Positions 1 through 48,830 of a stretch of DNA of 48,830 nt are shown one piece after another (the stretch's first letter is position 1; the number at the start of each line of letters is the position of its first letter). The notes beneath the pieces were generated by a model. It was not told the DNA's origin and made no database searches. It worked only from the letters and a program-made list of their open reading frames with translations. Both the position numbers and the translations under genes were made by a program. The DNA comes from Calcarisporiella thermophila CBS 279.70 (Eukaryota; Fungi; Calcarisporiellomycota): the NCBI RefSeq assembly GCF_041956535.1, contig NW_027192210.1, positions 581,196 to 630,025 of the forward strand, read 5' to 3'.

Positions 1-80
1 ATATTAATTTTTCTTCACGTGTTGAAAACTGTTCTCTCCATGGTCTTGAATTGAAATTACTCAAGGTAAATTCTTCCAGC

Positions 81-1091
81 ATGGCACCCCAAGCAACTAT
101 TCGGATTTATTATGACGTTGTCTCGCCTTTCTCGTACTTCTGTTTTAACCAACTGCTCAGGTATACGCATTAGCCTCTATTGTGGGAATGCTGCTCCTCC
201 TCTAAACCTCACGCCTTTTTTTGCAGGTATGAACAAATCTGGACCAACGTTGTGTTCGAGAAGATCCCGTTCTTCTTAGGTGGCATCATGCAGGTAACAA
301 GGAAAGGCGAATTTCTATTGTTGAAACTCGAGACTAAATGGATGATGGACAGGGATCGGGAAATCAACCGCCTGCCACGATTCCTGCAAAAGCAAATTAT
401 ATGGTAAGCATGAGCCTTTTGTTGAATGGGAGGAGCATTCACGATTCAACCTATTGCCTTACATAATACTAGATGAAATATGATATTAAACATTATACCG
501 AAATGTACAAACTCCCCTATTCGACTCCAAGCATTTTCCCAGCACAAACGCTCTTACCTATGCGCGTGCTGACTGCACTGAAGATGCAGAAAGATGAAGA
601 AGGTCTACTGCAGGCAACCAAGAGCTTATTTGTAGATCGATTTTATTTTCCAACCTGATAGTGTCCCTATACCTATCTAAACCACGTGTTTCTTCATCTC
701 TATTAGAATGCTTATTTCACCAAGGACGCCGACATCGGCACCCCCGAAGTCGTTGAAGAATGCATTGCGTTCTTGGGCAAGGATAGGGCCTCCAAGCTCA
801 TGCAAGCGGCCCAAAGCGCCGAAGTAAAATCGCAGTTGAAGAAGGTTACTGACGAAGCATTGAAAAAGGGTGCATTTGGTTCCCCCACTATGTGGGTGAG
901 TAAGGCGGGGGAGGAGCACGAGGAGATGGTAGGTTCAATGTTTGGTGGCCTCGGGCCGGTCGCGCTATGGACCACCTTTCTTATTCAATTTTTGACTTTA
1001 GTTTTTTGGGTGCGATCGACTTGAGCACATCGCCTATTACCTTGACTTGCCCTATCTCAGCTTCTGCCAAACCCTGCGGCCAAAACTCTGA
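81..1091 (+). CDS. Glutathione S-transferase kappa / DSBA-like thioredoxin protein (multi-exon)
   Basis: Spliced translation MAPQATIRIYYDVVSPFSY...PFFLGGIMQ-GSGNQPPATIPAKANYM...GAFGSPTMWV...FFGCDRLEHIA...RPKL*. YDVVSPxSY, LGGIM-SGN-PP, GAFGxP and FGxDR are kappa-class GST motifs. GT-AG introns keep the frame. The C-terminal PKL resembles a PTS1. Confidence 0.9.
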
Positions 1092-1545
1092 ACTCAAGCG
1101 GTGAGCCCCATCACTGCGTTGTTATTTTAGTTCTCATGATTGTGAGTGAGGATAGGATTTCTAAAGCTTTTCTAGTTCCTGAAATACCTGTACTAGTAAC
1201 CTTTTCCTTTTGAATAAAATTTCAACTATCTCTCCCTCTATTTTTTGGTGGGATGAATACTATTCTATTCCTTCAATCTCTTTCAACGGAGAAGACCCTC
1301 TGAGATCGAAGCATTCGCCACCTTGCATCCGAATCTTTAATTCCGCTCTTTTTCCATTTAATCAAACAAATTACTATTGCCAGTCTTTCATGTCAAATAT
1401 GAGTGGTTTCAAGCGATATCGATATCTAAATAGAGGTTGAAGTGGAGAGAGCCAAAGGCGACTTGGATGTACACAATAAACAATTAAGATTTAGGTATAT
1501 AGGGATAAATAAGGATAACTAGGGGAGTGTGCATTTCAATCGATT

Positions 1546-3462
1546 CTAGCAGTTGTTGGTGTTCCAGTGCTTCACCACGAATTCCTTCCACATGGTGTTG
1601 GTAGTCAAATCCTGCAAATACAGCTGCGTATCCGCCTTGGTATAATTGCGGCCCGCCAGGCTAGTCAGCGCATTCAACACGTCCCGCTCGTTGTAGTCGG
1701 GATAGACGACGTCAATCTTTTGGGCCGTGGGGGCGGGCGAGGCGATGTAGTTCGGGAGCTTGATGAAGGGCACCGGCGTGTGCTTCACGGCATCCCCTTC
1801 TCCGTTGAGATCATCCTTGGTGACGTAGCCAAGGTTGTCTGCCTCACCTCGTTTGTGGAAGGCCTGGACGGCGTTGAGCTTGGCGAGGAGGTTCGGGCCC
1901 ACCGCGCCATCCACATCTGGCACGTAGCGCCACTTGTTCTTGAATGGAGAGGTGGTGTAGAGCTCGTTGTTGGTGAATTTACCCTTGAACAGGTCAAAGC
2001 GCTGAGAACCAGTGCTCAGCACAGCAAGCGGAGGGTTGGGGCGCGATGCATTGACAATGGTCTTGGGGAGCAGTTCAGTGGAAAGCATCTTGTAGAGGGA
2101 GTTTGCATCGTCTACGGGAACTCGGGTGAGATAGTAGTCCTAACACGAAGGTAGAAGATGGTTTCGGGATAGGGTAAGCGCTTCTGAGGATCCGGTTTTT
2201 CTAACCGATGGGTTTTACCTGGGGGACACACCCGAGCACAAAGGTGGTGTTGAGCTTGTTGCGGATCCGCAGAATGTCTTCTGTGATCTGTTTGCCGTTC
2301 TTCGTATCGAAGGTTTCTTCCGTGGTGTTCGTGTAGTGGATGTAGGTTGGACGGTTGTTGTCCAGGTACAGCCGTTTCACCGTCAGGTTCTTGGCCATGT
2401 CCGTCTCGTTCAGCCCATTGATAGAAAGCCAGCCCACTGTTTCCATGTAGCGTCCGGACTGCAGAGCGACTGCATGGGCGTCGTAGAACGCAAAGTCACG
2501 GACGTGAGAATGGCCGGCGAGCATGACAATTGGCTTGGTTGGGTGGACGGCACGGATCGCCTTATGAATGATGCCAAACTCGGGCCCGCGGATCGGGATA
2601 TGGCCATTGATGATGATCAGATTGGTGTCGTTGGCTTCCTGCAGGGCTTGGGTGAACCAGGGCTGCTTCACCGTCTCCTCCACGCTCAGGACCACGGTGT
2701 TGTTGGCAAATGACTTGAAGTTGAAGAGAAAGCCAAACACAAGAGCCTTGGTACCAAACTCACCCTTGTATTGCAAGAACTGGCTGCCAATGGGGGTGGT
2801 CTCGTTGGTTTCGGGGTTTTTGAAATGGACATTGGACGTGAGATATCTGCCTTCCCATTTGGGAGCAAAGTTCTTGAATACTTGCTCAGCGATCAATGGA
2901 TCGTAGAGTTCGTGGTTGCCTACAGATAGCATTGTTATTCTCATGATTGATATCTTTTGTAAGCATTATCAAGGCAGTGCTGTAGCCTACCAATAGTAAG
3001 GGCGTCGTATGGGATATTGAAGAAAAGAGGATCACTTTGCGTCCCGCTGACTTCTGAGGCGTCAGCGAATCCATTACCGTCGTGCAGGTCACCTGTGTCG
3101 ATGACAAACAAATCTTTCTTCAATTCCCGCGATTTTTCCTACGAAAAAAACAGCACACCTCCACAGCATTAGTACAGTTGTTCTACGTGGAAAATGAGTG
3201 CGTGTGCTCTACTGACTTTCATATGCTCTACAAAGGATGTAAAATCTCCCCAATCGCCCGCATAATTGGCCTCCGTGAGATGGCCGGGCAAAAATCCATG
3301 TGTGTCAGTGGTCTGAATGATGGAGAAGTCTCCCCACTCTAGAGGGCGAAACTCCAGAGGAATGGTGAGCTTGGGAGCTTCGGGCTGCATGCGCTTGGCC
3401 ATGGGCACAGCGCGAGCCACGTTAGCGAAGAGGGCAAGAAGAACGATGCGAGAGGCCTTCAT
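1546..3462 (-). CDS. Secreted calcineurin-like metallophosphoesterase / 5'-nucleotidase (YHR202W-like), multi-exon
   Basis: Signal peptide MKASRIVLLALFANVARA. Motifs TTDTHG..GH, DTGDLHDGNG, GNHELY and GHSHVRD...SGRYMETVGW lie across ORFs 3169-3462, 2941-3123, 2201-2944 and 1546-2088, joined by GT-AG introns. Confidence 0.88.
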
Positions 3463-4314
3463 CAGTTTACGGGGAAGAAGAGACGAAGAAGTCGGAATGC
3501 CGAGGACATGGGCAAGGTCGAGAAGGCAAACACGCTGGACTTAATATACGGGAGGAGTTTGCAAAAGGGTTCTAAAACCCGAGAAACGTGCCTGAGCATG
3601 TTGCGATCTTTTGGCCCCAAATTCCTGTCGGAGTTGTGTTGTCGAGCTTCTGGGCCAAGTACTCTACCACGTTGTATCACCGAATGAGGTTAAGTTTAAC
3701 CTCTGAAAGTTATCCGTTCAAGCCATATGAATCGGGCCAAGAGTGCCCGTGAAAGATTCCCTGAGATTGGAGGAGGCCGCCATGGCGATATGTCTTTGGG
3801 TGATCGAACCCCACCAACGATGCGAGCCAAGGCCAAAATTCCAAGAACATGGTCTCCGTGCCACCCCGCCCTACGCTGGTTTTCCATTTTGCCTACTTCA
3901 TCTCGAATCCTCCCTCCATATGGATCTGCCACTCCAGAATCTACCTATCTAATCTTGGTTTCACCGAGCCAAACTGCTTTAGAGGGAAGACCTAGTTTCT
4001 GGCTTCCTCCGGCCACAATTCTCCAACTTTGGGGGTTGCAAATTCTATGCAAAATATCTTTGGTGGAGGTGGCTTTTTCAGCATGATTCGAAATGCCTCC
4101 TATGGCCAGACCAAGTCCAGTAGCTAGCATCCAAGATGCCCCATCCACCGATGAGGTGTTGGTTAGTTGTGGGTGGCGGATTCCGCATTAGCATAAGGAC
4201 TTCAAAAGAGAATATGGGTGGTTACAAGGTATATAGAGGCAACGTCTTTTATTCATTTCTTTTCTCACGCTCTTCGGGAGTTTGCTCTTCTTTTGTTCTA
4301 GTGGGCCTATAGCA

Positions 4315-5436
4315 ATGGGTGTGGCTCCTATTGCATTTTCAATCTTGTTTTTTTTATTTTTGCTTCTAAATGCTCTCCAATCCTTTGGAGCACCACCGAT
4401 CAGAATAAAGGAAACTCATGTCCCCAGCATCAATCGCCACCACGGATCCAGCTTGGAGAAAAGCAGCAGACTCCTAGCAGATAAGGCGAGTATACAAGCA
4501 TCGAAAGCCGCAGTTCCCGCTGCTACAAGGGGAGAAGGTGGTGCCCTAGATGACGCTAGAGTCAATTGCAATGTCACGATGGATTTAGGATGTATGGTCG
4601 ATGTGATTCGGAATCTTCCCTCAAATCTAGACTATTATTGGCTCAACGAGCAGGAAATGGAGGCCTTTCATCGCGTTGCTCAACTTGCATCGATAGGCTT
4701 CTGTAGAAATATTAGTAGAGAGACGTTTGAGTGTGGTAAGAACTGCAAATACTTTCAAACTCTGAAGCTAGTTCGTCAGTTCTCGACCCGGCGCTACGAT
4801 GTCAATGGGTATGTCGCCTATGATAGAGTTGCCAGGACTATTGCCATCGGATTCAGTGGCGCTATTTCATGGAAGAATTGGGTGCAAGTTGCAAAGTCGA
4901 GACCCATTGCATACAGCAGTGCAGGAGAAAAAGCAACAGTCCATAGGGGATTTCAGCAAGCGTATACGGAGGCGCGTGGCGTTATTCTAGATGCAGTTAG
5001 ATTAGTGCTAAAGCAATATCCCCATTTCCAAATCGTTGTCACTGGCCACAGCTTTGGGTCAGCACTTGCCACACTTTGCGCTGCAGATGTATATCGTTCC
5101 TTTCCGCCGTCAATGGGATTGTCGAGTAGAGTTCAGCTTGTCACCCTCGGACAACCTCGCATTGGCAACAAGCCATTTGCCAGGTACATTGCCAGTCTTC
5201 CCATCAACCCAAAGCGCGTGGTGCAGCAGTACGATCCGGTTCCACACATGCCTCGACTTAGGGAATCTCAATGGTACCAAAGCGGAACTGAGGTTTGGTT
5301 CCAGGGCTCGACGGAAGGCGCGGTGCAATGCCTGCCAGAAGAATCGTTGCTCTGTTCAAGGGGGAAAAAGGATCACAAATCCATCGACCATCTGACTTAT
5401 ATTGGAGTGAGAATGGGTAAGAACGGTTGCTCCTAG
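4315..5436 (+). CDS. Secreted class 3 (Lipase_3) lipase, paralog 1, intronless
   Basis: Hydrophobic signal peptide from ATG 4315. Motifs VHRGF, VTGHSFGSALA (nucleophile elbow), GQPRIGN, DPVPHMP and DHLTY give the Ser-Asp-His triad. Confidence 0.93.
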   Translation: MGVAPIAFSILFFLFLLLNALQSFGAPPIRIKETHVPSINRHHGSSLEKSSRLLADKASIQASKAAVPAATRGEGGALDDARVNCNVTMDLGCMVDVIRNLPSNLDYYWLNEQEMEAFHRVAQLASIGFCRNISRETFECGKNCKYFQTLKLVRQFSTRRYDVNGYVAYDRVARTIAIGFSGAISWKNWVQVAKSRPIAYSSAGEKATVHRGFQQAYTEARGVILDAVRLVLKQYPHFQIVVTGHSFGSALATLCAADVYRSFPPSMGLSSRVQLVTLGQPRIGNKPFARYIASLPINPKRVVQQYDPVPHMPRLRESQWYQSGTEVWFQGSTEGAVQCLPEESLLCSRGKKDHKSIDHLTYIGVRMGKNGCS

Positions 5437-5913
5437 GCGAATGCTACAAGTCTTTGACCAACGGAACCAGCCCTGCTCATTATCCACTGATGATATTAAC
5501 CACCTCTGCCTATCAGCTTTCGACCTCATCCCTCTTGTTTGTGGATGGACCTCTATGGCACATTGACATCACTCCAAGCACCCCCCCCTGATAAATACAC
5601 CTTATAGGCCTTGCTGGTTTATAGAGGATGGATATGTGTATCCAGACACTTGAAATGCATTACGCATTTGAACGGCCTTGAATCATGTGGACATAGAACC
5701 TCCTTTCGTCAATGCAGAATGCTTTAGAAACCCTTGGTTCCTCCTACCGATTCTGTGGAGATTCCCATTGCAGTGGGATTTGAGTCTATACATAAAAAAA
5801 CTATATGGTGCGGGTAGTCGAGTGAACTTATTAAGGCATATCTGACTGACCGTCTAGTCAGGTATGCCCTATTGAGGTTTATTTTTCAACCTCTACTCCT
5901 TACAAAAGATGTT

Positions 5914-6390
5914 TTACTCGTACTTTTGTAAATATGTATAATATGATAAGTGCCAGATTTTTTCACTGTTCCCCCCACAATTTGGTTTTAGATATTGTTT
6001 GAATGAGCAGTTCACTCCACCTCCAGATGGTAAGTGATAGAATCCAAGGAGTTTCCCGCAGTTTTCTTGAAGGGCATTTGAGAACATGCATTGCGGATGA
6101 ACCATAATAGGTGACTCCAGGTTTCGTGGGTCGTTAAAATAGCAATATTTTGGTTTGAAAACCGGTCTTTGGAATAAGACCCCGGGGTTCTTCTTTTGCT
6201 AATGGGGTATTGCATGGCATAAAACACCGTGTTTGCTATTTTCCATTCTTATAACAAGCATTTCGGATTTCACGATAAATTTTGCTAATGAGGATTTGGC
6301 TCTTTTTTGAAAAATATCATCGTTTTTATTTTCAATTGCACACCTTTCATACTTGGAATACTCCATGCTGAATTTGCCACAATGAAACAA
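5914..6390 (-). pseudogene. Possible degenerate non-LTR retrotransposon (LINE) ORF2 C-terminal zf-RVT-like relic
   Basis: ORFs 6199-6390 and 5914-6105 share one frame, broken by a single TAG at 6199-6201. Combined with the neighbouring frame they read ..VLCHAIP..PVFKPKYCYF / HETWSHLLWF.., which resembles the 'H..IP...C..C...ET..HLLW.C' pattern. Recognised by eye only. Confidence 0.3.
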
Positions 6391-6769
6391 GCATATAAAA
6401 AAAACTAAGGAGTAAAAACACGATTAAGTTGACGATAAAGTACAATTATATATTGGGACTCTCCCATTTTTTTTTGGGCTCAACCCCAATCCTTCATCTC
6501 TTCTTTCCCACCTCTCCTTTACTTCCCCCTCTTCCATAACACTGTTTATTTTTAACTTTCCTAACTCTCCTTCTAATCTTCCCCTCTCACTCCTTTTCTA
6601 ACGTCCCTACTCTGCTTTTCTCTTGCCCATTTTTGGTTTTTTTTATCTAGCATTTAGTAGGAATAATATTATGTCCTTTGAATACAATTCATTCTCTTTC
6701 ACCCTTCCCTTTCCTTTGTTTATCCTCTCACTAAACCAACTAAACCCTCTGTTCAATCGATTCCGAAAT

Positions 6770-7165
6770 ATCCAATACCCGCGAATTTACTTAAACGCCC
6801 GGGCTATTCCTTGAGAGAGAATACAATTGAGGGAATTACCGACACAGCGACCCCTTCGCGAGATCAGTGGGATATTATCTGCTTAATGGAGGTTCACAAC
6901 GCAGGAATCAACTTGAGAGCTGCGGCTACTGTGGGGTATATATTTCAATCGGATGCAATACTCCGTACGACTTGGGCATTTTGTGCGATATGGCTCGATC
7001 AATTTTGCAATTGAAGGTATTGCACCCCATCCTGATACGAAGCGGCCTATGGGTGGATCAGTATCAAAGGAAAATGCTATTCTTGCTCGCCATTCGGAAC
7101 TACTATTACTCAGGGTGGTTCGGAAACCCTATAAACCGAAAGGTTATGAGCATGTTAATAACTAA
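6770..7165 (+). mobile_element. Possible degenerate LINE ORF2 AP-endonuclease N-terminal relic
   Basis: Frameshifted fragments YLNARAI.. and ..QWDIICLMEVH.. match the APE-domain start motif (xNxRGL....DIIxLQETH). Stops and frameshifts indicate decay. Confidence 0.4.
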
Positions 7166-7917
7166 CAGTCACAATAGCTTTCCTGTATAATCTATTCGTT
7201 TGTTTTTTTTTGCTATATTTTACATTACATTTTTTCCTTTCATTTACCCATATAACCTTCCTTCTCTTATTCATCGGAATCGTCAGCCCATTCCCACTTT
7301 ATAACATCTCATTTTTCATTCTTGTTAATTATTTATTTTATGTGGCCCGTTTTCAGGAGAAGTTTAACATATTTCTCGAAATAAAGATCAAGATTGATCC
7401 CCCATTTCAGTTCTAAGCACGAGGGTCTCCACTGGATTAGAGTAGGTCTAGATCAAAGAAGATCAGACCTTCATGGCAATAAATTTCACGCAATTCTGTA
7501 AAGGATTCTCCAGGAACACGAGGAATTTCTACCCTGCTGTTCTACGGAATATAAACGGAGTTATATAGATTGCTTGATTTTTTTCATGCATATCAAGACC
7601 CCTCTACGACCTCTGTGATGGATAGCCTAGCCAACGTTATCCTATTTGAGCTGGAAAGAAAATAAAGCTCACATCGAATAAGTTTTGATATCAAGCTGAA
7701 TAGGGCCGAGGTTTGCCGTGTAATTTTGTTCTTGAAAATGAAAACTCAAATGAAATTAGACTACCCAGAAACCATTCGAATCTACTAGGGTCATATTAAT
7801 GCCAAACTCGGTGACGAAATTCCGTCTAAGGAAACTAAATTTGCCGCATTCAAGCTTGGGGCCTAATATATATGCAATAAGGTGCGAGCGAGCCATTGCC
7901 AAGATCCTCTAATAATA

Positions 7918-9057
7918 ATGATGAGTGCGTTTCGTCTCTTTTCGTCCGCACGATGGGCTTTCATTCTTCTTGTTCTCTTCACCTCGATTCAATCCATTTC
8001 GATTGAGAAGCGGGTCTTCAATGGTGTCCGGAATTTTGCCGAGCGAGCTCTTAATGAACTTATTCGATACAATCCAGATCCTGACGCACCCCTCCCGCCT
8101 GTCTATACCCTTGCGCAATTCCTTACATCGAAGAGCCCCACTAAGAAGCTGAACGAAACCAGCGTGCACAATTCCTCCTCCACTTCATTGAGGGAGGCTC
8201 TGAATAGAATGGTGAAGATACCTTTGGATCAAGATTATTACCCCATCAAAGACGAAGAAGTGGATGCTTTTCGCAGTATTGCCAAACTGTGTGCGATCGG
8301 GTACTGCCGAAATTTTTCCACGACCGCATTCGAATGCGGGGAGCGATGCAAGGAATTCCCAAACATGACTCTGGCCGGGCATTTCCTGACCCCGCGGTAT
8401 GATATCAACGGATACGTGGCGTACGACAAAGAAGCACAAGTGATCGTCGTTGCGTGGGGCGGGTCCGTGTCCGAACAAAACTGGATAGAAAATGCAAAGA
8501 TAATGCCGATTAAATACAGTGAAGCTTCCTATGGAGCCTTTGTCCATATGGGCTTCCAGGAAGCCTATGAAGAAGCACGAGGGCCTATGCTTAGGTTGAT
8601 CCTTCCCGTACTAAAGGAATATCCTTATTTCCGACTATTGATCACCGGCCACAGTCTGGGGGGTGCGTTGGCTACTCTGAACGCCGCGGACTTGTATCGC
8701 ACCTTTTCTGAGTTCCACAATTCCCCCTATGGACTTCAGCTTGTCACGTTTGAGCAACCCCGGATAGGGAACAAGGTGTTCTCGGATTATATAAAGCAGC
8801 TTCCTATCTACGCGAAGCGAGTAGTATATAAGCTGGATCCGGTGCCACATGTACCGATCTCCCCGCTCCTCTGGCACCCGAGCGGAAGCGAGGTATGGGC
8901 GTTGAATCAGAACGGAGATATGGTCCAGTGTTTGAATGATAATTCAATACAGTGTTCGCGGGGAATCAGCAGATATAATGTGGACGATCATATGAATTTC
9001 CTTGATCTTCAGTTTGGTAGGAAAGGCTGTGCTGGCTACGTAGAGAAAGAGGGATAG
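7918..9057 (+). CDS. Secreted class 3 lipase, paralog 2, intronless
   Basis: Signal peptide followed by a KR (Kex2-like) site in SISIEKR. Motifs VHMGF, ITGHSLGGALA, QPRIGN, DPVPHVP and DHMNF. Confidence 0.93.
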   Translation: MMSAFRLFSSARWAFILLVLFTSIQSISIEKRVFNGVRNFAERALNELIRYNPDPDAPLPPVYTLAQFLTSKSPTKKLNETSVHNSSSTSLREALNRMVKIPLDQDYYPIKDEEVDAFRSIAKLCAIGYCRNFSTTAFECGERCKEFPNMTLAGHFLTPRYDINGYVAYDKEAQVIVVAWGGSVSEQNWIENAKIMPIKYSEASYGAFVHMGFQEAYEEARGPMLRLILPVLKEYPYFRLLITGHSLGGALATLNAADLYRTFSEFHNSPYGLQLVTFEQPRIGNKVFSDYIKQLPIYAKRVVYKLDPVPHVPISPLLWHPSGSEVWALNQNGDMVQCLNDNSIQCSRGISRYNVDDHMNFLDLQFGRKGCAGYVEKEG

Positions 9058-9726
9058 TAAAGAAGTTGGTGTCTTTCACGCATCCACAAGCGAGAGATTG
9101 GCTTGAATATAGTCCCCATTTTTGGATTCCGTGATCGCTTGATGTATTCATAAACCCAGTTTTATTCCTTAAAATATAGTCATTAATTTTTTAGTTGCTC
9201 ATCCTCTTTGCATATCAACGGGCTCCTGTAGTTTCTTTATGATTAACCTACTTGTCGAAACTTGGGGCAATATGCAGGTTTCAAATCAGCTGCCAACGCT
9301 CGTGATTGACGTAATGAAAGATAGCGAAGCAATACATAGTCTCCCAGGATCATGCCCTAGCCAAAATCGAGCCAAATAACACGAAACTGGTATTATTGTG
9401 GATCGGCCCTAGGTTACAAGGGGGCAAATGTAAAATAGAACTTACTACAAAATCCACCATTATGGCAACAGTGGCTTGTGAGATTCAAACTCACACGATC
9501 GATGATCCATACCCTAGTCTTGAGAGTTTATTGCTGCTATCTCTTCTAGAATAGTCAACAAATGCCATCTATCGTATTATATGGCCAAGTTGGATTTCTT
9601 TGGTTCTTTTACAGTTAGCTAGTGAGAACTACCTGATTCCTTCACCGCCAGTACACGCCATTGATGGTCTCTCCAACATTAGCCTCCCAGGCTGACGTTG
9701 ACATTCGATTGTTCTAGGATATTAAT

Positions 9727-10785
9727 ATGAAGGCTCTCCCCTCTTTTCTACTTCTCTCCGCTATCTTTTATCTCCACTGCCTCTCCTATTTATCTCGTAC
9801 AAGAGTCGCCCTAGCTGCAGAAACCAAGAATAAGGGGACTGGGACAAGGCCGCCAGTAGAATACGTGGTCATAGAGGAGCAAATCATTGAGCACCGAGCT
9901 AAAAACACGACTCATGATATCAAGAAAACGTTGGAAACGATTCGCAACATCCCGACGACGTCGCCTTATTATTGGCTGAACGAAAGAGAGAGGGAAGCAT
10001 TCCATCTGGTCTCCATGCTCGCCTCGATAGGGTTTTGCCGGGATTTCGGGGACCACGGGTTTGGATGCGGTAAAAAATGCGACTATTTTCCAAACATGAA
10101 GTTTTTTGGCCACTTCTTGACACACGTACACGATGTCAACGGCTACGTGGCGTATGATGAGCAGGCCGAAACCATTATCGTCGGATGGGGTGGGTCGAGC
10201 ACCATCGTCAATTTTTTAGACGACGTGAAAATATCCATGGTTTTCCACGGCCGAGTCGGCAGCGGCGTGCTGGTGCACCGGGGATTTCAGCTAGCGTACA
10301 ATGAGGCACGTGAAGGCGTCATAACGTTGCTATCTTTGCTGGTGCAGCGATACCCTAAGTACACGGTACTGGTCACCGGCCACAGCCTGGGGGCGGCCCT
10401 TGCCATTCTACACGTGGTCGATATATATAGCTACTTCCCGCAGCTGCGGGTGAAGCCGAATCAGATCCGGCTCCACACCTTTGGCCAGCCACGCGTTGGG
10501 AACCAGCTCTTTGCAGATTACGTCAAGCAACTGCCCATTGTGGCCAAGTTTGTGGTCCAAGAGCGGGATCCGATCCCCCACAGGCCGCCGGCGGCGTTGG
10601 GGTGGAGGCAGGCTGGAACGGAGATTTGGGTGGCTAACGAGAGGGGAGACATGTTGCAGTGCTTGCCGTCCGATTCTCGGTATTGTTCAAAGTCCATTTA
10701 TCCCTACTTCAAATGGAAGAACCATCTGTTTTATATGGGCCAGCGGCTGGGCAGTCCCGGTTGCAAGGGAATCCCGGGCAAGTAA
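9727..10785 (+). CDS. Secreted class 3 lipase, paralog 3, intronless
   Basis: Signal peptide. Motifs VHRGF, VTGHSLGAALA, FGQPRVGN, DPIPHRP and NHLFY. Cys pattern shared with paralogs 1 and 2. Confidence 0.93.
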   Translation: MKALPSFLLLSAIFYLHCLSYLSRTRVALAAETKNKGTGTRPPVEYVVIEEQIIEHRAKNTTHDIKKTLETIRNIPTTSPYYWLNEREREAFHLVSMLASIGFCRDFGDHGFGCGKKCDYFPNMKFFGHFLTHVHDVNGYVAYDEQAETIIVGWGGSSTIVNFLDDVKISMVFHGRVGSGVLVHRGFQLAYNEAREGVITLLSLLVQRYPKYTVLVTGHSLGAALAILHVVDIYSYFPQLRVKPNQIRLHTFGQPRVGNQLFADYVKQLPIVAKFVVQERDPIPHRPPAALGWRQAGTEIWVANERGDMLQCLPSDSRYCSKSIYPYFKWKNHLFYMGQRLGSPGCKGIPGK

Positions 10786-11434
10786 ACGATAATGTAAATC
10801 GCTGCATCGACGTCTCTGGCGCCAGTGGGGATGCCCTTGCCGCTCGACGCGTCGTGTTTTCCCGACAAGGGATGCTCCTGGGTCTTTGCGCCAAGCTAGA
10901 GCCTCTTTGTCAATTCGTTTTGTTCTCCCCGTCTCTTGCAGCTTACCTGTAATTTCTCTAATTTATTTATCTGCGTGTAGTTGCTTTGATTTGTTATGAG
11001 TTTTTTTTTTATGTTCATTCTGTTCTTGCTGCTGCCAGCTCCCCCTCCGACTTTCTGCGAATCGCAGCCGCGGTTACAAAGCATCGAGGCATGTACTCTG
11101 TTGTTGTGCACAAACAATGAAGCTCAGACTAGAGCCACCCTTCTTCTCATTGACCGTTTCCAGGTTCGAGAAATAGGTTTTAATTAACCCTGTTTATGGA
11201 AGCCTGAAATTGAATTTTTCTCGTTTATTCACGCCAAGTTCCCCTCGACCCCCTTCAAAACCCACCGCTCTTCCTCTCGTTTCCTCGCACATCGTCAAGA
11301 TTCCGGCCAGCCCATTCTCTGCCTTCCTCTTTAGCCCTCGATAGAATACTAATACATCCCAGAGCTCCTCAAGGCACTGTATCATTACCCTCTTTCCCCC
11401 CCTCCTCCCCCTCCACCTCTGTACCAAAATCAAC

Positions 11435-13359
11435 ATGAACGTGAATGCCCTCCCTTCCAGCTACCGTGATCTGCCCACCCCATCATCCAGCGTCTCCACG
11501 CCAACCTCTCTGCATGACGAGAAGGAAGTCGATGATGTGTGGCAGCAACGAACTCCCATCCTTGACCAGAATCTCTGGCTCCATCCCGCCAACTCGCAGC
11601 AATTATACTGGGGGCCGCCAACGCCCGTAGCATCCTACAGGCAAGAGCCTCCTTCTCCGCGTGGCATCAAAGGGGGAGGAGTCATGTCGCTTGAATCTTT
11701 GGCTGGGCAAGTGGTCGCTCTCGGAAGGGATCAGTATGGCTGCCGATTCCTTCAGAATAAGATAGAGGATGGCGACCCAGCTGCTATTGCCTTTATCGTG
11801 AAGGAAGTGTATGCGCATATGATCGAATTGATGACAGGTCGGTTGCTTTACTGACTCCCTCATTCCCCATGTGGACCGTGTTAATGATGGTTATTATTTA
11901 TTTATTTATTTAGACCCGTTTGGGAATTATCTCTGCCAGAGATTGTTCGAACACGCGAACGACGAGCAACGCACGATGCTGGCCTTGGCTGTTGCTCCCG
12001 AACTCGTGTCAATCTCCCTCCACCTCCACGGAACTCGGGCCGTGCAACGCATGATCGAGAATCTGACCCATCCCCATCAAGTATATTGCGATTTCCACTC
12101 CTGCTCTTCTCTCCATGGGGCAATGTATGCTGATCATTTGCGTCTTCTAGGTGAGAATCGTGATTATGGCGCTGCGCGGCAACGTTGTCACCCTGATAAA
12201 AGACCTCAACGGCAATCACGTCATACAAAAGTGCTTGAACCATTTCACTTCCGAGGAAAACCAGTTTATCTATGACGCCGTATGTGAACAGTGCGTCGAG
12301 GTGGCGACACATAGACACGGTTGCTGTGTACTGCAGCGGTGTTTCGATCATGCTTCTTCCATCCAAAAGGTTCGTGTTGGGTTCTCTCTTTCTGATGCAG
12401 ACGAGCACAAGCTAACCCGTCTCTTTTGATCCACCCACTAGGCGCAGCTTGCAGCGCAAGTGACGAAGCATGCGCTTGTACTCTCCCAGGATGCCTATGG
12501 CAACTATGTGGTGCAATACATACTAGACCTAGGCGAGCGGCGGATGTTTTCCGAGGCCCTTATAAGGCAATTTGTTGGACACATATCCACCCTCTCGGTG
12601 CAGAAGTTTAGCTCGAATGCGATAGAAAAGGTACAAGGCCAGCCCATGACCCACATGGTGATAATGGGAATTTTCATTGACCAAATCCTTCCACTTTAGT
12701 GCATCCGTGTTGCAGACCCTGAAACACGTCGCCTTCTCATTGCAGAACTCCTTGATCCTGAAAAAATCGAACGTCTTCTCCACGATCCCTACGGGAACTA
12801 CGTCGTGCAGACGGCCTTGGAGCGAGCAGACCCAACCCAGAGAGAGTTGTTGGTGGAATGCGTACGCCCACTCTTGCCAGGAATTCGAAACACACCCTAC
12901 GGGAAAAGAATTCATAGTAAACTGCAGCGTCAGAAGCCACAAGGAGGGGGTAAGGAGAAGGGAAATGGAAATTTGAGGATCTTGCCTACGGGGGCAATGG
13001 GGGAGGAGCTTGCACTACTGAGACAGCAACAACAGCTGGTCCAGTTGCATCAGTTGCAGCAACTTCAGCAGCAAGCGCAGGCACAGCAGCAGCAGCAACA
13101 GCAATGGCACCAATTGATGCGCGCTTGCTACGTCGCTCACTCTCTCGGGGTGGCAACTCAGTCTTCTTCCAATATGGATGCCAATGCAGCTCCATCCACA
13201 GGCAGCCTGAATAGCCCGGGCTTTGGGAGGGTTCCCTCCCTGCTGAACAATGGGAAATTCGCTGGCAATAGTGGAGATCTGTGGAGTCCCACAATGGGAG
13301 GAAGCGGCATTGGGACTTGGCAGGATAAATTCCGAGAGACGCCGTCGCCTTCATCTTAG
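11435..13359 (+). CDS. Pumilio/PUF RNA-binding protein (Puf4/Mpt5-like), multi-exon
   Basis: Eight PUF repeats across the exons: DQYGCRFLQ, DPFGNYLCQ, HGTRAVQ, DLNGNHVIQ, HRHGCCVLQ, DAYGNYVVQ, QKFSSNAIEK, DPYGNYVVQ, then TPYGKRI. Gln-rich low-complexity tail. Confidence 0.93.
13024..13104 (+). repeat. CAG/CAA-rich polyglutamine tract in the PUF gene
   Basis: Encodes QQQQLVQLHQLQQLQQQAQAQQQQQQQ. Confidence 0.8.
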
Positions 13360-13795
13360 TCATTGCCAAACCGATGTTGTGCCTCCTATGTTCTTTTTTT
13401 TTTCTGTTCCATTAGTGATGTTATACTCGTATTTTTTTTTCACCTCCTTTTCGCTTTGTTACCTATCTCATTTGCAGTGATTTAATATCCAACTCTATAA
13501 GAATCAAGTCAAAAAAATATTTTTTTTTCTTTATATACTTGCATTTAATCATTTTACTGCTTTCCATACACAATTTCTACCTTATTTTTCACTCCTAATC
13601 TTCCTTATTAGTTGTTTCACTTGCTTTCTTTGATTTCTTATGGGGTTTTCTTTTGTGTTGTAAAAACGAAAAAATGCAATCGAACATTGCTGCCCTCAAC
13701 ATAATAAAATATAACAGTCCAGGATAGCGGAACACAGGACAGAACAAGCTATTTTTGTGTGAAATTGTTCGAGAATCGATGGTGACTGAGCAATC

Positions 13796-16174
13796 ATGTG
13801 GCATGCCGCACGTCAGCAAGAGAAGAAGGTAGGTCCTTGGCCCAACGGGTCCTTTATCTTCTCCGGCACCACCTAACCGCCTCCATCGCTAATTAGATCA
13901 AGGAGCTCATGGTCGACCACAAGAAGCGAGCGGAGCGTCGCAAGGCCTACTATGAATCTCAGCTTGGCGATCCAAGCCAGCTTCTCAGAATCATAGGCCG
14001 CAAAACCCGCTTGCATCCGGATGCCGAGTCGTTCTATTTCATGGAAAACAATGAGAATCTGTAGGGATTATCCTCTCGTAATTTTGGCATCTTTGCATAA
14101 AGTGGACCATTACGTGTCTTGATTTCAGTGTTATTCACAACTCTTTCTTTTCTGCTTCTATTATTCCCTCTCCTTCCCCTCTTTTTCCTCTGTATCTCTG
14201 CTCCATCTTGTCTCTTCATTACGGTCGTGAAGGATGAAGTGGCAAGGGGACAACACCACGCGTATTGATCGCTTCGACGCCCGCGCACTCCTCGATTTCC
14301 TACCTCCAACTCCCTCATCGCGCCCGCCTCCTCTTCCCGAGGATGAGCGCGAAATAATGAACGAGCTACAGTTCGAGCGATACCGCGATTTAGTCGAGGC
14401 CGACCGACTTGAAAGTAAATGCCATCCCTTTTTCTTGGTCATATGCAGAACAGAATCACTTAAACGTTCATTTTGCTTTTAATTCATTGATATGATGGTG
14501 TAGTCTCGGAAGAACAGAGGCTGAATGAGGTGGATGCCGAGTGGACCAATCTTTTGGCGCGACACAAGGCGCTTCTCTCGTCGCTCGACCCCAAAAAGCA
14601 GGCGCATGGGATCGCGTATGACTATGGGACTACCTCCAAGAACGACGACAAAAAACAATCTGAGTTGACGGAGGAGGAAGAGGACGAGATGCAGCTGCTG
14701 AAGGAAGAAGATATCCTCCAGTATATCGACGATCTCTCCGAGAAAGAGCGCGCTGTTCTTAACGCGCTTGCCTCCAAATATGGGATCAGGAACTACTTTC
14801 GTTTGCTACGGGTGGCAAAGCGTGAGTTGGAGGAGAAACTTTGCGACTTGAAGGCGGACGAGGAAGCCCGGCGACCAAAACAGGGGAAGAGGAGTGAGAG
14901 GAGGAGGGCGAGGCGGAGAGCTAGGAGAACGTCCGAAGGAGGAAGTCGGTACTCGTCTCGTGATAGCCCTACCTATGAGGCCTATGGCGACTACGCTAGA
15001 ACAGAGAGTGAGAGTGAGTCGGATGAAAACGGGAACGAGAGCGAGGATGGTGGCGAGGAGGACGCCAAGGAAGAATTCATTTTGGAATTTGGGTCGAGCG
15101 ACACTCCCTCCACCGCCTCCGTCGGGGACCACGAGCGGTTGGAGGCGGAGAGAGAGGAGGAATTCAAGAGAAAGCAGAATGCTTCAGGACCTCAATCGAA
15201 ACCGTCTTCCGCTCCGTCGGCCGGCGCCAGTGCCACCAAAAAGCTGACCCCTCTCGAGAAACTCCGGCTCCGAATGCGACAGGGGCTCAACCAGCAGATC
15301 GCCTCGGACGAGCAAAAGAAGCAACAGCGTGCACAGGATCAGAGGCTCGAGAGACTCAGTAATGAAACGGAGGCATGGATGCCGGGGGAGAGAGGACAGG
15401 ATCCGTATGCATACAACGGGGACAGAGGCGAGGAAGTTGACGTGTTTGGGAGAAGAAAACCGGAGCATGCGAGAAAGGATGACGTGGAAAGGAAATCCTC
15501 GCACCCTACCTCTCTTGAGAAGAGTTCAGCAAGATTCGCCCCAGCTCCCTTACGTCCACCCTCATCAGGGCAAAGGTAAATTCAACTTTTCCTAGTAGGG
15601 ACGCTTGGGCTAATCTCTATCGTCATCTAGTTCCCAGCGATCCTCCCATGCACAAAGCCACTCACGCTCTCATTCGCGCTCCAGATCTCGGTCTCGATCT
15701 CGATCAAGATCGAAATCCCGCTCGCGCTCCCACACTTTTTCTCCTCGCCGACACTTTCACTCGAGGTCTCGATCTCGGTCCATTTCACGCTCTCGATCCT
15801 CTCGCCGCCACACACGCCCACGATCCAAGTCTCGCTCAAGCTCACGATCTCCCCGCCGACGCACCTACTCCCGGTCTAGATCCCGCTCAATCTCGCGATC
15901 ACGATCGCCTTGTCGCCACTCCCATTTACGCTCTTTATCCCGCTCGAGATCTCGCTCGCGATCTCCTCGCCGTCGCCATTATTCCCGCTCCAGGTCCCGT
16001 ACAAGATCCCTCTCCAGATCTCCTTCCCGATCTTCTCGGCATCGCCACACTAGACGCTACGAATCACGTCGCCGCTCACGCTCTAGATCGCAGAGTAGAG
16101 AGAGGTATAAAAGAGCGAGAAAGCGAAGCAGATCCAGAAGCAGGGGCCGAGAGCGACGGCACCGGCGATACTAA
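13796..16174 (+). CDS. CLASRP: CLK4-associating serine/arginine-rich splicing regulator (SWAP-like N-terminal domain plus RS tail), multi-exon
   Basis: Spliced N-terminus MWHAARQQEKK|IKELMVDHKKRAERRKAYYE..DP...|MKWQGDNTTRIDRFDARALLD...ERYRDLV matches CLASRP/SFRS16. It also has KKLTPLEKLRLRM. The last exon (from 15631) is an Arg/Ser repeat ending at TAA 16172-16174. Confidence 0.9.
15640..16160 (+). repeat. RS-domain low-complexity coding repeat (TCTCGA/TCCCGC-like hexamers)
   Basis: In the spliced frame it encodes SRSHSRSRSRSRSRSRS... Confidence 0.8.
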
Positions 16175-16463
16175 AATGGGTGTAATTAGAACACATCCAC
16201 GTGGTCCTATTTAATAATGGTTTGAGAATAGGGTTGGCGTTGAAACATATTAATATTAATTGATTGTTGGTTCAGTGGATGGATTGAATGATTGATTTTT
16301 TTAAAAAAAAAATAATAAACATTAAAACAGGTATTCTGGACAGAAATCCAAACACGCAAAAAAAAAAAAAATAATAATAAAGTCGAAATAATTGCAAAGA
16401 GAAAAAGAAAAAAGTCCATAGAATCTGCACTAATAAAAAAAAAATATACATCCCAAGTGTGAG

Positions 16464-17258
16464 TTAGACGTCGTCTATCATATAATCCTGCACCCCGCTT
16501 TCCCCCAGTAGTTTTGCTTGCGCGGCTTGTGCATCCTTCATGTACTGGTCAAGCTCACTGTCCAGCGCTTCTGCGGAGGGGACGGGCGGGCGCTTCTCTT
16601 TAGTGGCCAATTTTTTTGCACGGCGAACGCGCTTTCGCCCAATACCTCGCCCAACAGTCAATGCCTTTTTTGCGCCAGCACTCTTGATCAACTGCTTCGT
16701 GGCCTCCTTTACTTTCTTGGAAGTGGTGGAGGCGGTAGTGGTGGTGGCTGCAGCGGTCACTTTCTTGCTCGCCTTTGCCTTGCGCTTCGCTACACCTGCT
16801 CCTCCGGAATTCTTTTGAATCCTTCTTAGTACACTCTCTTTCTTCACGACTGGGGAGGAGGAGGCGGAGGCGGAGGAGGTGGAATTGGACTTTCCCAGGC
16901 GTTGAGTGATGGGCACCTTCTTCGGAGGCTGCAATTTGGTAGAGACTCGGGCCGCTAAAGGAAGCTTCTGCTTCTGCTGCAGTTGAGACGGTTGCGGCTG
17001 CTTCTTGCTACGCTCCTCTTGTACTTTCCGGAATCTAAGGGAATTCACCGAGAAGTAGGAAAAGTGAGTGAGATTCTATGTGCATACACCACATGACTTC
17101 ATACAAAGCATCATAACCGATCACGCCTCTAGCTTTCTGATGGAGATCTCAAAAGCAAGAAAGAAATCTTACCGATCGCTGAGAGATGAAGCAGGAGCAT
17201 TGCTGGAGTTGGATGCGATGATCACGCGGCGCTCGGATCTGTTGCGATTGCGTCCCAT
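16464..17258 (-). CDS. Basic low-complexity nuclear protein with a C-terminal FoP/Chtop-type (UAP56-binding-like) motif; 2 exons
   Basis: Exon 1 MGRNRNRSERRVII...SSLSDR (17258-17173), intron 17172-17035, exon 2 FRKVQEERS... The SLSDRF motif and C-terminal PSAEALDSELDQYMK are typical of Chtop/FoP and ALYREF-like termini. Confidence 0.7.
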
Positions 17259-18679
17259 GGCTAAGCTTGATTGGTGGTGATCGAAGGGTTGTTCTGGAAG
17301 ATCAGTTAGACTCGGCCGCTCGGAGACAATCTTGAAGTCGAAGGTGCCCCCTTTCCTAGTTAGTTTTGGTGAAAGGGGGTGACGTCAAGATTAGGTTAGG
17401 TTAGATGTCACCTAGTTTTAGGTTTGAGAGATTTTATGCTGTGGTTGAAATGTGATTCCGGCGAGAGGAGAAAGAGGGGAAATAAAAGCCTATTCGGCCC
17501 ATATGCACATTGACACACTAGCTACTTTTCCCCATCCCATTCCGCATATGGGGAAAACTCAAGATGGATGCCGCTCTCACATTTAAGGTTGGGACGTCGT
17601 GTTTGAAAGATGTTTGCAACAAATATCTGCCCGTTTAATGGTGTAGTATGAGAAATAGAACAAAAAAAAAAAATAATGGATGACAGCGATAATGATATGA
17701 ATGGTCCTAAGGGTAGCAAAGATAAAAAAGAAAAAGAAAAAGACAGTTAATAAAACATGGATGGTTTGTTCTCTACAGCAGAACGAATGATAATTGCAAC
17801 AAGAACAACAGTATCAAAACAACATCGCCAACGATATTAAAAAAAAAGAACAAAAAAACAAGAGCTGTACAACATAGTCAATATGAGAGATAAAAAAAAA
17901 ATTGTAAAACCAGCGTGGAAACCGAATACCACGATTAATGAGGAAGGAAGATGTCCGGAGCACAAGTGAGCCGGCGTTTATGTGGGCGGCCACTGATCCG
18001 GATGGAGGCCATACCGCGGGCAAGTGGTCTTATGGTTCGGCAGCCATTCTTGACAGAGCTCGCAGGACACTTTCCAGGTGTGCACCAGAGTGGGGCGAGG
18101 CCGAGAGCACATTATGAATGAGTTCGGATGGGCTCAAGTGGGGAGGAGGTGTTGATGGAAAAGACTCGCAATGGAATGGGGACAGAAAAAACTGTTGGGA
18201 AGCGAGCGAGGGGAGGGTAAGGTCGTGTTTCGGGCTAGGACTGGAAACAAAAATGTGCACAATTCAATTTTTTCGTGGGTATTTATGTAATTTATTTGGA
18301 TATTACATCACATACACCATCGCACATGACTATTGAGGTACGCGGACCATGTCTTTGGCAGTGCGAGCAACCAACATGATGAAGGCCAAAACTCTAACCC
18401 GCCAATATTTGTTCCCTGTTTTTGTAGGCTAACCATCGTCCGGCCTTAATTTAACTTTCACGAGGCCTAGTTTAGGGTTCTTGTGATGGGAGAACATAGA
18501 AAGTTGCTTTACCTTCTATTCGGTCCTGCGTCCGATGAAATCATCCAGCAGCTTTTTCGGAAACGTAAAATAACTAGGAGATTGCTGCGCTGCAAATTAT
18601 CAGACCGAGTTTCAGAGCCACCCCTTTTTCCTCCTAAACCCTCGACGTGCTGGAATAGAGAAGAGCGCTCGCTCCAAAC

Positions 18680-20015
18680 ATGTACCGACTTGGGGTCCCA
18701 TTGGCGCCTGCTCGGAACTTCACCTCGTCGTATTCCTTCCGGTCCCTCAACCTTCTTCTCGCAAAGTCCCGCGTCTTCTATTCAACCTCAAAGGGCAATG
18801 ACACTACTCCGCTTGAATCCGATCCTTCCAAACTCCCTGCAACCGTAGGCTTCCACCGCCACCACCTCTTCGTCCTCTCGGGGCAGAACCCGGAGGCATG
18901 GCCAGGTCGCCTGGAGCTTGTCGATAGTTACCTTATGGAGCTGGGATCTGTGATGAAATCATTAAGTGTCAAAGTTAATCGCGCATTTGTCATGCCATCT
19001 ACAAACGAGGCTGGCCAGGCCGAGCCGGAGGATGAGGAAGCCAGAGATCTCCTACTCTTTCCAAACATGCTTCGGCTCCCACAGATTTCTTCCCGCCATT
19101 TTCCGGCACTCGCTGACTACATCCGCAATCCCACGGCGCCCACAACACTGCTCAAGAAGGCGGAGAAAATCTCGGGAACTCATGTGTTCGTGTGTGTGCA
19201 TGGGACACGAGACTGCCGTTGTGGGGTTTACGGGACAATGCTAGCGGAAAATTTGATCGAGATTGCCCGGCAGAAAGGCCGGCCGGATGTGAAAGTATGG
19301 GGTGTATCGCATATCGGGGGCCACAAGTAATGTTGGATGGTAGAAAGAAGTCTCGACTATCTGGGGATTAACCAAGACCATGCATATAATGATAATGATA
19401 GGTATGCTGGGAATGCGATTGTGTATCCCCAAGGCGACTGGTATGGCCTTATTCATACACGAGAGGATGCCACTGCCTTGCTCGAGCATCTGGATTGCAA
19501 TACGGTGATGTGGGAGCGGTGGAGGGGCCGGCTAGGACTCACATCTGAAGAACAGGAGCAGATTGCGAAAGATCGCCACCACCAGCTTCATTCAAGTGCA
19601 CAGGCAACAAAAGAGGAGGAGGTCCGAGTGATATTTGAGTTTCCAAATGGCGAAGAGAGAATCGTGAGTGGACGCTTGGGAGAGCGTGTGCTGGATGTTG
19701 CGCAGCGGAACGATATTCCACTGGAAGGTGTGTGTGGAGGCAACCAGGAATGCGCTACCTGCCATGTTATTGTGAAACCAGAGCAGATGCAGCTTTTGCC
19801 CCCCGTCTCTGGTAGGGATATCTGCACCCATTAATTTTCGTGTTTGCACACTTGGATACTGAAGCCTTTTTTTAATTTCGATTGACATGATGATAGAGAA
19901 CGAGGAGGATATGCTGGAATATGCACCTTTCCGTGAAGACACTTCACGGCTCGGATGCCAAATTAAACTGCACTCGGGGTTGGATAACCTACACCTGCGA
20001 ATTCCGGTGGTTTGA
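18680..20015 (+). CDS. Probable mitochondrial fusion protein: Apd1/Aim32-type thioredoxin-like [2Fe-2S] ferredoxin (sucrase/ferredoxin-like) plus C-terminal adrenodoxin/putidaredoxin-type ferredoxin; 3 exons
   Basis: Exons 18680-19326, 19402-19811 and 19897-20015. Arg/Ser-rich presequence without acidic residues. First domain: CVHGTRDCRC (CX8C), SHIGGHKYAGN (HX3H), DWYG, WRGRLGL. Second domain: CGGNQECATCH (CX5CX2C), EEDML, SRLGCQI. Confidence 0.88.
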
Positions 20016-20544
20016 TAGACGTGTATATTTGAAAGGACTGCTGGTTTATAGAGAAATAGACACAAAGTAAAATAGACGATATCCTACCAGCTAAAAATTA
20101 TATAAAGAAGTGGATTGAAAATATATTTCTTGTATTATCTCGTATATCCTCTCTTCTCTTGTGGCACAAGCGACGATGGCTGCATCGACGTTTGTGTCAT
20201 GCTGTCATATTGTATTGTGTTTAGATATTTTTCATTGGCGGAAGAAAGGAGGGAGAAGGTTTTGCGTCGAAAATAGCGCATCTCGTAGCAATGCAAGCTT
20301 TCCAAGAGGTGAAATGGGTTAGGTTACCATCTCAAGCTGAGAGCCCACAGTTTAAAAGCTTGCGCCCCTTGTGGAGAGTGCAAGGGCACACAAGCAAAAT
20401 CCATAGGGAGTCTAGAAAAATACAATTCTATTTTTTATGCTTTTGGAGTTTCGGAGAATAAGGTAGAACCTTAAGTTATCGATAAAGATCCTTTAACTCA
20501 AAAGTAGATTGGATTTCTATTCTGTTTAATGAGGCGTATCGCGA

Positions 20545-22012
20545 CTACTTTGGAATCCTCTTCATAGCGTGGGTCAGCCAAAGGGCGGTCGTTAACAGGG
20601 TCAGACTTCCCGCCTGGTGGGCGGCGGCCAGGTCGGTAGGAACCATCAACAAGAGCGTCCCTATTCCAAGGGAAACTTGGAGTAAAGCCACGCCCATGAG
20701 GGAATTGACCGCGAGCCTGGCACCTGGGGGCAGAGGCAAGCGCCGGGAATACAGCCAGAGTGAGCTGATGACCGAGAAGGTGGAGATGGCCAGGACGCGG
20801 TGGTCGAACTGGGCCGTGGTCGGATTTTCAAAGATGTTCCGCAGCATTCCTAGGGCGTCTTCGCGAGCAAAATCCTTAGTCCAGAGGTCGTCGGGGATCA
20901 GTCTACCCCCCATATAGGGGAACTCGTTGTAGATCAGACCCGCGTCTAGCCCAGCTACAAAGGCTCCGGAAATAGCCGTCGCAAACACCAAGAAGGCAGT
21001 TCCGATGGCGGATCGCCGGAATACGGCCAGGCGTGGATTCTGCAATGCGGTGGTCACGCCGGCGGGGAAGGTTCCTTGTGCGATCTTCCAGTCCCGCAAC
21101 ACCTTCAGGCCGGTCATTATGGAGCCCGCATAGATGACGAATGCGGTGCCTAAGTGGGCGGCAAGCCGGTAGGGACTTACACGTGGCACCGCTCCGGGCG
21201 TGGTCATGAGTTCCTCCTTTAGTCCAGACTTGACCATGTACCATCCAAGGACTCCTTGGAAGCCGATGAGTGCGCCAAGCCCCCATGCCCGCCGAGTGAT
21301 GGCGGGAGTCATGTAGCCCTTATAGGTGAAATAGACGGCGGGCAACAAGAAGGAGATTCCGATGAAGCGACCCCACATTCGATGGGCCCATTCCATATAG
21401 AAAATGGATTTGAATTCGGGCAATGTCATTTGATGATTAAGGCTACAAAGAATCCAATGCTGAATTAGTGCGCAGATCCAGACAAATCCGAGAAACATGC
21501 CGAAGCAAAGAGATGCATGAAGCTATCGGATTTAGTAATCCGAGTTGAACTCACATTTTATACTCAGGGAATTGCTTGTACTTTTCGAATTCAACCTCCC
21601 ACTCCTCCTCCGAACGTGGGGGCTTCATTCCCTTGATGAGATTCCACTCCGTGATGGACAGTCCACTCTCCGTTAGGCGCGTGAGCCCGCCCAAGACGAC
21701 GATCCCAAAAGTAGATCCTGCATTAAAGAGGAGCCAGTAGCCTACGATCGGCCGAGAGGATGAAATAGGGGATGCGGTGGTGTAGCTGCGAGGGGTAAAA
21801 AATGGGTTCTGGCGAGAGAAAGGGCCGGTTTGTGAGGGGGAAATGCGAGGCAACCGGAGAGGAAGTGACGACGGCCGTATTGAAGACGTGCACAATGAAA
21901 CAAAGGGGTTGAGGGAATGTGAACGTGCACGCCATGCGGCCGTTTTTGGCGAGAAGAGGGGGGTATGAGGTCTAAAAGTGGAGCGGAGGTGCGTACATGC
22001 AGTGCGTATCAT
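20545..22012 (-). CDS. COX15: Heme A synthase, 2 exons
   Basis: Mitochondrial presequence from ATG 22012. Motifs VVLGGLTRLTESGLSITEW, FEKYKQFPEY, EWAHRMWGR, RLAAHL, SGAFVAGLDAGLIYNEFP, QFDHR and AAHQAG. Confidence 0.96.
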
Positions 22013-22386
22013 CTCGAGGTTATAGCGCCGTTGCTCGCGTACCGTAGACAGACAAAATTTAACAAGTGTTTTCACTTGTGACTGCGGATTAGGCTCTGAG
22101 GAGGAAGAGAGAGAGTGCAATTTGGCCTCTATATGTGATCCGCGTATTTCTCACAATGGCTCACATTCCGAGGACGAATATCCTCCGGAGGCTACAGAGC
22201 AGCGTCCGTATATAAGATGGAAATCTTCAAACACAGCCTTTGATTTCGCCAGGTTTGATTATGAAATAGTGCCATTTGCTCTTCTTTATGAAACTACAGC
22301 CATTATTATTATGTATTTTTTTTATTATGCCCTATCGAGCAGAGAAAAAAAAATATTCACACAGGGGAAAAAAAAATAAGGCAAAT

Positions 22387-23035
22387 TTAGTTGATCTTCC
22401 GACGGAAAGAGCAGCCTAAAAGAGTGGAGTGGTGGAAAAGAGAGCGATATTAGAGTGTAAAAAGAAATAGCAAAACTAAAATATAAGAAATACCTTCTGT
22501 GAGGCGTGCACGACCACCAGTAGGTTGGCACAGAACAGTTGAGCAACTGCCGCATACAACCACAGTTTGGGCATGGCTGAATACAGTGGTAATGTTGAAG
22601 CAGCCTGGATTCAAAAATCAATTAGAATTCCATCCACAGGCACTGGTTAACATGAAATAGGAGATCTTACCAGGGCACTTCACGTCCATGAAGTAAGAGT
22701 TGGGCGACTGTACGAGCCGCTTAAGCTTGTGAGTGTTCTTCTCTTGCTCAGCAGAGGGATTCAGGAGATCGACGGCCAACTGAGAAGAAATATAGATTAG
22801 TCACAAGATCAATCATGATCAGGCTGATCATGCAATTCAGGAGAGAGGAATGGGGATCGAATGAGGATGAATGCGATCATGCGCCAGAAATTTGGAGCCA
22901 CTCCGATTGATTTCAACAGGATTAGCAACACCCAGTAGGGGTTTTATGCTCCATCCATCCAACTCTCTAATTTGACACACACACGCATCCATCCATCTCT
23001 CTCTTCATCCATCCTGCGCGAACACTTACCACCAT
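22387..23035 (-). CDS. RPS27: 40S ribosomal protein S27 (eS27), 4 exons
   Basis: Spliced MV|[36 protein letters not shown]|[37 protein letters not shown]|GCSFRRKIN*. Absent from the ORF track because the exons are short. Confidence 0.97.
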
Positions 23036-23469
23036 CTTTGCGACTTTATTGTATGTCTCGTGGGGTTGGTTTTTGAAAAGGAGGGAACAAATCCAAGATG
23101 CGGAGGTCGCGTCTATATCAACATGAAGAAAATGACTGCGCCATAGCGATCCTACCAGCCTTCAGAATCGCATCAGACCAAATTTCTATCCAAGGCAATT
23201 TTCCAAAACCACAATCTGGACTGTTTTAGTAGTTTTGACAGCATAGATACATTCTTTCTCATCCTATCTAACCGAGTGAAACCCGTGGTCAACGTTTGGC
23301 ATAAAAAAATAAACTGAAAATGGAGAGTTATATGGGTCTTTTGAATTATAAGTGAAATATTATAAATAACAGCGGGAGAATTATATAATAAAAAAGGAAA
23401 AAAAAAATTATAATAACAATCCTTCACCGACTTGGGGATGGAATCTCCAGGTGTAATCGTGCGATTTAG

Positions 23470-25014
23470 TTACACGACCTCCTCCGCCCTTTCTCCTGGC
23501 TTGTCCTGCTTTGGGTCCTCAGCCTCAAGCTCAGCCTCTTTCTCCTTGATATCCGTATCCACCGAATCGTACGCATGCTCGTTCGCGTCACGGCGACGTT
23601 GCCGGATCTTCAATATCACCAGTGCGACGGAAAGTACCACCCAATACAGGCAATAGCCGGTGATGGTGCCGACGGAGGCAATATTGTTCCAGCCGAGGAT
23701 GGAGTTGAAAATGGCCCACCCACCGTTATTGCTGTAGTCCTCAGGGTTACAGCAAGTGAGATACCTGTCATTAGAAAACACGGGTTGTGGTTAGCTAGCT
23801 AACCCAATCGACTCCCGAAAGGAGGGATGGGCGGCGTTACCAAACATTGGTCAAAACATTGAACGTTCCAGTTTGGTCTCCTCCCTCTTCAGCCTCGCCG
23901 CCCCCGGTAGCGAGAGCCCAAGTGTGCTTCTCGAAGAAGCCAATGGCACGCGAGAACAGGCCGGCGGCAATCAGAAAGAGGATGTAGGTTGAGATGATGA
24001 AGAACCAGTGTAGTCGCATAATATTTCCGGTCCTAGACCCCATAAAAAAAAGGGAGTGAGGAGAGAGAGGAAAATGTATCCAAAGAATCTGCTAAATAGT
24101 CTACTTGTAGATGATGAAGCCAACCAAGGCCCCAGCGATAATCCCGCAGATGGCGGCAAGAGGAATGGAGGTTGCGGAAGCACCAATGGAGATCTATGAG
24201 GAGAGGTTAGTGAACCAAGCGAACCCATCGCGGAGAATCCATCTCCAAGACTTACACCGCCCAAAAAGACGACGGCCTCAAGCCCCTCACGCAACACGGT
24301 GATGAAGGGCAGCAGGAAGAAGGCGTAACGGCCAGCAAAGCCCTTCTGGTTTTCCTCGTTCACTTTTTTCGAGAGCTTTTTCTGCCACTTCTCCTGCATC
24401 CGGTTGGATTTGAGCATCATGATACCCATCAGGGTGATGAGCACCGTGGCAAGAAGAGAGAAGCAGCCTTCCCAGATATTCTCGCTCGATTCCCTACCAG
24501 AGCATGACGTTGAGTCCATAGCAGTCTACAGCAGAGCAGAGAGCAACAACTTACCAGAGGTTGGATGCTACGGTGTACCTAGCAATACGAATAATAAGGA
24601 TTTGTTAGCTAGACGTGAAGGAGGAACACGTACGTTTTATGGATATCAATAGGTCTGCTTATATATATACCAGACTGCAATGAAGGCTAATACCAAGAAA
24701 TGTGTTTTTTAGTCGTGATAGCTCTGTACCTAAAGGGGCGGACATATGGCAATTACCTGCACCAATGGCGACACTAATCAGGAGACCGGCCAACGTTCCG
24801 ATCCATACCTGAAGTGCTCAGTTCAGTTCGTCAGTTGCGCAAGGGAAGCAGCCAAAGACTTGGACTGTACCTGTCGGCGATAGCGCTTCAGTAGCTCAGG
24901 GTTGTCCACGAACATTTGCCGCAGGAATGTGAGCAGAACGGACACAATAATGGCGGCCTCGGTAGTCTCACGGAAGAGCACGAAGAAGATGGGGACGCTG
25001 AAGAGATCGGGCAT
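23470..25014 (-). CDS. FTR1: High-affinity iron permease, multi-exon
   Basis: MPDLFSVPIFFVLFRETTEAAIIVSVLL (REXXE 1), ENIWEG, FITVLREGLEAVVF (REXXE 2), LIAAGLFSR and GGWAIFNSILGWNNIASVGT. Includes 16-nt and 24-nt exons. Confidence 0.95.
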
Positions 25015-25177
25015 GGCGAGAGGAGGATGCGAAGGCGTTAGCGGGATGAGGAGCGTGAGAGAGAGGGCGACTTTGGTGACAGCGGGTGGCAGAAGCTTTG
25101 TTTTCCTGTGCACAAACGGTCTGCTTTTGTCACGCTTGCCGTGGAACGGGCGAGCCTCCCGATTGCATGAGAACTCA

Positions 25178-25267
25178 AACTGATAAGCGATCCAGCTTAT
25201 GACAAAAATCGCGCATTTCTGCTCCATTCTCGGCCATGTTAGCCAGGCATATTTTGTCAATCTGATT
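25178..25267. promoter_or_regulatory. Candidate iron-responsive GATA element(s) in the FTR1/FET3 bidirectional promoter
   Basis: AACTGATAA at 25178-25186 is one mismatch from ATCWGATAA (SreA/Urbs1-type consensus) and overlaps an inverted repeat, ATAAGC-N6-GCTTAT (25183-25200). ATCTGATT lies at about 25260. Confidence 0.45.
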
Positions 25268-25633
25268 TGCCTTTCCGGGCATGCGGATTGATTGCGTCGC
25301 CCGCGCGGATTGGGCGGGAGTCTGTGTCTGCTCGACGCTTATATTTTGCTTATGCTGCAGCTACATAAAACCTTGCGAAATCATACGATTTTGTGGTGCT
25401 CGCTTGCACACATCCTACTTCTCCCGCATGCCAGCGTTGGTGCTTTTTCCGGGTTTGGCCTGCGCAAATCCTTGGCAACGAACGCCATTCCACAGGGTGG
25501 CACTCGATCTCGACTCAATTGCGGCTCCGCACGCGCTGAGCTCTATTCTGTGTACAACCGCATCCTATTTGACACGGGCTCTCCTTCCTCAACCTCCCTC
25601 TCCTGTCCCCCCCTCTGCCTTCCTCGCGCCGCC

Positions 25634-27883
25634 ATGACAAGCAGTCTCGTCCTCGTCCTCGTCCTCCTGCTTGCAAGGGTGGCGAATGCCGCCAACGTCA
25701 CCGTCAATTGGGATATCACCTACGTCCAAGCCAACCCCGATGGGCAGTACCCGCGTCAAGTCGTCGGGGTCAATGGCAAATGGCCGTAAGTACGCTTGCG
25801 CCTTCATTTGCGCTCAAATGGCCCTGCACTGAATCTCACGCGCTTTCCTCTTGCCCTAGGCCTCCTCCTATTGTAGCCAATTACAGTGATACCTTGATTA
25901 TCAATGTCGTAAGTGTAGCTGATGTGTGAGAAATGCATTCTCGCCATCCCAATCACGCTTCTTTAATCTCTCCTCTCTCTTAAAGCACAATTCCCTCGAT
26001 GTTCCAACGAGTCTTCACTCGCATGGCCTGTTCCAAAACGGAACCGCATACTACGACGGCCCTGTTGGAGTCACGCAATGGTAAGAAGCGTGTACCTCAG
26101 TGGTCATGGGTGCGTTGTTTCTAATTCCGATTGCTCTCACCGAATAGCGGCATCCCTCCAGGAGCCAACTTCACCTACCAGATTCCTATCCAGCAGTGGG
26201 GCACGTACTGGATCCATTCGCACTACCGCGGCCAGTACGTGGACGGGCTGCGGGCCCCCCTTATATTGCACGCTCCAAAGGAACACTACACGTATGATCA
26301 AGAGTACACCGTAGTCGTGAGTGGTGAGTGTGCATCTGCTTGTTCTTCAGCTTCCATTTCGCCACGCCGACACCCCGGTTTTCTGACGCCTCTCTCTTAC
26401 TAGACTGGTACCATTATCAGAGCGAGGATCGGCTCAAGTGGTATCTCGGCATCTACAACCCAACCGGGGCGGAACCCACTCCTGGTAGACGGCTGCTCCT
26501 AGTGTTGATTCTCCCTGGAAAAGAATGCTAATGCTAACCTTTTGCCTCCCCTTGTACCAGACTCTGCACTGATCAATCACTCCCAGAACGAAACTTTTCA
26601 GTTTGCTCCCGGAAAAACGTACCGCCTGCGCGTGATCAATATGTCTGCCTTTGCCATGTTCCTCTTCTCCATCGACGGCCACGAAATGGACATCATTGAG
26701 GTGGACGGGGTAAGCAAGCCTCCTCTTTTTTTCGGCCAAGCAGCCTGAAATTGATCCACCGATCGATTCATTTTCCAGGTTGACGTCAATCGTACCACCG
26801 TCACCGGCTTCCCTATCACGGCAGCACAGCGCTATTCGGTTCTTGTCACCGCCAAGAATACCACCGATAAAAACTATCTCATCCACGCCGACATGGACAC
26901 CACCATGTTTGACTCTGTGCCTCCTGAGCTGAATCCAAGTATGTGCTCTATTTTTGCCTGTGCGATACCCGGAATAGAAGGAAGCTGACATTTCCCCCTC
27001 TTTAGATGTGACCGCCACGATCGTCTACAACGACACCGCCTCCACTGCAGACGCCTACACCGCTCCGTTCCCCGATGATTTCGACGACACAACCCTTGTT
27101 CCCGTGGTGGCCGAAGCCAGCGTCCCCGCGGACGTCCGGCACTACCTGGACGTGTTCTTCAACGTGCACGAGGACGGCACCAACCGCGCCATGTTCAACA
27201 ACATCACCTATGTAATGCCCAAGGTCCCCACGTTGCTGTCGCAGCTCAGCCTAGGCGAGCTGGCCAAGGACCCCGCGGTGTACGGCCGGCAAACCCAGGC
27301 GATTGTGCTCGAGCACAACAAGATGGTGGAGCTCGTGGTCACCAACTATGACGAGAACGCACACCCCTTCCACTTGCATGGCCACCAGTTCCAAGTGCTC
27401 GGCCGAGGAAACAGCACCCCCTACGACCCTGCCAGTGCCCCGCTACCCGAGAAGGCCAACCCGGTGCGCCGGGATACGGTCCAGATCCCGAAGGGCGGCT
27501 ACGTGGTGCTTCGTTTCAGAGCAGATAATCCGGGCGTGTGGTTCTTCCACTGCCACATCGAATGGCATCTTGAGGCGGGACTTGCCATGACCTTCATCGA
27601 GGCCCCCCTTGAGGCCCAGAAGCGAATCCGTCCTCCCCAGCAGATCTATGACCAGTGCCATGCGCTGGGCATCCAAACCAGCGGAAATGCGGCGGGCAAG
27701 AATGGTACTGATCTGGAGGGCGCCCCCTATGGCCCCTTCCCTCTGCCGGGCAGGTTTACCCCCAAGGGCATCGGGGCCCTCGCCGCCACCATCATTTCGG
27801 CCCTCATTGGGCTGGGAGTGGTCATCTGGTATGCGCAAGACGACAAAAAGACCATCATGCGGAGGAATGGGGGCGCGGAGTAA
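25634..27883 (+). CDS. FET3: Multicopper ferroxidase, multi-exon
   Basis: Signal peptide. Copper motifs HSHG, WIHSH, HPFHLHGH and HCHIEWHLEAGL. C-terminal TM helix (GIGALAATIISALIGLGVVIWY). Divergent from FTR1. Confidence 0.95.
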
Positions 27884-28253
27884 AGGATGCTTTCCCTTTC
27901 TCTTATTTACTATATCAATATATTTAATTCTTCTTGCGAGCATTTTCATAATGAATTTTTTGATAATTTTGTAATAAATACTAGGCTATTTAATACTCCA
28001 AGTCTTCACAAGCCAGCCAAGGAGGCCTTTGGTAAAGTGAGGAACAGCGGAGAAGGCTAGAGGAGATTTTTTTGAGTAGAATAAGGACAACATCACCTCA
28101 AGAGGACAACAGAGGATTTCAAGCAAGCATAACAATACGGCTTTTCGAGAGAGAAATCTCGTATAAATAATCCCCTATCATGGTTTTAGAGTATCGAAAA
28201 AGGTATTGGGCCAGATGAATTTTTTTTATCGAGGCTGCCAGAGAGAGGCTATT

Positions 28254-29989
28254 TTAGATGGACTCCAATTTTGCCTCCGAAAGAATATCCTCAGGAGTCA
28301 GGTTGTACATCTCGTCGAAGAGGGCGGCACGAAAAGTGCCCGGTCCCTTGACGTCAGCTCGTTTGGCAGCGTGTTCGGAAGCAATCCCCAAGAACAAAAG
28401 CCTGTTACGTCAAGACCGAGGCCCGCGTTAAAGGAAAGAATCCAGCCAGTGAAACCAGTAACAGACTCACCCTCCAATGGCGGAAATCAGATAGTCTTTC
28501 TCCTCTTCCACCCCGGCAAAACAAGCAATCAAGCTGGTGGCCATACAGCCAGATCCAGTGATGTGAGCAAGGTATTCGTGTCCGTTGGCAATGGAAAAGG
28601 TGCGCTCTCCATCAGAAACAAAATCAACCTTACCGGACATGGCAATCACATTGTCTATTTTGATAAATGAGAAGAGTTAGAGCGCGATCGGAAACTAGGT
28701 GTCCGAGTAGAGGAAGCAAGATAAAATGACTCACGCTCAATCTTCGCCAGCCGACTAACAATAGACGCTGGATCTTTCGCTTCCCCAATGCTATCTACCC
28801 CTCGCATTTTCACTGCCTCCCCGGCAAGGGTTGCGATCTCACCGTAGTTCCCTTTGATAATATCGATATAAGCTTGCTCCAACAGTCGGTTGCAAGTGGA
28901 TCTGCGCAATTCGGTTGCCCCCGCTCCTACCGGATCGCATACGACAGGGATTTTGTGATTGTTCGACACTTGGGCTGAAAAGCATGAGAAAAGACGGTCA
29001 GATTCAAAGCCGATTCAACTGCGAATCGAAGGGGGATTACCTGCCCATATCATCGATTCGACCCAGTCTTCCGTCAGGGTTCCCAGATTGACCACCAAAG
29101 CCTTGTTAATCCGTGCTAGCTCCTCGTGCTCCTTCTTGCAGTGAGCCATAATTGGACTCGCTCCGATGGCCAGCGTCGCATTGGCTAGCTCGTTCATAGT
29201 GACAAAATTGGTGATCTGTTGGACCATGGGCGTTTTTTTTCGAATGTCGGCAAGGCGCTGGGCCACCTTCTCAACTATCTCTCGGGTTGTGGTGCTCCTC
29301 ACCGCAGGTGGAAGAGCCGAGAGCGATGGGCGAGTATACGGAGATATTTTTTCGATAAGTTGACGCGAAGCATGGGTTGGGTCCGAAGCGGCAATAATAT
29401 CCGAGACCACTGCTACACCAGAGAGTTGTAGAGAAGGAGTAGCCGATTTGCGGAGAATGCGCTCTACATTGTGGTGTTTAATTCCGCCTATGGTAACTAC
29501 GGGAATGGGGGATGATTTCAGGGAGGTGAGAAGTTCGCGTAATCCCTTGATCCCAAGAGGAGTACGCGTCAGGGATTTGGTGGCAGTGTCGTACACGGCT
29601 CCAATAGATATGTAATCAGCTCCGTCTTGAATAGCGCGTTGCGCTTCTTCTACATCGTGCACAGAGATGCCGACGACTTTGCCTGGAAAGAGGCGACGCA
29701 CCTCCTTTAATGGCATATCGTCCTGACCAATATGAACACCATCAGCATCAATGGCTTGGGCGACATCCAGTCGATCATTGATGAGAAGTGGTACATTCTG
29801 TTTGCGGCACTCCTGTTGAACACGCTTAGCAATGTCAACGAAATGAGCGGTGTCGAGGTTTTTTTCTCGGAGTTGCACAAGAGTAACTCCACCTTCGATA
29901 GCCTGGGCGACCGTAGTGGGAAGATCGCGGCCTGGCGGCAGGAGGCCAGAGTCCGTTACAAGGTAGAGCGAGTAATCGATCTTGGACAT
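28254..29989 (-). CDS. THI6: Bifunctional thiamine-phosphate synthase / hydroxyethylthiazole kinase, multi-exon
   Basis: TMP synthase domain: MSKIDYSLYLVTD, VQLREK, LINDRLDVA..DGVHIGQDD, TATK. THZ kinase domain: QITNFVTMN..ANATLAIGASPIMA, DPVGAGAT..R, IKGNYGEI, ITGSGCM, GPGTFRAALFD. Confidence 0.95.
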
Positions 29990-31157
29990 GGAGCAATAGA
30001 GTTGGGCAACTTTTTCGAGAATGCAAATGCTCGAATAATGAAATCCCCCTGCAAGTAGATTGCAAGTCACACGGGGGCTTTCGTTTGGCGAGGATATTAA
30101 GTTGGAACCAAATTTGATCTAGGAATCAGTGTGCAGGAAATGGATCCTTTAAACTTACCTTGATTTCTATACAGTGCCGGGAATTAGTTCGCATCCTCTT
30201 TATGATTTACGGGGATCACCCCCGACCTACTTTCACAATATACTGCTTCGCTAAATGGAATAGAGAGATCATAGAGACTGCGGCCTAATTCATGGAAATA
30301 TCATATCACTTTAAGAGGAGGAAGTATTTACTAGAAACTATTCCTGGTTAGTTCTTCATTTAGATCCGTCATCCCTGGATAGGATCTTCAAAGCCTAAGT
30401 AACTCTATCGAGATACGTGAACGGATTTTTTTTCCTAAAAATAACCTAAACTAAACCTGATTTTTTCAAGCTTCACTTTTAATCGAATGTTATTGTATCT
30501 ATCCTCATCCTGATCTATGTCAATTTCATAGAAAAATCTACAAAAAACTCATTATTCATTTTGCTAGAAAATAAAAATAATCTTATATATATTATATAAT
30601 CAATGTATTAATCGCAAGCCAACCCCATATAAAATATTATTGTTTTGTGCACGTAGGGCAAACAATGTATTTAGCTTGAGAGTAAGATGTATTAAATGTG
30701 TTGCGTTGGAGAAAGGAGTTATGTAGTAGGGAAGGATTATAGCAGCTATTTGATCGCTATCCTAACTTGCCTGTTAATCCAAAAGCAGACTGCTATTTAA
30801 GATAGGAGATGTCGAGAACCTGCTAAGATAAAAATTTGATTTTGAATCCTTTACTACAGTAAAATTATCACTCTTTTTAAAATGTTGCTAGATAAGCTTA
30901 TGCCTCATAACAAATAATCAAAGAATAGCTCAATACGCAATATAAGTATAGCAGTTGCCAGTTTTCAATGAAGCCAAGAAAATCCTCAATAAAACTAAAA
31001 TAAATGATAATGCTCAGATAAACTAAAATAGTCTTTATCATATCCCCAAAACGGTCCCACAACTTTATTTTCCACGGTAGCCTATTTTCGCCGTAATAAA
31101 TGCTATAGATAGCTTCTACAAAACTATAGCTGCCAATGTTTTTTATATCCATTTTTC

Positions 31158-31513
31158 TTATTGTACAATCACCGTTCCCGTCATATCTGGATGTATTGCA
31201 TCGTGGTATGGAAATGTTCCACGAGTTGAAAACATACGGGTAAATGACGCTATGGCAAAATATTCTTAAGCTAAAGCCTCTCACGCCTAGCATCTATCTA
31301 GATAACTTACCACCAGGATATATAACTCCAGAGTCCCATCCCCCCCCCATCGCCAGTGCAGGTATGATCAACATTGTCATTATTTGTCCATCTTACCGCG
31401 TCGCCAATATTTATCGTCACTTGCTGGGGTACAAATCTAAAACCTTCCAATACAATATTAGTTGCGGCTAAAACGACGCTCAGCGAAGCTAGATAGATTA
31501 GTAAGATTTGCAT
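31158..31513 (-). CDS. Small secreted cupredoxin (plastocyanin/amicyanin-like), frameshifted as assembled at a G9 tract; 2 exons
   Basis: Signal peptide, then FRFVPQQVTINIGDAVRWTNNDNVDHT. Removing one G from 31340-31348 and splicing intron 31310-31250 gives WDSGVIYPG|ASFTRMFSTRGTFPYHDAIHPDMTGTVIVQ* (97 aa). Confidence 0.78.
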
Positions 31514-32476
31514 TTCAATATGTCAATAATTGCAGTTGTGATTTGGGGAAATTAACTAAAGATTCGTTTATGAGGAGTATATACAGTAAAATTTTTTAAA
31601 TTATAAACGCGTCTCATATTTATACTCTTGCTAAAACAAATTCATATATGATGCGGCGAAATAGATCTAGCATAAACACAGGATTTTGGAAATAATAATA
31701 ACCAATATATCTTTGCAATGGAAAGCCTGATTTCGCCAAATCATTTCTGGCCATTATATGAATTGAACAAAAAAGGAAATTAATCAAGGGCGGGGTTAAT
31801 CAAGTATGAAAAGATATGCATTTTATAAATATCGCTTTTTATAAATCATAGATAATTCACCTGTTTATTAATGATGTGTACACAATTCCAAGCTTCCTCT
31901 GCATTATACCATAGACCTTAACGATGTAAACTAGCCCTATGCTTTCCTACTCCGCTTCTTCGCATTAATGGTCTTATTCTTTACCATCCTTTGACCATAG
32001 CTGAATTTCTGCTTCAACTTGCTCCATAGAGTCGAGAGACTAGAAGGTCCGCTCCAGTGCATTTATCCTGTTAGTTCGTAATCATTTTTTTGATGTATGA
32101 TGAAATTATAATGACACTATACTATGAACTCCAAAAGATGCATACTCAGACTTTTTTTTGAACTCCACAGCGAATTAGTTTCAACTCTTTAAACAAGTCT
32201 TGGAATATGTTCCTAATAACATTGTAGATGGCCTATATCTAGTTAATACTTTACCTACTCGTTCTCCTAGGAGAGCTACCAAAATATTGAATCATATATT
32301 TAAGCAGGCTGCGTCCACTGATTTATACAGACATTTTCGCTTTATAAAAACTTTTCGTGTTCTTGACTAGCCAATCAGATTTGATTACTCTCCTTGGAAA
32401 AAACGCCAGATATAAACCCAGGCAAGAGCGGTGGCAAACTTCTCCCAAGTCCTTTTTTTGCATTCAAGGCTCGAAA

Positions 32477-34138
32477 ATGACGGGGACACGCTACCTAGAA
32501 CACGATATTTTTCCTACCAAAACCATTACTACTGAAGAGATTGCGCATGCAATGAATAGAGACGCATTGCGAATCCTCCAAGAATCTCCTCCAGACGCCC
32601 AAAGAAAGCATTCTGATGTCTATATAGGTTTGTCGAGCTCAATTCCCACGCACCAATGTCTCATCTAGATTACATTCATGTCGAACCTTTTTGCTTGATG
32701 GCATAGGTGCTGCCGGACTTGCACTGTTGTTCTTGAAGATTTATGAAAAAGACCCCGGTAAATTGGCTATATTTGAAATGATAATTATGGTCTAAATCTA
32801 GCTCACACGGGTTTGTTTTCAGGATATATGCTGGGGAGCCGCACAGCTCTGAGTGTAGCGGATGACTATGTTACAGCCGCTCTCAAAATTGTACATAGAA
32901 GATCAAACGAAAGCGTTGCGTATCCAGAATTTCCGCAGCCAATGACTTTGACAGGTCATATCTTGGACCAGTGCGGATTTTTACATACACCGGTTGGAAC
33001 GCATGCAGTTGCTGCCGTGGGTAATTATTACATTCCTCTCCATGTATCAACGTGAATCTAGGTCTTCATTTGATCTCGTTATTTCATTTAACAGTCAATC
33101 TGCATATGGGAAATGACGAGGCAGCTGCTGATCAGTTGAGGCATGTTGTTCAGTACGGAAAGGCAGTGCATTCTCACCATACGCCAAGCGAGTGCATGGT
33201 GGGTCGTGCGGGCTACCTCTATGCTCTCAAATTTTTGATCCATCATCTTCCTGATCCAATGATTCAAGAAAACCTTCCCATTGAGACCACGGTTGATGCA
33301 ACTCTAGATGCTATTATCGAGGACGGCCGTCGCACTGCGGCCGAACTTAAACTCACAAACACGCCTCTTGCCTGGGTGTTCCACGATAGCCTTTACTTGG
33401 GCGCAGCACATGGGTGCATTGGGATTCTTGGCACTCTTCTCGCCACCTTCCCGGACAAAGTAAAAAAATATGAACTAGAAATTAGGCAAGCCCTTGATTG
33501 GGTGTTGACGCACCGATTGCCGGATGGGAATATCTCCACGCGTGCAGGACGCCACGGCACGACCGAGGGCTCAAGTTTAGTTCATTGGTGTCATGGTGCT
33601 CCGGGGGCCAGCCTTGTAGCATGCAAAGCTTATGAAGTATTCAAAGATGTCAAGTACCTAAAGATAGCCCAGGAAATGGCCGAGATTACTTGGAAGTATG
33701 GGCTTCTCCGAAAGGGACCAGGTGAGTAGTCCAATCTGATTTGAAGAACAGCTCCACTAATGTCATTTCGTCCCCCATTCTCGGGTAATTTCCCCCGCCT
33801 CCTAGGACTATGTCACGGAATTAGCGGAAACGCCTACGTGTTCCTTACACTGAGCAGGATGAGCGAAGATGATTCGCAATTCCAGCGGGCGCTGCGATTT
33901 GCGCAGGTCTGTACGGAATGGGAAGAGCTCACTAAAACAGGGAAATTGCAAGTGCCCGACAAACCATGGAGTTTGTTCGAAGGTTTGGCCGGAAGTGTCT
34001 GGTGAGTAGGGGAAGGTGTGTTATTGGTTCGAAATTCTTCTTTACTTACACTCTCTTATCGGGCGTAGGCTCCTTACTGAACTTGCATACTGGGATCCAA
34101 GCCTCTTCCGTGGTTTCCCCTGCTTCTCAGATCTTTGA
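32477..34138 (+). CDS. LanC-like protein (lanthionine synthetase C-like, LanCL), multi-exon
   Basis: DVYIG|AAGLAL, ECMVGRAGYLYAL, YLGAAHG, VHWCHGAPG, GLLRKGP|GLCHGISGNAY, PDKPWSLFEGLAG and GFPCF. The Zn ligands Cys/Cys/His are present. Confidence 0.92.
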
Positions 34139-34758
34139 ACTAGGATATTGTATCTAATTAGCACTCGTATCCTTATGATCTTAGGTCCTTTTATTCATTC
34201 GGTTGTTTCAAATGTAATGCCAGTGACTTTATTTTGGAATACATAATGTAGTGTAGCTTGACTTCGAGATGGGCAAATAATGACAGGATTTGCAGCGAAA
34301 CTCTCAACAGTAGATCGAAATGGAACAAATGGTAGCCATGCCTTTGGCATTTTAGCGAAGCAAAGGTTTATCCAGTCCTTCATAACCCTTCTTGAAATAC
34401 ACCGATGGGGGCTATCAGAAAACATCCTAATTTCACGGATAGGCATTGTTCTTCGCATGGTGCATTTTTATTAAAGGAAAAGGGCAACATATCCAAGATG
34501 AAGTATAGGAGGACGAGTAGGGTATGAAAAAGTAAATACACGTCAGAGCAATTATGGGGTGCAAGGCACCTTCGAATCATACTTCGTGAACCATAAACTG
34601 GTATGGATCAAAGACACTCACAGCCGTAGACTATCTCAAGTACGGCTGGGTCGAACTGCGACATGAATCTTGGTAACCAAGAGCCATTCACTCAATGAAG
34701 AGAAGCTAACGCACTTATTATGAAATAAGCTCGTGGAGTTTGGGTTCTATAGGGTAGC

Positions 34759-35028
34759 TTACACCGGCGGTGGAGCATGCGCCGGAGCCATTTGAGGATA
34801 AGCAACGGGTTGGGCGAACATGCCTCCACGACGCCGCGCAAATAGGTCCTTAATTCTTCGGAAAAAGAGGCACGCGCAAAAGCAACAGCACAATACAACC
34901 GATCCGAACACAATTAAAAAGATCGCCCAAGCGGCGAGAGCTGCCCCGCGTCCATGGGACGAGTAGACTACCTTTGCTAAGTGCGGCGTGTGCTGAGTTA
35001 GGTTAGTTTGGATTTGCGTCTCATCCAT
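34759..35028 (-). CDS. Small single-pass membrane protein with a juxtamembrane Cys cluster and Pro-rich tail (89 aa)
   Basis: MDETQIQ...ALAAWAIFLIVFGSVVLCCCFCACLFFRRIK...QPVAYPQMAPAHAPPPV. One TM helix, a palmitoylation-like Cys run and a positive-inside RR. Confidence 0.65.
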   Translation of the reverse strand: MDETQIQTNLTQHTPHLAKVVYSSHGRGAALAAWAIFLIVFGSVVLCCCFCACLFFRRIKDLFARRRGGMFAQPVAYPQMAPAHAPPPV

Positions 35029-37922
35029 CTTCAAGTGCAATGGTTGGGGTGAAGAGTAAAAGAGTTGAGGGGAAAAGTGAAAGGAGGAGAGAGAAACCAA
35101 ATAGTATATTGCCAAAATAAAAAGAAATTGTGGCCTCGGAGATTTTTATATCTGTGGCGAATCGAGGTGGCATTAATAAAAGCAATCTCTAGGGGAGAAA
35201 CGCCCAACAAATATTTACCACGCCAAGTCTACGTCCAATGGTGAAGAGGAGGGTTCATGAAACTTCATGCCTTGGCATTGAAAAAAGCATGGGGAGACAG
35301 CTGAATCTGAGTAGCTGGTGGATAGACTTTACATATCCGTGACGTACTTCTGCAGTGCAAAATAGACATGGTTTCGTATTGCTCGACCTAATGGTCAAAC
35401 TATGCATCTTTATTCATCTCTTGGTTTTTCGAGGAAAATGGATTGGCCTTTTCTTCGTTACTCTATTTGTTCGAACGCCCTAAAGGCGAAGTTGAATATG
35501 GCATGGTTCTAGTCTGATACGACATGAAACCTATTCCCTAAGATAGAGTAGTAGACGGGGTGTGGGGTCTTGGATTTGGAGGCAAAGAAACTTTTCATTT
35601 TTAGCCTTGATTTCTCAAATTTTTCGTTATGTCAGTGTGTAGAAGAAAGCTGTCAGAATTTGCATCCGCCCTCGCCATGTGCCTGGAAAAGAGCACAGGC
35701 AAGTTCATCAATGAAAAAGTGGCCGGGGGTCAACCCGATCGCTTCTTCCGCCTCCCTTTACGGGCAGTGCAATACCACTCATCGACCAGCTTAAACTGTG
35801 TGTCTCTGTTGGAAAACAAAGACGAAGGTTAACAACTGTATACAGATCCTGTAAAGTACAGTCGATGGGGAACATGTAAACACGAAGCTGTGCCTTTTAT
35901 AATGGATTGAGCAAAGCCTATTCCAAGCAGCGATATGGGATTTAGTATTCAATCTATATTCCTATTTGTCGGATTGAGGGTGGATTGGTTCTCCGCCCAA
36001 TTTTCTATACCCGAACACTGGGATCAATTTAAATAGCCAGCTGAGCTGAAAAAAAATTTCAAGCGTCTGCTCCATCTCGACGATAAAAGATGAATCTATG
36101 ACTCTAACCAGAAGCCCCAGTAAAACAAGGTGACTATGCAGGAAGTCAATAACCAAAATCTCTGGTTGAGCGTTGATGCAGGATTTAATTACAGCTTTGA
36201 GCAAGGAAAATGCCTGCAGAGTTTATGCAAAGGCGCATAAAAAACAAAAACACTACTTGTAACTCGGTCTAATAAATCCATTATTTTTAAGAGTGCTTTT
36301 TTTGTTCGGCTTTATTAGACAATTGGTGAATTGTGAACGATATTTCTCGTTATGCTGTCAGCTTATGATTTCGTGGCTCAGCGGATGGATAAATAGAAAG
36401 CGGCATTGAGTAAATGCAAAAAGGCCTACTCAAAACGATCAAAGATATGGGCCATTTATTTTTCGCAAACCCACCCTCTTTCTCCATATGACCAAGAGTA
36501 GATTCAAGAATCTCTAATTTGATATTTTACATGCATGACCAGATTTCTTTGCTTGAGGAGTGCTACACGATCCAATCCGTTATGTCATAGATTAGAGCCT
36601 TTCTGGGTCATGTCCTTTATTGCAATCCTGCAGTGGAAGCCGTCTCTTCGTGAGCATATGACAATAATTATTAATGGTAAGTACCCGGTGGTACACTCTG
36701 TGTTCGCGATGGGTTGATCCTAGCGCTCCCGATCTCGGAGTGGAGCATAGAGGATGGGATTGGCAGCTATGTTTGACAGTTTGAAGGTTCCTTGCACAAG
36801 AAGAAATGAATCGGATCCCCCCTACCTTTTAAACCGATCCACGCAACCATGGAAACACTGTGGCAGAATAGCGGCCTACTCTAGGGCCCATGGTTTGATC
36901 CGCCCTACGTCGATCGACGGGATGGATGGGCTCATGATAGGACACTAAGTGGGGTGTTCAGCTTATTCAAAAAAAGTTTTAAGGTTAGCACAGACGTCTA
37001 CTTAAACCACTCGGCGAATCAAAGACAAGGTTTTAATGCCCTCATCACTCGCAAGCCGATCCTCTCAATCGCATCCGTCACTTGACCGCTTAATTTCTCG
37101 CCTTATTTTCCCCCTTTGAACAGGGGGATTATTTTTCCTAGACTGTGCGCGGCATCTGTGAGCACAAGGGGCCGGCAGGTTTGGGAGCTGGGGGCCGGAG
37201 TGCCAAGGGGGTTCAGTTGTGTAAGGTGCATCTTTATGAAAACATATCCTTACCTGCGCATCCATTAGTCGGGCTCCTCGATCCCGAGAGTTTAGATATT
37301 AAGCTAATATATGGTTTCAAGGGCGGCCCCATAGAGAGCCTAGCAGCCGGCCGTCACATGCTGAGGGGCAACAGCAAGAGTCCAGAACCGTGACGGCGCC
37401 ACTTAGATAAGATGTCTTGGACTCATTTCGAGAGATGATTTCAATATGAGATCGTTTGCTAATAAGGAAGCCCGGGCGATTGACAAACTCATTTCGTTTG
37501 AATCTGTGCCTGCAGCCGCCCAATGGCAGGGCACTCTTGCGATTCCGACCAGTAGCGGCGCGATTCGGACTTAGGGTGCTTTTGACAAATATGCAATGGG
37601 AAACCCTTGTCATCCAAGACAAGATATGATTATGCACTGCTATTAACGAGTCTAAAGCGCAGCATACAAAAAGCCTAACCTTCCGGCACTCTCCTCCTGA
37701 CGCTATGCCACTTGCCCTTCCCTTCAAACGCTAAAGCTTATATGTGTCAGGAGGCTCAAACCAAGGCCTAGCTCTCTGAATTGCTCTCCTCTCCATCGCC
37801 GCACTCTCCAGTTTGGGAACAAACCCCCTCACCGCCCCAGTCTCTCTTCTCTCCCACTACCATTAGCTCCTCTTTAATTCTGGCCCTATTGCGCTTTCGC
37901 CCTCATCCCCTCCTCTCCCATC

Positions 37923-40601
37923 ATGACTGCACACCGAATCCATTCGGCCGTATTAATGCTGCTGCTGATACTGGCCTGTCTCAGTACCTTCCATGCTGCC
38001 CCTGTTGACACCGAGTACCTTGTAAGTGCGCGCCTGGTTTCACCTTTCTCTTTCCTGATGAAAGGCTAATGGTCTTACTCGACCTTGACATGGTTGTCAC
38101 GAAAAATAAATAGGTCGGAGTTGGCATTGGAGACATCACAGGGTAAGTTACACATAACTACAGAGTATTCCATTCAATAAAATGGAGCACTGGCTAATGA
38201 ATACGTGCTGCTTCCTGGCGTTCCAATTTCAGAGTACCAGGTATGAATTATAATTAGAAAAGCAGATGGCTCATTCGAGCATGCACTAACTTCAGTCCCT
38301 GTAATAGTCGACGTACCTTTCTATGGTTACGCTAACCTCGGCCAAATAGGAGAAGGTATCCAAATGAGGCAATATGCAAGAGGTAAGGTGGTCGTGCGGA
38401 GGAGTGCGCTCTAATCTGCCTGGAGCTAATCGCCTCCATTCTGTTTATTTTGCTGCTAGCCTTTATTATCGCGGACGCAAAAAACCCTCAGAACCGGGTC
38501 GTGTATGTGTCAACGGACAGTATGAGCATTTCGCAAAATGTAAAGCGCGACGTCGTGGACGCCCTACAGAGAAAATACGGAAATGTATATAGCAACAAGA
38601 ACGTGGCCATTACCGCCACCCACACACACTCCACCCCCGGCGGGTTTGAGCAGTACATCCTATACCAGGCGACGACTGCGGGTTACCAGAAGGAGAGTGC
38701 TGCAGCACTTGCCAGCGGGATCTACAATTCGATCTCGCGCGCCCATGAGAGTCTTCAGCCTGGTCGTATCGATATGGCGGTGGGTGAGCTCTTGGACGCG
38801 AGCATCAATCGCTCTCCCTTCGCCTATGACCAGAATCCCGAGAGTGAGAAGCAGCAATACAAGTACAACACGAACAAGGAGATGACCCTGCTCAAGTTTT
38901 CCAGCGCTTCAGGCGAACTTTTGGGTGCCCTGAACTGGTACGCCGTCCATGGCACCTCTGTGAACTCGGCCAACAAGTTGGTCAGCGGCGATAACAAGGG
39001 TTATGCGGCCTATGCGGTCGAGAAAAAATTCAATCCTCCCGGCACTCTGCCCGGTAAAGGAAAGTTTGTTGCAGGGTTTGGGTTGGCGGCCGCGGGTGAC
39101 GTATCTCCCAACACACTGGGGCCCACATGTCCAGATGGCTCCCCTTGCGATTACAAATCTAGCAGCTGCAATGGGAAATCAGATACCTGCATTGCAAAGT
39201 GAGTCCCATTTGAAGTTGATCTATAAACCTTTGAAGAGGAATCGCTGACACCTATGAATATGAATTGCATTATTGTTTAGGGGACCTGGTTGGGAGAAAG
39301 GACCCTTCGAACCAATGCGGGTCATCGGCCAGCTTCAAGCCGATAAGGCCATCGAGCTCATCAATAAAGCCAACAAACCCGTCACGGGTCCGATTGATGC
39401 TCGCCATACGTTCTTTGAGATGCCCGGACGAAATATCAACTACAGCGGCCAACAAAAAAATACGTGCAAGGCCGCCATGGGATACAGCTTTGCAGCGGGT
39501 ACTACCGATGGTAAGTGGGCAATTTTCCGTCCTCCCTCTTTACATGAAGCACTTTATTTTGGAATGGAAACCAACTGTTATTTCTACTTGGATAGGCCCA
39601 GGCCTAGGTGTGTTCACACAAAACACGACGCAAGGGAACCTCTTCTGGAACACGGTGCGAACCTTCATCCATGCTCCATCGAGAGAGCAGAAGGATTGTC
39701 AGAGGACTAAGGAGATCCTTTTGGACACAGGCGAAATTGGCTTCCCGTATGCTTGGCAACCTTCCATTCTGGAGGCTCAAATCATTCGCGTTGGTTCGAT
39801 TGTGATTGCTGCGGTCCCCGCCGAGTTTACCACTATGTCGGGCCGTCGACTCTCCAACCTGATCAAGCAGACTTTGCAACAAAACAACACGCTTGGACCT
39901 GATGGCATAGTCATAGTGGCTGGCCCCTCCAACATGTACTCAAGCTATGTAGCTACCCCCGAGGAATACGTGGCCCAGCGCTATGAAGGTGGCTCTACCG
40001 CCTATGGACCGGTCACCCTGCCGGCCCATATGGAGGTTTTCAACAAACTTGCCCTCGCCATGGCCCAAAACCAGCCCGTGGAACCCGGGCCATCCCCTCC
40101 GGACTATATTCCCAAGGCTATCAATCTGCTCTTACCCAACATTCTAGATGTCCCCCATCTCGGAAAGCGATTTGGAGATGTCATCACTCCTCCTAGCTCC
40201 CACTATCCTCGGGGCAGCACGGTAGAAGTTAAATTCGTAGGCGCCAATCCACGCAATAATCTTCATTCAGAAGATACCTATCTGACCGTGGAGAAACAAG
40301 TGGGTGGGCGTTGGGTTGTCGTAAGAACGGATGCTGATTTTGATACGCATATGATTTGGAAGCGCACTATCCCTCCCAATAGCCAAACAACAATAAAATG
40401 GTTCACTGGTTCTGACACGGAACGTAAGTGTTCATGGCATCGTTTTTGAAACATTTTCCACGTATGTTCTTAGAAACTAACTGGGGTTGCTCTGCGTTTG
40501 TAGCGGGGACATATCGCATTGGGTATCGTGGAGAAAGCAAGGCGCTATTAGGCAGCATCACTCCCTTCCAAGGGTATACTGCCCCTTTTATAGTACAGTA
40601 A
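37923..40601 (+). CDS. Secreted neutral/alkaline non-lysosomal ceramidase, multi-exon
   Basis: Signal peptide. YL|VGVGIGDITG|VP|VDVPFYGYA...RQYAR|AFII, ATHTHSTPGG, INRSP, VHGTS, SGDNKG, GDVSPN, AAMGYSFAAGTTDG|PG, PAEFTTMSGRR, QRYEGGST, GANPRNN and GTYRI. Confidence 0.95.
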
Positions 40602-41206
40602 TTTAATGTAATCATACGGCTGTAATTGCTTCACCATAATCATGGTCCATTATATATATATTGACGTGTTATTTTTTATTATTATTTATATATCTCACCT
40701 AATAATTTAGATTGTCTTAATATTTTCAAAAAGGGATGATGCGTCTTCCCTAGCCTTCTAATAGTTTTCCTAATAACAAGGATTTCTATATATTTCTACC
40801 CAAGCATTTTTTAGATATTATGCTGCAAAAGCGTTATATTGAGGTGAATGTTTGTCAAATACGAAAGGAGAAAATTAGTATATTATATGTTTATGGCACC
40901 TGAATGATACTCCGATAAAGGAGTGGTTACTTGAAATGAAAGCTTCTATCGCACTGTATCCGTTCGAAGTATTTTATTCCACATACTCAACACCGATAAA
41001 CCAAACATTATCGATGTCAAAGTTCGTTATCCATTGTTATGATTTTGAAATAGAGCGATGTCCTATGAATCCTTTAATTCATCAGAGCCGCCATATTCTT
41101 TTGACAATAATATTCAATCCGCTCCCATATTAATACTCATATAATTATTGTCTCGAAAATAAATAGGATTACAACAAGAATTAAAGATTAGTAACTTGGG
41201 GTTATA

Positions 41207-43157
41207 TTAGAGCTTTGTCAACGTAACGGTAAGCTTTTCTCCATCTTTTGCCTCTTTAGTATGCACTATGTGAATCGTATTACTATCGATTTCCTCCGAT
41301 TTAGCCCAAGAAGGAGGAGAAATATTAAGCTTGTAACCTTTCGTATAAAACACGCGTTTTTGAATCTTGATCACGGTCGGAAGAGTAGCTTTGGCATTGA
41401 TATTATATTCGAGATGAAAAGAATAGTCATCGTCGTTGAAATTGTATCCAAGGATTTTGCCCGCAACGGCCGGAGCAAAAGTACGCGAATAGAGCCTTTC
41501 CATTTCGGGGCGGGCTTTTCCGGTGCTTTCATCAAAGAGCGAGTATCCACCCCCTTGTGCGAAGCTCTTGTACACCCAGCCTAGGTAGGATTGCATATAT
41601 CTGTCAGCAGCCTGTTGGACATCGAGGGTAAGCTTCTTCCGCTCGGCAGGATCTTGAATCCACCACTGGGTAAACTCGGATAAAATTCCTGAAAAGACCA
41701 AGCATATGGGCGTGTAAGTACTTGTAAGGGCAATTCACTTGTGGAGGGAGAGGGAAACTTTAGGAAAATCATACCGCCGCAATGTAGCCGCTTCAAATCC
41801 TTCATGCGACTCTTCATTGTGATATCAAGACTGACTTGTGGGGGCGCATAATAATGATAGCTGAGTCCGGTCTTATTCCTCCAGTGCGGACCTCCTGGGA
41901 CGTCGTTAAACCCGTGCTCGATATCCCAAGTAACGCCTTCTATAAAAACGATTGAATCTTGATCATGCTTTCGAATTTCTTTATGAATCCTATTGTAGAA
42001 GGGCTCAAGAGTCGTCTTATCGGCTAAAATATAATAGACCGTCCCAAAGTTAGTGGATGGGAATTGAGTTCTTGATGCGGGGATCCTTACCAACACCGGG
42101 GACTAGTAGACCTGGGTTTGCGTATGTATCTCCAGCCCATGGCTCTGTATGCACGGATATATCAGATTTGGTTACATCAGTCCATCTTGAAAGTGTAGTT
42201 ACCATTCAAAAGGTCATAGCCTATCACATTATCATATTTTCCAAAGATTTGAGCGATCCTGGCCCACTGTGCAGCAAATGCATCTGCCAAGCCATCATCG
42301 TTTCGATACCAGTGGCCAAAAGCATTTGCAACGGCGGCGCTGGTATAATACTGGAACCAATCGACGCTACCACAGTCTTTATCACTTGGAATGTATGATC
42401 CGTTGACTTTATAGGGGGACTTGATGGGGAATGGGAATTTGAACATATCGAGAACCCAGTCGCGATGTACAATCCACTATATAAGAGAAAATTAGGCGAA
42501 CTCAATTTCCAAAATGGTAAGAAGCAATATTGTTAGTTACACCAGGCGCTCCACCGCCGCAGAATTGCTCAGTCAGGACGTCTTGATCTATTATCGAATT
42601 GGTCGCGTCAATTTCTCAAGTGCTACAGTATTCCAACGCCAAGGACAGTAAAAATGGGCAGGGATACATACGCGAATCCAGTAGAACAAATATTCCATAT
42701 TTTGCACAATGTTCCACGATTTTTCTAATGGCCTCAAGGTATTTCTCATCGTATTTGCCTTTCTGCGGCTCGACACCCACCCACATTACGCCTGGGAACC
42801 AAATGTCAAGCGTTAAATGCAAGAGCAGAATAGTCTCAGCAACACTAGCTTACCCAAACGAATCATATTCACATTAAGTTCCGAGAGGATTTTTGCGTCC
42901 TCCTCTGAGAAGGAGTGTTTAACATCGAACTTATCTACCCAGGGATGGAAAGGTGGTGATTTATAAACGACGTTGGTCCCATGGAATATTACGCTACGAC
43001 CAGCCGCATCGATAAATTGACTGGTTGCGGGATCAACATAGGAGACGCGGGAGAGTGAAAGGACTAAAGGAGAGAAGTAGGCCAAGATGGTCAAGAAGAA
43101 ATAAGGAAAGGAGAGTAGTATCATTCTCGTCGAGAAAATGGATAGTGGGGTTCTCAT
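41207..43157 (-). CDS. Secreted GH5 endoglycoceramidase-like glycoside hydrolase with a C-terminal beta-sandwich, multi-exon
   Basis: Signal peptide. FIDAAGRSVIFHGTNVVYKSPP, NMIRL|GVMWVGVEPQKGKYDEKYL, LLDS|HQDV..QFCGGGAP, GYDLLN|EPWAGD (acid/base Glu), LSYHYY, ILSEF (nucleophile), GWVYK and YSRTFAPAVAG. Confidence 0.88.
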
Positions 43158-44165
43158 TTCTCGGATTTCCCTATTTATTTATGCACATGATAAGGTTTTG
43201 CTTTGATCAGAAAGTATATTTGCACATTAACTAAATTGTCTAATACAAACTGAGGAAAGACCCATAATGCTTATGAATAAGCAGTATAATGCAAAATTAA
43301 GTTGTCTGGTTATTTTTTTTCTCTCTAATAGCCCGCTATTCTGATAAAATATACAAAAGATATATGCAAAGGATGGATGAGGTTGATCTCAGGAATGCTC
43401 TTCTTTTCAAAGATCCGTGCCAAACCTTCTTTGCTCTGCGGTATGCCCTCACGTGAAAAGACGGCAAGCAAACTATACTTGAATTATATATGTGAAAAGT
43501 GTGCGCAAATAAGCCGTTTGACATAAGATATGGTACATGGGAATAGTACTAAAATGGGACAAAGGATAGGGAAAGATGAGCCAATACAAGCCTGTAGTGT
43601 TTTTTACTTTAACTTTCGATTATCAAATCTACCTCTTGTAGAACTATTATTGGGTTGAAAATGACGTTTTGAAGCGCGTTCAGCTGTGGCTTTTATATAT
43701 AGGGAAATGAGAACGAAGAATAGAAGCATAAAAAGATTCAGGGGAAAGTTTTTAGAGGGACGATGCCGATTGAACTGAGATTTGAGCCACTGAGCTTGAG
43801 TCACCGCCATTAAATATAAGACTGTGAATGGAGACATTGCAGAATCTCTGAAGGCAGCGTAAATCAAAGGAAAAGATAGAATACACTGGAGTGGAGGAAT
43901 TATGGGGTATTTGATTGTAAACCTTGACAGTAATTATAAAAAATGATCAAACGGAATCATCAATAAAATTAATTAGAATTAAATTAATTGCACTACAACA
44001 AGTATCCCTTTGAATTGAACAATTCTTAAGATTTTATTACTTCTGGTATACACTCGTAAAAGGGATTAAATGAAGCTATTCGCACTTTACGATTTACTGA
44101 TTTTACAAACGGCTCAGCTTAAAGAATAAATAGGTATATAAGACAACTATAGCTTTTAAAATTAT

Positions 44166-45524
44166 TCAGATAATTTTCAGGGAGGCTCCTAGAAGAGCAT
44201 TCAAACGAACTGTTGAGCCTGTCAGTTTCCCAAAATACCCGGCTATGTGCAGTTGGTCAGATTCCTGTAGGTGGATGAGGTCTTCGGCTCCAGGCGCCTC
44301 CACTATTGCGGGACCGTAAATACCACTTATATTAAACTTGCCCTGAAACTCTTCTTGCAGCAGTCTCATTTGAGATATTCCAAGAGCATTTGCTTTGATC
44401 TCGACTTCTTTGCTAGAAGAAATTCTGGTGCCCATATCAAACATTCCTCTGACGGCATCTAAGTGTAGCAATTCTCCAATCGTGGCATGGCCAGTGATGT
44501 TACCAAAATTGCTGCTTGCAAGAATATTCGGAGCAGCAACATCCTGTATATATATATAAAGAAATGAGCCAATCTATAAAGACCGATCAGCCAGAATCTC
44601 GCTGACCTTAAATGAAATATTTCCAACGGTTGTTCTAATTTCCACTTTCTCTCCTACTTTCAATCCACTCAGCTCATGGTTCAGAGGATGATGGAAAGAC
44701 AGAGTTTGGATATCCACTGCTTCAATATAAATAGGGAGAGTAATTGTAATTTTTCCGTGTAAACACAGTTTGGGATTTTGTGGCAATGGGCGAAACAGGC
44801 TTAGTTCATATTTCTCATTGCTCTCACTTATTTTAAATCCAACAAAATTGCCAACTAAAGATTCACTGAGCTTGATATCTAGTTGGATATTACCCTTCCT
44901 CTCAAATGATTGCACCACTTTCACTTCATAAGACTGTTTTTAGAAAAATAATAATTCGTAAGGAGGAATATACAGATGAGTGAATTCGCTTTAAGCATAC
45001 CGAGTTGTGATAATCCATGATTTTCATTTTAAATCTAGTCTGATTAAACTGCAAATTTTTTGGCCCATGCCAAGGAAATTTAGGGACACAACTTTCGACA
45101 GAATGATCCTGAAAATTATATACGCTCAGTAAATAATCTATTTTGGGAATTTCAAAAACATACCTCTCTCCGCTCGGAGATAGTTCTCATCAATAATGGA
45201 TAGATGAACGCAAAAAGGAAAAGCAAAATCAAAGCGTATGGGTTAGGAGTGCGGTTGGTTTCACTAGTCGTAGGAGCATATTTGGGTTGCTTTGTTCCGG
45301 CATTCGTAAGGGGAGTGCGCTCATTCACTAAAATAATATGTGGCGTTGATTCTTCTGGAATTGTAATGTATATTTCTTTCATCCTAAAAAAAAAAGAGAA
45401 GCTGCTGCAATAGCAATTAGGGTTACTTGGATTTATTAGGATAGCCAAGAAATCGGTAAAAACGCGATTTATTGTGGTAAAAATTCTCTCACCGACCTAA
45501 GCGAGAATTGGAGGACAACGTCAT
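44166..45524 (-). CDS. Uncharacterised type II membrane protein with a beta-strand-repeat ectodomain (DUF4097/adhesin-like); about 5 exons
   Basis: Frame-consistent GT-AG splicing: MTLSSNSRLGR|MKEIY..ERTPL..YALILLFLFAFIYPLLM..RRE|DHSVESCVPKFPWHGP..HNS|SYEVKV..RTTVGNISFK|DVAAPNILASSNFGNITG..DAVRGMFD..LKII*. Repeated 'xTxxGxI' beta turns. The family assignment is tentative. Confidence 0.65.
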
Positions 45525-46241
45525 AAACAAGCACATTGGAAAAACTTGGTTTTCTCTAGTTTGAATAAAATGCTCAACTCCCATCTTTTCACTGCATTTA
45601 CACAAAGAAGCCACAGGATTAACAAAATAATATTGTATAACTGATTTTCATATTGAAGAATAGTTGCTTTTTAAATGTAAAGCACTTCTACTGATTACAT
45701 CCTCGTCATGTACGGATCTACCTACTAAAAACTCAATGCTTCGACATAGTCTTGCATGTGGAATGCTTTTCTTAAAGTGCTTGACAAAATGAAAGGGTTG
45801 TTTCTTCAAAATTGCGGAATATATGCCGTAGATCATAAATCAGGAGGATTGATTGGAGTCTTAACTTGGCCTATCCCCATATATTTTATAGCTCTATGTT
45901 AACAGTACATTCATAAATGACTTCAAATCATAGGGAGATAATTGGGATATATAAGAGTTTAGATGTCAAGATTACTGCACTGTGTAAAAGAAAGAGCTAG
46001 GCTGCCAAATTGTATTGGTAGATGTAGACTATAGCATTAATCCAAATAGTTTGACTCCAAAATTGAACAGTCCGGAATGCCGCAATTTCTATTGGAATGG
46101 TTTCGAAATAACTCTTCGAATATGTAAATTCACCGGGAATGATACATATATGAAGCATATTAGATTAGCATCTGCTGTAATATTTTATTTTTATATTCAA
46201 TTAATTGAAAACACAGTATTTTCATCTAAATGTAACTAGAG

Positions 46242-46610
46242 ATGGGATATATTCAATCAATTCTCCCTCTTATACTTGTAGTTACGCATCTTTCAACTAG
46301 TGTATTAGGTAGGTGCTCGGGAAGCTGTTGGGCAGCTCCATTCACCTGGGGCCCAGTTTGCAAGGGCTCGGCTGGTATATTTGGCAGCCCAGGATGGAAA
46401 CAGGGATATTCTGTTACTGCTCATAATAGTGGTGGCACCTTAGTATGTTGTCAGGGGAAGGGATATAATAGCGCCGGCAAGGAAACCTGGTATGGGCTTG
46501 GGTGCGGTACTAATCTAAAGGGGTCAGTGCCTTGGGGAAATAACGCTGCAATGCCGGCCATCAAATGCCAGGGTAATCCTACTGGAAGTATTGTATCATT
46601 TGGGTGTTAA
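46242..46610 (+). CDS. Small secreted Cys/Gly-rich protein, paralog A (122 aa, 8 Cys)
   Basis: Intronless ORF with a signal peptide. By manual alignment about 73% identical to 47853-48221 in the mature region, with all 8 Cys conserved. Confidence 0.9.
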   Translation: MGYIQSILPLILVVTHLSTSVLGRCSGSCWAAPFTWGPVCKGSAGIFGSPGWKQGYSVTAHNSGGTLVCCQGKGYNSAGKETWYGLGCGTNLKGSVPWGNNAAMPAIKCQGNPTGSIVSFGC

Positions 46611-47852
46611 TAGAATTGAATCACATTCCCATTATTGAGACCACAAAAATCTTATTGGAAATCTTTGTTTGGTATTTCACTTGATAATATTAGTAGCACT
46701 CTTGTAAGAATCCATATTGTCAAAGCAACAGCCTTACTTTTTTTGTTATACTTTGGCGATTTAACTAAGGCGAGTCAATATTATACAGTATAAAACTAAG
46801 TTAATCATCCTTCATTCAAGATGTAATACTTGGGAGACGCTCATATGGAAATCCAAATTAATTAAATGTGTGTACAACAAATTGATTCAAAGCCAATGAG
46901 TAAATTATGTGGCTACAGGAAACTGAAAGTAGTTCTTCAATTCAAATCGGAAACATAAATTCTTTTTTTAAAACGATAAAATGCTTTCACTCATAAAATC
47001 GAGTTAACTTGATTGGTTGTATTGCAAATTAAAATGGCCCCAACTACATACATACAATCATATAATTAAGTCACAGTGAAGGCTAAGTCTAGAACAGAGC
47101 CAAAAATAAGAATTTTTTGTACCTGTATTTTTTAGGCAAAGTAGCCAAGCCTAGCTTTTTAAAAATAACCCACTGCAATTGCAATAGAATTAATACCATT
47201 CATTTAAAATAATCCTAGTATTAATACATAAATTGTGTAACGGACTTCATCAATGATCGAGTTTCCACGTGGTCGTTCAAGCCACGTAACTTTTTGCATC
47301 AACGGAGGTTGTACTCGATGCTAAATAATAGGAGAACCTAGGCAGAGTAGGTCGAGGTTCTATAGCCATTGGCTTGCATCTGGCGAACAAGTTAACGAAA
47401 TGCAGAGTATTATGCCCATAGTATTTGATATATCTCGGTAATGGTATCACCCATCTCGTAATAAAAGTGGCATCACTCGTCTGGATACTTGAGAAATACG
47501 CATATTATAGAATATTTTGGCCATTGCTTGGTTAAAAAAGCGTTGCTCTTAACTAGTAAAAAAAGGAAAAAGTCTGCACTAACACAGGTATGACTAACAT
47601 GTTCCTTACAGGGTAGCTATGACCCTGATGAGAATATGAATAAATATTCGAGCAGCAACACGGCTTACTTCCGTGCTGCTACTTTATACTTCAGACTTTA
47701 TCATTTATCCGTTCTTACACAATCGCATTATGCCATTAATTCTAGGTGGTGATTACTATAAATACTGCCAGTTTTTCATGAAATTAGTTGTGCCAACATC
47801 GAGGCTCTCTTTATATATTCCTAAACAAAACTTTTGAGTTTCTAAAATTGAG

Positions 47853-48221
47853 ATGAAGTTTTCGCTCGTTGCTCTCCTCTCCTTGTTGCTGGTGCTAATT
47901 CAGCAAGCGACTAGTGTATCTGCAAAATGCTCCGGAACCTGTTACGCGCCTCCATTTAAAATGGGACCCAAATGCAAAGGTTCGGCTGGTATTCTCGGCA
48001 GTCCAGGTTGGAAACAAGGATACTCCATCTATGCAAAAAATAGTGGAGGTACCATGGTCTGCTGCCAAGTGAAGGGGTACGTTAAAGGAAAAGAAAAATG
48101 GTATGGGGTTGGATGCGGCTCATCACTCAAAGGAGTTGTTCCTTGGGGGAATGTCGCAGCGATGCCTGAAATAAAGTGCAAAGGCAACCCTACTGGAAGC
48201 TTTGTGACTTTTGATTGCTAA
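47853..48221 (+). CDS. Small secreted Cys/Gly-rich cationic protein, paralog B (122 aa, 8 Cys)
   Basis: Signal peptide MKFSLVALLSLLLVLIQQATSVSA. Shares GSPGWKQGYS, VCCQ, WYGxGCG and VPWGNxAAMP with paralog A. TATAAA at about 47757. Confidence 0.9.
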   Translation: MKFSLVALLSLLLVLIQQATSVSAKCSGTCYAPPFKMGPKCKGSAGILGSPGWKQGYSIYAKNSGGTMVCCQVKGYVKGKEKWYGVGCGSSLKGVVPWGNVAAMPEIKCKGNPTGSFVTFDC

Positions 48222-48830
48222 GGTAGAGGACCAATGTATTAGAAAAGCTTTGAGTAACCTTTAGACAGACAAACGGTTTTTTAAATAATAAGTACTTTTT
48301 ATTTACTAATGTTTAGGAGATTAAGAAATTGACTTAAGCCTATTTAACTTGAAATAGGATTTATAATTATATTATTCCTTTAATAAATCTCAACTAATTT
48401 TTTAAAAATATTCAGATGGGATCTGAATAAGTTCATTAGATCATGGACAACTACAAAAAGATATTAAATTTGAACATGCAAATTTCTATCAAGTAATGTT
48501 GATAAATGTAGCCAATGGAACCGAAGAGAACTTTCAAAGTTTATAGTAAAAGGTTACACGTTCAGTATTCAGATAATAAATGAGCATCTGGTCAAATATT
48601 TTAGTGTCGAATGGTAAAATCTTAAATATACTATTAAAATAATAGTTTGAGCTAATAGAGTCAGCTACTACTAGGACTCTGTACTATACAGTTAAGTCAC
48701 CATTTAGATTCCTAGTGTGACTAAATGTCTTCAAGGTTCATTTTGATATTCTCCAAACATCTTGCCCAAGCTATATATTGTACATCCTAACTGTTTTCTG
48801 CCATGTATCTTCTATTAACAAATAGACTGC

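Follow-up and report, generated by a model that had tools for sequence, protein, structure and literature searches.

A fungal fusion of a bis-His thioredoxin-like ferredoxin with an adrenodoxin-type ferredoxin as a possible lead to the electron donor of the Apd1/Aim32 class

Background

Which protein delivers electrons to the His-ligated [2Fe-2S] clusters of the Apd1/Aim32 class is the question raised by a gene of the fungus Calcarisporiella thermophila CBS 279.70, in which a domain of this class is joined in frame to a second [2Fe-2S] ferredoxin. Apd1, Aim32 and their plant relatives have been spectroscopically well defined as bis-His [2Fe-2S] proteins, but what donates electrons to them and what they do biochemically are still open questions (PMC8482512, PMC11126956). 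The partners listed for Aim32 include Erv1, Osm1 and TIM components; no ferredoxin is among them (PMC8482512).

The gene lies in a stretch of 48,830 nucleotides (RefSeq contig NW_027192210.1, positions 581,196 to 630,025), referred to below as the window, and all coordinates are those of the window. The original prediction, made from the sequence of the window, described the product as an Apd1/Aim32-type bis-His thioredoxin-like ferredoxin (TLF) continued into a ferredoxin of putidaredoxin/adrenodoxin type, and took the fusion as a Rosetta-stone pointer to an electron relay between a 4-Cys and a His-ligated cluster in mitochondria. In this work we have analyzed the gene model, the two domains, their phylogeny and predicted structure, and the distribution of the architecture.

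Methods

The exons were searched one by one against Pfam, exon 2 also against 1.84 billion representative proteins, and the full-length analyses used the identical public protein VTP21DRAFT_5044. Conservation was read from an alignment of 62 family members, which also served as input for the AlphaFold2 model. Trees were computed separately for the TLF and the ferredoxin domain.

Results

The features of the gene are collected in Table 1. The exon 2 translation is identical over all 136 residues to VTP21DRAFT_5044, a C. thermophila protein of 391 aa annotated as "uncharacterized protein", which equals the translations of all three exons piece by piece, K216 and E353 being the split codons. Since the exon translations and the public protein agree, the predicted gene coordinates, the junction within exon 2, the WRGRLGL motif and the eight cluster ligands are confirmed. 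The domain junction (residues 263-287, 19541-19615) is situated wholly in exon 2 within one open frame (ORF 19337..19834), and in two relatives one unbroken ORF on a genomic contig encodes the entire fusion, so that the fusion does not depend on splice prediction, as the original prediction had already argued from exon 2. The same architecture recurs in more than 60 orthologues. A gene-model artefact, with two adjoining genes merged by mistake, is thus left with next to no chance and was rejected, and the three-exon fusion gene is confirmed as real. Intron 1 is located no more than two codons away from the position of the intron in three Apd1-like paralogues of the C. thermophila genome.

Table 1 Features of the fusion gene (window coordinates)
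Feature	Position	Strand	Description
Fusion gene, whole coding region	18680..20015	+	391 aa, three exons; public model VTP21DRAFT_5044
N-terminal residues 1-47, presumed mitochondrial presequence	18680..18820	+	5 K/R and no D/E in first 35 residues; predicted disorder
Exon 1	18680..19326	+	residues 1-215 and two bases of the K216 codon; translation matches public protein
Suc_Fer-like/TLF region	18839..19540	+	residues 54-262, intron 1 included; residues 164-268 form the cluster-binding thioredoxin-like fold
CX8C, ligands C172 and C181	19193..19222	+	clade-specific C179 between them
HX3H, ligands H211 and H215	19310..19324	+	from family alignment
Intron 1	19327..19401	+	75 nt, GT..AG (GTAATG...ATAG); interrupts TLF domain right after HX3H
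Exon 2	19402..19811	+	residues 216-353: end of TLF, linker, first two thirds of ferredoxin domain
Linker, residues 263-287	19541..19615	+	residues 264-282 predicted helix; follows W256-R257-G258
Adrenodoxin-type [2Fe-2S] ferredoxin domain	19616..20012	+	residues 288-391, intron 2 included; 2wlb TM 0.94, 50% identity
CGGNQECATC loop, ligands C327, C333, C336	19733..19762	+	E332 invariant in fusion clade
Intron 2	19812..19896	+	85 nt, GT..AG (GTAGGG...ATAG); within ferredoxin domain
Exon 3	19897..20015	+	residues 353-391 and TGA stop; holds acidic patch and fourth ferredoxin Cys
Acidic patch NEEDMLE, residues 354-360	19899..19919	+	lines up with the patch at which the reductase docks in adrenodoxin-type ferredoxins
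Fourth ferredoxin ligand C373, in SRLGCQI	19956..19958	+	from sequence

The fusion is far from being a rarity. Both ligand sets, all eight residues, are present in at least 67 proteins, and 50 representatives matched exon 2 at E <= 1e-10, many of the alignments spanning the entire junction, in proteins 350-620 aa long. Members have been found in Chytridiomycota (Powellomyces, Fimicolochytrium, Geranomyces, Polychytrium, Chytriomyces, Rhizoclosmatium, Cladochytrium), in Gonapodya, Mortierellomycota, Kickxellomycotina (Dispira and Tieghemiomyces) and Calcarisporiella, and in Basidiomycota (Mixia, Melampsora, Rhodotorula, Sporobolomyces, Leucosporidium, Kwoniella, Tremella, Rhizoctonia, Cantharellus, Hydnum); the retrieved fusion proteins included none from Ascomycota. 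Clusters of 91, 101 and 52 members are present in the ESM Atlas, automatically named "2Fe-2S ferredoxin-type domain-containing protein", and the architecture, widespread in non-ascomycete fungi, has hundreds of members in databases. The remark that it was not known as characterised has held up: text searches of the literature on these proteins brought up no paper describing a TLF-ferredoxin fusion. The family is conserved and uncharacterised, it can be seen in public databases under automatically assigned names, and it may have gone unstudied because the model yeasts, being ascomycetes, do not have it.

Exon 1 alone matches the Pfam family Suc_Fer-like (E 4.7e-23, profile positions 3-144), and exon 2 supplies the remainder of the profile (145-191) followed by Fer2 (E 1.2e-7). 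In the full-length protein Suc_Fer-like (PF06999) extends over residues 54-258 (E 8e-34, 117.8 bits versus a cut-off of 34.9) and Fer2 (PF00111) over residues 296-377 (E 2e-9, 37.7 bits versus a cut-off of 21), both matches exceeding the curated (gathering) cut-offs. Exon match, Pfam and alignment together bear out the in-frame fusion with its eight ligands. In the N-terminal half C172, C181, H211 and H215 are invariant in 62/62 family members; W256-R257-G258 at the start of the WRGRLGL motif (residues 256-262) is likewise invariant. C179, next to the ligand C181, is near-invariant in the fusion clade and replaced by K, R, E or A in other lineages. A sequence search of the TLF part against the PDB gave no meaningful match. 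Residues 164-268 of the AlphaFold2 model superpose, with middling Z scores, on the TLFs of Aquifex (1f37; Z 8.9, rmsd 2.8, 100 residues aligned) and Azotobacter (5abr; Z 8.8, rmsd 2.1, 95 residues aligned), the same thioredoxin-like ferredoxins to which the cluster-binding lobe of Apd1 has been likened (PMC11126956). By profile, ligand set and fold the N-terminal domain is a member of the bis-His TLF class of Apd1 and Aim32, with a predicted [2Fe-2S] site. With the two yeast proteins it has in common the Pfam family, the CX8C...HX3H pattern and the two-lobed TLF carrying its cluster in the second lobe.

Membership in the family does not extend to orthology. A quick tree of the TLF domain (217 columns, rooted on bacterial-type homologues, without S. 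cerevisiae or animal sequences) gathered the fusion proteins in one clade (SH-aLRT 96), sister to stand-alone green-algal proteins (90), and placed the Aim32-named ascomycete proteins together with Apd1-like fungal proteins having a C-terminal Trp in a different clade (98). The fusion proteins differ from Apd1 and Aim32 also in the near-invariant C179, in the C-terminal ferredoxin and in the lack of a C-terminal W tripeptide. The TLF domain as an Aim32 or Apd1 orthologue was thus rejected on its separate clade, and of the Apd1/Aim32 type claimed for it the class assignment stands (PF06999, ligands, fold) and the orthology does not; as placed by this tree, the fusion TLF forms a lineage of its own, the third in fungi after those of Apd1 and Aim32.

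The C-terminal half would bind its predicted cluster through a CX5CX2C pattern followed after 36 residues by C373. Seven of the eight ligand columns of the fusion protein are invariant in the 62-member alignment, and the column of C373 is Cys in 60/62. The loop reads CGGxxECATCH in all 62 fusion proteins, the second Cys always being preceded by Glu and followed by ATCH, whereas canonical mitochondrial ferredoxins have ACSTCH. Among solved structures sequence similarity is highest to Etp1fd of S. pombe (1.5e-28), followed by human FDX2 (6.5e-25) and yeast Yah1 (3.5e-23); adrenodoxin (about 1e-18) and alpha-proteobacterial ferredoxins come next, and putidaredoxin reaches only about 4e-9. In the AlphaFold2 model this domain superposes on Etp1fd (2wlb) with TM 0.94, rmsd 1.0 and 50% identity, it superposes also on human FDX2 and adrenodoxin, and comparison with alpha-proteobacterial ferredoxins gave Z up to 20.7 (3hui). 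On these grounds the C-terminal ferredoxin is classed with the mitochondrial Etp1/FDX2/Yah1 type, with which it shares 40-50% identity, the fold, the CX5CX2CX36C pattern and an acidic patch.

The original prediction had found the loop more like that of putidaredoxin than that of Yah1, which it quoted as CEGSxACSTCH. Yeast Yah1 reads CGGSCACSTCH, and the contrast of CGG with CEGS is mistaken because Yah1 itself carries a CGG loop. Putidaredoxin has a CGG...CATCH-like loop resembling that of the fusion, and it shares the fold; over the whole domain its similarity is far lower (about 4e-9 versus 1e-28 to 1e-23). A quick tree of the ferredoxin domain (103 columns, no outgroup, again without S. cerevisiae or animal sequences) divided all fusion members by a branch with 96% SH-aLRT from the canonical mitochondrial and the alpha-proteobacterial ferredoxins, which it did not resolve from one another, and so lent the putidaredoxin affinity no support either. 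A putidaredoxin-type origin was rejected on the E values, the tree and the loop of yeast Yah1.

Neither is the domain a canonical Yah1/FDX2 orthologue: it has the CGGxxECATCH loop, it belongs to its own TLF-fused clade, and it lacks the C-terminal RNxxVDG tail that is present in C. thermophila Yah1 and in plant mitochondrial ferredoxins. The canonical Yah1 of C. thermophila (loop CEGSLACSTCH) is encoded by a separate gene on contig C5, so the fused ferredoxin is an extra, dedicated copy. It may have come from a duplication of fungal Yah1 or have a separate alpha-proteobacterial origin. Across the family E355 of the acidic patch is invariant and positions 353, 356, 357 and 360 hold D/E in most or all sequences, the conserved EED-M-L-E aligning with DEENDMLD of Yah1/FDX2.

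Both domain trees contain the same subgroups, namely Basidiomycota, Mortierellomycota, Kickxellomycotina and two chytrid groups. Since each domain gives one fusion clade with these subgroups, the trees fit a single ancient fusion early in fungal evolution, followed by vertical descent and losses.

The AlphaFold2 model has a mean pLDDT of 84.6 and a pTM of 0.67, with residues 1-47 disordered and a helix (264-282, pLDDT about 72-93) predicted between the two domains. A docking prediction of residues 48-265 against residues 283-391 scored 0.00, which counts neither for nor against binding. A fixed two-domain arrangement is not supported, because models of relatives from the ESM Atlas can be aligned on the TLF part only. 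The spacing from the His to the Cys ligands of the two sets ranges from about 96 to 220 residues across the family, and the highly variable length of the linker argues for a loose tether; together with the unfixed arrangement it suggests that the domains dock transiently.

The mitochondrial setting proposed in the original prediction agrees with the N-terminus of the protein, which looks like a presequence (Table 1). The first 35 residues are basic without acidic residues in most fusion orthologues, and members from Spizellomycetales carry an extra C-terminal FAM210A/B-like domain, of a kind that occurs in mitochondrial membrane proteins. C. thermophila has four Suc_Fer-like genes, the fusion gene and three Apd1-like paralogues, and only the fusion protein among the four has the basic, acid-free N-terminus. 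The three paralogues end in Trp, two of them in LSW, which fits the cytosolic CIA targeting tripeptide [LIM]-[DES]-[WF] (PMC10245660). From the N-terminus, the Trp ends of the paralogues and the FAM210A/B-like domain we infer that the fusion protein is probably mitochondrial.

In C. thermophila COX15 is the convergent neighbour of the fusion gene. A conserved link to COX15, as expected of a dedicated heme A module, was rejected, the adjacency being found in 0/4 other species checked.

Discussion

We consider it moderately probable that the gene encodes a nuclear-encoded protein with two [2Fe-2S] clusters, probably mitochondrial and fused once, early, in which a reductase-fed ferredoxin domain passes electrons to the His-ligated cluster and from there to an acceptor. 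NADPH would reduce the mitochondrial ferredoxin reductase (a homologue of Arh1), which in turn would reduce the ferredoxin domain by way of its conserved patch of acidic residues. From the low-potential 4-Cys cluster the electron would then pass to the 2Cys-2His cluster of the same molecule, and the latter, with a higher, proton-coupled potential, would hand it on to an acceptor or substrate. The acidic patch of adrenodoxin is the docking site for its reductase, and it is the alignment of residues 353-360 with this patch that makes NADPH, by way of an Arh1-type reductase, the likeliest input. Known bis-His clusters have higher, pH-dependent potentials than adrenodoxin-type clusters, so that transfer out of the ferredoxin cluster into that of the TLF domain would be downhill.

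The alternative that keeps most weight, unlikely as it is, holds that the two domains were fused for co-expression or co-import only and that the ferredoxin is cleaved off the TLF after import, leaving separate proteins. S. pombe Etp1, a fusion of COX15 with a ferredoxin, is processed after import in this way, and the closest solved relative of the ferredoxin domain, Etp1fd, derives from that very precursor. The two fusions are alike in having a Yah1-type ferredoxin at the C-terminus of another fungal mitochondrial protein, and they differ in the partner, a TLF domain here and COX15 in Etp1. Precursor processing would also agree with the variable length of the linker; it agrees less well with a linker start conserved as invariant W256-R257-G258 and followed by the predicted helix, and with a fusion kept across several fungal phyla with congruent domain trees. 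No cleavage site was identified.

It is quite unlikely that, instead of taking part in an external relay, the ferredoxin domain services the TLF cluster by reductive assembly or repair, or that the two domains together sense iron or redox state. The synthesis of Fe-S clusters does draw its electrons from mitochondrial ferredoxins, many His-ligated [2Fe-2S] clusters are labile or serve as sensors (the IscR and mitoNEET classes), and the clade-specific residues C179 and E332 adjoin the two clusters. Against this stand the missing RNxxVDG tail, which matters for the role of FDX2 in cluster biogenesis, and the outcome of the Pfam search of the family proteins, in which no DNA-binding or signalling domain was found. 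Electron flow in the reverse direction, from the TLF cluster through the ferredoxin domain to ferredoxin clients, is very unlikely in view of the higher potentials of bis-His clusters and of a conserved acidic patch that fits reduction by ferredoxin reductase.

If electrons are relayed from the ferredoxin domain to the bis-His cluster, as we prefer to read the fusion, it offers the bis-His class a concrete candidate for a donor, a ferredoxin together with ferredoxin reductase. A more general proposal is that all members of the Apd1/Aim32/plant AIM32-like class receive their electrons physiologically from an adrenodoxin-type ferredoxin and its reductase, and that the fusion is an ancient, self-contained two-cluster module of fungal mitochondria for proton-coupled electron transfer; it is tentative and rather doubtful at present. 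Were the donor reading true, ascomycetes, in which the fusion is lacking, would run the same reaction with Yah1 and Aim32 as separate proteins. The Rosetta-stone pointer from the fusion to yeast Aim32 is good for the family and fails for the orthologue, because the fusion TLF is not orthologous to Aim32 or Apd1. Its value is limited to that extent by the paralogous lineage of the TLF, and the architecture was already in public databases. As judged from sequence and predicted structure, the fusion suggests a useful lead to the electron donor of the Apd1/Aim32 class, a weaker one than had been hoped, the fusion being not rare, not putidaredoxin-like and not orthologous to Aim32 or Apd1. It also provides a single polypeptide in which transfer from a 4-Cys to a 2Cys-2His cluster could be measured, and members of the family occur in rusts and in the genetically tractable fungi Rhodotorula, Mortierella and Kwoniella.

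Clade-specific residues and gene neighbourhood of the fusion gene

Two residues of the 391-aa fusion protein P0001 are specific to the fusion clade, and each adjoins one of the two predicted clusters. C179, located in the motif RDCRCG, is present in 56 of 62 family members, whereas the Apd1, Aim32, plant and bacterial homologues carry K, R, E or A at this position. E332 is invariant (62/62), at a position occupied by Ala in canonical ferredoxins.

COX15, encoding heme A synthase, is the convergent neighbour of the fusion gene in the window, and 530 bp separate it from the fusion gene's stop codon. COX15 requires a ferredoxin for its function and in S. pombe it is itself fused to one. The adjacency of COX15 and the fusion gene was not found in any of the four other taxa checked (Polychytrium, Mortierella alpina, Powellomyces and Rhodotorula).

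Features of the fusion gene, its neighbour and related C. thermophila loci
Feature	Location	Strand	Remarks
C179 codon of P0001	window 19214-19216	+
E332 codon of P0001	window 19748-19750	+
COX15	window 20545-22120	-	PF02628, E 2.3e-75 and 5.4e-22 on two exons
Apd1-like paralogue L001	genome G000, C9:674032-674816
Apd1-like paralogue L002	genome G000, C12:406237-407183
Apd1-like paralogue L003	genome G000, C4:560363-561590
Stand-alone Yah1	genome G000, C5 about 401596-401766 (L011 1402-1877)	-	canonical; CEGSLACSTCH loop, RNMRVDG tail

Paralogues in the C. thermophila genome

All three Apd1-like paralogues end with a C-terminal Trp, and the LSW ends of two of them fit the CIA targeting tripeptide. 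Each of the three genes has an intron after SHIGG, at most two codons from the position of intron 1 in the fusion gene. The stand-alone Yah1 gene is interrupted by an intron within the ferredoxin domain.

Further domain fusions and relatives

The Spizellomycetales orthologues P0003 and P0151-P0157 are triple fusions in which a FAM210A/B-like domain follows the Suc_Fer-like and Fer2 domains at the C-terminus; P0003 matches PF06916 there with E 1.9e-11. Since this domain is known from mitochondrial membrane proteins, its presence would suggest that the fusion proteins of this order are anchored to a membrane.

In P0304/P0305 of Dothideomycetes sp. NU459 a Suc_Fer-like domain is joined to FAD_binding_6 and NAD_binding_1, a module of the FNR or cytochrome-b5-reductase type. 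This architecture could be the product of a merged gene model; a true fusion would be a second, independent tie of thioredoxin-like ferredoxins (TLF) to an NAD(P)H-driven electron chain. P0225 of Creolimax fragrantissima links a mitochondrial-type ferredoxin to a zf-CDGSH domain (mitoNEET-type, His-ligated [2Fe-2S]), a further example from nature in which a 4-Cys ferredoxin and a predicted His-ligated cluster are combined.

The plant AIM32-like proteins P0208, P0213, P0219 and P0222 share a conserved CCQGxNGxxCCR motif C-terminal of the TLF domain and a hydrophobic C-terminal tail. The motif may form an additional site for a metal, and the tail may anchor the protein in a membrane.

A metagenome contig (L098, 6001-7790) encodes a bacterial homologue of 215 aa that shows the CX8C...HX3H pattern. 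Its gene shares 4 nt with the acyl-CoA dehydrogenase gene downstream, and the two look like an operon. In a single case, on a Logan contig of a relative (L097, 1975-4518), an intronless fusion-family gene (product P0202) adjoins a UbiE/COQ5-type methyltransferase gene.
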